NCBI GenBank assembly: GCA_964187785.1
Contig: OZ076409.1
Span: 3,350,001 to 3,414,000, forward strand
Source: Amphiscolops sp. MND2022
Taxonomy: Eukaryota
Length of the DNA stretch: 64,000 bases
Reading direction: 5' to 3'
Below the pieces are notes generated by a model. It ran no database searches. It saw only the letters and a list, made by a program, of their open reading frames with translations, and was not told the DNA's origin. Position 1 is the stretch's first letter; each line of letters starts with the position of its first letter. Positions 1 through 64,000 of this stretch are shown one piece after another. A program made the translations under genes and the position numbers.

Positions 1-986
1 TTGCGATCACGCTTCATTTGGAAAAATAACTGAATGGGAGACTTTCGAGAAAAACTTTTCGGCTCGTCGAAAAATGACATTCTATACTACTTTCGATGAA
101 GTATTAAAAATAATCAAAATCAACTTGAAACTTGTCTTATAATTGGGATCACTAGCAAAGAAGAAAATTGAGGGCTATGTTTTTGGAAAATGTCACTTTT
201 TGTCATGACAAAGTCATGAATAACTGTATTACAATAACAAAATTTCGTTGAATACCACAGCCAATCAAAAAGTCAGCCAATCACAATTCAACACGTTGGA
301 CGAGGCCAAGAAGGTGGACGAGCGGGCCAGAAAAAGAATGGACAGAACTTGCTGCACTGATTTCAACTGTACTGAATAATCTCATCTTAATCAAACTTTC
401 TCACTTATCATAATAAAACTAATCTTTCTATACAATTTGTATTTTCTCTAAGTTAGAAAGCTGAGCAAAGGAGAATTGACCCAACTGAACATTCGAAAAT
501 AACAAGTTCTATAAAGTTGAATGTCTCTAAAACTAAATCAAAAAGCCGCTCGAAAACGCTCGACTTTTGCACCATCATTTCTCGACAAGAAATAAAAACG
601 CGAAAATCGGCTCCACTCAAATAATCATCTTTCAGAAAAACGGTTGGAAGCGGGAAATTGAAATGAGAAAAACCAATTTCTAACAGAATGAAATGATCCG
701 CGGCATTTTCATGTTGAAGAAAGAAATGACAAAAAACAGGGCGAAACCTAATTCGGGAATTTTTTACATGGTCGTCATAATTCGAAAATTGAATCGGTAT
801 GTATCCATGTACACAGTCAATTTTTAAAGTTACCACGAAACTTCCCCAATTGCTTGGTGCGAAATTCACCGGAATTGTTGATTTTTTCTCTAAACGCAAC
901 CCCGACGGATTCAAGAAGATGAAAGCTATAAAACTATGGCGGGGACACTTACCCAAAGACAGTACAAATCTGAGATGGCTAATAAT

Positions 987-1462
987 CAGGGATTGGAGAA
1001 TATCAAATAAAATTCAATTGATATTCGAAAATGGCACAATAAATTAATTGCAATTTTCGAAATTCTCCAATTTAATTGGCCAGAAAACACTTTTTGAAAC
1101 TTTATTCATAACATATCACAATCAGAAATAATATTCTGAACAAGTTTTTTTTATATCCCAAAATCGCTTACTTATTTTCAAAAACAATTGGGCTTCATAG
1201 TTTTCGGGCGACATTCGTGAGAAATTAGCAGCCGGAATTACGTTGATATTTGCCAAGTATGCATTCAATTCATTTAGCTATTCTAGCTATGCATGCTTGG
1301 CTATACAAATATGTCCGAGAAATAGGCTTAGATATTGCAATTGATTGGTTTCCATTGCCTATTTTCCAATAAATTAATTGATCGTCTTAAAATTACCCAA
1401 TAAATTTTCATTGAAAAATTGCAATTTATTGTTAATCAATCCCATCAATTTTCCAATCCCTG
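987..1462. mobile_element. hAT-type MITE (476 bp)
   Basis: TIR CAGGGATTGGA / TCCAATCCCTG; perfect 8-bp TSD CTAATAAT (979-986, 1463-1470). Confidence 0.9.
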
Positions 1463-1804
1463 CTAATAATTTCTGGAAGCAGCAGCGTTGGGATATTTAG
1501 TAAGGACGTATGAGGGAAGCAGGATGGTATGACATGGTGGTATGGGAGTTAGGAAAAACAATAAACATGCTCGGTTGGAATTTGGGAGCAGTCATAAGTG
1601 CTGGATGAGTTGGAATGTTGTTGTGTTGTGCTGTCCTGTTATTTATATTGAGCAGAATCGGCCTTTGTTGACAGTCAATGAAGCGAGGAGTCGTGCAAAC
1701 GCACCAACAAAGCACCCAAAGAGGAGAGATCAATTGAGCACAAGCAAATAAAAAGATAAAAGCAGCAGCCAAAACCACTACTACCTACACCACAACTGCT
1801 GATA

Positions 1805-2186
1805 ACAAGCCGGGAACGGCCCAAGTCGGCGCCATATACAAGGCTCAAAAATAGCAAAAGGACTTCAAAATTTCCAAGTATTGGTGAATTGGGACTACTT
1901 TTATGAAAAAAAAAAATTGAAAAAGTCTCACAATGCCGAAAAAACTGAAAGGGGACCTTTTGGAATTTTCAACATCCATTCTGTCGCAAAACTCAAAAAA
2001 AAACTGAAAGAGGGATCCTTTAGTCTCGTCCGGTATTGTATGTTATGCGAGAAACCTTTTTGGTTCAATTCCTTGGGCCAACAGGTACAATTTGGCGTCT
2101 TCTTAAAATTTTGTAGAACTTTTGGTAGAACTATTTTGGACAGTTGAGGTGCATCGAAAAAAAACTGACGAAAAGCGCCGACTAAA
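1805..2186 (-). mobile_element. HINE/DINE-1-like non-autonomous Helentron copy
   Basis: Begins ACAAGCCGGGAACGGCCCAAGTCGGCGCC and ends CGCCGACTAAA; shared internal core; no TSD. Confidence 0.8.
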
Positions 2187-2632
2187 TAACACAAATAAAC
2201 CAAACAAAACAATTGTCGTCTTCCAACACAAATACTAGCAAAATAAAAAGTTTTATTCTCCTGTCAGTTTGGTAGGCATTGAGAGAAAGCAAGAAACTAA
2301 CAAGCCCATTTTGATGTCATTTTCAACGAACGAGAGAACCTACAAAGAATGTTAAGAGCCCTTGACTACAAAATCAACGACGTGAAAAAGAACAAAAAAG
2401 AATGAAAAAAGGGGACTTTTCAGACAGTAGTTTGCCTAATCGTGCTTGTCACTTGAGTCTTTTTGCGAGAAAGTGAAAGACATACATCACATCACAGTGC
2501 AATCTAGTATTCACAACCGGCAGAACCAATTCACGCGTAGAGAAAGGCGTGAAAATCCATTTGGTTGCTGCAATTTAGCGGAATGAACAAAATGACGACA
2601 GGCACAAAAACAGGGACAACGCCTTCTGGTTA

Positions 2633-2925
2633 CTAGGTGAACCAAAAAAGGGAACGAAAAAATATTCACGCTCTAAAAGTGTAATATTTGTAAGAACGAC
2701 ACTGATAATGTTTCACTTTCTCTGTCAATCATCCTCCTCTCCTTACGTAATCTTTCACGAAATCTTCAACAAAGAATGATCCAAACCTTCAGAACAAGTC
2801 TACACGTCTTTACCAGTCATTTCGGTCACACTTCTGATGTGTGAAAGTTCATTTGCTTCGAAGAAAAGTTGTAAAATTGAATGACTAACAAGCTGAGTTT
2901 AAATCTTCAAAAGATGTTGACAAAT
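2633..2925. mobile_element. Partial Tc1/mariner-type MITE (CTAGGTGAACC family)
   Basis: TA+CTAGGTGAACCAAAAA end and body similar to copies at 24854 and 26335-26701; right end not found. Confidence 0.6.
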
Positions 2926-4197
2926 ATTTACACAGAGGCGAAGCTATGCTTCGCAAACACTTGCGCAGAAGGTTGCGAACTTTTAAAGAAAACCAAATAA
3001 CCAAGTGTAAAATAACATTGTTGAAATTTCATCAATTTTACAGCGCCAAAAAATAGCCGAAAGGATACGCATAAATCTCGAAAACCATTCTTCCCCAAAC
3101 GGAAAACAGCAAAAAAGCCATCTTTCTCAACCGGAAACATTTAAAAACATAGGCGCAAAGGAATTTGCGCACGGCTTCGAGCGACAGGTCCCGCAGCCAT
3201 AATTGACTATCATCATGTGCATTTGAACCATATTACCAAGTTATTAGCTATGACGAATAGCTAAGGTTATATACGGCACGAGAATGCTCAAAATACAATG
3301 AAATTGAACAGAATTGCGGGTATTAATCCTATGAAGCTCAACTTTTTCGGCCTTTACCACTATATAAAAGGAAGGGCTGCCCTAGTTATCAATAGGACGG
3401 TTGATATGTGCCATCACTAGCAAGTATACTTTCAGTTCTAAAAATTAGCTGAATTGTGCATCAAACAACCTTCCAGCATCAGTGGGCACCGTTGGAAACG
3501 TATTCCAGAGGATGAATAACCTGTTAAAATTTGCGAATGGGGCAAAATCACGAAAAGATCCGAAATCAATTTTGTTTTCAATACAACGTAGTTGAATATC
3601 ATTGCACAGCGAGGTGTGAATATAACTTAGTGTTGTCTTGATTTAATCGTTGCATATGACATCAAATCTCTCAGGAATATTGCGGTAATGCATACTACCT
3701 TCTGTGCAGATATTCACTGGATAGAATACGTTAAGAACGGAAATTTCGCGGTTTTACGCTTCAAACAACAACATCATCAATAACTAACGGTGAGTATGTA
3801 CTCCAGTGGTCCAATATGATCTCACTCTCGAAAACCCATACATCGAGAGGTCTGAAAAAAACTTTGGTTTTCGACATCAAAAATGGACAAAAAAACTATT
3901 CACCGAAAATTTTACAGGCATGAGACAAAGCAAATCAATGAGCAATTATGGAGTATATGATTCAATGTACATTGCCGATAGGTCTTCGAGCATTTTTACA
4001 TTTTCAACTAGCAGTATAAATAAATAAAAACCTTCCAAGGATGAAGTCAGCATTTTTAACAACAGCCGTGCAAATAAGACAGTAGGAGGGTTACTAGGGG
4101 TAATCAGACCGCAATCTATGCATTTTTACAAGACCGATCCGGTAACTTCGTCTATTTCACTCCTTCCTAAGATTAGTTTGGAAAATGTATATTTAAA

Positions 4198-4855
4198 AAG
4201 CCGGGACCGGCCCAAGTCGGCGCCATATCCAAGGCTCAAAAATAGCAAAAAGACTTCCAAGTGTCAAGTATTCGTTTACAGTAGTCGAAACTCGAAAATT
4301 TTTCGAAAATTTTTTTTTGAAAAAATTACATACTAAAAAAATGGACCGAGTGGCGCGCTAACGTCTCACAATGCCGAAAAACTGAAAAGGGGGACCCTTT
4401 GAGGTTTTTCAACATCCATTCTGTCGCAAAACATGAAAAAATTGAAGAAAAAAATTTTTTTATTTTCGGGAGAAAATCTCACAATGCCGAAAAAAACTGA
4501 AAGGAGGAACCCTTTGGGATTTTCCAACATCCATTCTGTCGCAAAACATCAAAAAAAATGCAGGGGGGACCCTTTGCGGAAAAAAAATTTCGAAAAAAAA
4601 TCCGAAAAAAATGTCTCGCAGTGCCGAAAAAAAATGAAAGGGGGGACTCTTTGGTCTCGCCCGGTATGATATGTTACGCGGAAAAACAGGTAAATTCATT
4701 TTGGTCCAGTTCGCTAGGCCAAATGGTGCTATTTGACACCATAATATTTTGTAGAACTTTTAAGAACTATTTTGGTCAGTTCGTGTGGATTGAAAAAAAA
4801 AAAAGAAAAGTCACTATAATAGTCGCGTTTCACTTCATGAAGCGCCGACTAAAAA
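4198..4855 (-). mobile_element. HINE/DINE-1-like copy with internal tandem core units
   Basis: Same termini as the family; repeated core TCTCACAATGCCGAAAA..GGGGACCCTTTG..CAACATCCATTCTGTCGCAAAAC; closely similar to the inverted copy at 58803-59490. Confidence 0.85.
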
Positions 4856-5699
4856 TTGAAGGATCAAATATTCATTTATTTCAAGATTCGTAGTAAAGCA
4901 CAATTTGTATAATATACAATGAACTGCCCGAAAATCCAACAACATTTAAATCTTCACCAACAAATTCAGTTCCAACAATTTGTTGAGTTTTTGGATGGTC
5001 TCGAAGTATTAGGCTCCGAGAAAATAGGCCAAAACTTTTACAAAATTGAATAAAGAGAGCAATTTATCAAAAATTCAAAAAATTTGAACTTTTTTGTCTC
5101 TATCTGTCCGACGTAAACGTTGTGACTTTCCAATTTCTAACTTTGGGCAGCTAAGCAGACCTGTTATCGAGTAGAAACACCCATGCTTGGATTAGAACTG
5201 ATTGCTACTTGAAAATAGGTTGAGAAATTTTTTACGCAAAAAAACCGAAAATTTTTCCTATTTTTAATGGTCATTTTCGCAAAGCCCAATAATTCTAGGA
5301 TAAAAAAACTTTCACCAAATTAAAGAAAACATCGTTTTACGTCGGTTAGTACCTACATCGGGCCAATTCGCTGTGGTTTGCGAAAAGAAAAATAGCAAAA
5401 TCGACAAAAACCCTAAAAATTTTCGAAAATTTCGCGCTTTCGAAGCTAATAAAATCGCGCCGGTGGAAAATTTTCGGAAAGTTTTTACACGGTTAGAAAG
5501 AGCATCAAGTTGCGTTTCTTTTTGGAAAGTTTGGATGGTCGCGGAAAAATAGGCTCTGAGAAAATAGCCTTCAATTAATACAAATGCAGAGGGTATGTCA
5601 CGCGAAAAAAAACCAAAACGCTAGTAAACGCGGAACAATAGAGACTTCGTCGCTTCGCTTCGCTCGCTCGAAGCCTCAAAAAACAGAAAAACAAGGAAA

Positions 5700-6160
5700 A
5701 AGAAATCGAATTTTTGCGGAAAAATTTTTTGAAGAAGGCCTCCGGTAAGTCGCATAGTGCCGAAAACCTTGAGCAGTCCTTTATGGTCGCAAAACGTTTC
5801 ATTTTAAGTAAAAATTGAGGGAGGGAGCTTCGATGAAAACAAATTAGAAAAAAGTAGCATAGAAAAAACGCCGGTCTTTAAAAAAAAACAAAATTCGGAT
5901 ATAGCGGGCAGGGCCTCAGAAAACCTAATTTTAAGACAAAAATTATTCATTTTGAAATTTCTCACAATGCCGAAAACTGTAGATGGGGGCCCTTTGAGAT
6001 TTTTTAACAACCATTCTGTTGCAAAATATCAAAACAAATTGAAGGGAGGTCCCTTTGAGGACATTAAAAAATTTTCGAAAAAAGTCTCACAAAGCCGAAA
6101 AAGGGAGGAGCCTTATAGTGCCGAAAAATTGAGAACCTTCTGCTTCGGAATACTTGTAAA
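5700..6160 (-). mobile_element. Partial HINE-family core
   Basis: Core motifs GTCGCATAGTGCCGAAAA, CTCACAATGCCGAAAA and CCATTCTGTTGCAAAATATC; termini not identified; boundaries approximate. Confidence 0.6.
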
Positions 6161-6166
6161 AAATTA

Positions 6167-6240
6167 GCGCGTACTCACGGGTTCGAACACGAACCCTCTG
6201 GGTTGAAAAGCAAGCATCTTACCACTCGACCACGAACGCC
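6167..6240 (-). pseudogene. tRNA-derived sequence (SINE head or tRNA pseudogene; possible TTC/Glu anticodon)
   Basis: Minus strand reads GGCGTTCGTGGTCGAGTGGTAAGATGCTTGCTTTTCAACCCAGAGGGTTCGTGTTCGAACCCGTGAGTACGCGC. It has an A-box-like TGGTCGAGTGG, a B-box-like GTTCGAACC and tRNA length; stems are imperfect. Confidence 0.6.
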
Positions 6241-6979
6241 TGAACTATGCGACTTGCGGGCTGAAACGAGAGAGTTGTCGCGCGGAAAAAAAGCACCCGC
6301 ACTTTCCCATAACACTTGCTTATCGCAAGTGTAATGACAAAGGATATAGACCCGTTTTCCATTATACAAATTTCGGCTCCATTTCACATCAGAACGGAAC
6401 TGAGTTCAAAGCCGGACAGATTTTTTCGGTCTCAGAAGCAATTTCTTTTCGAATTTTATCAGAATTACAACGGTATTCTTTTAAAACCGGAGAAAAATTA
6501 CAAAAGTTTTATCATTTGGCTAACCGCGAACTTTGGCATTTTGCGATTCATATCGTGCATTTTCACGAAAACCGTGATAAATTCAGGAAAGCATTTTCAA
6601 AAAAGTGTTGATTATAAAAGGTGGAGAACAGTGAGGGTCAAGGCTTCAAAAAAGTGATTTTAGGTTTCGAATGAATATTGCGACTAATTGCAGGTGGTAG
6701 TGCCAAAGTATTAAATTAACCCTTAAAATAACTTAAGAACCTGACTATAGTAGCTTCTAAAATTATGCAGTTTGTTGTATATTGCAAAGTGTTTGAAAAG
6801 TGCTTTTTTGGATACTGAAAAGCCTGGAAAGTTTCTCAGCATTTCTGAATTTCTCAGCAGCCAGGAAAGTTTTCTCAGCCTGGAAAGTTTCCTTTCAACA
6901 CCTTTTTACTACACCAACACCGTGGCGTTATGAAACATCAAAGAACCCTATAAATGTATAGAAGTCTTTCACTCGGCGC

Positions 6980-7475
6980 CAGGGTTGTCAAAAAAATTCG
7001 CACCGATTTATACCGCGATTCAATTCGATTTTTTATCGATATTTTTTGATCGTCTTTTTTGACATCCCAATTTTGTAAAATCACAAGCTACACTTGGCAA
7101 AACACACAATACACTTGGATGTTGCTTTGACAATTCTGGGTTTATGTCCTTTAGCTCTGCCTCAATTGAACGGGGATTCAGTACTATGAGATCTCTATAC
7201 TCACTCGCTATATATACTTGCTATACTCAATCAGAATTGCGGAACAAATTGTCTCACGAGAAAGCTTAGAAACTGAGCTTTTGCTAAAAAATACTAAAAT
7301 TGAAATTTTCGATGCATTTTGTTGAAATATTTAATTTGTATACCACAATTTAGGTATTTCACACCCCGCGTTTTGATAGAAATTGTCGAGAAACGGCTTT
7401 GCAAAAAAATCGATTTAAATCGCTACTTTTATGAGAAAAAAAGTTCAAAAACGACGTTTTTCTAAACAACTACTA
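6980..7475 (+). mobile_element. hAT deletion derivative (496 bp) retaining a dimerisation-domain remnant
   Basis: Starts CAGGGTTGTC; degenerate right TIR; TSD CTCGGCGC / CACGGCGC (7/8). Internal translation gives SSASIERGFSTMRSLY..ELRNKLSHEKA. Confidence 0.75.
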
Positions 7476-8364
7476 CACGGCGCCCATTTTGTACGGGTGA
7501 TTGACGGGACAAATTTGGAATGAGCGTGGTGACAAAATGAAATAGGAAAGAAGGGAGAAAGAGAAAACTAAAGCACTCACGTGTAGCTAACTGGCAGGAA
7601 AGGTAATGGCGGTAAAACATAAAATGGCCATCTTGAATGACGCAGTCTGAATTTTCAATGAGAAAGATAACAGCCTCACAGACCCTGTCAACTTCATACA
7701 GAACTTTGCAAATTCCTGCAGCCGCCTTTTGAGCACATGGAATGAATGCAGTGGATAGTCAACCGATGCACGTCTACGTATGAAGGAGGAAAGCGTGTAA
7801 TGTAAAAAAATCTTTAAAAATCAGATAAGCGCGGTGCACATTTGCATTTCAGCATAATTCGAGGTCAAAAAATGTGGCGAGTTCGATTTGACAGTGAATG
7901 AAAAGTAGAGATGATGGATTGGCTGTTGTTACGAGGAGAGAGAATAAAGAACAATGCCAAAGCAGTGAAAAAGTTAGGTCTTCAGCGCCATAGAGAGACT
8001 GAGAGAGAATGAGAGAGAGGGAGAGAACTCTACGCCTCTACTTGAAGCAACAAAATTAAAATTCCCAACTGAGCTAGCCACAGATTCTTGTCACAACCAC
8101 CCAACCCTATCATTCGCCTATCATTCCTTATTTCACACTTCTTTTTTCCTTCAACGGAACAGCAGCCTTGGACACATGTAATCAAGTCAATCAATCAATC
8201 AATCAATCAAGACATCAATTGTTGTTTTGTGCCCTAATTTTCTTCCAATCAACACAACACAACACAGTTTAATTCAAGCAACAATGGTCACTACTGTCTG
8301 CACTCTTTTTCCACCGCCGAGCCATTCAACATATAGCTACGGTTTATTTCATTGTGGATGGAAA

Positions 8365-8680
8365 ACAAGCCGGGAACGGCCCAAGTCGGCGGCGCCATAT
8401 CTAAGGCTCAACGAATTGTGAAATTTTGGGGAAAAATCGGAAAAAAAATTCAAATGAAAACGTTATATCCGAACTTTGAAAACGGTGCATCGGAACTTTG
8501 AAAACGTTGCATCCAAACTTTGAAAACGGTGTATCCGAACTTTGAAACGTTATATCCGAACTAAAATATCTGGGCTAAAATGTTGAACAAATGAACAAAA
8601 AAGTGGACTATTCAGAAAGAAAAACTACCCACTGTAATAGTCGGGTTTTTTTCCTTAAGGGAACAGGAGCCGACTAAAAA
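8365..8680 (-). mobile_element. HINE-family copy with an alternative 22-bp tandem core
   Basis: Family termini flank about five copies of AAAACGxTxxATCxGAACTTTG at 8457-8562. Confidence 0.8.
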
Positions 8681-11009
8681 ACATACATTCGACATAGTGC
8701 AGACAAAACACTGAAAAAAGGAAACCCAGCTACTGCTGTAATAATTCGAACATAGCGGGGTTATTGCGCAATCAAACACCAATTGCGCAAGAATTGTATC
8801 ATTCAAGATGATAGGCTAAAGTTCCCACTGGGCGGACGACGGCGCAAATATTAGAAAGAAGCGGCGATAGCAGCTTAGGCAACTTATGCTAATACCTCTA
8901 CACGTGACATGACGTGACGTAATCAAGACGGGGCCCGGAAGGATTTATTAGCCTTGTTGTTGTATTAACCTATCTTAATACATGTAAATCGACGAAATTT
9001 TACCTTTCGAGCCTGATTTTTCGAAAATGGTTGGTTATTTTTGAAATCGAAATACATCCATGGATTCGGTAGATTTGTGCGAGTTAATTGAGCATAAAAC
9101 ATGCCAAAAAAACTGTGGATAAAACGGTCAAAAATCGGAAAAAAAAAGAAAAAGTCCCCAATTTGCTCAAAATCAGCTGTTTGTAACTTTCTCAATTTTT
9201 GTCCCAGGAAAATTTCAAAAAACCTAATATAAACTAGATGAAATTCCAAACTTTTATTTCTAATGTTTTTCTAAATTCTCAACAAATTCCTAGAAAATTG
9301 AGTCTAAAATCGCTCCGGGGAACATTTTTTCTTAATCCCAATACTGTATCTTCTCGTTGACAGCAAATGAAACAAAGCTGGCTGCGCTGAATTTCGAAGC
9401 ATTGAATGGCTAGACTTTCCAATGTTGACTACTTATTAATACGTTCCACATGGAACAAAGAGCTGAATACGAAGAGCAAGCATTTGTTGCATTCACAGCA
9501 CACTATAGCTGGCTGGGATTAGGGCGAGCAAAAAATCACGCGCCATGACACGGAGCACTCTGATTGGCTAGAAAATCACGCAAATTCACGCGCGTGATTT
9601 TATGCTGGCCTTAGCTGGGATGAAGGAAGTTGATGGCTTAGCTTATTCTTCAATTCAATCAACCTCCACGCACGACATTGCTTCTCTGTCTGTCATTGCG
9701 ACATACTCAAGAGAATGGAGTTCTGCTGTCACTAACTAATCATGACTGCAATACACTGTGAATAAACAATGTCAAGGCCACTCACAGTTTTGACATCGCT
9801 AATTTTTTTCGCTAATCGCTAAACCGCTAATTTCAAAATCGCTATTTCGCTGAAAAGCTGTTTCTTCAAGCGATTAAATGTTTGTACTCAAGAATATTTT
9901 AAATATAAACGATAGCTTAATTCAATTTTTTGCGAGAAAAAACTAGAAAATTTCCCTCTTCAAAAAGGGTTGAAATGCATACATTAGAGATGAAAAATCT
10001 TCAAATAGGGCTCAAACATTCGCTATTCACTTTCAACTCGGGGTTTCAGAACGCTCTCAATTGAATGCAGAGATTGAAAGAGTGAAAAAATAAAGTGAAG
10101 AGCGATGACTATAAAAAAATTGAATGTGCCAATCAGGGTTGGACATTGTAACTAACTGTTTTTTTCGGTACTTGCTAGCTCCGATGGAAAGGAAAATGTG
10201 TCGACTAAAAAATTCTACTACTAGTTAAGGGTAAATGACCTTTCGAATTCTCATTTAACAGCAGGCTAAGCTATCAGCGAACACTATATAAATGAAGACT
10301 CGTTCACTCTATGTCAATAAAAGCGTCTCCCCTAGCTGCTAAAAACTATACGAGCTGCCGAGAGAACAGGTTGTAATAATTTTCTGATCGGAAATTTAAA
10401 AATAGCTGTCCGCGTTGATTAAAATTACATTGCTGCTACTTACGCCGAAAAAAATTAAATTGCAATAGTGAATTTTTCCATTCCAAAAGTCCTCATCAAA
10501 ATTTTTGGATAGTGCAGAAATTTGATAGTTTCAAACTAGGGGCTTCTTACTGAAAGCATCAAAATCTGGCTTTACTACCAGCTTTGCTTCTTGAAGAAGA
10601 GTAATGGTTGTCAAAACTGTCAAGCTTCAGTTAATTAGAGAAAACCCCACAGACTTAACGTCAATAAGACTAATCTCACGCAACTGCCAAGGAAATTAGA
10701 TTAGTAAAAGATATGATATAAGGAATCTCTCAACATCTGTTGAGCTCTATTTGTAAGAAAAAAGTTCAATTTCAGGCTTTTCAAGGAAAACACCGTATTT
10801 CCTACTTGAAATAGTATTAAAAATACATTTCTATTTTAATAGGCAGTGTATACACCATAAGCGATAAAAAACGTAATTGAAAAAACGTGAAAAGGGGGTG
10901 ATTATGGGGACGAATTAAGTAAAACGGTAAAAACAGCACTCCAACAAGAAGCCGGGAACTGCAAGTCGGCGCCGCACTAAGGTTCAAAAGGAGCAAAGTT
11001 TTTTTAATA

Positions 11010-11187
11010 CAGTAAACCCTCGATTATCCGCCACCATTGGTCCAGAGCGAATTATGGCGGATAAGTGAGAGTGGCGATTAATCAAGGGAGCTTAGACACG
11101 GGTGGTATAGCAAAATGTCCCCGTAGATTTGCGGCGGATGACCAAAGTTGGCGGATAATCGAGTGGCGGATAATCGAGGGTTTACTG
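11010..11187. mobile_element. pogo/Tigger-type MITE (178 bp) nested in a HINE fragment that begins near 10944
   Basis: Perfect 25-bp TIR CAGTAAACCCTCGATTATCCGCCAC; TA on both sides. Confidence 0.9.
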
Positions 11188-12701
11188 TATACAAAGGGAG
11201 ACGGTTGTGAAAAATTTCATCAAATTTATATTGCCGAAAAATACCCAAACGAATACCCATAAGACTAGGAAATTGTTTTTCCTGACTGCAAACATCGAAA
11301 ACCAAATTCTTTGCGAAAAAGAAGCTTTAAGCTCGCAAAACGCTTTTTCCAAGCCGAAAGCAACTATAAAAGTGACGGGGTTACCCTTCGACCAAATCAA
11401 TTTTTTCGAAAAAAAGTTGCAGTGTCGAAAAAACCCACAGGGCGATCATCTAGTGTCCCCTCTACTTTTGCGAGCATAAAAACTTTTCGTTCCAACGCAG
11501 GATTCGAACGTACGTACAGTGGAACTCGCTGCAAGAAACTCGCGTTAACCTGTAAGCCTTGTAGAATATAAATTTCAAATTATAGAAATGTGTCAGTTGG
11601 CTGATCTTCGAAATGATCGACTCAGAAAATCATAAGATCAAAAGTTTCTTCCTTGAGCGGATGGAAAGAGAAATACAGTAGTGATTCTAGAAAAAGCAAC
11701 AGAGCACCCGGAAAGAAAGCAAATAAACAAATATCATTGGCTGATCAAGGTCTCACGCGCTCATTTCATTAGTCGAGAGCGATTTCCAAAATAACATTTT
11801 TTAATTTTTTGAATTTTTGACCCACTTACAATTTTTTGATTTCAAAATAATTTTGACAGAAAAATTCTCCCAAACATTTCGAATCTGACAATATAATTTT
11901 TTCTCGAAAATATTCTAGATTGTAATAGTATGAGCTTGTTTTAAGTTGTTAAACTTCGAAATCGTATCTTAATACATGTATTTTCCAAAAATTGCACATT
12001 AAAATTTCTCTAAAATTTCAAGAAAAAGTTGACTAAAAGTGAGAAAAACCTCAATTTTGACCTAACTTTGGTTAAAAATGGCCTATCGTAACTGCTACAG
12101 TTTTCATCGCATAACCTTCAAATAAACATATTTGTAAACTAGATAAAAATCTAAGAAACTTTCACTTTTATCATTTTTCAAAAATCGCAGTTGTTTTAGA
12201 GATATTCGATTTTGAGATTTGCCTTTTGTTGCTTTTAGAAATATCACTATTGTAGATCAACCGAGATACGGGATAAGATGTTGGAGAAAATGTCGTTTTA
12301 AATAAATGTATAAGTTTGCTCGTCCCCCTTATGTTTAAACTGTTCTGTTTGTTTCTTTTTATAATCATCATTGCTACCTTTTTAAAAATCGTTCATTGTA
12401 TATGATTTTAAACAAGGAATTTAGTGTTTTTTACCAACTGTTACGAGGTGAAATAAAGTTCTTTCAACACTCGTGCTTTGAGGAAACATATGAAACTGAA
12501 ATCAGAACAGCGCAACTTGGCAAAAGAAGCAAATTGTTTACAAATATGGCTGTGGCGAATAGACAAAATGATCTAGAAAATTCAAGTTGTTTACACACAT
12601 TGATTCAATGCCATGTGATGAACAACTTCGTTTAAACAATATTTAATATCGCACACATTCGAATGGTTGAACGAAATATTCAGTTGACGAACACCACCAA
12701 C

Positions 12702-12921
12702 CTTGTGAGTGTGGAGTTGGGTCTTGTGTCCACAGGAGGCGCAGAACTTGAGCTGGCACGAGTGGCACCTGTGTCCGGCGGGGGTGGAGGAAGAGACGGG
12801 CTCGAACTTGACCTGGAAGCAGATCTGACACACACTCCCGTCCGCCATGCCCATGGACCTGCTCTGCTCCCCCAGCAGCCGCACGTCCTTCTCCAACTGT
12901 TCCAGCTCCCCACGCTGCCTC
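12702..12921 (-). CDS. RIMS (unc-10): RIM/UNC-10-like protein, second coding exon (Rab-binding helix plus first three CxxC pairs of the zinc finger)
   Basis: Acceptor TTTTAG|G at 12922 completes the phase-2 codon ACG, giving T-RQRGELEQLEKDVRLLGEQSRSMGMADGSVCQICFQVKF...GHRCHSCQLKFCASCGHKTQLHTHK. This matches RIM CGICHKTKF..GHNCSYCQTKFCARCG..SLRSNK. Donor AAG|GTTGGT at 12701. Confidence 0.9.
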
Positions 12922-13039
12922 CTAAAACACAGGGCAAAGGTCAGAGGTCAATCTATCTTTATACGTTTGAAACGTTTTTATAGATATTTTCAACTTTTTT
13001 AAATCACAAGTAATCTTGGGTAATTTGACGGAAGACATC

Positions 13040-13302
13040 AAGAAAATTGCCGATGCGCTTCTGGTTTTCATTCGAAGTTCGGCAGGCTTGGAACCAATTT
13101 TCAGCACCACGGGCTTCGTCCACAATCAAACACGGAATCGACTCTAAATCCAGAAAGCCAACGAACTTGCTTTCTGTCTTCGCACACTGCAGTGAACTCA
13201 GTTTTTAGGTAGTTTCGTGATACAAGAATTTATGTGATATATTTTATTGTTTTAAACGTTTTAAACACGATTTTTTCAAAATCTGTTTTTTTCCTAACCC
13301 TG
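13040..13302 (+). mobile_element. hAT remnant (dimerisation-domain fragment plus right TIR)
   Basis: Translates SSAGLEPIFSTTGFVHNQTRNRL*IQKANELAF; ends in TIR-like AACCCTG at 13302; left boundary approximate. Confidence 0.65.
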
Positions 13303-15009
13303 TTCTCAAAACATACCAACTGCTAACGAAACGCTAATGTTAATATTCCAGCACTATTAATCTAGGAACAACCAAAGTAGGTCAATGTCGATGCTTCAAG
13401 TAGACTTCAAGTGTCGAAAGCATAGACGCATTTCCGTTCCAAGGACAAAAGTAGAACAAATCCGCAAAAAAATCAAATGGACACTTGCCCGCTTCAGGTT
13501 CAAAAAGCTCAAGAAGTCTCAAATATGCTCAAAACGACATCTCATACATTTCAGAGATGCAAAAAAATCAGAAAGGGTGCCCTGTGGCCTCGAAAAACGC
13601 GTTTCTGTCACTGAAATCAACCAAAAACACCAAAATTCGATGGGGAAAACCCTTTTTCGGTTGAAAAAACTTTTCCCCGAAAAAGTCGCACAATGCCGAA
13701 AACTTCGAAGGAACCCTTTAGGCTCTGACAACTTTTCCGAAGTTAAATCAGTGGAAAACCGAAGGGGGGCTCTTTGGTGAATTAAAAGTTTTCGAAAAAA
13801 GTCGCACTTTTTCGGCACTATGAGACTGTTTCAAAATTCTCATTTTTCGTCTGAAATTAGGTTTTCTCAATATGTACTCACAAATATATTTTTTTCAATA
13901 CTCGATATAGCGCCGACTTGTTTTTCCAAGAATAAAATCTTTAGAAATTAGAAAGATTCAAATCTTAAACAATATTTATCAGTTCATTTATATTATTGGC
14001 AGTTTGTAGAAGGAGAAATTACCGCGGATAGCCATCTCGACGTACTCAACTACACACACAGCAAGCTTCAAAACGAACTCACTTCCATTGCGAATTACGA
14101 ACAACTGCTCAACTGTAAAGCGCCCGCCTTTTAAGGCTATGGAATGGGAATTTGTCGTGAATTATGACAATCCCAAGTGGGTGCATATCCCAAGAGTCAA
14201 TTTTTGACCATTTTCAAGAAAATTCGGTGTTTTGCTTTGTAAATCTGTCCTCCACTTGTTGAGGTTTTCAATATTTATATACACGGGCACCGTTACTGAC
14301 ACTGCAAGGAGGTTCTGCAGCTTGCAGCGATTCGACACTATCTCATCTTTCAGTTATTAAATTGCCCCTTTGAACTTTGGGCCATCATTCCCGTTGCAGA
14401 CCAACATAGTTTCGCCTCGCACGGTCCCTTTTTAATTGAGTTTCAACTTATACATATCCAGGCATCATTATCGCTGGCTTCAGTTTGTGGAATAAAGGAT
14501 GAAACAGCCACCTTGCATGGCTAAGTATATGTACATGCTGAACAGCAGAAACTGTTCTTCTTTATAAGCTAGGTTCTTTTCTGTAATCCCCCACCACTTG
14601 TTTTTTCGAAAAAATTTGTGAAAATACTAAAAATAAAAAGACCTAGAACTGAATTAGAAACCTTCACTTTTATATATATTCTCTTAATGACAGTTTAGAA
14701 TTCAGATACAAACTTTGTTCACGCATTTTTCCTTATGAAGTCACGCATTCTTGTTGGAAATTCAATGGCTTCCTGTTTTGAGTCACTAAAAACAGTTAAT
14801 TTTTTACATATTTACAGTCAAAATGTGTGAAAAAGTTTGTTCAAATGAAAAGCTATTCCAATAGAAGTTAACTTCCTGTTATGGGAAAAACTTTACTTCA
14901 AATTCAACCAGTTTGATTTTTTTGTAATTTTCCCTAACAAGCCGGCCCTGAAAAGCCGCAATTTTGGGCTCAATTTAATGAAAACGGGCGACAAAGTCGA
15001 ATAAATTAT

Positions 15010-15210
15010 TTGAAGTATCAGATAACAATGGGAAAAATATCTGAAGAACTTAGTACCCTTGCTGTCACGTTTGAAGAGCTTGCGCCAAGTTCAGCTAGCT
15101 GGAAAAGAATTTTCAGTGCAATGGGATGCATCCAAAATGATCTACGAAATCGACTTGGAATGGAAAAACTTGAAAAACTTACCTTTATAAGAAAGGTGCT
15201 AACTCGTTAA
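15010..15210 (+). pseudogene. hAT transposase C-terminal dimerisation-domain remnant (duplicated at 18219-18419)
   Basis: LAPSSASWKRIFSAMGCIQNDLRNRLGMEKLEKLTFI resembles the hAT motif PSSASxERxFS..LRNRLGxEKxxKL. Confidence 0.75.
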
Positions 15211-15689
15211 TGTTTTTTGTTTAAAACATGTTTATATCGTTTAAAACGTTTTTTTTTGTTGAATTCGTGTTTTTTTTACATCCCTCGTAATAGCAAACCT
15301 CGGGAGACGCTTGCCTACAGTGGCAAGGCAAAAGGGCAGTCATCGAGCGAGACATGGACAAATGACGTGATAGCCTGGCCGGCCGGGCATAGTGGGGGGG
15401 GGGTACGGTTTGGTGGAATGGATGCAAACCAAAGGGTGATAGAGGCACCACACATCTTCATCATAATATTTCATATTAGTGCCAAAATGCGTTGTGGCGG
15501 CGGCCGCACGGGACTACTGGAAAAACAGAGGAAAGCTCTCGAGAAAAGAAGCATCATGCAATTCAAAACAAGCACGCGAGGAGGAGCATGGAAACACATG
15601 GGCGGCCGCCTCTTTGCTCAAGTTTATATGGGCCGTATAATCTGCTGTGAAGTATAACATCCATCGAAAATATACACGTACTATCTACA

Positions 15690-16208
15690 TAAAATATTGC
15701 AACCTCATTGCTTAAAACAGCAAAATTCAGAACCAAATATCTCGTAAACTGTCACGAATACAAACATTTGCCAGCTAGGAAAGTTTCTGAGAATTTTATC
15801 TAGTTTACAAAAATGTTTGTTTGAAATTTCTGCGACCCTTTTACTGAAAGGGTTAGAAAATGCAAATTTTAGAAAATTTTAATTGAAATTAGAGTTTTTT
15901 CGAAAATTGAGTAGCTTAGAATTAAATTTTCGGATTTTTTTCATTTGGATATTCTTTTTCCAAAAATACTTTTTCAACTTGAAAATCAAGAAAAATGGCA
16001 AATTTTATGAAATTTTGTCAACATTTACAATTTCTAACTTTGGTATTTTCGTCGCAGAAATTTCAAACAAACATTTTTGTAAACTGGATAAAATTCTAAG
16101 AAACTTTCCTAGCTGACAATTTTCCGTATTTGTGACAGTTTTCGAGATATTTGGATTTGAAATTTGTAATTTTAAGCAAAGGATTTGCGATGTTTTAGAA
16201 CGCTACTG
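15690..16208. mobile_element. Long-TIR foldback MITE, left end truncated (duplicate near 18893-19410)
   Basis: Long inverted arms; right end AGAACGCTACTG+TA; same family as 23573-24119. Confidence 0.8.
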
Positions 16209-19200
16209 TATGCTGCGACTGTGGCCTGATTTCTCCAAGCAACTTACGACAGAGGTGGTGACTACCATTCTTTGTGGACTACTGGTCTACTACACTAAAA
16301 ACTACTGCACGTCTTGAGGTAGCGACACTAGATTGAGGAAAAATAATAAAAGCAGGGCTCACATAAGCACCGCATGTAATGACAGAACAAGACGGGAACG
16401 TCTGAAGTCGGCGCTATATCTAAGGCTCAAAAAGCGCAAAGTTTTCACAATTGTAAAAGGGGGACCCTTTGGTCTTGTCCGGTTTCGTAGGTTACTTCTC
16501 AAAACATACCAACTGCTAACGAAACGCTAATGCTAATATTCCAGCACTATTAATCTAGGAACAACCAAAGTAGGTCAATGTCGATGCTTCAAGTAGACTT
16601 CAAGTGTCGAAAGCATAGACGCATTTCCGTTCCAAGGACAAAAGTAGAACAAATCCGCAAAAAAATCAAATGGACACTTGCCCGCTTCAGGTTCAAAAAG
16701 CTCAAGAAGTCTCAAATATGCTCAAAACGACTTCAAGCAAAGTCTCATACATTTCAGAGATGCAAAAAAATCAGAAAGGGTGCCCTGTGGCCTCGAAAAA
16801 CGCGTTTCTGTCACTGAAATCAACCAAAAACACCAAAATTCGATGGGGAAAACCCTTTTTCGGTTGAAAAAACTTTTCCCCGAAAAAGTCGCACAATGCC
16901 GAAAACTTCGAAGGAACCCTTTAGGCTCTGACAACTTTTCCGAAGTTAAATCAGTGGAAAACCGAAGGGGGGCTCTTTGGTGAATTAAAAGTTTTCGAAA
17001 AAAGTCGCACTTTTTCGGCACTATGAGACTGTTTCAAAATTCTCATTTTTCGTCTGAAATTAGGTTTTCTCAATATGTACTCACAAATATATTTTTTTCA
17101 ATACTCGATATAGCGCCGACTTGTTTTTCCAAGAATAAAATCTTTAGAAATTAGAAAGATTCAAATCTTAAACAATATTTATCAGTTCATTTATATTATT
17201 GGCAGTTTGTAGAAGGAGAAATTACCGCGGATAGCCATCTCGACGTACTCAACTACACACACAGCAAGCTTCAAAACGAACTCACTTCCATTGCGAATTA
17301 CGAACAACTGCTCAACTGTAAAGCGCCCGCCTTTTAAGGCTATGGAATGGGAATTTGTCGTGAATTATGACAATCCCAAGTGGGTGCATATCCCAAGAGT
17401 CAATTTTTGACCATTTTCAAGAAAATTCGGTGTTTTGCTTTGTAAATCTGTCCTCCACTTGTTGAGGTTTTCAATATTTATATACACGGGGACCGTTACT
17501 GACACTGCAAGGAGGTTCTGCAGCTTGCAGCGATTCGACACTATCTCATCTTTCAGTTATTAAATTGCCCCTTTGAACTTTGGGCCATCATTCCCGTTGC
17601 AGACCAACATAGTTTCGCCTCGCACGGTCCCTTTTTAATTGAGTTTCAACTTATACATATCCAGGCATCATTATCGCTGGCTTCAGTTTGTGGAATAAAG
17701 GATGAAACAGCCACCTTGCATGGCTAAGTATATGTACATGCTGAACAGCAGAAACTGTTCTTCTTTATAAGCTAGGTTCTTTTCTGTAATCCCCCACCAC
17801 TTGTTTTTTCGAAAAAAATTTGTGAAAATACTAAAAATAAAAAGACCTAGAACTGAATTAGAAACCTTCACTTTTATATATATTCTCTTAATGACAGTTT
17901 AGAATTCAGATACAAACTTTGTTCACGCATTTTTCCTTATGAAGTCACGCATTCTTGTTGAAAATTCAATGGCTTCCTGTTTTGAGTCACTAAAAACAGT
18001 TAATTTTTTACATATTTACAGTCAAAATGTGTGAAAAAGTTTGTTCAAATGAAAAGCTGTTCCAATAGAAGTTAACTTCCTGTTATGGGAAAAACTTTAC
18101 TTCAAATTCAACCAGTTTGAATTTTTTTTTGTAATTTTCCCTCAAACAAGCCGGCCCTGAAAAGCCGCAATTTTGGGCTCAATTTAATGAAAACGGGCGA
18201 CAAAGTCGAATAAATTATTTGAAGTATCAGATAACAATGGGAAAAATATCTGAAGAACTTAGTACCCTTGCTGTCACGTTTGAAGAGCTTGCGCCAAGTT
18301 CAGCTAGCTGGAAAAGAATTTTCAGTGCAATGGGATGCATCCAAAATGATCTACGAAATCGACTTGGAATGGAAAAACTTGAAAAACTTACCTTTATAAG
18401 AAAGGTGCTAACTCGTTAATGTTTTTTGTTTAAAACATGTTTAAATCGTTTAAAACGTTTTTTTTTGTTGAATTCGTGTTTTTTTTACATCCCTCGTAAT
18501 AGCAAACCTCGGGAGACGCTTGCCTACAGTGGCAAGGCAAAAGGGCAGTCATCGAGCGAGACATGGACAAATGACGTGATAGCCTGGCCGGCCGGGCATA
18601 GTGGGGGGGGGTACGGTTTGGTGGAATGGATGCAAACCAAAGGGTGATAGAGGCACCACACATCTTCATCATAATATTTCATATTACTGCCAAAATGCGT
18701 TGTGGCGGCGGCCGCACGGGACTACTGGAAAAACAGAGGAAAGCTCTCGAGAAAAGAAGCATCATGCAATTCAAAACAAGCACGCGAGGAGGAGCATGGA
18801 AACACATGGGCGGCCGCCTCTTTGCTCAAGTTTATATGGGCCGTATAATCTGCTGTGAAGCATAACATCGAAAATATACACGTACTATCTACATAAAATA
18901 TTGCAACCTCATTGCTTAAAACAGCAAAATTCAGAACCAAATATCTCGTAAACTGTCACGAATACAAACATTTGCCAGCTAGGAAAGTTTGAGAATTTTA
19001 TCTAGTTTACAAAAATGTTTGTTTGAAATTTCTGCGACCCTTTTACTGAAAGGGTTAGAAAATGCAAATTTTAGAAAATTTTAATTGAAATTAGAGTTTT
19101 TTCGAAAATTGAGTAGCTTAGAATTAAATTTTCGGATTTTTTTCATTTGGATATTCTTTTTCCAAAAATACTTTTTCAACTTGAAAATCAAGAAAAATGG

Positions 19201-19588
19201 CAAATTTTATGAAATTTTGTCAACATTTACAATTTCTAACTTTGGTATTTTCGTCGCAGAAATTTCAAACAAACATTTTTGTAAACTGGATAAAATTCTA
19301 AGAAACTTTTCTAGCTGACAATTTTCCGTATTTGTGACAGTTTTCGAGATATTTGGATTTGAAATTTGTAATTTTAAGCAAAGGATTTGCGATGTTTTAG
19401 AACGCTACTGTATGCTGCGACTGTGGCCTGATTTCTCCAAGCAACTTACGACAGAGGTGGTGACTACCATTCTTTGTGGACTACTGGTCTGGTACACTAA
19501 AAACTACTGTACGTCTTGAGGTAGCGACAATAGATTGAGGAAAAATAATAAAAGCAGGGCTCACATAAGCACCGCATGTAATGACAGA

Positions 19589-19890
19589 ACAAGACGGGAA
19601 CGTCTGAAGTCGGCGCTATATCTAAGGCTCAAAAAGCGCAAAGTTTTCACAATTGTAAAAGGGGGACCCTTTGGTCTTGTCCGGTTTCGTAGGTTACTTA
19701 AAAAAAGGTAAAAAATGAAAGATGGGACCCTTTGCACTAAGTTTGCATTGGCCGGACTTGGCCTTAGTAGTTTTAGTAGTTTCGATTGTAAGAAAAGTGG
19801 ACCAATCAGAGTGAGATTGTAGACTGATGAAAAAAAACTAGCCCCTGTAATAGTCGGGCTCTTTTCACTAGAAAAACGCCGACTAAAAAA
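19589..19890 (-). mobile_element. HINE-family copy (its duplicate at 16387-16495 is truncated by the duplication junction)
   Basis: ACAAGACGGGAACGTCTGAAGTCGGCG ... AGTCGGGCTCTTTTCACTAGAAAAACGCCGACTAAAAAA. Confidence 0.85.
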
Positions 19891-20320
19891 GGGATCTTTC
19901 TATGATTCAAAACAGAGTTCAGCGAAACGAGGAGGACAAAAATAAGAGGGGAACGGCTAGAGGGGGGTGGACAATACAAGGAGAACATAATTCGAGGAAT
20001 GGGATTGATGACACATAAACATGAGGGAATGCTGTCATGTTTAGTGATGATGTCAATAAGATGACCACAAGGACACCTACTAATTATCATGTCACTGCAA
20101 CCAGAAATGGCTCAACGATCGACCGAATTGAACCTAACAAACACTGGCCACCATGGAACAAACTGTGCCAAGGGAAAGGAAGACTAGACGATGAAGGCTG
20201 CTAGTTAGACCAGACTGTCTCTCTGCCTCTTGGCAGCTCAATTCTGAAGAGTAGACACTCGTGGTGTTTTAAGCTTCTACTGCGTTTGCCATTGTTCATT
20301 CTGTACTTTCAATAGATGTA

Positions 20321-20847
20321 ACAAGCCGGGAACGGCCAAAGTCGGCGCCATATCTAAGGCTCAAAATTGTAAAAGGGGGGACCCTTCGGGCTTTGTGAAA
20401 CTCCAGCTGGTTGCAAAATATGAAAAGAAAATTGAAGGGGAGCCCCTTTGGGGACTTGAAAAAATTTCCCAAAAAAATTTAAAATGAGAATAGTGTCACA
20501 GTGCCGAAAATGTAAAAGGGGGGACCCTTTGCGATTTTTTTGACATCCATTGTGTTGCAAAATATCGAAACAAATGAAGGAGGGACCCTTTGGTGCAATC
20601 CAAAAAGTTTCAAAAAAGTCGCATAGTGCCGAAAAAAGTGGAGCTATGGAGGGATCCTTAGTGTGATTTCGAGGTTCTGGGCGTCTGTTTTGTTTCTTCT
20701 TTTCGTTTTGGACGTGTTTTTGAGGTTCGAAGTTGTTGAGGTTTGACGTTGTTGAACAAATGAACAAAAAAGTGGACCTTACGTGTCTAAAAAAATACCC
20801 ACTGTAAGAGTCGGGCACATTTTCTACTAAAATGCGCCGACTAAAAA
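20321..20847 (-). mobile_element. HINE-family copy
   Basis: Complete family termini; similar to the inverted copy at 32314-32773. Confidence 0.85.
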
Positions 20848-21218
20848 TAGCAAAAGAACTTCAAGTGTCAAGTATTCTTTTACAGTACCCGGAAAACCCA
20901 AACGTTGGTTGGACCGAATTGGCGCGCTAAAAATTCAAGTCCATCGAATCGAAATGTTTCTCTGAAATCCTCCCGCCACTTGAAGTTGTAAAGGAATTGT
21001 TATATTTCCATCAGACAGTTATCAAGTTCGGTGCCCATTATATCTAAATTTTCCTTTCCTGGAATTTATCTGAATGTTACCCGTGATAAGAAAGAAATGT
21101 GATGTCTGTCTGGTCACAGTTGAGGATTAGGAGATTTCAGAAGTTGAAATAAATCAAATCTACCATGAGAAGCGAATCCTTAACAACGCAAGCCTTGTTA
21201 CACGGTTTATGTTTTAAG

Positions 21219-21499
21219 CAGGGCTGGGGAAAAACGTGTTTTTAACCCGAATGAAAACAAACAGCGTGTTTTCTTTAAAAAACAATTATTTTTTCATTGT
21301 TTTTTTGTTTTTGCACCAAAAGTAAGGTTTAAAGCCTTTTTCGATATACAGCGAGAGTACAAAATTCAGCGCTCAACTGTCTAGAGAAAAATGGAAGTTT
21401 GCCAGCTTTCTCAACACCCAAATTTGTTCGAAGAGAACCATATGCAAGACCCAAAGTAAAGTGTTCTATTTTTTGGTGTGAGGCATAGCTACGTGAAAA
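21219..21499 (-). mobile_element. hAT remnant cut by a HINE insertion
   Basis: CAGGGCTGGG terminus; minus-strand LGLAYGSLRTNLGVEKAGKLPF resembles the hAT dimerisation domain. Confidence 0.65.
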
Positions 21500-21910
21500 A
21501 CAAGCCGGAACGGTCAAAGTCGGCGCTATATTTGAGGCTCAAAAAGTGCGAAGTTTTTAAAATTGTAAAATTTTTGAACAATGTCACAGTGCCGAAAAAT
21601 GTAAAGGGGACCCTTCGAGATTTTTTGACATCCATTGTGTTTCCAAATTGGTGGAATCCGAAAAAGTTCAAAAAAGTCGCATAGTGAAAAGTCGCATAGT
21701 GAAAGTCGAAAAAAATCCGAGTGAAAAACACTAGGGGGTGGGGGGTCCTATGTTTCCGAGGTTCTGGACGTCGATGTTTTTGTTTTGAACGAGGTTCTGG
21801 CGTTTCGAGTATGTTTTGGACGTCCGTAGTTCAAGTTGATGATGTTGAACAAATGAACAAAAAAGTGGACCGATCGCGTTGAACTGACGAAAAAAAACTC
21901 CGACTAAAAA
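21500..21910 (-). mobile_element. HINE-family copy
   Basis: ACAAGCCGGAACGGTCAAAGTCGGCG ... CCGACTAAAAA. Confidence 0.8.
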
Positions 21911-22299
21911 TGAGCGACACTTCTTGAATGGATTAACCTTTCAAGGTCCCCTACAAACCTTTCAAACCCTTACACGAATGCTGGAAACAGAAAAAAACAC
22001 ACACTCAAATCTACGGAATCTGTTTTCCATTCCAATCTTCAACCTGTGACACTGTAATTGAGCTGTCACCTCTGTTTTTCCATCATTTCAACCCATCAGC
22101 CTTTCTCTCCCCATTCCAATAAAGCCAGGGGCCACTGTTTGTTTACTAAAGCTGCTCAAACAAATAGAGAGACTGACAGTACATTCCAATGCCTAACTTA
22201 GATTGCCCTGCAAACAGTACGTACCAGATAACCTCTCGGAATCTGAGTACCAGAAAATCGCCAAAACATTTAGAAAGCTTCATGGAGACAAAGTTTTTT

Positions 22300-22709
22300 T
22301 CTTTCAAAAAATGTCGCATAGTGCCAAAAAATGTAAAAGGGGGGATCCTTTGGGCTTTATTAACATATATTCTGTTGCAAAATATCAAAAAACTCGAAAG
22401 GGGGACTCTTTTGAGACATTAAAAAAATTTCGAAAAAAAGTCGCACAATGCCGAAAAAATCAAAAGGGGGGACCCTTTAGTCTCGTCCGGTTTTGAAGTT
22501 TACGTTAAAATAGTAAAAAATGAAAGGGGGACCCTTTTGCACTATTTTCCGCTGACGGGACTTGGCCTTATGCTAGTAGTTTTAGTAGTTTCGATTGTAA
22601 GAAAAGTGGCCCAATCAGAGTGAGACTGTAGTCTGACGAAAAAAAAAGAAAAAAACTAGCCACTGTAATAGTCGGGCACTTTTCACTAGAAAAGCGCCGA
22701 CTAAAAAAA
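22300..22709 (-). mobile_element. HINE-family copy, one end truncated
   Basis: Core units plus terminal hairpin AGTCGGGCACTTTTCACTAGAAAAGCGCCGACTAAAA; left boundary approximate. Confidence 0.75.
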
Positions 22710-23572
22710 GCACATTCACCAGTTGAGTTTCTTGAGAATAATTTAAACATTAAACAGTCTTTCCAACTCGCAGCCACTAAATTAGTCGCAATACAATTCT
22801 GAACATGCGGGTTAAATTAAAGGACTACTTGTAAAATTGATCCTAATTCAAAATTCAAACAAAAGGACAAAAACCAAACCCGCTTGCGCGGTAAAGGAGT
22901 CGGAAACGGATTAAAATATTGAAAAACAAATTAACTACTTTGTCATTTGATCTTTTTTGGACTAATTTTGGACTAATGTTCATCAGATCCCATTAGTTGA
23001 TGACGTCATACCATTTTGATGTCATTGCACACATAGGACCCTAATATGGTGTTGAATAATTGTTAAAAAAATTCGTTCGAATCGTATGGACAGTTTTTGA
23101 GAAATTTGAAATTATCATTAAAATGTCGGAAGAAAAAAAGTAAGAGTGAATAGGTGGTCAAAAACTTTTTCCGACTCCTAAAAATGCAGCAGTGCAACTA
23201 AAAGTGAATTATTCACGTTCATTCCTTCCGAACTGTTCAAATAGATTCGCCTTCACATTTAGATTCAAAAAAACCTTAGCCTCTATTCATTTTCAAAGTT
23301 GCTTGACAATATACTTTTTTCAGAACTTTTTGGCACTACTCAACAAGGGGTCCAAACGTTAAGAGTAGTTTGTTCAGCAATCAAACGGAGCCTGAACGAA
23401 TCCAGAAGGCCACTTTCACATTTCGGCGCCATGGGATGATCTTCTTGAAATTTCGTTGCATATTGTCACTTCATTGAACTATTTTCGTTTTTACAGCTAT
23501 TGATGAAATCTCAAACGGAGTCGCTCTCAGAGTTACCCGAATCAATTAGCGACTGAAAGTAAATGTAGCATA

Positions 23573-24119
23573 CAGTAGCGTTCTGAAATATCGCAACCTC
23601 ATTGCATAAAATGGCAAAATTCAAAGCCAAATATCTCGAAAAATAGGAAAGTTTCTTGGAATTTTATCTAGTTTACAAAAATATTTGACATTTCTGCGAA
23701 AAAAAATAGAAATTGGAAATTTTGACAAAATTACACCAAAGTTGAAGAAACATTTTTGAAAAATTTTCAGTTAAACATTTGCCCCCATATCTCCTGAGGA
23801 TGCTGATATGATTTGATTGAAAAACTTTTTCGATTTCAAATGAAAATCAATCTTCTAAATGCAATTCATATATTTCAATTCTAAGCTATTAATTTTCGAA
23901 AAAAAACTCAAATTTCAATTGAATTTTCTAAAATTTGCATTTTCTAACTTTTTCAGTGTGGTTGGCAGAAATTTCAAACAAACATTTTTGTAAACTAGAT
24001 AAAATTCTCAGAAACTTTCCTAGCTGGCAAATGTTTGTATTCGTGACAGTTTACGAGATATTTGGTTTTGAATTTTGCCATTTTATGCAATGAGGTTGCG
24101 ATATTTTAGAACGCAACTG
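23573..24119. mobile_element. Tc1/mariner-type long-TIR MITE
   Basis: TA|CAGTAGCGTTCTGAAATATCGCAACCTCATTGCATAAAATGGC... is inverted at ...GCCATTTTATGCAATGAGGTTGCGATATTTTAGAACGCAACTG|TA. Confidence 0.9.
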
Positions 24120-25176
24120 TACAATACAATCACAAAATTTTGGCTACCAGTACTCCGGGAAAAGTAGCACATAATCGAGTGAACCAAAACATTTTTTGTT
24201 TTTAAATTAACAAAAAACTTTCCCTATCACGGTTTCTGGAGCTTTACTCTTGCATGCTGTGTGTCATTGAAAAAGCAAATGCAAAATACTGCTTCTGTTG
24301 ATGCCACTGAAAGAAATTACACACTCAGAGGGGCGGGGCTGATTTTTCCACTCAAATGAATGGGGGAGTGTGCGATAATCAAACACTAGACTGTAATTTA
24401 TGATGAGATTAGTTAGTTAACTATCCATCAACTAACCACTAGAAGAACCAACGACTGCTAGACAAGACATACAACTGAGTCAACTATTTCTTAATGCTCC
24501 CAACCCGTCCCCTACTGAGCTAGGAGCGAAACAACCCTAACGCTGCCTTTGCCTAATTAGTTTCTGCTACATTTCACAAAATTTGCCACAGATGCAAAAA
24601 AGACAAACGAAATAAGAAATTCGCGCAATGAAATGAAGATACGTATACATGTATTTGAGACGTGTGTTGTTAACATGCACATTTGCATTTCAAAGCAGTC
24701 ACCGCCACAAAATCAAGAGACGTGCTGTGATTGGAATGCAAAAATGACAAAAAAAACACGAAACTAGATCGCTGTTTTTGCTGTTCAGCAATAAAATGTG
24801 AAGTGTGCTGTTGTAAAAAAAGGGGCTTGTTCATCTAGTGACCTCTGTATATACTAGGTGAACCAAAAAAACGGAACGCACAAAAATTTGCGTCTTCAAA
24901 ATCGTATTATTTGTAAACAAGTAACTGAAAATTGTTCAATTTTTCTGTCAGTAATTTAGAAAGAAGCCCTTGTTACGTAATCACATCTTCAACTACGGAT
25001 GGTTCGAACCTTCAGAAAAAGTGTAGACGTCTTGACCAGTCATTTCATTCTCACTTTTAATGTGTGAAGGTTCTTTCGCTTCGAAGAAAAGTTGCCAACT
25101 TGAATGATTGACAGCAGCGTTCAAAGATGTTGTGAAACTTTTGTTGATAAATATTTGAAACTTTGAGAGATGAAAG

Positions 25177-25670
25177 CAAGGCTGGCAGTATTTCACGAAA
25201 AATAGCTAAATTACACGCGCTATTTCACTCAATTTTAAGGCAATTACATGCTAATTTCACGGATTTTACTTGATTAGACGGCTATTTCACGGGGAAATAA
25301 AACAAAAATGGTGATGAAAATTCATAACTTATAAAACAAAAATGGTGATGAAAATTTATAATTTTTCGGCGTTGAAGTATAAAAACAATGTTTGTTCTCA
25401 ATTTTCGTCTCCAAAAGATCGCCTGTCGTCTGACAGAACATTGATGAAGTGCGAAATTACTCGCTCAACATTCGCTGAAGCCCATTTTTAATGTTCAAAT
25501 TCATTCCCATCCAAAATTGTTTCGAAACTTCTTGATTTTTGAGTGAACAAATTGACCAATTACTCGCGCTTCATCAAACATGTTGATCATCAATCACACA
25601 CACCGCGTCACGGAATAAACCAATCAGACAATTACACGGAATTTCACGGCGTGAATAACTGCTAGCCTTG
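25177..25670 (-). mobile_element. hAT deletion derivative (494 bp)
   Basis: TIR CAAGGCTGGCAGT / ACTGCTAGCCTTG (12/13); TSD GATGAAAG / CATGAAAG (7/8); minus-strand remnant ASANVERVISHFINVLSDDRRSFGDEN; subterminal TTTCACG/TTACACG repeats. Confidence 0.85.
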
Positions 25671-26178
25671 CATGAAAGCAAGGTAAGGTAACCCCCTAAG
25701 ACATCTTGTCTGTCACTCTGTGTACCAGCAGAGCGGCTGTGCTAGCTCTTTTTCGAGGAAAAAAGGGAGAAGTAAGGAAAGCAAGGAAATGGAATTAGCA
25801 TAACAGGCTGCTGTCATTTCGGACGACGACCAACATGCTACCATGGCGTAATGACGACGAAGACAATATTTGCAAATAAAAAAGAACAAGCATCGCTCGC
25901 TTTCTTGGCAAGCACGATGGTACTTTATCTCTCTCCCTCTGTATTATTTTGTTTTGTATTGTATTGCCACATCATCTCCGTCAATCAACAATCAACACTG
26001 AAAGAAGCGGCGACAGTAAATCAAGATCTAGAAGCGGCGGCGAATCAGAAAACAAAACAACGATGACGAATATCGCCTCCTCGCTTTTTCATTCCTCTTC
26101 ACTCCTTGGGTGCTAGCTGCTGATGTGCTCAAATGTCAAGGTACTGTTTGTAAGTGTTAGTAGTACGTCACATCCTTG

Positions 26179-26182
<4 letters not shown>

Positions 26183-26274
<92 letters not shown>
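26183..26274. repeat. (TAC)n microsatellite, about 30 units
   Basis: Uninterrupted TAC run. Confidence 0.98.
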
Positions 26275-26334
26275 CTGTATTTACGACAACTACTACCTCG
26301 AACCATGCTACTGATAATGATGAAGACTAGAGTA

Positions 26335-26701
26335 CTAGGTGAACCAAAAAAAACGGAACGCACAAGAATTTTATGCTCTCAAAATGTCGAATATTTGTCA
26401 ACAAATTTTCAAAACAACTCTGGACGCTGGAATTCAGCTTGTCAATCCTTCAATTTGACAACATTGCTTTCACGCATTCGAGTGTCAAAGAATTTTCACA
26501 CTTTAGAAGTGCGAACAAAGTGACTGGTAAAGATGTCTAGAATTTCACCGAGGGTTCAAATCATCTTTTGTTAAACATTCGATTACGTAATAGGAGCTCC
26601 GATTCCAAAGAAGGACTGGACAATTTTCTGAACCTTGTTTAGAAATATTACATTTGGAAGAACGAAATTTTTGTTCGTTCCGTTCTTTTTGGTTCACCTA
26701 G
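26335..26701. mobile_element. Tc1/mariner-type MITE (CTAGGTGAACC family)
   Basis: TA|CTAGGTGAACCAAAAAAACGGAACG ... CGTTCCGTTCTTTTTGGTTCACCTAG|TA. Confidence 0.9.
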
Positions 26702-27192
26702 TAGGATCAAGCCGGCAAAACACAACACAGTACATGTACGCACACAGGCTCTACCCTTCTACGAACATTAACACCAGCTCGCCGCGGCCTTTGTTGACAT
26801 TGCGCCACATCTCGACAAAAGCGATCATTGCTTCTTCTTTCATTATTGCACATGAGTAGTAGGGCTAGCGGGTAGTTGGTAAGTGTAGACGTTCAATATG
26901 TATGTAAATGGCAATTGGTGCTGCCGTAAAAAACATGAATAAAAACATCCATGCATGACAATCACAACACAACAGCCATCATACAACACACACTACCTAC
27001 ATGTACAATCGGCAGCAGTCATAACTAACGCCACCCTTGATGTTCCTATCTTTATTACGTATGCAGCAAAGTCAGTCACCATCAAATCGCTCCCAATCAC
27101 CCCCATTCCCTCACAGCACATTTGGACAAAATGAGGAAAAAGTTCAAAAAACATAACTTCAACTATTCATAAATGACCAGAAACTTCCATTA

Positions 27193-27550
27193 CATCGTTT
27201 CCGCGTAAATGAAGCATATCAGATGTTAAATGAACAACCAATAGAAATTGACTAGCTTGCTACAACAAATCTCAAATAATGTGAACGAAATGGTGGCTTG
27301 AATAAAAGTGTGAGCAGACGCCGCATACGATTTTGTGTACATGTAGCATTCTTTGGTCAGCGTTTGTTCAATTTGAAAGCGACGTTGGTGATTCTTATTC
27401 GCTAACTCACTTGGAAGCTGATATTGTTCACTTGACTTCTGATTCTAAAGCACATTTAGTTTAGTTGCCGGTGATTGGCTGAAAATTTGGAACGAAAGCT
27501 GAGACGATTCATTTAACATCTGATATGCTTCACTCAACGCGGAAACGGTG
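27193..27550. mobile_element. Tc1/mariner-type MITE
   Basis: About 40-bp TIR CATCGTTTCCGCGTAAATGAAGCATATCAGATGTTAAATGA with an inverted copy at the right end; TA on both sides. Confidence 0.85.
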
Positions 27551-28610
27551 TATTACAATTTTTTTTACACACTAATTCCACACATATTCAAACCTTTCCT
27601 ACAAATTAGTTGCTCAGAATGCAAAGAATCTGATTGGTTCACAAAGCCTCGCTGTTCAAATCTCATTGGTTTAATGAGCCTCGATGGCACACAAAAATCA
27701 GTATTTTCAATATTTTTCTGTCTTTTGGGGATAATTTTTACATGGAAATTATACCAAAAAATTTCTCTGATTTTTCTCAATCCCATGATAGTTTTTGTTT
27801 GTGGAAATCACGAAGAAAACAAAAACGGGAGCACTTTTTCGTTCAGTAAAATTGGAAATACATGTATTAAGATAGGAATTTCAGACTTACACTTGGTAAA
27901 ACTCCCACCAATATACATTTTCCAAATATATCCAAAATCAAATTTCATCTTCGTTTTCGAGAGATTTGAGTGTATCTGCAAGGCAAAATTTATCAAAAAG
28001 TATTTATTGGATCACTGATACTTTCTCAAAAATTAGCAATTTTAGGCATTTTCCTCCCAAAATCATATGTTTCTAACTTCGAAACAATTATGGTTGAAAT
28101 TTCAAACAAAAACCATTGTATTCATAGCAAAAATTCAAGAAAATATTGGGATCTTTTCTGTTAATAACCAGATTTTATTGAGCCTTTTTGAGCAGCTAAG
28201 TCGCATTCTTTTTTCACACCACTGTATGAACAATTATATGAAATGTATGTTGGTAAAATACGTAGTTGAGGGCGGAAAATATCCTGTTGCTCAATAAGCG
28301 CCTTGAGTTATTTGAATGCAATCAACTTTCTGCATTTTGGTGTCGAACCAAAGATGCGCATAATTGGAAGTCTTGCATTTCTTAGAAATAGAACAACTAA
28401 CAACCACTGCTGTTCGGCGTTTTTTTCATTGATCAATTATCAACCAACCAGTTTCATTGATTCACGAGCTCAATTGAATTCTTCCAACAAACATTAGATT
28501 TTAAACTTGAAGATTTTAGACAAAAAAAACCGAACCGAGTTTGAAATTTCCGGACCGCCGACGCCTACCTGACCTCCCTGACACACAATTGCTCTCCCTG
28601 ACACCGTGGC

Positions 28611-29097
28611 CAGGGCTTTTCAATAAATTATTTGTATTGCAATATATTGCAATATTTGTATTGCAATATATTTATTGGGAAGGGCAAAAGACAGCAATAA
28701 TATTGCAATATATTGGATTTTAAAACAAATTTAAAAATCATTCTTGTGGAGCATTTCTCAGAATTATAAAACAACCACACTATAGGCCTACTTAGATTTT
28801 TCTCAGAAACGTTCGCTATTCAACCTTTTCAATTCAAGTGCGCTTTTGCTATTTCTCAGAAATATAAAACACCATCCCATGCGATGTCCTTCGTGGCCTG
28901 ACTCAAACTGTTCAAATCTAATTTGGAAGTTTTTTGTTGATATTTAATGAAAAATAGATTTTTCCTTGCTTTTCTCTCCAGATTCTTCAAATTCAGCATA
29001 TTGCAATATATTTATTTTTGACAAAGTTTATTGCAATATATTTATTGGAAATATTTTGATCCAAAATAATATTGCAATATTATTTTGAAAAGCCCTG
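28611..29097. mobile_element. hAT-type MITE (487 bp)
   Basis: TIR CAGGGCTTTTCAA / TTGAAAAGCCCTG; perfect 8-bp TSD ACCGTGGC; subterminal palindromic TATTGCAATA repeats at both ends. Confidence 0.92.
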
Positions 29098-32000
29098 ACC
29101 GTGGCCACCCTGATGGGACTGTTTCTTTTTACCTCCTTAGTAGCCGCGGGGGAGGGGGGGTAGGCGGGGTAGGGGTTGAGAAATAAGAAACAAAGTTCAA
29201 ATACCATTATCTCGACTAATTGCGATGAAATTTTCGGTCAGTAAAATAGAGGCCCGTCTATACAACTTTGGCTTATTCCAGACGTGTTTTTTTCGGAACA
29301 ACATTGTCAGAAAATCAGGGTACCTTTGCTGGAAGTGTTTAAAACACTGCTGTAGAGAAAATCCCAAAGTATATTTGTAACCATACAAAATTCTTTATTT
29401 GTGCAAGAATTTTTTCAAGCATAAAAGGTTTTCGTGTTGAGGTTTACCTGGGGGGGGGGGGGTACGTTATAACATGGTCCTAAAAATGTATAGTGCGTGT
29501 AGTCAGAGATGTATAAAAATATGGCATTTAAATATAGACAATAAAATTTTTAGAAAAACATCTATTTTTGGTTTTGTGCAATAAAAATATTTATTTTGTT
29601 CAAGTGTATTTGCGTCTTGGGTCGATATTCTTTGGTACTCAATTTAAGGTTGGTAAGTATTACGACAAATATATGATTATAATCGTATACGCAAAATACA
29701 CGAAACTCAATTTCTCGGCCAATTATACAGAGATATTTAGATTTAGTAACTAGATGTGTAGAAAATCCATTCAGGAAGTGTTACCTTCAAAGTTTGGTAC
29801 CATCATTATTGGATTTAAATCCAAGACGTGTACAAGTGAGTTCTTTGTTGGAACAATGTATTTTTTTCACCACAGAATATAGGACAAAACATTTGATATT
29901 TTTATTGGTCACCAGGAACGAAGTAAATACATTTATTTTTCAAAAATATTACTTAAATGTTTTTACACCTCTGTGTGTAATTGTGTAATATGGCCATGTT
30001 TTTTTTGGGGGGGGGACGTATTGTTCAAAACGCATCACAACAATTAAAAAACTGGCGGTATCAACAAGAAGACAGGCAAAGACAACTCTCTCCTCTTTGT
30101 ATGAACGTGTGAATAAGAAACAAAAAGCATGCAAAATGAAGCATGTGAGACTAGAAAGAAAAAGACACACACACACTTTCACAATCCACTATGCATTCAC
30201 CATCCACGGCATTGCAAAATGCAGGAGCAGCTATGGTGTTGTGTAGCGACATAGAAGGCGAGCTATGTAGAGCTGCGGTGGCGGCGTCCGGTGTTGCGCA
30301 ATGGTGCAAAAGAGTTGGAAGAAGAGAAAGAAAGAAAGGGACGATGGTAAGAGAGAGAAAAAAGAAGGAGAGAAAGAGCATCATTTCATGAATTCACTTC
30401 AGTTCGGTCGTTGCCGCTCCCGCTGCCAACCGCTATTAAGGCCAATGCATGACATTATAGCGAAAGCGGCGGCGGCGGCGAAATAGAAATAATAATAATA
30501 ATAATAGCAATAAAAGATGGCCTGTGGCTGTTGATCTATTAAATGGCTAAACTGTGCTGTGTGCTACCTATGTGCTGAGGTGTGCCTTCTAACACGGGCA
30601 GTAATCAACACACAGGTAAACGGGGGCAATTGAAAGACCTCTTGTATGACGTAATCATCAGTTCACAACATTATTGCATCACCACGTTACATCACAACAT
30701 CGATAGTCATACCCCCCCATCCCCTACCAACCCCACAAACACCCCTCCCCCGCAATAACTTTGGTTGGGGGCCAAGAAAGGTCTGTAGAGTAAGCAGATT
30801 TGTTCATTGCATAAACTACTTCAACACAAACAGTGCGCACACAATTGCTCCTCCAATGATCAATTCACAGAATTCACAACGTGTACTTGTGTGAATCCCA
30901 GTTCAGGCTTTTATCAGAAGGCAGCAGCAGCACAAAAGAGGGCAGAGATGGTGCCAATTGGCAATTATGGGCGCCCTGGGACCATCAATAGGCGCAGTGT
31001 CCACTGCAATGCTACGTCTTGTGGAAATGTGATATGATTTAAAGCCGCCGTACCCTTAATGATGATTGTTCATCATCATGGCATGACGGGAGGAAAAGCC
31101 AGCCAAACAACACAAACATACCTCCTAGTAGGTAGGTAAGAAGGACAGGCATAAAAAACAAACAGCAAAGAAAAGAAAAGCAACAAAGACAGGGAAGGCT
31201 ATGCAGTCTGTATATAACACATGGGTTCTCCCACCTAATGTTAGCTCAAAGGACCAACGCCAGTGACATTCCGAAGTGAGACACTGCTGTGAATTAACCA
31301 ACACACTGACAAACGCCCATGCCTCGCCCATACACTTTCTTTCCATCACAGTCGACGCAGAAACCCCCCCCCCCAACCCAAACAAATCAACGCCTCCTTT
31401 GACCGTCACCTGATAATTTGACCGAAAAAGTGGTGCCGTAATAACAACACCAGTGCAATCTGTCAACTGATACCATGCAAATCTTACTACATGTACTGGT
31501 ACTCTTTCCTACAGTTCCATCGTCAGAAGCAACCTGAGGAGCAGCGGATATGTAAACGATATAAAACCAAACAACCTCCTCAATAATTGCAAATGACCGA
31601 TTAAGATGTCATGTCATAGGAGTGCCTCCTCCTCGTTTTTGATAGCTTGCCGACAAAAAGGACCCCTTTACTTAACAGCAACATCAAATGACAAACGATT
31701 CTCAATGTAATTATACTGAACACAGGATGAATTGAACAAGACGCCCGCTATGCGCCGGGATATTTTCCGCCTTCGATTGGCTAACAATAGACACTTAATG
31801 GAAAGTTTACCTCCTCTTTGGTAGAACGGAATTTACTTCGGATGTAAGGTCGAAATTCTGATATAACGCAAGATTTTCGAACTTCCGCTTCCTCCTCAGT
31901 AAAACACAATTTACTTCGGATATAACGTTAAAAGTTCAGATAAAGCGCGATGGGACAAATAGCAGCTCTTTTTCTAAGCACTAGGATAATGAAGTAATAA

Positions 32001-32313
32001 ATAAAACGGAGTGAAAAAGGGAGAATTGGCAAAACTTGTTAAAAAAAACGCAACACAGATTATGATTTTCTTGCCCCAAATAAATTTGAGGGGGGCGGAA
32101 AATAACATGGAATTTTGGTTGCCATGTATGCCGCCATACATGACCCGAAACCAGCCGCATTACAAATACTCCTCACTGTTTTTCGACTGTATTTTTACAG
32201 GAACAAACTAATAACGGCGCTATCGGAAAACGTTGAAGACCAAAAGGACGGATAAAGTCTCCAAGAAGTCCCTGCTTCGAGAAGAGCAGGATGATGAAAG
32301 ATGGCAAACAACA

Positions 32314-32773
32314 TTTTTAGTCGGCGCATTTTAGTAGAAAGTGGATAGTTTTTTTTCTACCATCTTACAGTGGGTAGATTTTTTAGACACGAAAGGTCCA
32401 CTTTTTTGTTCATTTGTTCAACAACCTCAAACCTCAACAACTTCAAACCTCAACAACTCCAACCTCAGAAGCGCGTCGAAAACGAAAAGAAAAAACAAAA
32501 CAGACGTTCAGAACCTCGAAAACACACTAAGAATCCCCACATAGCACCACTTTTTCGGCACTATGAGACTTTTTGAAACTTTTTACATTTTCGGCACTGT
32601 GACACTGTTCAAAAATCTCATTTTAATAATTTTTTTGGGAAATTTTTTCATGTCCCCAAAGGGTTCCCCTTTCATTTTTTGCAACCAGCTGGAGTTTCAC
32701 AAAGCCCGAAGGGTCCCCCCTTTTCAATTTTGAGCCTTAGATATGGCGCCGACTTTGGCCGTTCTCGGCTTGT
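32314..32773 (+). mobile_element. HINE-family copy (opposite orientation)
   Basis: TTTTTAGTCGGCG ... GGCGCCGACTTTGGCCGTTCTCGGCTTGT. Confidence 0.85.
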
Positions 32774-33533
32774 TTGGGCATGTTTTGAAAAGAATCACAG
32801 ACCACCAACTGATAATTGATCGAGTATTTCACCAACCATGCAGTTTTTGCTGTTGCGGCAGAGGGAGAAAACTAAAAGTGATCACCGTTTTTCGAAAACG
32901 CACAAAAAACAAGACAATTCAACAGCACATTTTTTCCCGTTTTAGCTACCACTATAGAGGTTGATGCGGTGATCTCATCTGCAAAACCATGAAAAATTGT
33001 TCGGCGAGTTTGGAGCTAAATAAAAAAAAGTTCAATCAAACAAGACTTCATTGGAGTTGTGGTGTGAGATTCAACCCATTTACTGACAAAAGTTCCCACT
33101 GAGAGATAGCATTAGGTCAAAATTAGGTAACGGTAAATCAGAAAAGTTACTTTTCATCCACGGGTGCCAAAAAGTACAATTATTCGCCCCGTAAGGTTTC
33201 AATAATGATTTTCATCAATAACAAAATTTTCAAAAAAAAAAACGATTTACCTCACCAGTTCTGGCACCGACGTACTTTTTATGCTGAAGATTTGAACGTT
33301 TTGGTTGATGACAAAAAGCCTGAGGTATATTAGACCGTGGCGAAGAGCAAAACGCTTCATCACCAGCTTTGGAAAACTCTGACTCGAATTGACTTGCATG
33401 TTTTTGACTTGAATGAATGGTGCTGGAAAACTAGCTGTTTTCTAATCTACTACCCCAAAACATAATAGCTGCTTGTTCAATTTCTTTCTCGAGAACTACG
33501 ATGAAGCAATTAGAACTCCAGTAATGCAGGGTG

Positions 33534-34040
33534 TTTTTAGTCGGCGCCTTTTCCCTTAAGGAAGAAAGCCCGACTCTTACAGTGAGTAGTTTTTTTTCAG
33601 TTGACAATCTCACTCTGAGTGGTCCACTTTACTTACAATTTGTTCATCTTTCATATTTGTTCATCTTCCATCTTCGACCAAGCCGGAGAGCGTGGGTTCG
33701 ATTCTCGCACTAAACCATAAATTTTTTATGCTTCCAAAAGTAGAGGCGAGACCAAAAGGTCCCCCCTTTGGGTTTTTTTCGGCACTATGCGACTTTTTTC
33801 GAAAATTTTTGAATTTTATCAAAGGGTACCCCCTTGCATTTTTTTGAAGTTTTCGGTTTGTAGAAAACGTTGAATGAGCCTGAATGACCTCTTTTTAGGT
33901 TTTTCGGCATTGTGCGACTTTTTTACCAAATACTTTTTTTTCCAAAATAAATATATTTTTTTCCAAATATTTCCAATAGTTGCTCCTTGAATATTTTTGA
34001 GCCTAAGATATGGCGCCGACTTGGGACGTTCCCGTCTTGT
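33534..34040 (+). mobile_element. HINE-family copy with a B-box-like segment
   Basis: TTTTTAGTCGGCGCCTTTTCCCTTAAGGAAGAAAGCCCGACT ... GGCGCCGACTTGGGACGTTCCCGTCTTGT; internal GTGGGTTCGATTCTC. Confidence 0.85.
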
Positions 34041-34559
34041 TCTTCATCGTTGTTTCTTCCTGGCTTCTATCTAGGTATTTAATTTCGCTTTTGTTGTTGC
34101 AAAAATATATGTTTCAGATATCAATCCGAAACTTAGTTAGGGGAATCCGGTATTGGTGAAAGCTCTTCGACTACGTGTGGAGCCAACTCAATGTTCTACA
34201 ACGAAACATCTATCTACACTTGGACAATCGTTTGTGGGAGTCTTACTGTCCAAATACATGGATCTATGTTAACATTCGAGCTCACCTGGTTAATCCAAAT
34301 AATGAAGTCCTCCATAATCAGAAGTCCATGATCTTTTCAGATATTTCTCAAGACCTTTCGCGCAGAGCATTCAGCCGTCTCTGTTCTGAGATGCGACTTT
34401 TCCGTATCTTGATGTTAGATATCGATTTATTTAAGTTGTTTAAAAGATTATTTGCGTTTCGTTCTCGGGTTCAAGATAGCAAACTACAATATAATTTTCG
34501 GACGAAAAATAATGATCCATCGTGATAAAACTTCATGATACAGATGGCATTCCAGAAAG

Positions 34560-34960
34560 ATGCGACAATGCAATAATTTCACGAACTATGTTCAAATGTC
34601 AAACAAGTAGTTTGAAAGGACATCGGTTGAAAGATCTAGGAATCATGATGGTAGCGAGTGAATTGGCCACACCGGGCCGAAAAACGATTTGCGAAAGCAA
34701 TCAAATCCTTTCAAACGATCGAAAAAGAAATCAGTTCAGACATTGTGGAAAGCAAAAAAATCTTGATAGTAGCTATATAGTCCCTATTGTACCCTATGGC
34801 AGTGTACTCTGGAAACCATCTGAAAGCAAAACTGAGAATTATAGGGAAGATTTGAAAAAGATACCGCATGGATCTTGCGTACATATCAGACTACCTATCA
34901 GACTCCTGCTACTCTCGTTTTACCATGAGCTGAACGATACATAAAGTGGCAGAAATATGT
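34560..34960 (+). pseudogene. Decayed CR1/L2-type LINE ORF2 C-terminal fragment
   Basis: KDLGIMM and SYIVPIVPYGSVLWKPS resemble the CR1 motifs KDLG(V/I) and YVRPILEYGSxVWxP; frameshifted; boundaries approximate. Confidence 0.6.
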
Positions 34961-35386
34961 TGACACCGACAACCATGAAAATCAGATGACGCGTTGTAGC
35001 GAAATTAAAATGTACAAAACCAGAAATTCGAACCAGTATCTATTTCGGCTGAAGACTGGAAGAAATCGAAGAAAACCGGCAGAAAGAAACTGTGACAAGA
35101 GTTTACCCTACATATTTTGAAACAAACACATATATGACCAAAATCAACCCTGTACCTGGGGACTGTGGTTGTTCAAGCTGCAGGGAAATGAAAAGAAACT
35201 TGACTTTGAATGAAAACTTTTTGGGGAACCACAAACTCCCCTGGGCAATAGCCCTAAATCTTTTAAACTAACTAATTACCAGAAGCGTAACTCACCAAAA
35301 GATGAAATTTAAAGTTTTGATCTTTCTAATAATAGTTATTGCCTTCCAAAACACAGAACACGACTTAAGAATACAATTAAACTCAC

Positions 35387-35889
35387 GTGAGAGCCTGCTG
35401 CTCGGAGGCATCTTCGTCACACTGTCTTTCTAAAACCTCTCTGATTTTCCTCTGCTCTTCTGCACTGAGACCTGACAGGTCTGGCAGCGGAGGCGCTTCT
35501 TTACTTTCATTCCTGGATGCAGCTGAGGAGCTGGATGTATGCTGAGGGGAAAAATAAACCTGGTTGTTTTTGGATTCTTCCGGTGGAAAATTTGAATTAT
35601 TCGATAATGCTGCGCTGGAGCGACTATTGGATAACCCAATAGGCGGCTGGTTGCGCGGAGGTGCAACCTGGGCAGATGGCTGGGACGGTTTAGTGAAAGT
35701 AGGCTGAGGTGCTCTGGTTGGTTGTGATGTTGTATTGAAAGATTGGGGTGTTGGAAAAGATGAAGGCACAGAAACAGGCGGCGCGGTCTTCAAAGCATTT
35801 TCAAGTGTTTCCGTGGGATTGAGAGACTGGATAGTTTCGGATATGGAATTTACTTTTGCAGCGGCGACGCCAAATAAAGAAGAGATCAT
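35387..35889 (-). CDS. RIMS (unc-10): RIM/UNC-10-like Rab3-interacting active-zone protein, first coding exon (Pro/Ser-rich N-terminus plus start of the Rab-binding helix)
   Basis: ATG at 35889 has an in-frame TGA just upstream (35910-35908). The exon ends PPLPDLSGLSAEEQRKIREVLERQCDEDASEQQAL, resembling RIM PDLSHLTEEERKIILAVMDRQKKEEEKEQ. Donor AC|GTGAGT at 35386 (phase 2). Confidence 0.85.
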
Positions 35890-36541
35890 GATCGATTGCG
35901 TTCAAACTCATAACTGCAGAATTCTGGGGAACAACTAAATAATTGCATTCAGATAATTTTGGTATAAGAAACGGCAACGAATCTGAAATGATCAATCTGA
36001 AATTTCATCCTCAAACTTCGAAGACGTTCCAATAATACTTATTTCATCACTCCATTATAAAACTTCAAAATCTCAAAACTGGTTGGATTACTGGATATAC
36101 TACTACTGAAGGAAGTCAATTATGTTTGACTTTGAGTTCTTTGAGTTTGAACCTCAATTCTTTGAGTTTCTGAATTGAGGTTCCTCCTGGGTCCTTTGAA
36201 CTCTCTGGTTGCATGATCCTTTCCTTATTTTTTTTATGTTTCCTATGTTGGTTGAATTTTTTTGTCTGCCGCCCGGGCTGGGGGCACATGATGAATACAG
36301 AAGCGTTTTTTAAGAAACGCTAATTGATGACGACGATCCAATTCTGATTGCCTAAAAAACAAATTATGTTTGACTAAAAACTACCATATTGGTTTCCAGT
36401 TATAAATGTCAACAATAACATGTCAAAAATCTCGCACGAGTATCTCTATCGTAAGTTTTTTCTTCTTATTCTTCTTTTTTTCTACTCCATCAGATATCAT
36501 GGATCTTCGTCATCAATCAAGTGCCATGTGTATCATCATGT

Positions 36542-36880
36542 GGGTGGGCGGAAATAGGTCGAAGGAACGGGATCGAAAATCAGAGTTAGTCCTCAGGTTG
36601 ACAAACCAAATTTTTGAATGGGATCGAAACAACTCGGATCGAAATTTTTATAACGTAGTCAGATATGTTCACATACCCCTAGTGCCCTGAATGCAGGAGC
36701 GAAGCGACGTGCCATATGGCCATGCCTCAATGTTGCTACTTGGCGAAGGGAGCGAAGCGACCGAGCCATACAACAAATACGATAAAATTAGACCGCATTC
36801 CATTCGATCCCTGCAATTCGATCAAAATGTTCGACCTCTGTCCTTTCGACCAGAAAAATTCGACCTATTTACTGCCACCC
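36542..36880. mobile_element. Mutator-like MITE (339 bp)
   Basis: TIR GGGTGGGCGGAAATAGGTCGAA / TTCGACCTATTTACTGCCACCC; perfect 9-bp TSD TCATCATGT. Confidence 0.88.
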
Positions 36881-37070
36881 TCATCATGTTTGGGGGGAGA
36901 AGACACACACACGTGGTCTGCAACGAAAGTAGGGGACCCCATACCAGCCACTAGAACAGTAGACCAGTAACAAAAAAAACAACCAACAGACTACTCAAAC
37001 CAGCCACAATAAAGTCGACCGGTAGAAATTTTTTAAAAGCTGCTATGATTTAAAGGTTAAAAAAATTAGG

Positions 37071-38595
37071 CTATATGTAATAAATTTCTTCAAACGCATC
37101 TCTGTCGCTCACAGTTCCTAAAACACAGGCCGCATTGCCGATCTGGAGAGCCATTGAAATCCGTTGCTTCAAGAAGCTGCCAGCTCGTTGATCGTCGTGC
37201 GAACGACAGGGTGTTTTACAGAGACGCGTGATGAAAATTTCACTCTGTAAAGAACCCTGTACTTCCAAGGCCACCGGCTAAAAATGTATCCATTGTCTAT
37301 TAATACGCGATACTTCTCAATTTTACGCGCTTCGGCCTCGGTGGCAGTGGTTCCCGGGTTGCATAAAAAGCCTTGATTCAGGCGACTGGGTGCAAGAGCA
37401 TCCACAACCGTGACATACCACACCAGCTGTTCGCCCATTTCCCGAGGGATCATGGTAACACCGCCTTTGCGTTTGCCATCAGTTCGGTACAGTCCTCGCG
37501 GTTCGAGCGAATTCCGGACGTTTCGGCAAAAGACGTTTCGGCAAAAACATGGCGGCGGACGTTTCGGCAAAAAAAATATGCCGAAACGTCTCGCATGATA
37601 TAGGAAAAACAAATTGTAGGAAGAACTTGTATTAAAGTCAACCAATCAACATTGTCAAACAATTTAAGTGTCAATTACTGAATCGATAATAAATATGTCA
37701 ACTCCCGGAAATATCATAAGGTGGGGCATATGCGGTGTATGCACGCTCGCCCTCACCGTCCCAAAGACCAGCTCCCACTACGATCGCTTCGCGATCTCCG
37801 TTCCCGCTAGGTCTTTGCTCCTGTTCGACCTCGCTTAGCAAGATGGGAATATAAGCAGCCCCAAGGGGCCGCAGGGCACTAGAGGAAATGGGGACATATC
37901 CGAGGGGTACTTGATATGAATTCCGGACGTTTCGGCAAAAGACGTTTCGACAAAATCATGGCGGCGGACGTTTCGGCAAAAAAAATTTGCCGGAACGTCT
38001 CGAATTTTTTTTTGCCGAAACGTCCTGTTCCCGTTCGAGCATTGAAGGCAAGTCGAGAGATCCAAACGTCTGCTTTATGAGAGAATTGAGAGTAGCATGA
38101 CGTGAGAAGCGACCAGCACCCTTGGTGCAAGAAAAACTGTGTAAGCCGTCCGGTTCAACTCTTTTACCACAGTGGCACGTATGCGCAACACAGATGTTGG
38201 CACCGAGGCGCAAAACAATTGAAATTCTAAATTGCTGATCACCAAGTTTCAGGCCTAGGTTCTTGCAAGGAACGACGTTTAGCCATTGAGACCCGAATTT
38301 ACCTTGATGAGCGTTGAAAATTTTCCAACGTTTGTCATCCATTCTAGAAATCAAATCTTGGGCAATTTTGACGAAGAGAGGTTGTGTCCAGTTTTTCTGG
38401 GTTCCATCGAGAGGACTTTCCTGTTCGATCGTCAAACTCAACCATTTCTCAAGCGCTTTTGTAAATGAAACATCTTGAATGTTTCCGAGAAAATCGTCGT
38501 CAGAAAGTCACCCGCACCAAAAGCTGAGGCCAGAAGGGCGGGAAGTGCTAATAATGATGCCAATGAAACCCCAAGACCGCCCATCTCAGCGGGCA
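37071..38595 (-). mobile_element. CRE-clade non-LTR retrotransposon 3' portion (post-RT region, CCHC knuckle, restriction-like endonuclease), decayed and interrupted
   Basis: PAEMGGLGVSLASLLALPALLAS; GSQWLNVVPCKNLGLKL; CHCG..DGLHSFSC; RHATLN; EPRGLYRTDGKR..GVTMIP..LVWxVTVVD; AEARKIEKY; QRISMALQIGNAACVLGT. Confidence 0.85.
37509..38032. mobile_element. Foldback DNA element with GACGTTTCGGC subterminal repeats (probably Mutator-like), inserted in the CRE element
   Basis: 8-bp TSD GTTCGAGC (37501-37508, 38033-38040); removal restores the CRE frame PSMLEPRGL; inverted GGACGTTTCGGCAAAA near both ends. Confidence 0.85.
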
Positions 38596-39189
38596 TGTCG
38601 TGTTTCTCGCAGATCAAGACGCTTTTCTATAAAAGCTAGTAATCACTAGATGGCAAATATCAAAGCACATATCAAAGGGACATCGGCATCAAAATTAAAA
38701 CATATGTCAATTACAGCAAAATACATTAAAGTCATTAATCAGTATACACATCATCCCCCTTCCAAGAGGTCTCATGGCTACAGTCGTTGAATCTTGGGTT
38801 CGGTTTCCTGACTCGTGCAGACCTCCTAATCGGCCCTCGGGAGTAGTAGAAGACATTACAATCAGAAACAAGTCTCCACTAGTAACGCATGTCGAAATTT
38901 GTTCCGCCACTCCCGTGGTCGTAGTACACTCTGTAGTTGATCTAGCCGTCACTAGATCAAGGGCAACGAAAATTGGACAGGCAAAGGGAGCAATTTGGCT
39001 TGTAGTCGCTAGAATTGTTCTCTCGGACCCGTCTGAAACTTCCTTAGTGAGCCATGCTGTATTATTGCCTTTCCTAACAACATACATTGCAGGAAAAGAT
39101 GCAGCGTCAGGTCAAGCACGAAAAACTACACGCTCTCCGATGGGATAATTGATGACAGCAGGGAGTCGCATTTTCCTTCCAAGCAGAAC

Positions 39190-40780
39190 TTATGAGGGAG
39201 TCTTCCCTCTCACGGAAGAAGTGTTAGGGTGTGTGAACAGGACTCGCTGCAGAAATGCATGGAAACTGACACGAAGAGACAAGTTCCATGCCCTCATTGC
39301 TTTCTTTACAGTCTGAACAGCCCGTTCGGCATGTCCATTACTCCTTGGATTGTCGATTGGACTCTCTAATTTGGTGCAACGTTGCGCCTGTAACCACGTG
39401 ACAACTTTGTCGTTGATAAAATCTTTTGCATTGTCGGAAACTAAAGTGTGCGCGACCCCAAATCTCCCAAAAGTTGCGGACAGACAATGTATGACTTTTT
39501 CCGTGGACCAATCGCCGCACATAAACGCTTCTATCCAACCTGAACCAACGTCGACAATAATAAGAAAGTTGCCTACTTCTTGGATATAAGCCCAATCTAT
39601 GTGTAGTCTCTCCCATGGTTGCAACTGGTCAATTCTCGATCGATTGCTCAGTTCGTAGTCGGACTTTTGCACATTCAGAGCAGGCACTAAATAATTTTTC
39701 AACATCTTTTCCGACCCCAGGCCACCAAGACAATGGGTTCACATTGTTCTTAGTCGCCTGCACACCAGGATGCGTGTCATGGACTCGTTCAATTACGATG
39801 TTCCGCATTCTTGGTGGAATGTAAGGTATAGTTCCGTTGTATAGCAGTACCTTCTCGACTGTGAGGAAACCAGATAATTTCTTGAAAATACTCTCCACTT
39901 GAGTCCATGCTTTCCAATCGCCATCGATTACACGCCTGATAATCCGCTTCGCCAATTCATCGCGTTCACATTCACTCCTCAACTCTTCGAATGGAATGAG
40001 TTTAAGCTCGGCAAAATGAACACAGAATTCATCAAGATTAGAACTTGAGTAGTCGACTAGATTGCACTCGTCGTCATCCTTATCGAACTTCAGTCTACTC
40101 ATGGCGTCAGCATGAGGAATCGAGGAACCTTCTTTGTATTTAATCTCATAATCAAATGCCATAAGCGAAAATGCCCATCTGGTGATTCTTGCTGATAGGG
40201 GTTTTGGGAGTTCCTTGTTTGTAGCAAATATGAGTTCCAGGGGACGATGATCAGTTTCGAGGTTGAATTTCTGGCTAAGTAAAAACTGCTTCAAGCGTTT
40301 TACCACAAAGACAATCGCTTGGTGTTCACGCTCAATGTTAGAGTATCTTTGCTCAGCTTGAGACAATGTCTTCGAAACATAGATTACAGGGTGCCCCTCT
40401 TGAGATAAGACTCCGCCAATAGCTTTCTCAGACACATCAGTTGTGATCGTTACTTCCTTTTTCAGAGAATAGGGCTGAACAACAGGTTTCGATGCTAGCT
40501 CAGACTTCAACCTTTCGAATGCACGTTGACATTTGTCGGTCCACTGGAACTCAGCCTCCGACTTCTTCCTCAGATCAGATAATGGGGCAAATTTCGACGT
40601 GAAGTTTGAGATTAACCGGCCGTAGAAGTTGACCAATACACAAAATTGTTCGACTTCCTTAACACTTTGAAGAGGACGCATTTTCCTGATTTTTTTGACA
40701 AGGCGATCATCGGGCTCAATCCCGCTACCTGAAATTGTGAAACCGGGAAAAGTGATTTTCTCCCAGACATTTTCAGACTT
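39190..40780 (-). pseudogene. pol: Gypsy pol remnant: RT C-terminus, RNase H, integrase
   Basis: TTDVSEKAIGGVLSQ, YSNIERE, ETDHRPL, PHADAMSR (RNase H); HDTHPG..CSEC; WERLHIDWA..LVSDNA..PRSNGHAERAVQTVK (integrase); frameshifted. Confidence 0.9.
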
Positions 40781-40799
40781 GTAACACCTTGTAAGCTTG

Positions 40800-41259
40800 A
40801 GATCGACGAACTTACAATAACGCGCAGCTTCTCGGAGCCTAGCAAGGTTGTCGGTTTCTGCTTGTTCTCTCCTCCCTCTTGAGACATCTGAAGGAAGCCA
40901 ATGCGTTCTGCAACCACCACTCTCTCTTGTGGCTTCAAAAAACTTATGAGATCCTTACGAATGTCTATGAATTTCACGTCTTCAATGTTTCTGGGCGCGA
41001 CGAGGCTACTGAGCTTTATCAACGCTTCGAGGCCGCATTGGCTCATGAAGAGATCAGTCACCTGATAATCATTTGCTATGGCAGCGATAGCTTGCGGTCC
41101 ACTAGTTCCGGGTGTTGCGTCGATGTCCCTTTTCTTTTCAACCCGCGCTCGCGCCTCGAACGCCTTCAGCCACATCAGTGCTTGATCGGGTTCCTTGAGG
41201 TTCAATTCCGGTTTACCCAATGATTTTGGTGATGACTTGGAAAAACACGATTCGAACAA
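40800..41259 (-). pseudogene. gag: Gypsy gag N-terminal part
   Basis: WLKAFEARAR..LFMSQCGLEALIKLSSLVAPRNI..LKPQERVVVAERIGFLQMSQ is typical of Mag-type gag; truncated by a deletion. Confidence 0.75.
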
Positions 41260-41389
41260 TTTGAGACTTGAAGGCTAAGAATTACTAACGGGGCTTTGAG
41301 TCCAAGACTCTAGAAGCTCACCTTTAATTCGAAAAGCTTTAAAGAGGTAACAACAGCAGCTCTGAGTCCGAGATTCTAAAAGCTCACCT

Positions 41390-41983
41390 TTAGTTGTTTG
41401 CTCTTTTTCTCTTAGCCTCTCTTCGTTGCGCGTGAGTTCTTCGCTTGGTGCCTCTTGTTTTCAAGATCTTCGTCAGGTTCGGATAATAATGTAGGACTAC
41501 ACCTAGGGATCTGAGTTCGAGATCGCTGGATTGATGTAAGGCTTTGTATTTCTCGACGAGTACTTCACTGCGCTGTACTGACTTGCTCAAAATATCTGTC
41601 GTGACTTGGATGATTGGGCAGTCCAATGTTCTCAGGTCTTCAAAGATAATCGGGGATCCTGTACGTTGTCAAAAAACTAAGCCGCAAAAGTTTGTGAGAC
41701 TTCTCAGTGAAGCCACAAGCTGATATACACTTTGCAGTTGATGTTTATTACTTTTGTGGGGTGTGATAGTTTTGTTAATCAGATCGTGCCACAGGATTAT
41801 TCTCGTATTTTTCAGTTTTTCGGACTTTAGATAGTTGTAAACGTCGTTTGAATTGTTCACGGTGTCTGGGTTGAGGCTGAAACTGGGACGGGCGTGGACA
41901 AGTTCCCGTAGTTGTTTACGCAAACTGATATGAAGTTCTTCAATTGAGTTGAAAAAAGAACTGGCAGCAATAATTTTAAACAT
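41390..41983 (-). pseudogene. Extra 197-codon ORF between PBS and gag with one premature TGA; possible SGNH-like fold
   Basis: ORFs 41669-41983 and 41390-41626 are in the same frame, separated only by TGA (..GLVF*QRTGSPIIFEDLRTLDCPII..); ATG lies about 20 nt after the PBS. Confidence 0.65.
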
Positions 41984-42098
41984 GATAACCTTGAAATGTA
42001 TCCTGGTCTGGACACCAATTGTCGTGTTTCTCGCAGATCAAGACGCCTCTTGGTAAAAGCTAGTATTCACTGGACGACAAATATCAAAGCACATATCA

Positions 42099-43312
42099 AT
42101 TAAGTATGTTGATCCCATTACACGTCAAACCTTTGAATATGCAGATCAAATCCCTTGCGAAAATATCCCACAAAATGTTATTTCTCTTCCCCCAGACACT
42201 GATCAATATTATGTTTTAACTCCTCAACCTCTTAAAAAAGACCCTCCTTTACTTTACGAACCTACCCAAGTACAAACCAATATTAGCCCTAACACTTTTA
42301 CTGCTCAAGATGCTGGTATTTATTCTCAAAAGGAACTCAAACACTTTTGGAATTGTGTATTATTCACTAAACACTCTGATAAAACTCTTCAGCTCCTAAT
42401 TAAAGCTATTAGCTACGAACTTATGAATCAACAATCCTCTGGATCTCTTTCCGACAATCCCTATATGTCTCTTCGAATTGGTTTTTATGACTATATGTTG
42501 AACTCAACCCAATTTTTCTCTCCTGATTGGTTCACCGATGCTTTTATTAAACTTTTTGGTTTTCCTTGTTATATTTTAACTCAATGTGGATAATATTTTT
42601 CTACTGGTCTCTTCTTACAAATTGCGTTCAACACACTTATTAGTATTTATCGTTCGTTTACTGTCAGAAATCTACTCAAGAAACAAATCTCTGTAATATC
42701 CGCACTTGGATTTGTTTTTTTGGAACCATCACTCAAACTACGATGACTGCTATGGTTAAATTGTCTAATTCACATTCAGATTCTGAAGATTCTGATTCTC
42801 CTCAACCTCCACCTTCTATTTCCCATACCAAATCTTCAAACCCCAAGCCCAAATCTCCTAATTATCAACCGAATACTAAAACGAAACTCCTTAGTTCAAA
42901 AAATAAAAATCTCATGCATAGATCTCCGCCTACTAAACCTTTCTCTTCTTCCATTTCTCAATCTCACCCTAGTAGTAACACTCCTCCTGTCAATGAAAAT
43001 TGTTCACCTCCACCTCCTAGTTATAATTTACATTTTACTCCTCATAATAATTTCTCTCCTCGTCACTCCCAATCACCTCCATTATCTTCCCCTCCACATT
43101 TCCATAATTCCCCTCTTCCTGATGATACTAATTGTGACAATTCCTCTAATGATTCCCCCATACACAATATATGGCAATCAACAAAAATTTATCCTCCTAC
43201 TCCATCACCAATTAAAACTAATGACATTCCGTTAACATCTGTCAATAGTATATTGGATCAACCTGAAAGCCCTGTCAAAACCTATTCCTCTTGTCGTTTC
43301 CCTCTTGAATAA
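42099..43312 (+). pseudogene. Envelope glycoprotein C-terminal fragment resembling chuvirus-type / gB-like class III env of LTR retroelements
   Basis: The frame from 42105 reads YVDPITRQTFEYADQIPC..YYVLTPQP..PPLLYEP..TAQDAGIYSQKELKHFWNCVLF, then hydrophobic segments. One TAA at 42591 and a frameshift in the T-run near 42720 lead into a Ser/Pro-rich tail. Confidence 0.65.
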
Positions 43313-43844
43313 TAAATAATGATAATAATTTCGTTAGTTTTAAAATTTTCTCTTCTGAATATTAATAACTTATCTCTTATGAATATTAATCATTTCACTC
43401 CGATTCATTTTTCATCGTTCTTGCTTCTCGCTTGGAAACTCTTTCTCGATTTTTAAACACCCAAAACATCTCCATTTTTCTCGAACTATTTTTACACTTT
43501 TTTTCAATTTCAAATAATCTTTTCTTCACTAAAACGCACTATATTATAATCCTCACCTTCATAATTTTCAATTTCCAACATTTTGTATCTTTTTATCCTA
43601 TAATCCAAATGGCAACCTCTAATCCTGACGAAGAACTTCTTTATCACCGCCTCTTTCCCTCAAATCTGGATTTCTTGATCTACCAAATATAACTGATTCA
43701 CTCCCTCTTGATTTTAATCCTACACCTGAACCAACTTTAAATGTTATCCCCTCCACTACTGGCACAAATACGTACAAATAGCAGTCATGAATTACAATAC
43801 GACCTATCATGAAACAAGAGGCTGCGAACCATCCACGGTAAGTG

Positions 43845-44330
43845 ATAGAAGAATCCCTTACAATGTCCTTGACTTAAAATTGCGCTAAAATGGAAAATCA
43901 TGCCCTACTCCGATTTTGCAGAGCAACTACAAAAACAAATTAACAAAGTGCGCGCGACAGCAATAGACAACATTATGCTGTCGTATTTCAAATACAAGAA
44001 ATATTACAACGGCAAAGCGTCTGCAGCCCTGCTCAGGGTAAACGACTACTGCTATATCCTCAACCCGACAGCAGACAATCAATCGGCAAATTTCAAATTT
44101 CAAGACCGCATTTGAACGGGACCGTACATAGTTATAAAAGTACTGACAAAAAACAATTATACGATCAGGAAAATCTGTTAAAGTTACACGCAAACCTTGC
44201 ACAGAATCCGAATACGTTCTTTTGTCCTTATGTGACAGCACAACGCATGCCTGACGTCACAGTCAGGTCAAATGAATGTTTACCAGGCCTAGACGTCAAA
44301 GTATCACACAATGAAGGATACGCTGTGTCC
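43845..44330 (+). pseudogene. Gypsy integrase C-terminal (GPY/F) remnant
   Basis: RIPYNVLDLKL..YFKYKKYYNGKASAALLRVNDYCYILNP..*TGPYIVIKVLTKNNYTIRK..QTLHRIRIR. Confidence 0.75.
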
Positions 44331-46644
44331 TGAGAAATGAATATCGGAAGAAAAATTGATGAATGCGCGACAAAAGCAACAACACCTACGGATGGCGAAG
44401 CCAAAACGCAAGAAAAAGCAGGAAAATAGGCCGAAGATACGGATAACGCTGAATCGCCGTTACCATATTTTTCAAAAATTACTACAGACGTAGAGGATAA
44501 TCCTTACTTAAGACGGCCCCCATTTATTCCCCCCAAGACTACCATTTACAGTAGTAGGATAATCCATGCAAAGTAGTAAATTATAATTCACGACCTAATC
44601 CTAAGCCTGAAGCTAATTCTAACTTCAGACGTCCTGACGCCGATTCTTCGACTCACGAAAGAAGAAAAGACATTATCCAGACCGAACCGAGCTGACAACT
44701 TTAATTCAGGCATACTACGGCCCTTCTATGTCGTTTTCGTTTCTTGACTCAGTACTATTTTGATTACTTTGACTAAGAGCCCAAAATTTCCGCTCTCAAG
44801 TTCCGATACCAACTGTCCAAAGCAAAAGGAAACAACTAACAAAACAAATCAGAAATTCATACAAAACTGATTCCGGGGATTTTTTTAATTCTTTTTATCC
44901 TGCGGTTGCTCTTCAGGAAGGTTGTACCCTTTTACCGGCCTAGCAACGAGTCCAAACTGCCAGGTAACCTCTTTCCACAAGAAGTAATAGGCCCACTGAT
45001 AACAGGATGAAGCACTCCCTGAACATGTAACAGTGGAAGACTCTCCATCACCAGCAGAACCGAAATCTCGATCCCGCCGATTCGCGCTTCGGAGCAACTA
45101 TGAGACTCATCTTCATTACGGACGAGATGGCCGTGGAATAAGCTCGTATATCGATCCATGAAGACACTTCAATCAACAGCACATTCGCTCCTAAAGTTCA
45201 AAATCCGCAAACGTCATGAAGGAGCCCGACTTACCAATAACGTCACGAATACAATCCATCGTATGCTTCGAGAAAAAACTACGGTGATACTCAGTGTCAA
45301 CTACGGGATAGTCTTTACAGGCTTCCACCACAACCAAACAAAACAGTTTGAATACTCGACACAATTTCTTCCGGGCCAAGAAACTGTAATCTGAGAGCAG
45401 ATGTACAATAATGTCTGGAACCTCTTCTGCACTTCTATCACTATTGACATGCCGAGCCCGCGTGTCAATCACGTAGGTCAAAAAACTCTTCAACTGCGGA
45501 CTTCCCGTCAACACTAGCCACTGTCCCACACCGTTCCAGAACTCCAACCAACTTGATGAGCCCAAAAACGTGATCATTATCGCAATCTAACAACAAATCA
45601 GGGCAGAAACAATACCGACCGTGCATGAAAACTGCAGAAACACATTGCTGCACCACAATCAGGTCCACAAGCCGATCGATACACTCACGGCATCAGTTTC
45701 GGAACTCTTGTGCCTCTCCACCCTTAGCCTGTCGCAGAACGTTACGAAAAGCACTTTTGTCGAAATGGACTATCTTTGACACGTCCATGTAGTCGTCCCA
45801 GGCGTTCAACTCAGACATTGTCGCGAATTTGCGGCTACGAGTCAGCAAGCAGTACAAAAACTGAAACAGCTCCATATAAGCTTGAATGTTGTAATAGGCG
45901 CGACCACTCTGCTGTTTCGTGAAAGAAACTGCATCTAGAAACCAATGGCACACATACATGAAAATGTCCTAAAAGCTGAAGAACCTCAACCACAGCTTCA
46001 AAAAACTATTGCACAAAAACATTCATGCCAACACCAGAAAGCGAGACTACAAAGACCACCAATTGACGCAAATGAAACCTTGACATCTTACGAAGATCCG
46101 AAACGTGGCCAATATGTCTACGTCGCAGGTCGTTAGTGTTCTCAGCAATCACGAACTAATTTGTTTCACGCATCTACAACAAAACATTAATTAAACTACC
46201 AATACATGAAGGTGTTCCGAAAATATTCACAACTGACAGTACAATTGAAAATCAAACAAAGCAGAAGAGACCACAAAATACGATACCACTATCTACACGA
46301 AAAAAAACATCGCACCATGTCAGTCTCGCTCTTGATGTTCCGACACCAGTAACGCGGACATACTCCCGAATCGTCTTCCAGATTGGTATCATTTCCGCAG
46401 CAACCTCAAGAAGATATGCAAACGACACCTGGCAAGCAAGGTTGCAACTACGAAGAGTGGGGACATCCTCCATCCACGGGTATAGCAGTGCCCCCCTATG
46501 GCGGTATCCTCCAGCAAGCCAAATACCTCCTGGTGGGTCCGGCGATAACACTGCAGGAAAACCTGTACTGTGAATTCGCCGCAAGAGAAAAAACGGGTGA
46601 TCGTCAACCCGGTTATCGCTGAGCACCCGCAAGAGCGAGGGCTT

Positions 46645-47569
46645 TAACTATGACATGACAGAGGCAATTGACACGAGGCAAGACTATCCACAATTCCTGA
46701 GAGACCGGCCAACTCAGAAAACGCTGACCAGAAGATTCCACTCGTACACAAACCAAAAACAGCTCATGATTGTCCCATGTATGAACGATAAAAATTTTCG
46801 CCGTGCCCTCGTTGACAAAGAGACACTATAATTCCGGAATGCAGCGAATCGGGTGAAAAATGACAGCAACACGCGAGGGAATAATGATCGGCACACTAAC
46901 AACTAAAACGGAAGCCATCAAGTAAACCCAGTCATAAAAGATTACATCACATAACTATGACATGACAGAGGCAATTGACACGAGGCAAGACTATCCACAA
47001 TTCCTGAGAGACCGGCCAACTCAGAAAACGCTGACCAGAAGCTTCCACTCGTACACAAACCAAAAACAGCTCATGATTGTCCCATGTATGAACGATAAAA
47101 ATTTTCGCCGTGCCCTCGTTGACAAAGAGACACTATAATTCCGGAATGCAGCGAATCGGTTGAAAAATGACAGCAACACGCGAGGGAATAATGATCGGCA
47201 CACTAACAACTAAAACGGAAGCCATCAAGTAAACCCAGTCATAAAAGATTACATCACATAACTATGACATGACAGAGGCAATTGACACGAGGCAAGACTA
47301 TCCACAATTCCTGAGAGACCGGCCAACTCAGAAAACGCTGACCAGAAGCTTCCACTCGTACACAAACCAAAAACAGCTCATGATTGTCCCATGTATGAAC
47401 GATAAAAATTTTCGCCGTGCCCTCGTTGACAAAGAGACACTATAATTCCGGAATGCAGCGAATCGGGTGAAAAATGACAGCAACACGCGAGGGAATAATG
47501 ATCGGCACACTAACAACTAAAACGGAAGCCATCAAGTAAACCCAGTCATAAAAGATTACATCACATAAC
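46645..47569. repeat. Tandem triplication of a 307-bp unit
   Basis: TAACTATGACATGACAGAGG starts at 46645, 46952 and 47259; units differ at very few positions; TAAC recurs at 47566. Confidence 0.97.
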
Positions 47570-47648
47570 AACATTGGGAAAAACATACACAAAGACCAGC
47601 AATCAAAAAAAGAGAAGCGAATATCATACAAATTTACTAACTAAGAAT

Positions 47649-48254
47649 TCAGCACGACTCCAATTGAGAATTTAAAGAAGGTTCTCTGGGCCAAGAAAGC
47701 TCGGAAGCACCCCACAAATTTCGCAACAATGTGTAGCTAGCCCCGCTACAAAGCAGCTCCAACAATGTGTTTATCATAGCCATCACAGAAACTGATGAAT
47801 CCATCTGGGTGCAAGCTGGCAAAAGATCCTCTGGGAAAATGAAGTTTTTGGCTTTTCCCTTGCTTGGACGACTCATATAGTCTTCCATCTGGGCTGCACT
47901 TTACTCCATCGGATCCATCAATCGATTGAAGACTGGCAAGTTATTCTGCACCCGATATTTCACGTCCTGTTGCCAGTTCCGCTTGCTGAAGAAATGACGA
48001 CTCAACTCATTGGCCCCACGAGTTTCCATCGACACATCGCGATGGCAAATGGTGCAGTGAAAGGCTTAAAATGATCCAGTGCTCGACCCACTCATGAGCA
48101 ACTCTAAAACGGCGTGGCCACGGACCATATCACGGCGGAGTCCATTCCGTGAACTATAGAGCCATCTACGCTGTCGCTCTGGTGTCGTCATTCCCTCCAG
48201 ACTGGTCTCAATCCGTGACAAAAGCTCTTTAAATTCAGCAAAACATTCAAACAA
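47649..48254 (-). pseudogene. Decayed ORF with a BED/C2H2-like zinc finger (possibly hAT-transposase-derived)
   Basis: ORFs 48066-48254 and 47649-47888 are in one frame, bridged by *AFHCTICHRDVSMETRGANELSRHFFSKRNW; two in-frame stops. Confidence 0.5.
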
Positions 48255-49137
48255 CCATCAATCAACAATAGACACCCATCACTAACAACCCGACCAAATA
48301 ACAAAACACAATGCTAACGTACGAAGAACGGTTTTGTAGCCCGGCTCTGTATTTCGGATGCGACAACCTCTCCGAGTTTAGCAGCCTTTCGCGGGGTACA
48401 AGGCAATGCAGCAGTGTTATCCACTTCATCGACGCTACTGTTCAATTTAAAACGGGGTGACCGACGTTTCTACGAAGTCTGTCTGACAGCCACCTCTTCA
48501 GGGGTCCGCAAGATAACCACAAAACATCACGGTTTTCAGCAAGAGCTTCAAAGCATCTCAGTCATCAACAAAAGACACTCGAAAACCAATAAAAAGCCAC
48601 AGGACAAATAACATAAAAGAATGAAACTATAATTTAAACACTAACCATGTTTAATAAAAGGAGATGACGTCCCACTTCCAAAGGTCCGCTCAAAGATAGG
48701 TAAGAAAGCCGAAAAGCAAGGGGACGTCGTTTTTGGGATCACCAGGCTGTCCCTGAAGGCTTTATCGGAGGTGGGGATCCTCATCTACCTACAAGAGTCT
48801 TCTGTGACCCAACAGCAGTAACAGTTCCACCAGCAACTTTGCGAGACAAAGACGCAACAGGCTCACTACGGATTCCAACCGAACACCGCCCAGCCACAAG
48901 CTTGCTCAAAGGAGCAACGATATCTCCAGGACGAGAGGAAGGAGAATCAACAGCTCGGGCATGGTCGCCAGGGTCATCTACCTAATCATCAGCGGAAGCA
49001 GCAAGAACTCCAAGGGGAGCAACACTAATAGCAGAAAGGTCTGCAGGAACCAGAGCAACTTCGGGATTGGCAGTGGTGACAACAAAAGAAGAAACCGGTC
49101 CAGATTCTAAAACAAAATCCCAAATTGACGCGTCAGC

Positions 49138-49285
49138 AAATCTAAGCTGTGGAAATATGGAATTCAGAAAAGACGTATCTGTTGAAAAAACTTATTCACA
49201 GAAACCATATTCACAGAAATCTAAGCTGTGGAAATATGGAATTCAGAAAAGACGTATCTGTTGAAAAAACTTATTCACAGAAACC
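49138..49285. repeat. Short tandem duplication (period 79 bp)
   Basis: AAATCTAAGCTGTGGAAATATGGAATTCAGAAAAGACG at 49138 and 49217. Confidence 0.9.
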
Positions 49286-50434
49286 TAAAAGGGAATAACA
49301 AACTCACCAGAAACAAGCCGGTTGACCAGATCAGCTTCACTTCCTTGCACATACCTCTCTGAGAACAGAAACTGGGTATCGTTGCCGCACTTCTCCACCA
49401 GATCGGTGAAACAACCGGAAGCGGATATCATAAATAAAAGTAAATATGGAAACAAAACAAAGTTCAAACGGCTAACACAATTGACGTCACCAGAACGGTG
49501 ACGAATTAGGATGGCTGTCTACAACGGAAAATGACGTCATCGAAACGAAGACAAATCTATTGAAGTTAGTTAAACGCTAACAAAGTTGACAAATGGGGCA
49601 AACGAAATCATTCAAGTCGCGGTCAATAAATATGCGACATTGGCAAAACGTCAACACCTGGGATTGAAAAAGGATTAAATGATGGTCGACCAATCAGGAG
49701 TGAAGGATTTATCCGGCTAATCCTAACTAAACCTAAAGTTCATTGTTCAACTATCATCGACAGCAAATCGCAGGCAATTAGCGCTCAACTACAAAAGACA
49801 AAACGAAATGAATTCCAACAAAGACGTATACGAATTAAATGATATATCATCGGAACGTGAAGACAAAATCAGCATGGAAGAGCTTCAACACCTATTCCGA
49901 AAAATTTTCAAACTAATTACAGAATAGTGCTGGAGATATCCCACTCTTCAGTGTAAGCTGTAGCTGAAGAAGAGGATAGCTGTAAATTACAGGTAGATTC
50001 CCCTGATACGGTTTGTAAAAGACTAAATACAAGTTTCTAATGTACTGGTCCATACACCCACGTTCACTTGGGATCAGGCGCTGATATCCAGAGCAGAGAA
50101 GAAGTGAGGGATAGCCCTGAAAGTTCGGATAGCTCACAAATTTCGGTAGTGTTTATGGTCGAAGGACAAGTGCCCCCGAAACGCCATCCAAAACGAGCGC
50201 TGTAGTGGCAGATTACCTCGAGCAAGAGGCAAGAGAAGACTCCAGCTCATTATTCTCTACTCCTCCTGGGCCACTAAAATGCGTTAAACAAAACCTGAAC
50301 GATCCAGAAGACAAGAGAGGGACATCATTGCTACCAGAGTTGACGAAGACGACCCTAATGTTTACGAACGCCAGTGGCTGTTCCCGATAGCTTCAACTAT
50401 GGTCAGGCAGACAAGACCCATGACAGTGGCCCTT

Positions 50435-51010
50435 TCACAGTCCGCGCCCGTACTGGTTTGTAGGTGTGCGAGAATAGGAATCTGAAGAGGCCACGGATGC
50501 AGCTCTAGGCTCCCAAAGTGGGTTTTAAACTTTCTGAGATTTCTTTTGAAACAAAGTTTCTTAACAAATAAAATGAAATGTGACTTAATGATAGAGTATA
50601 TGACTACTCTCAGACGAATCTAAAAGTGAAAACGAATGAACGATCATAAATAGGGACACAGGGGTGACTTAACCACTGTTAAGCAATTGAGCATCACAAA
50701 CGCAAACAACAAATGAGAACAACATTTTAACACAACAACGTACCATGGTTCTAATATACAATCTCAGCGTCATCAGCATCGAAACTTTCTCGCTCAATGG
50801 ATGATAATCACAATACAAGTCACAGTCCGCGCTCGGACTGGATTTTGGATGTGCGAGAATAGTACTTGGAAAAGGCCACGGATGCAGCTCAAGTCTCCCA
50901 GAGTCGGTTTTCAACTTTTAAAGCAAACTTTCCGACCAAATAAAATAAACTGTGACTTAATGATAGAGTAAATGACTACTCTCAGACGAATCTAAAAATG
51001 AAAATGAATG
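50435..51010. repeat. Diverged direct repeat pair (about 200 bp, spacing 385 bp)
   Basis: TCACAGTCCGCGC..GGCCACGGATGCAGCTC..TGTGACTTAATGATAGAGTA..CTACTCTCAGACGAATCTAAAA at 50435 and 50820. Confidence 0.85.
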
Positions 51011-51642
51011 CCAAAATTGAACGGATCTAAATCGGCAATGAACACCAACAATGATCAGATTAAAACAACTTTCACACGTTTCTGATAAGACGCTAAAGCC
51101 ACGCCAATTTATAGACTTTCTCAACCTGAAACTGGGACTAAAACAAACCTCTAAAACACAATCAGCCAATCTAAATAGAAACTAGGGGCATAATAGTTTC
51201 TAAAGTAAGAGCATATACTGATTCAAAACAGAAAATACATTTAGGACGCACAGAGAAAGGCAGCCTAATTGCTCTTTGAAAATCAATTATAGCGATATGA
51301 GACGAATACATGTCATTAAGCAAACAATAATGGCCATGGTAACTAATATTCGTAACGGCTGTGACGTCAACACTATGTCACAATAATGGCAGCTAGCTGA
51401 ATTGCTTTCCAAAAACTCGGCAGCACCTCGTCAGACTCAGCAGCTAACCAAGTCTTTCGATAAACCCGTCAACATGACGTGACAAGTTTATAAATAATAA
51501 ACGCTTGGGCAGTGATAAAATTTAAAAAATGTACCAATTCGGCAAAGAAGCTTAAGAGGATATTAGTTTGAAATCACAATACAATTACTCTTAAGGCTAA
51601 GAAATACCTAAGTCTGCGTCTAGGGTGCGTCGTCAAAGAATA

Positions 51643-52273
51643 ACATGACGGGAACGTCTAAAGTCGGCGCTATATCTAAGGCTCAAAAAGCGCAGAGTTT
51701 TCTAAATATTCCCAGGATGTATTCATGAAAAGCTTTGAAAACACTTTTGAGACACCCAAAGTGTGCCTTTCATGCTCGATATGACTGGAAAATCACTTTT
51801 CCCGACTGGAAACAAAAAAAAATTGAAAATTATTTCGAAAAAAAAAATTTAAACTTTTGTTTGAAAAAAAAACTTCGAAAACGTCGCATAGTGCCGAAAA
51901 ATGAAAAAGGGGAACCCTTTGGGATTCATTAACAAACTTTCTGTTGCAAAATATCAAAAAATCCAAAGGGGGGACTCTTTTGAGACATTAAATTTTTTCG
52001 AAAAAAAATTCGCACAGTGCCGAAAAAAATTGAAAAGGGGGACCCTTTGGAGTCTTCCGGTTTTGTAGGTTACGTAAAAAAGGTCAAAAACGAAAGGGGG
52101 GACCCTTTGCAGTAAGATTGCATTGGTCGAACTTGGCCTGAGTGAACTTATCAGTTTCTGTAAAAAGTGGTATATACGCGATGAGCTCTGTGGTCTGACG
52201 AAAAAAAGAAAAAAAAACTAGCCACTGTATTTGCCGGGCTATTTTCCTTAAAGGAAAAGGCGCCGACTAAAAA
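51643..52273 (-). mobile_element. HINE-family copy
   Basis: ACATGACGGGAACGTCTAAAGTCGGCG ... TTTTCCTTAAAGGAAAAGGCGCCGACTAAAAA. Confidence 0.85.
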
Positions 52274-55200
52274 CATTTGAACGGGAAATAAAATCACTTT
52301 GAACGCATATTACAAAGTAGGGACTTTTTCATTGAGTACTTGTTTGAAAGTCACAGTTTATGATCGCAACCAAAAAGAAAAAGGTTTTTCTCATTGCAAG
52401 AATTGTTTCATATGTTTCTACTTTTGCACTCAACCTTCAATACTAATCCTGTGATGTTACCTCTTCGAGTTGACGTCGTTACCTCGTTACCTAACTTGAG
52501 ACCACTTTGTAAATGTTTGGTAATGACCATCTTGATACCTGTTGCTAAATGGTTATTGTTTGTAGTTACCCGTCTAAAACTGTTTCACCACCTGCCTTGT
52601 ATTGTGTTGCGCATATTAACGTTTATCGTAAATGGTTACCGTTACGGTGTTATTAATTAGTGTGTAAAATGTTGACGTTGTTTTGACGAACGATTATCAT
52701 GCTTAATTAAGTAAGCGATTTAATTGATTGAAACAACCAAAACTCTGTGTTTCGTCATACTCCCGTTCCCTCTGGCTTCATTCAGAAAAGCTTTTGTGAA
52801 TTTGTCATCATTTCCATCAAGTTGAAATTCGAAATCAGGTTTTTGTTGTTCACATCAGCGTAAGCTCTGCTTCAATTTTCCCGCGAACCAATCCAGTAAA
52901 ACAGGGAAATATTTCCGGTTTGAAAGACTGAAGTAAAATCTACTTCCTGCTTTGGGGAAATAGAAAGACGCCGGAGTGAAACGATATGATCATTTTCGAT
53001 GACTAATATTTGTTTAGGATCTTTGTGTCTTGAAAAATTGGCGAAATGTCGACGCAAATTGTGGATTAGAATGAAGTTTTTTTCCGAAATACAGGAAACG
53101 ACTACTTGTTCAAGGAGCATTCGGGAATAGACTCGTGCTCAAATGATGCTACGATGGTATATATGCCTTGAAATTTGTAAACTGAGGGACTCATTCTTTT
53201 TGCTTTCGAATAAAACAGTTGATCTGTAACCCTGCTACTTTGCTTTCGCTGTGCCTTTGATACAAAAGTTTGCAATCTAAAACATCACTTCAAAATCCCA
53301 AAACACAAATCGTTTCATCAAGATGTCAACCAGAAACCAAAAGAAAAGAATTAATCAACACTAAAGCATCGGAAACGTTAGTGAAGCTATAACTTCCCCA
53401 GTTTCGGTAAGAAATGTAGATTTTGGTGATCAGGACGTTGTAGCTGCGGGACCCTGGTCTGCTAAATCCACTAGAATTGAAAATAGCGTCTTAGAAGGAC
53501 TCTGAGCTTCACTGAAGGAAGATATATCTTCCGAAATCAGAGGTCTCCTAGTATAATCATAAAAGGAACTGTTAAAGATGAGAACATCCTCGAAGGAGAA
53601 ACTAGAAAATTTCATATCCCTACAAGAACTATCAGAATTAGTTCCACCCTGAATGACGACACGAACGCAAGCCGTAAAACTGACCAACATCGGCGTTTAC
53701 TTTGTCACATACAAAATTTTATGCTACTATATTTAAACAAATGGCTCATATTACAGACCTCACTCAGATTAGTCCTGATTTTCTGCCATTACGTATTGTT
53801 TCCATGGTTCTCTTGATTTTGTTAGCAGAATATTCAAGCCACCTATTAAGAGTTCATGTATGGATTGAGAGAAAAACTTCGATGTGACTCATTATCGATG
53901 TTACTGTCAACTACCATATGAAGTGGGTAAAACGAAATGCAAGTAGCACAATGATGGATAATTTTAAGGAATGTGAACAATAATCATTATCCGCCTTACA
54001 ACACACGTTAGATGATTTCAATACAGGCCGAATTGTTGTACATTTCTTATGCACCAATCTAGACTTTATGAGGGAACTTCCAGCTGATGGAAACAGTATT
54101 CAGGTTGAGTCAAACCTTAGTGGCGCTGAGGTGCGTATTAAGATTAGTTATAGTTGACCAAGGCTTGACGGATACGTTACGTCGAGCCCCAGAAATCATT
54201 TCAACTGTCTTTTTAATGACGTCACAAATATCATTCACAAACAGTCACGAATAATTGTTTAGATTGCATACTTACAACCATAATAGACGTCGCAGACTGT
54301 CCTAATATGCTAAAAGATTACAGTTGGTTTGAATATTTCAGGTCGTATAGTACTACAATTGTAGTTAAATGTTGTTTCAAGTTTTTGATTTTGGAAAATG
54401 TATAGACTGGCATTCCTTCTCAATAGGTATTTCGGTTGTATTGCTTACATTGATATCAATGTTCACCAATAAGAACGCCAGAAAGGAGGAAGTAATACAC
54501 CTGAGTTGTTACGTCGGAAATTTGTTTAAATGTTTTACGAAGTGGAAAATGTCATTTGGCGTCGAGCTCAAGTCAATTGTTTACTGTGAGTTTAGCTGTG
54601 TTGCAAGTAAAGTATTAGCACTAGCTTTTGTTTTTTCCGTGCCAAGTCCTGCTTCTCTCCTATGATTCCCGTGCTTGTAGTATGTCCATGAGCCGCTAGC
54701 GGCCTGTGACAGCTAAAATATTGCAATGTTTGAAGTGCAATGTGACAAGTTTTCAATGTTTCAGTTCGACCAATAATTTGTACAACAATTGGACGTTTCA
54801 GTGGATTTTAGGATCCCCATGTTTTAAAACAAAGACTCGATGCATTCTTCTAGTGGTTTGATGCTGAAAAAATTCAAGAAAAACCAAAGTCGAACATCTG
54901 TTTTCCAAAGATGTTCTTCAATTTCCCAAGACTTTTAGGTGTTTCCTGAGGTGTGAACTTCCACAACACTAGAATTCAGAATTTTCAGTCAACTATTCTG
55001 TTTATACTTAGAAGATAGAGTTTTTCTATGAAAAGCTGCGTAAAGGAAACCGAATTTTTCTGCGTTTTAGGACCATGGTTTTGTGCGTACGGTGTTAGTG
55101 TTGTGTTCCCGCAAATTCAGGTTCGAATTTTCCTCAACGTAGAAAATTTGGGTTTCCAGCGTGCTCCTAACCTCCAGTTGAAAAGTATCATAGCTAAAAA

Positions 55201-55789
55201 AGAGCGAAGTTTACAGCAGTAAGTCCTACGTCAATTTACCAGGTGGCTGCAAATATGGTACTGTAGCTTCGATTGTGGAGTTGGTATCGAGAAATCACTT
55301 TTTTAGAAAATCAAATATGAAGCAAGTACAGGCCTCACGCATTTCGGTATTTGTTTTTTTCTCAACTTTAGACCGTATCGAGCCTTGGGTTTGCTTTCTG
55401 TGCGAACTTCACGTGGTATCCACACAGTTTAACAAAACGTTTGGGTACTTATCGTGTTGTTGAATGAAGTGTTTCCTTCAAATTGGAATAATATGAATCG
55501 AAATGTGCCATTTCGTTTATTGGCAACACTTGAGCCTTGAAATTGTATCGTTGCTAGAATATGTCGGGGTGGGAAATATCCCGCTAAAGTCACTTGAATC
55601 TTTTTGTGGTCTTCTGATTACGCCTCAAGATCTCCCGAAAAATCTAGTTTTATGAACGTACAATTCAGAAATATAATTATGTCATCTGGGACGTAATTTG
55701 ATTTGAGTTTAAAGTAGATGTTCTGAATGTTAATCATATAATACAGAATGCGTGGGTGCATTCAATGACGTTCCTCAAGAGTATCTACC

Positions 55790-57316
55790 TTACGAATCAT
55801 TTACCGACGATGAATCTGTTTTTGCTCGAATGATTTCTTTCCTGGCCTCCTCTTCGAGGTATTGGTCCTCGGATATTTTTTTCGTTTCATCTTTGAGTTG
55901 GTTAACCACTGTTTCGAACCTCTCCAATGATGCCAATAAAGCTTCGTAGTTTTTGACATTGGTCGGGTTCCATCTCACAGCGTATGTCCCGAATAGAATT
56001 TCTGACTTCAGAACAATTTCAGCTTCGAGTCTCAGGGTATGAATTGCATCCAACTGATCAGAATGCTCATTCAACATTTTCTTTCTAACTTCATCACTGC
56101 GTTTTTGAAGTTCTTCGAAAGTATCTGATACTTGCTGTCTCAGGCAGATAAGCCGCTCAATAGTTGCCGTTTGCAATCCTTCTTTATAATTTTTAACAAA
56201 AACTGTAATGTCAATCTTTTTCGTTTGAAAATCAGGATGCCATTTTATGTTGGAATCGTCCCAAAGGCTTTCTGATTGACTCAACAGTATTTTGTCTTCA
56301 TCAATCAATTTTCTGATGCGGGCATTAATTGTGTTCTTTGGTGCTTTCTTTTCTTCTTCCATCTGCTGACTGTAAAGTGCTTTCAATTTCTGCACGGCAG
56401 CTCCCATTCTCTCATAACTTCTGGACCAGCAAACGTTCCACTCTGTAGCTTCCATTGCGAAAAACAAAGATTTCATTAGTTGACATTGGAATGGTTGAAG
56501 GTTATCGAATTCCAGGCAAGATGAATTTAATTGTTCAATTCGAAATTCTCTCCAGTCTGTTGGTGATACCTTCAAACACATTAACGAAAAATTAGTCAAA
56601 ATTTTGGCGGCTTCTTTCTTCAGTTCGAAAACCTGATCTACACTATTGCTTCGCATTGACAACAAGTGCTGCTCTGTAAGGCTGTTGAAACTATAAAAGT
56701 AAAGGTCCATTGATGCGAGCAATTCACCTACTCTGAAGAGAGCATCAGCTTTCAGTTTCCACTTTCTCCAGCTAATATCACTGGCAATTCTTTTCGAAAA
56801 AAATCTTTTGTTGATGAGATCGATGGTGGTGATTGAGCCGTTTTTAGACTCCGATAAAACAAACGTTAACAGTGACAATAACATCATCACGCGATCGTTC
56901 TTGACTAAAAGGTGATGAGTTTTGAAAGGATTCCCACGTTTTTCGGAGAAGTTTTCAATCAGCAAGTAAGTGGCACTGTAAAATACGTCTTGCAATGTGC
57001 ATGATATATTTTCAGGTGTTATCCAAATGTCTCTGATGCCAAAATTTCGAAATGTTTCAAGGCTTGAAATTTCAGTCACATCTGCAACGTGAAGGAATCT
57101 TCCTTTTTCACCGAAGTACTCGGAGACTCCTTCAATATCAGACAACTCTCTTCCTTCATATTTTCGTTTTTGGAACGAGGCCAGAGAGTGTTCAAATCCA
57201 ACGAATAAAACAGACGGTCTTTCCTCCACTGGACCGTGTGTACGTAAAAAAGTCACGAAAGTTGAAGTGTACCACTCATCTATCACCCTAGTTGAGTGTG
57301 CTCGAAAGTTTTTCAC
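55790..57316 (-). CDS. Large exon-like ORF with a TPR-like helical region and coiled coil; probably part of a host gene
   Basis: 508 uninterrupted codons in otherwise decayed DNA. WKLKADALFRVGELLASMDLY..AAKILTNFSLMCLK..AMEATEWNVCWSRSYERMGAAVQKL follows TPR consensus spacing. Candidate acceptor TTAG near 57326 and donor GTAAGG near 55793. Confidence 0.65.
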   Translation of the reverse strand: MKNFRAHSTRVIDEWYTSTFVTFLRTHGPVEERPSVLFVGFEHSLASFQKRKYEGRELSDIEGVSEYFGEKGRFLHVADVTEISSLETFRNFGIRDIWITPENISCTLQDVFYSATYLLIENFSEKRGNPFKTHHLLVKNDRVMMLLSLLTFVLSESKNGSITTIDLINKRFFSKRIASDISWRKWKLKADALFRVGELLASMDLYFYSFNSLTEQHLLSMRSNSVDQVFELKKEAAKILTNFSLMCLKVSPTDWREFRIEQLNSSCLEFDNLQPFQCQLMKSLFFAMEATEWNVCWSRSYERMGAAVQKLKALYSQQMEEEKKAPKNTINARIRKLIDEDKILLSQSESLWDDSNIKWHPDFQTKKIDITVFVKNYKEGLQTATIERLICLRQQVSDTFEELQKRSDEVRKKMLNEHSDQLDAIHTLRLEAEIVLKSEILFGTYAVRWNPTNVKNYEALLASLERFETVVNQLKDETKKISEDQYLEEEARKEIIRAKTDSSSVNDS

Positions 57317-58802
57317 TTTTATAGGCTAATTTACTAGATTTTCGGGAGCTGCATGCTGAGTATTTTCATGCTGCGTCACCAATTAGTCAAGTATTCGTTA
57401 GGATTTCTCTATAATTCGGCGAATTTTTAGAGTAACATCAACGAAACACATAACAACTCTTCGAGCAAAGTTGTAAGTTTTCGTGGGCAAGGCCCCGAAC
57501 TTTGTAAGCACAGACGCTACAACATGACGTAAACAAATGACGTAAAACTGAACTTTTTGATAGATTTTGTTTTTTTTTCATTCTTGCAAACGGTTAAAAA
57601 ACGCAATATTGGTAACATTCCGGGTTTGGAAAAACAAACACAATTTCATATCAATGTTCTTCACTGTTTTTCAGTGAGAGCGGAATATCGAAAACAGCAG
57701 TTTTGATTGGTTGAAATTTTGATTATTTTCAAACTTTTTTCAGCCACAGATCCGTAAAACATCTGAAATACTGTAAAAAAATCTAGCATAGGTTTTTGTG
57801 AGCATTTTTATTTGAATTGCTGACGAATTATCAAATTTCAGTCATTTTTGATGAAAAACAACAACATAATTTTTGAAAAATGCGAATCCAATGAATCTCC
57901 ATTACAAAATAGTCAAAATATTCAAATTTTATCCAGAAAATCAGTTTTTTTTTCGTTTTGGTCGTACGTATCTGAGACCCTGATAGTCGCGACGACCAAA
58001 AGTAGCATCATTCGATTAAATCTTACCCTCGTTATTTATACAACTTCTTTCAGTCCAAAGCGATACGAAATAGACAGATAGGGGGGCGGTAATAACTCTT
58101 CAGGAATTACGCAAATAAAAAACCCAAAAGTGGAAAAAAAACGACTAAAATCAAGACTTGATCGCTCGCTTTATTAAAACATTGAATTGTTGACGGTATT
58201 CGGTACACGTTGTTGGCGCTATTAGTTGGGAGGGGGAATGAGATCTACAATTTATCAGTTTCAGATCTTATTTCCTTTTTTTTTTACTTCAGTTCGTATT
58301 TTTCAGGGAATAAGATCTAAAAATGACAGAGTTTAGATCTTATTCCATTTAGATCATATTCCAGCCCTGAAAGCTTATTCGTTCCCATTCGTACTATTTC
58401 ACTCGGTCCCTAGCGATACGAACTAGGCGGATTCAACTGTATAGGGCTTTCCACCAAAAGTTTTGACGTTGTTTTACGTTATTTCCTATTTGCTAGGCAT
58501 TTTTCCCGAAACACCTTTCAGGCGGTAAAACAAGATAGTACCTAAAGGAATAAGATCTAAACCAATCCAATCACTCGAATTGACATGATAGAGGAAGGTC
58601 AATCTTACAGTTTAGACGCTATTCTTTGTGCCCGTTTCAGACGTTATTTTTGGTTCCGTTTAGATTGTACTATCTTGCCTCTCATACAATTAATACTAAC
58701 TTTACTATCTTTGACGAACGTCGTCGAAAAGAAGATCATAGATTAGAGATACTCACAACTTACGACTCAAGTTTTCAAGTTTGAAGACACAGGTGACTCT
58801 CA

Positions 58803-59490
58803 TTTTTAGTCGGCGCTTCATGAAGTGAAACGCGACTATTATAGTGACTCTTTTTTTTTCTATCCACACGAACTGACCAAAATAGTTCTACAAAAGTTCT
58901 ACAAAATATTATTGCATCAAAATGCACTATTTGGTCTAGCGAGCTGAACCAAAAAGGTTTTTCCTGTTTTTCCGCGTAACATACCATACCGGGCGAGACC
59001 AAAGACTCCCCCCTTTCATTATTTTCGGCACTGCGAGACATTTTTTTCGGAATTTTTTCTTCGGAATTTTTTTTCCTCAAAGGGTCCCCCGTGCATTTTG
59101 TTGATGTTTTGCGACAGAATGGATGTTGAAAAATCCCAAAGGGTCCCCCCTTTCAGTTTTTTTTCGGCATTGTGAGATTTTATCCCGAAAATGAAAATTT
59201 TTGTTTTCTTCAATTTTTTCATGTTTTGCGACAGAATGGATGTTGAAAAACCTCAAAGGGTCCACCCTTTCAGTTTTTCGGCATTGTGAGACTTTAGCGC
59301 GCCAGGGGCTCGCGCTAGCGAGCCCCGGCGCCCCACTCGGTCCATTTTTTTGAGTATGTAATTTTTTCGAAATTTTTTTTTCAAAAATATTCGATTTTCG
59401 AGTACTGTAAAAGAGTACTTGACACTTGGAAGTCTTTTTGCTATTTTTGAGCCTTGGATATGGCGCCGACTTGGGCCGGTCCCGGCTTGT
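58803..59490 (+). mobile_element. HINE-family copy (same subfamily as 4198-4855)
   Basis: TTTTTAGTCGGCGCTTCATGAAGTGAAACGCGACT ... GGCGCCGACTTGGGCCGGTCCCGGCTTGT. Confidence 0.88.
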
Positions 59491-60031
59491 TGAAGTCAAT
59501 CCTTGACATAAAATTCCGTGACTTATTACACTCAAATTTAGGTCTTTACCTCATCCATTAATAACAACAACCTCAACCCTTTTTGTCAGTGATGTCCCTC
59601 CTTTTAAATTTTTACACGGTTCTAAATCTTTCTTAATACCCTCACTTATCTAAAATACACCGCACAAGTTTCTCGAAGGTTCCTTTCAATTGTGATTTTT
59701 CTTTCAAAATCTTTTTTTTACCTTTCTCGATTTCTGGTCGAACTACGTGAATGAAAACCTAGTTCTTCAGGACATATGCTGTCAGAGAAGTCTTTTCCCT
59801 GCGATAAGATACGTTTTAGAGTTTTTGATCTGCAATTTAGAGAATAGTGATTGGAACATGTTTTCGTTTCAGGGTCTTGTTTTCAAGGCGCATGCAATTT
59901 GTTGCAATATTTTTCAAGATGCGGGGAAGTTTTATTAGTTTTCACAACATGCAGGAAATTTTTTACATAATTTTCCATGCAGGGTCCCTGATGTTTCTAA
60001 AGTTTATCAAAAATAATCCCTGCGTGCATAC

Positions 60032-60914
60032 CTGCGCATAAAAAGTTTTCATGCAATCTCAACTTGGGTAGGCAGCACTCTAGGACATTATTTTTTGGGT
60101 CTTCGTTCATCTCGCAGCAATCCAATAGTTGCAAATCGCTCACTATAATTGTCAAATTAGTGGAAGCTCTTGTGACGGCAGTAAAAAAGAGACTTGCGAA
60201 AATACGATAGAAGTCTGCTAGATGCATGTAGCTGATTACAATAACAACTGCGCCAAACTCAATGCCCTCGATCTCTGTAGGGTTGTATGAAACAATGGTG
60301 GTTCCATGATTCCTTGGTTGGTGGTTCATGTATTCAGTTCTGCTGATGCATGGTTGATTTGGAAACATTATTCTGAAAGTAGAAAACAGCATATCTTGAA
60401 GCGCATTACTCATGAAGCAAATAACAGGAAAAACTCCGTGATCTCCTAATTTCTCTGCCGTGTGTTTGATTAAAGTTACACATTTAGCAGTGAAATGGGG
60501 ATATTCCAAAACCTCCATGCCACATTTTTGGATGATTTGAATATCAACTCTTTCGCCTTCAAAATTGTGGGCAGGATGGCAATCGAACTCCACGCTGCTC
60601 TCACTCCAATGTTTCCACCTTGTTGCGAAACGAGAAATTGCACCTGTCGATCGAAGGGATGCGCTTAAATGAATGATTTCAAACTGGGGTATTTCCACGC
60701 AAGAAACAGTGGATGTGAAAAGTATAATATTTTGATCTGCGTTTAGGCTATCCAGAATCAAGTTAGGATTCTGTCCCTGATTGAGAAATTCGTCGCAGAG
60801 AACGACAGTTGCTGGTGTTTCTTGCTGCTTAAATTCACTAAACCATTCACGGTATCTCTTTTCATTATAGAAGACTTCGAACTCCGAATAAGCTGAAACA
60901 GTGAGTCTGTTGAA
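60032..60914 (-). CDS. Exon encoding an SF1/UvrD-like (Schlafen-type) helicase region from Walker B to motif VI
   Basis: VVLCDEF (Walker B), LSASLRSTGAISRFA, EIEGIEFGAVVIV (motif V), FFTAVTRASTNLTII (motif VI). Acceptor CTAAT..CCTTCCAG at 60915 (alternative AG at 60893); donor CAG|GTATGC at 60031. Confidence 0.72.
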
Positions 60915-61409
60915 CTGGAAGGTTGGTGAAATTAGAAAAAAAAACATTCTGAAAATTTCAGAATCAACGGCTCATTCGATCCATGCCATGCTCAAGACTT
61001 CAATCAGGTCACAATCAGGTCAGAATGAAAATACTATTTCATGTATATGATCTCTGTGTTGAAAATCAAAAAACTATTTACATGGATGAAGAAACCAATA
61101 AGGCTTCTTCCCTAGTCACAGCAATCATCCACACTAACAGACGTTTATTCAACAGATTCAAGCCTCATATTCAAGTTCGGATAACGTTTAATACATCTTC
61201 CGGAATCAATCAAAAACAACTTTCATTTTAACATCCATATGTCCCATTTCAATATGAAAATGAAAATTTCTACTGAACCATGCGTTTTCGAATATTTGCC
61301 ATAATCCAAGCCAAGGTGCTAGTCAAATTGTAGGACGTGCAATACTTTTTAGAGTTTCACAAAAAGAGTTTTGTTTTAAAAGTTTCCTTTTGTTTTCGAT
61401 TATGAGGGG

Positions 61410-62210
61410 TTGACCAAACCGGTCCTTGTCATGACAGATAACAAGTCCGTGACAAGATTCGACCTGACGGAAATCATCCCCCGGTTCTAAGGAACGCATG
61501 CGACTTCTTGTTGCAGTTTAACTGTCCGATAGCGCACGTTCCTGGACGGATGAACACCTCCGCAGACTTCCTCCCTCGTCTCGACCTCGACCCAAACGAA
61601 AAGGTCCCACTACTGATTAGGGATGACATCCAAACTTCACCGATTGATGTCCACATCCAGTTATTCGATTTCGGGAAAGAGGAACACTTTTACTTCCTCC
61701 CAAAAGACGAGATTAAACCTGAAGATCAATATTGGGAGAAAAATCAACGAGTCCGTAAAAAAGCCTGGAAAACGACGCCAACAGTAAAACAATATGTAGA
61801 AGAGCCCCCCAGACAACGGAGTCGTTATATTACAAACAGAATTAACTGGACGCACACAAAAAGCAGAACAACGACAAAATGTCTTGTCCACGGACATTAG
61901 ACACAAGAAACGGCAGGACTCAGTCCTACGAAACTACACAATTTGCCTCGTTAAAGAGCTATTTGACGAACAACTGATTGTAACGGATCAAAGGGCACTA
62001 CAGTATTCGGTCCAGAAACCCCACATCATCCTTATAGACGGACAGTTATTCCGACAGTGTTTTGGGGAAACAGGGAGCGTCAAGTACCTGTAGGTAATTC
62101 TACCGGAACAGTTGGTGGACTCAATCATTTTTGCGCGCCACGGGATGGCCAACATACACCATGAAATTACAAAAGTCATAAAACAATGCTACTTTCCAGG
62201 CCTATCGGAT
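61410..62210 (+). pseudogene. Gypsy pol remnant (RNase H end, integrase zinc-binding region)
   Basis: TKPVLVMTDNKSVTRF..NACDFLLQFNCPIAHVPGRMNTSADFLPRL; HGMANIHHEITKVIKQCYFPGL; stops and frameshifts. Confidence 0.75.
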
Positions 62211-64000
62211 AGCACGCCATGAAAACGATAGCGAAGGCTGCGTTCCAGACACACCAACAGAACCAACAGTGGCAGTTACACGTGTCTCAGATCCAACAAA
62301 AACCTGTCTCACTTGCAATTAACTGGGAAGCAACTTCATCGAGTGACTTGGTAGGAGACGTAGTACCTGAGAACACAATCACCAACGCTCTAGGACGCCA
62401 ACACGAAACTAGTTGCAGATGATAGCTATTAAAACGACCTCTCAGATCACGAAACAGATCCCGACGAACTAAAAGAAAAACGACTGCCAATGCGCGAAAG
62501 ATGAATCGTCCATGAAAGACTTCCCAGAAAGCAGGTTTATATTTGATTCCTCGAGACAATGTCATTAAGTTGACAGAAACTACTATCCGAACAGGAACTA
62601 CTATCCGAAATCTAGGACTGCTCTGACAGAATGGATGACGTCAAAACCTTCTTCGGAACATGAGAATCACAGCGAAATTTCCACGTCGCGACAACAACCC
62701 AGAAGATCAGATCAGTTTGGCGGAGAAAAACGCTCTCCTCAACAGTTGATATGTTACGTTGGTTACGACCACGCATATCCACCAGTAAGGATATGAAGTG
62801 GTTCCTAGCTGTTTTGGCATCTAGAACCGACACTCTTCCACAAAACTGCAAACATGACACCCGATCATGGAACAGTGCAACACTGTAGGCCTCTCCACCC
62901 TGCTAGCGCACATCTTAGGAGCAACAACAAGAACTGGGGGCCAAACAGGAATGAGAATAAGCCGACACATTGGGGACTTCCCGGAACAATAAAAAATGGT
63001 GACAGTCACGAAAGAAACTACCCTGAATGGCATCGCAACAACCGCCCAGAGCTAGTGCGACAATGGGTTCATTTCTGAGACAATCCACAGAGTAGACCAG
63101 GTAACCAAGGGGCGCCCAATGTAGTCACTCCACGCATCAAGTTGATGTAATTCCGCGAGTTTCTTTACTTAACCAGGAGGCTTCAATTTAAAAAAAAACT
63201 ACACATAGTTACGACAGCTGTAGTTGAGGATGGTAGAATCCAGCCGTTTCTCAAAGTTTGACTGGGAGCAACTCACGAGTACATGGAGCAGATTAAGACG
63301 CCGTGAAAGCAAAATATCTGGCACAGCAATCATGCCCAATACCACAGGGGTTTTACCACGAGGCGTAGGAACAAAACTATTCTCCGTGAAAAAAAGTTCA
63401 CATCCTCTCAGTGACGAACCAACTCCACAAGGTCGTCACTCAAAGAAGCGAAATGGATCTCATGACGCTGCACAAAACGCTGAAAACTCACTGAACTCAT
63501 CCTTGAGGGCTGATGAACTGCTTTGTTGAAGTGAAGTAACAAGACCTCCAAGACAACAAACGTGTTTAGCGACTGAGTGCCAATCAATCCAGTCTTTCAA
63601 ACATGAACTTTGAAAACGTCGGAAGTGTACTCCAAAAGAGACAGCGGTACAAGTTGATCATGGAATCGACAAATTTTTGTGAAAATGTTGAATTGGATTG
63701 AAGAAAAATTTAATAACCAGACGGGCGAAAGTTCAGCATGCAGAATAGCGAGCACCTGAGAGAAACACTCTATCTCTGCATCGCCGATACCGGGAGCCCC
63801 AGGCTACCACAGGGCACGAAGTTCCCGAATGACATCACCGGTGTAACATCACACAGAGCAGCGCACCCCGTCATCTCCCTCCTGCAGCAGAAGGCTGAAA
63901 TGGTCTTTTTCACACCTCGACTGAATCCGACAGAAGACAGAAAATGCGAGGGTACAACGTCTGACTCACAATCAACAGTGATTCAGTATTTCTCCAGGTT

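Follow-up and report, generated by a model that had tools for sequence, protein, structure and literature searches.

A fossil of a giant, envelope-bearing Ty3/Gypsy lineage in the genome of Amphiscolops, with a candidate CUG-started frame before env

An envelope-like coding fragment lying among pieces of LTR retroelements raises the questions of what protein it once encoded, which element carried it, and whether that element is still represented by intact copies. The window examined here is a stretch of 64,000 nucleotides from contig OZ076409.1 of Amphiscolops sp. MND2022 (GCA_964187785.1, positions 3,350,001 to 3,414,000 of the forward strand), and coordinates are counted from its first letter. 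A preliminary description of the window, made from the letters alone, proposed a class III, chuvirus-glycoprotein-like env surrounded by Gypsy-type elements, and raised the possibility of an independent env capture.

The env relic and its neighbours

The long frame that had been described from position 42105 is present within a stop-to-stop frame of 178 aa at 42057-42593, which reads YVDPITRQT... from 42105, and homology to env begins at about 42104. This frame matches the Pfam family PF24664 Monjiviricetes_fusion (E 2e-7, 29.8 bits against a curated cut-off of 27), and a natural, intact relative of 918 aa shares 86% identity with the relic over 205 aa. The previously described stop, frameshift and Ser/Pro tail were also recovered: a TAA at 42591-42593 interrupts the env frame, and a change of frame at about 42716-42722 leads into the tail, which ends at 43312. 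The relic covers the 3' 400 codons of env, and the 5' 516 codons are absent within the 64-kb window. Past env come a spacer and the first ~50 codons of a downstream gene, ORF4 (ATG at 43609, to about 43760). The features of the locus are as follows.

38596..42099, minus strand: unrelated Gypsy element (gag-like, RNase H, integrase), not the env carrier; LTR remnants at 42020-42099 and 38596-38756
42104..43312, plus strand: 3' part of env, a pseudogene with one stop and one frame change, approximately residues 517-918; end of the ectodomain, membrane-proximal and membrane region, Ser/Pro-rich tail
43313..43608, plus strand: env-ORF4 spacer, up to 84% nucleotide match with other copies
43609..43760, plus strand: accessory ORF4, truncated 5' fragment; 42 residues match intact ORF4 at 71% aa, and there is a nucleotide match as well
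43760..44226, plus strand: C-terminal end of an integrase from another Gypsy family, directly next to the relic and likewise not the env carrier; 59% and 40% at the aa level with neighbours that lack env, at L036 and L043
59507..59671, plus strand: second, separate relic of the env-carrier family, ORF2 3' end, 16 kb from the env piece

The neighbours had been called Gypsy-type, which holds for both flanks, but neither of them is the env carrier. The left element has a pol only ~25% identical to that of the env-bearing lineage and constitutes a separate repeat family (41 matches); its LTR is cut at 42099, so the junction with the relic is a deletion or recombination scar. Since the flanking pieces belong to other elements, their adjacency is no evidence for the identity of the carrier. 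Elsewhere in the window, a 511-aa frame at 55793-57325 (minus strand) is without a Pfam match, and a 324-aa frame at 60000-60971 (minus strand) has a weak UvrD_C_2 helicase C-terminal match (E 7e-4, below the cut-off); the two may form a single host or transposon gene. The window also contains a 307-bp triplication at 46645-47569 and a 3.2-kb tandem duplication at 13303-19412.

Within the family, the window copy falls into an older subfamily, with 84-88% nucleotide identity to its nearest relatives and 77-79% to young copies. Those nearest relatives (L146 and L147) also have gag-RT-RH-IN-ORF2 upstream and keep the CTG block described below. The locus is thus a dead 1.65-kb fossil of a young, abundant and giant Gypsy lineage with a gB-type env, and no intact element is present there.

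The carrier lineage

A search of the animal's own genome (1.07 Gb) with env gave 150 scored matches among 6896 candidates, many of them with open frames of 920-950 aa. Ten copies were sampled from the top matches with long frames. All ten are bounded by an LTR pair (320-346 bp, one of ~375 bp), have gag-pol upstream of env on the same strand, and are flanked by 4-bp target duplications; they measure 17.9-19.0 kb. The two LTRs are free of mismatches in six of the ten and differ at no more than four positions in the remainder, which shows recent transposition of the carrier family, although drawing the sample from top matches with long frames overstates the proportion of young copies. Envelope-bearing LTR elements, many of them young, are therefore present in this genome as had been proposed, and intact env copies lie between LTRs downstream of a Gypsy pol in every copy sampled. 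Two element copies were seen to sit within long satellite arrays.

The described layout, 18.8 kb long, is LTR - gag-pol (one frame) - ORF2 - env - ORF4 - ORF5 - LTR. This family, family 1, has at least 195 copies in the genome, and three sister families (RT 72-78%, env ~55%; at least 50, at least 50 and at least 63 matches) share its layout over 17.7-20.0 kb, with LTR pairs found in five of six cases. The LTRs start with TG, and those of family 1 end in TA rather than CA. The primer site, TGGTCGCACCA, matches the 3' ends of host tRNA-Met(CAT) and tRNA-Val. Five more distant env families, A to E (env 27-29%, RT 42-43%), are also Gypsy and have the primer site in common. Families B to E measure 17.1-19.6 kb with LTRs of 0.5-2.2 kb (6/6), and family A measures 12.2 kb, one copy being without most of gag-pol. 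The 4-5 kb pol-env gap of families B, C and D contains conserved small frames in which a Trp/Cys-rich unit recurs, and in B and C the gap also has long stretches free of ATG (950 and 1166 nt).

The carrier of env is a Ty3/Gypsy element, not BEL/Pao. Its gag-pol is a single frame of 2254 aa with the order PR-RT-RH-IN after gag, on which nine Pfam families were matched, none of them a BEL/Pao domain. The domains, by residue, are PF03732 at 139-209, a DSG motif at 589, RVT_1 at 1031-1154, RT_RNaseH at 1217-1349, H2C2 and rve at 1685-1849, and SH3_Tf2-1 at 2013-2040. Among 12 solved-structure matches for RT-RH the best was Ty3 (E 1e-36), followed by CaMV (6e-26), foamy (1e-18) and MLV-type (1e-9). 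In the gag-pol of one copy (L035), residues ~730-830, in the protease-RT interval, resemble a degenerate dUTPase when judged by eye, and an insert of ~300 aa lies between RNase H and integrase (residues ~1375-1680). Troyka elements differ in having LTRs that end in CG and 3-bp duplications, as against the TG-start LTRs and 4-bp duplications found here (PMC12440569).

In a tree of 15 RTs, all from this genome, those of the 12 env-bearing elements separate from the 3 env-less ones with support of 100/100. The env tree groups families 1-4 as the RT tree does, but in it the distant families are interspersed with unnamed proteins from outside this genome, and it is therefore compatible with one capture as well as with several. 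The suggestion of an independent env capture gained no support, because gB-type env on Ty3/Gypsy elements is reported to be widespread and probably ancient (Chary and Hayashi, PMC13524379); moreover, all the env-bearing RTs sampled here group together.

All four frames 3' of pol are under purifying selection, as judged by dN/dS between subfamilies. ORF4 (~495 aa) is full length in 12 of 20 copies, has a dN/dS of 0.06-0.07 and is conserved in four families. ORF5 (~305 aa; full length in 11 of 20, dN/dS 0.22-0.31) was not detected in the three sister families, and sister families 2 and 3 (L111, L116) have a different conserved frame in its place (62% over 153 aa). No Pfam family was matched by ORF2, ORF4 or ORF5, no solved structure by ORF2 or ORF4, and no Atlas entry by ORF4; the homologues found for the three frames are all unnamed proteins. 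Conserved antisense exons 3' of ORF4 were not evident across families.

A Met-free frame between pol and env

The gap of ~1.7 kb between pol and env contains ORF2, a frame of 450-480 codons without an ATG. In an alignment of nine copies, out-of-frame indels upstream give way to a block of 19 invariant nt around TCCATC-CTG-GA and to codon-patterned conservation downstream, the conservation beginning at the CTG. All 20 copies examined contain the block, and in 15 of them it opens a frame of 444-446 codons. Genome-wide, a 25-nt motif had 195 matches with CTG against none with CTA, CTC, CTT or TTA, the four synonymous codons, out of five, that the search covered. A Leu codon two codons further on varies, unlike the CTG itself. 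The CTG has A at -3 and G at +4, a Kozak context conserved in four families, and in the three sister families AxxCTGGA likewise heads a Met-free ORF2, the proteins being 34-38% identical. Across the four families there is not one Met in 391-446 codons of ORF2, and dN/dS between subfamilies is 0.09-0.12. No stimulatory hairpin was found after the CUG (0/5).

Depletion of ATG extends to all frames. Before env, family 1 has 0-1 ATG against 6.5-8.2 expected (20 copies), and the sister families have 2, 3 and 2 against 8.2, 11.5 and 8.4; the ATGs in the sisters are all out of frame and open 1-17 codons. Controls on env, ORF4, ORF5 and pol gave no such depletion. A codon-resampling control that preserves the ORF2 protein gave a weaker signal, with P of 0.27 (F1a), 0.0006 (F1b), 0.012, 0.047 and 0.040, that is, below 0.05 in four of five related, and hence not independent, sets. 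These patterns suggest that ORF2 likely begins at CUG, which would let ribosomes pass on to env. The most distinctive feature of the lineage is this conserved, AUG-depleted ORF before env with its predicted CUG start.

We consider it probable that the lineage is a giant Ty3/Gypsy element with gag-pol, a predicted fusogen env and three accessory frames, in which one mRNA would serve both ORF2 and env, through initiation at CUG and leaky scanning. This RNA would be subgenomic, arising by splicing or from an internal promoter, and would start after pol. A minority of ribosomes would initiate at the CUG, helped by A at -3 and G at +4, and make an ORF2 protein of ~445 aa, while the others would scan ~1.2-1.3 kb to the env AUG. 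From the sequence patterns we infer that CUG initiation and leaky scanning take place on such a subgenomic RNA. In family 1, AUGs are present between the pol stop and the CUG, so the position of the RNA 5' end, or reinitiation, matters.

Classical errantiviruses express env from its own spliced RNA. ORF2 could accordingly be a 3' exon of a spliced gene, or be reached by readthrough or frameshift from pol, with env on its own spliced RNA and the CTG block acting as an RNA or DNA signal. A pyrimidine tract and an invariant TCTAG follow the pol stop in family 1, the only family with a candidate 3' splice site (GTCTAGAC), and the codon-preserving control was non-significant in one of the five cases. 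However, the invariant CTG block contains no AG, and the pol-ORF2 gap carries out-of-frame indels and varies in length among families. In four families CTG-GA, preceded by A at -3, is where conservation starts, an acceptor-like site just before env was absent from all five copies inspected, and splicing would leave the complete lack of Met and the depletion of AUG unexplained. We regard expression by splicing or readthrough as unlikely.

Initiation at CUG followed by scanning to env would have a counterpart in rice tungro bacilliform virus, in which a non-AUG (AUU) start of the first ORF and leaky scanning across ORFs I-III were shown by experiment, and in the badnaviruses; there scanning crosses ~900 nt free of AUG, and short internal uORFs are tolerated (PMC5902531). 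That virus is a plant pararetrovirus that uses AUU and scans to an MP-CP-RT polyprotein, whereas the present case would be an animal LTR element that uses CUG and scans to env (PMC5902531). A YxLR motif is conserved in ORF2 of the four families and also occurs at the pol C-terminus of three. It resembles the nucleosome anchor of foamy virus Gag, whose chromatin-binding sequence includes Y537 and R540; this is a likeness of a four-residue motif only and may serve as a lead (PMC12125541).

The envelope protein and its relatives

The env protein is of the class III chuvirus/gB type and is a predicted membrane fusogen, in keeping with the preliminary assignment and with the PF24664 match of the relic. 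When env was compared with solved structures by sequence and by profile, no meaningful match emerged. Structural models of intact relatives, in contrast, resemble chuvirus G and herpes gB. The natural env ectodomain, modelled as a monomer from an alignment of 89 diverse rows, reached a pLDDT of 77.7; an earlier model from 50 close relatives had a pLDDT of 38.7, and its top 8 Foldseek matches were chu/xinmo-type glycoproteins. The better model matched chuvirus-, xinmovirus- and qinvirus-like glycoproteins in Foldseek with E down to 7e-26, and herpes gB with E 3e-11, the global env-gB fit being loose (TM 0.24-0.44). With VIA, the whole model aligned to gB over 426 residues (Z 11.7, rmsd 16.6), and gB domain IV alone over 157 of 173 residues (Z 9.0, rmsd 3.4 A). 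The Atlas comparison agreed with a class III gB-like assignment, at low recognition.

The env has an N-terminal hydrophobic segment or signal peptide, a membrane segment at the C-terminus, which exceeds the hydropathy threshold in two of three cases, and 14 Cys with matching spacing in the ectodomains of three families. Such an Env could let particles exit one cell and fuse into another, possibly passing from soma to germline by analogy with Drosophila errantiviruses. Alternatively, Env may be kept for a role other than infection, such as receptor interference or cell-cell fusion that aids spread, with replication being intracellular only. The absence of a furin-like site from all 10 envs scanned would fit such a role, but gB-type env does not always have a conserved furin site (PMC13524379), and the ectodomain has a dN/dS of only 0.03-0.04 between subfamilies. 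The signal peptide, conserved Cys and membrane anchor are retained, as is env itself in all ten families sampled, and a role without infection seems to us quite improbable. That env is a piece of an endogenous chuvirus, the env of a BEL/Pao element like Anakin, or a domesticated gene of the host is hardly credible even with chuvirus-like glycoproteins as its closest structural matches and the window env standing without its own pol, and for the family as a whole this is ruled out by the Gypsy gag-pol domains, free of BEL/Pao domains, and by the LTR-bounded Gypsy setting of all ten sampled copies among the 150 scored matches of 6896 candidates. In the Ser/Pro tail of env, PPxY or LPxY late-domain-like motifs were observed in families 1-4 and were absent in A-E; the tail of the window copy reads PPPPSY.

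Extended to all the families, the same reading would describe an infectious, complex Gypsy radiation (17-20 kb, gB env, several conserved accessory genes without a known family), four families of which would have a CUG-started protein, bearing YxLR as a chromatin anchor like that of foamy viruses, co-translated with Env by leaky scanning as in pararetroviruses; we offer this tentatively, as possible rather than probable.

Several parts of this picture have precedents. The errantiviruses with gB-type env described by Chary and Hayashi have a Ty3/Gypsy pol, the order gag-pol-env, an env signal peptide and anchor, and many near-identical copies, as here; the present elements differ in the ~1.7-kb gap that holds ORF2, in their size of ~19 kb and in the ORFs after env (PMC13524379). 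That screen dropped regions above 10 kb and, outside insects, pol-env gaps above 1 kb; a word search of the main text found no mention of splicing, accessory genes or leaky scanning, and our primer site is absent from its element table (PMC13524379). The Anakin elements of mosquitoes have the same env family, a chuvirus glycoprotein, inside LTRs, but the carrier is BEL/Pao there and Ty3/Gypsy here (PMC7642597). Neither large Gypsy elements nor additional ORFs close to env are new in themselves, and foamy-like fish ERVs of up to 17 kb and Burro, a giant Gypsy of planarians, resemble the present elements in reaching a large size through accessory coding and in env homology (PMC6431247). In Burro, env lies between gag and pol within a single giant polyprotein, whereas here the ORFs are separate, env stands alone and the LTRs are short (PMC6431247). 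Our literature search, with subscription journals, Repbase and bioRxiv supplements outside its scope, found no CUG-started gene of an LTR retrotransposon and no giant env-bearing Gypsy with accessory ORFs. A gB-type env on Gypsy is thus already known, and the ~19-kb size, the accessory genes and the putatively CUG-started ORF2 were not found in print.

Because these elements exceed the published size and gap filters, they suggest a missed class of large, accessory-gene-rich errantiviruses. Hundreds of young copies from several families in one genome allow a direct reading of dN/dS and of the conservation of start codons. The lineage bears on whether env-bearing Gypsy elements outside insects are infectious and on how their env is expressed, and it provides an animal retroelement in which initiation at CUG and leaky scanning over a long range could be put to the test. 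If true, leaky scanning over more than 1 kb would be a translation strategy undescribed for LTR retrotransposons within the literature searched.
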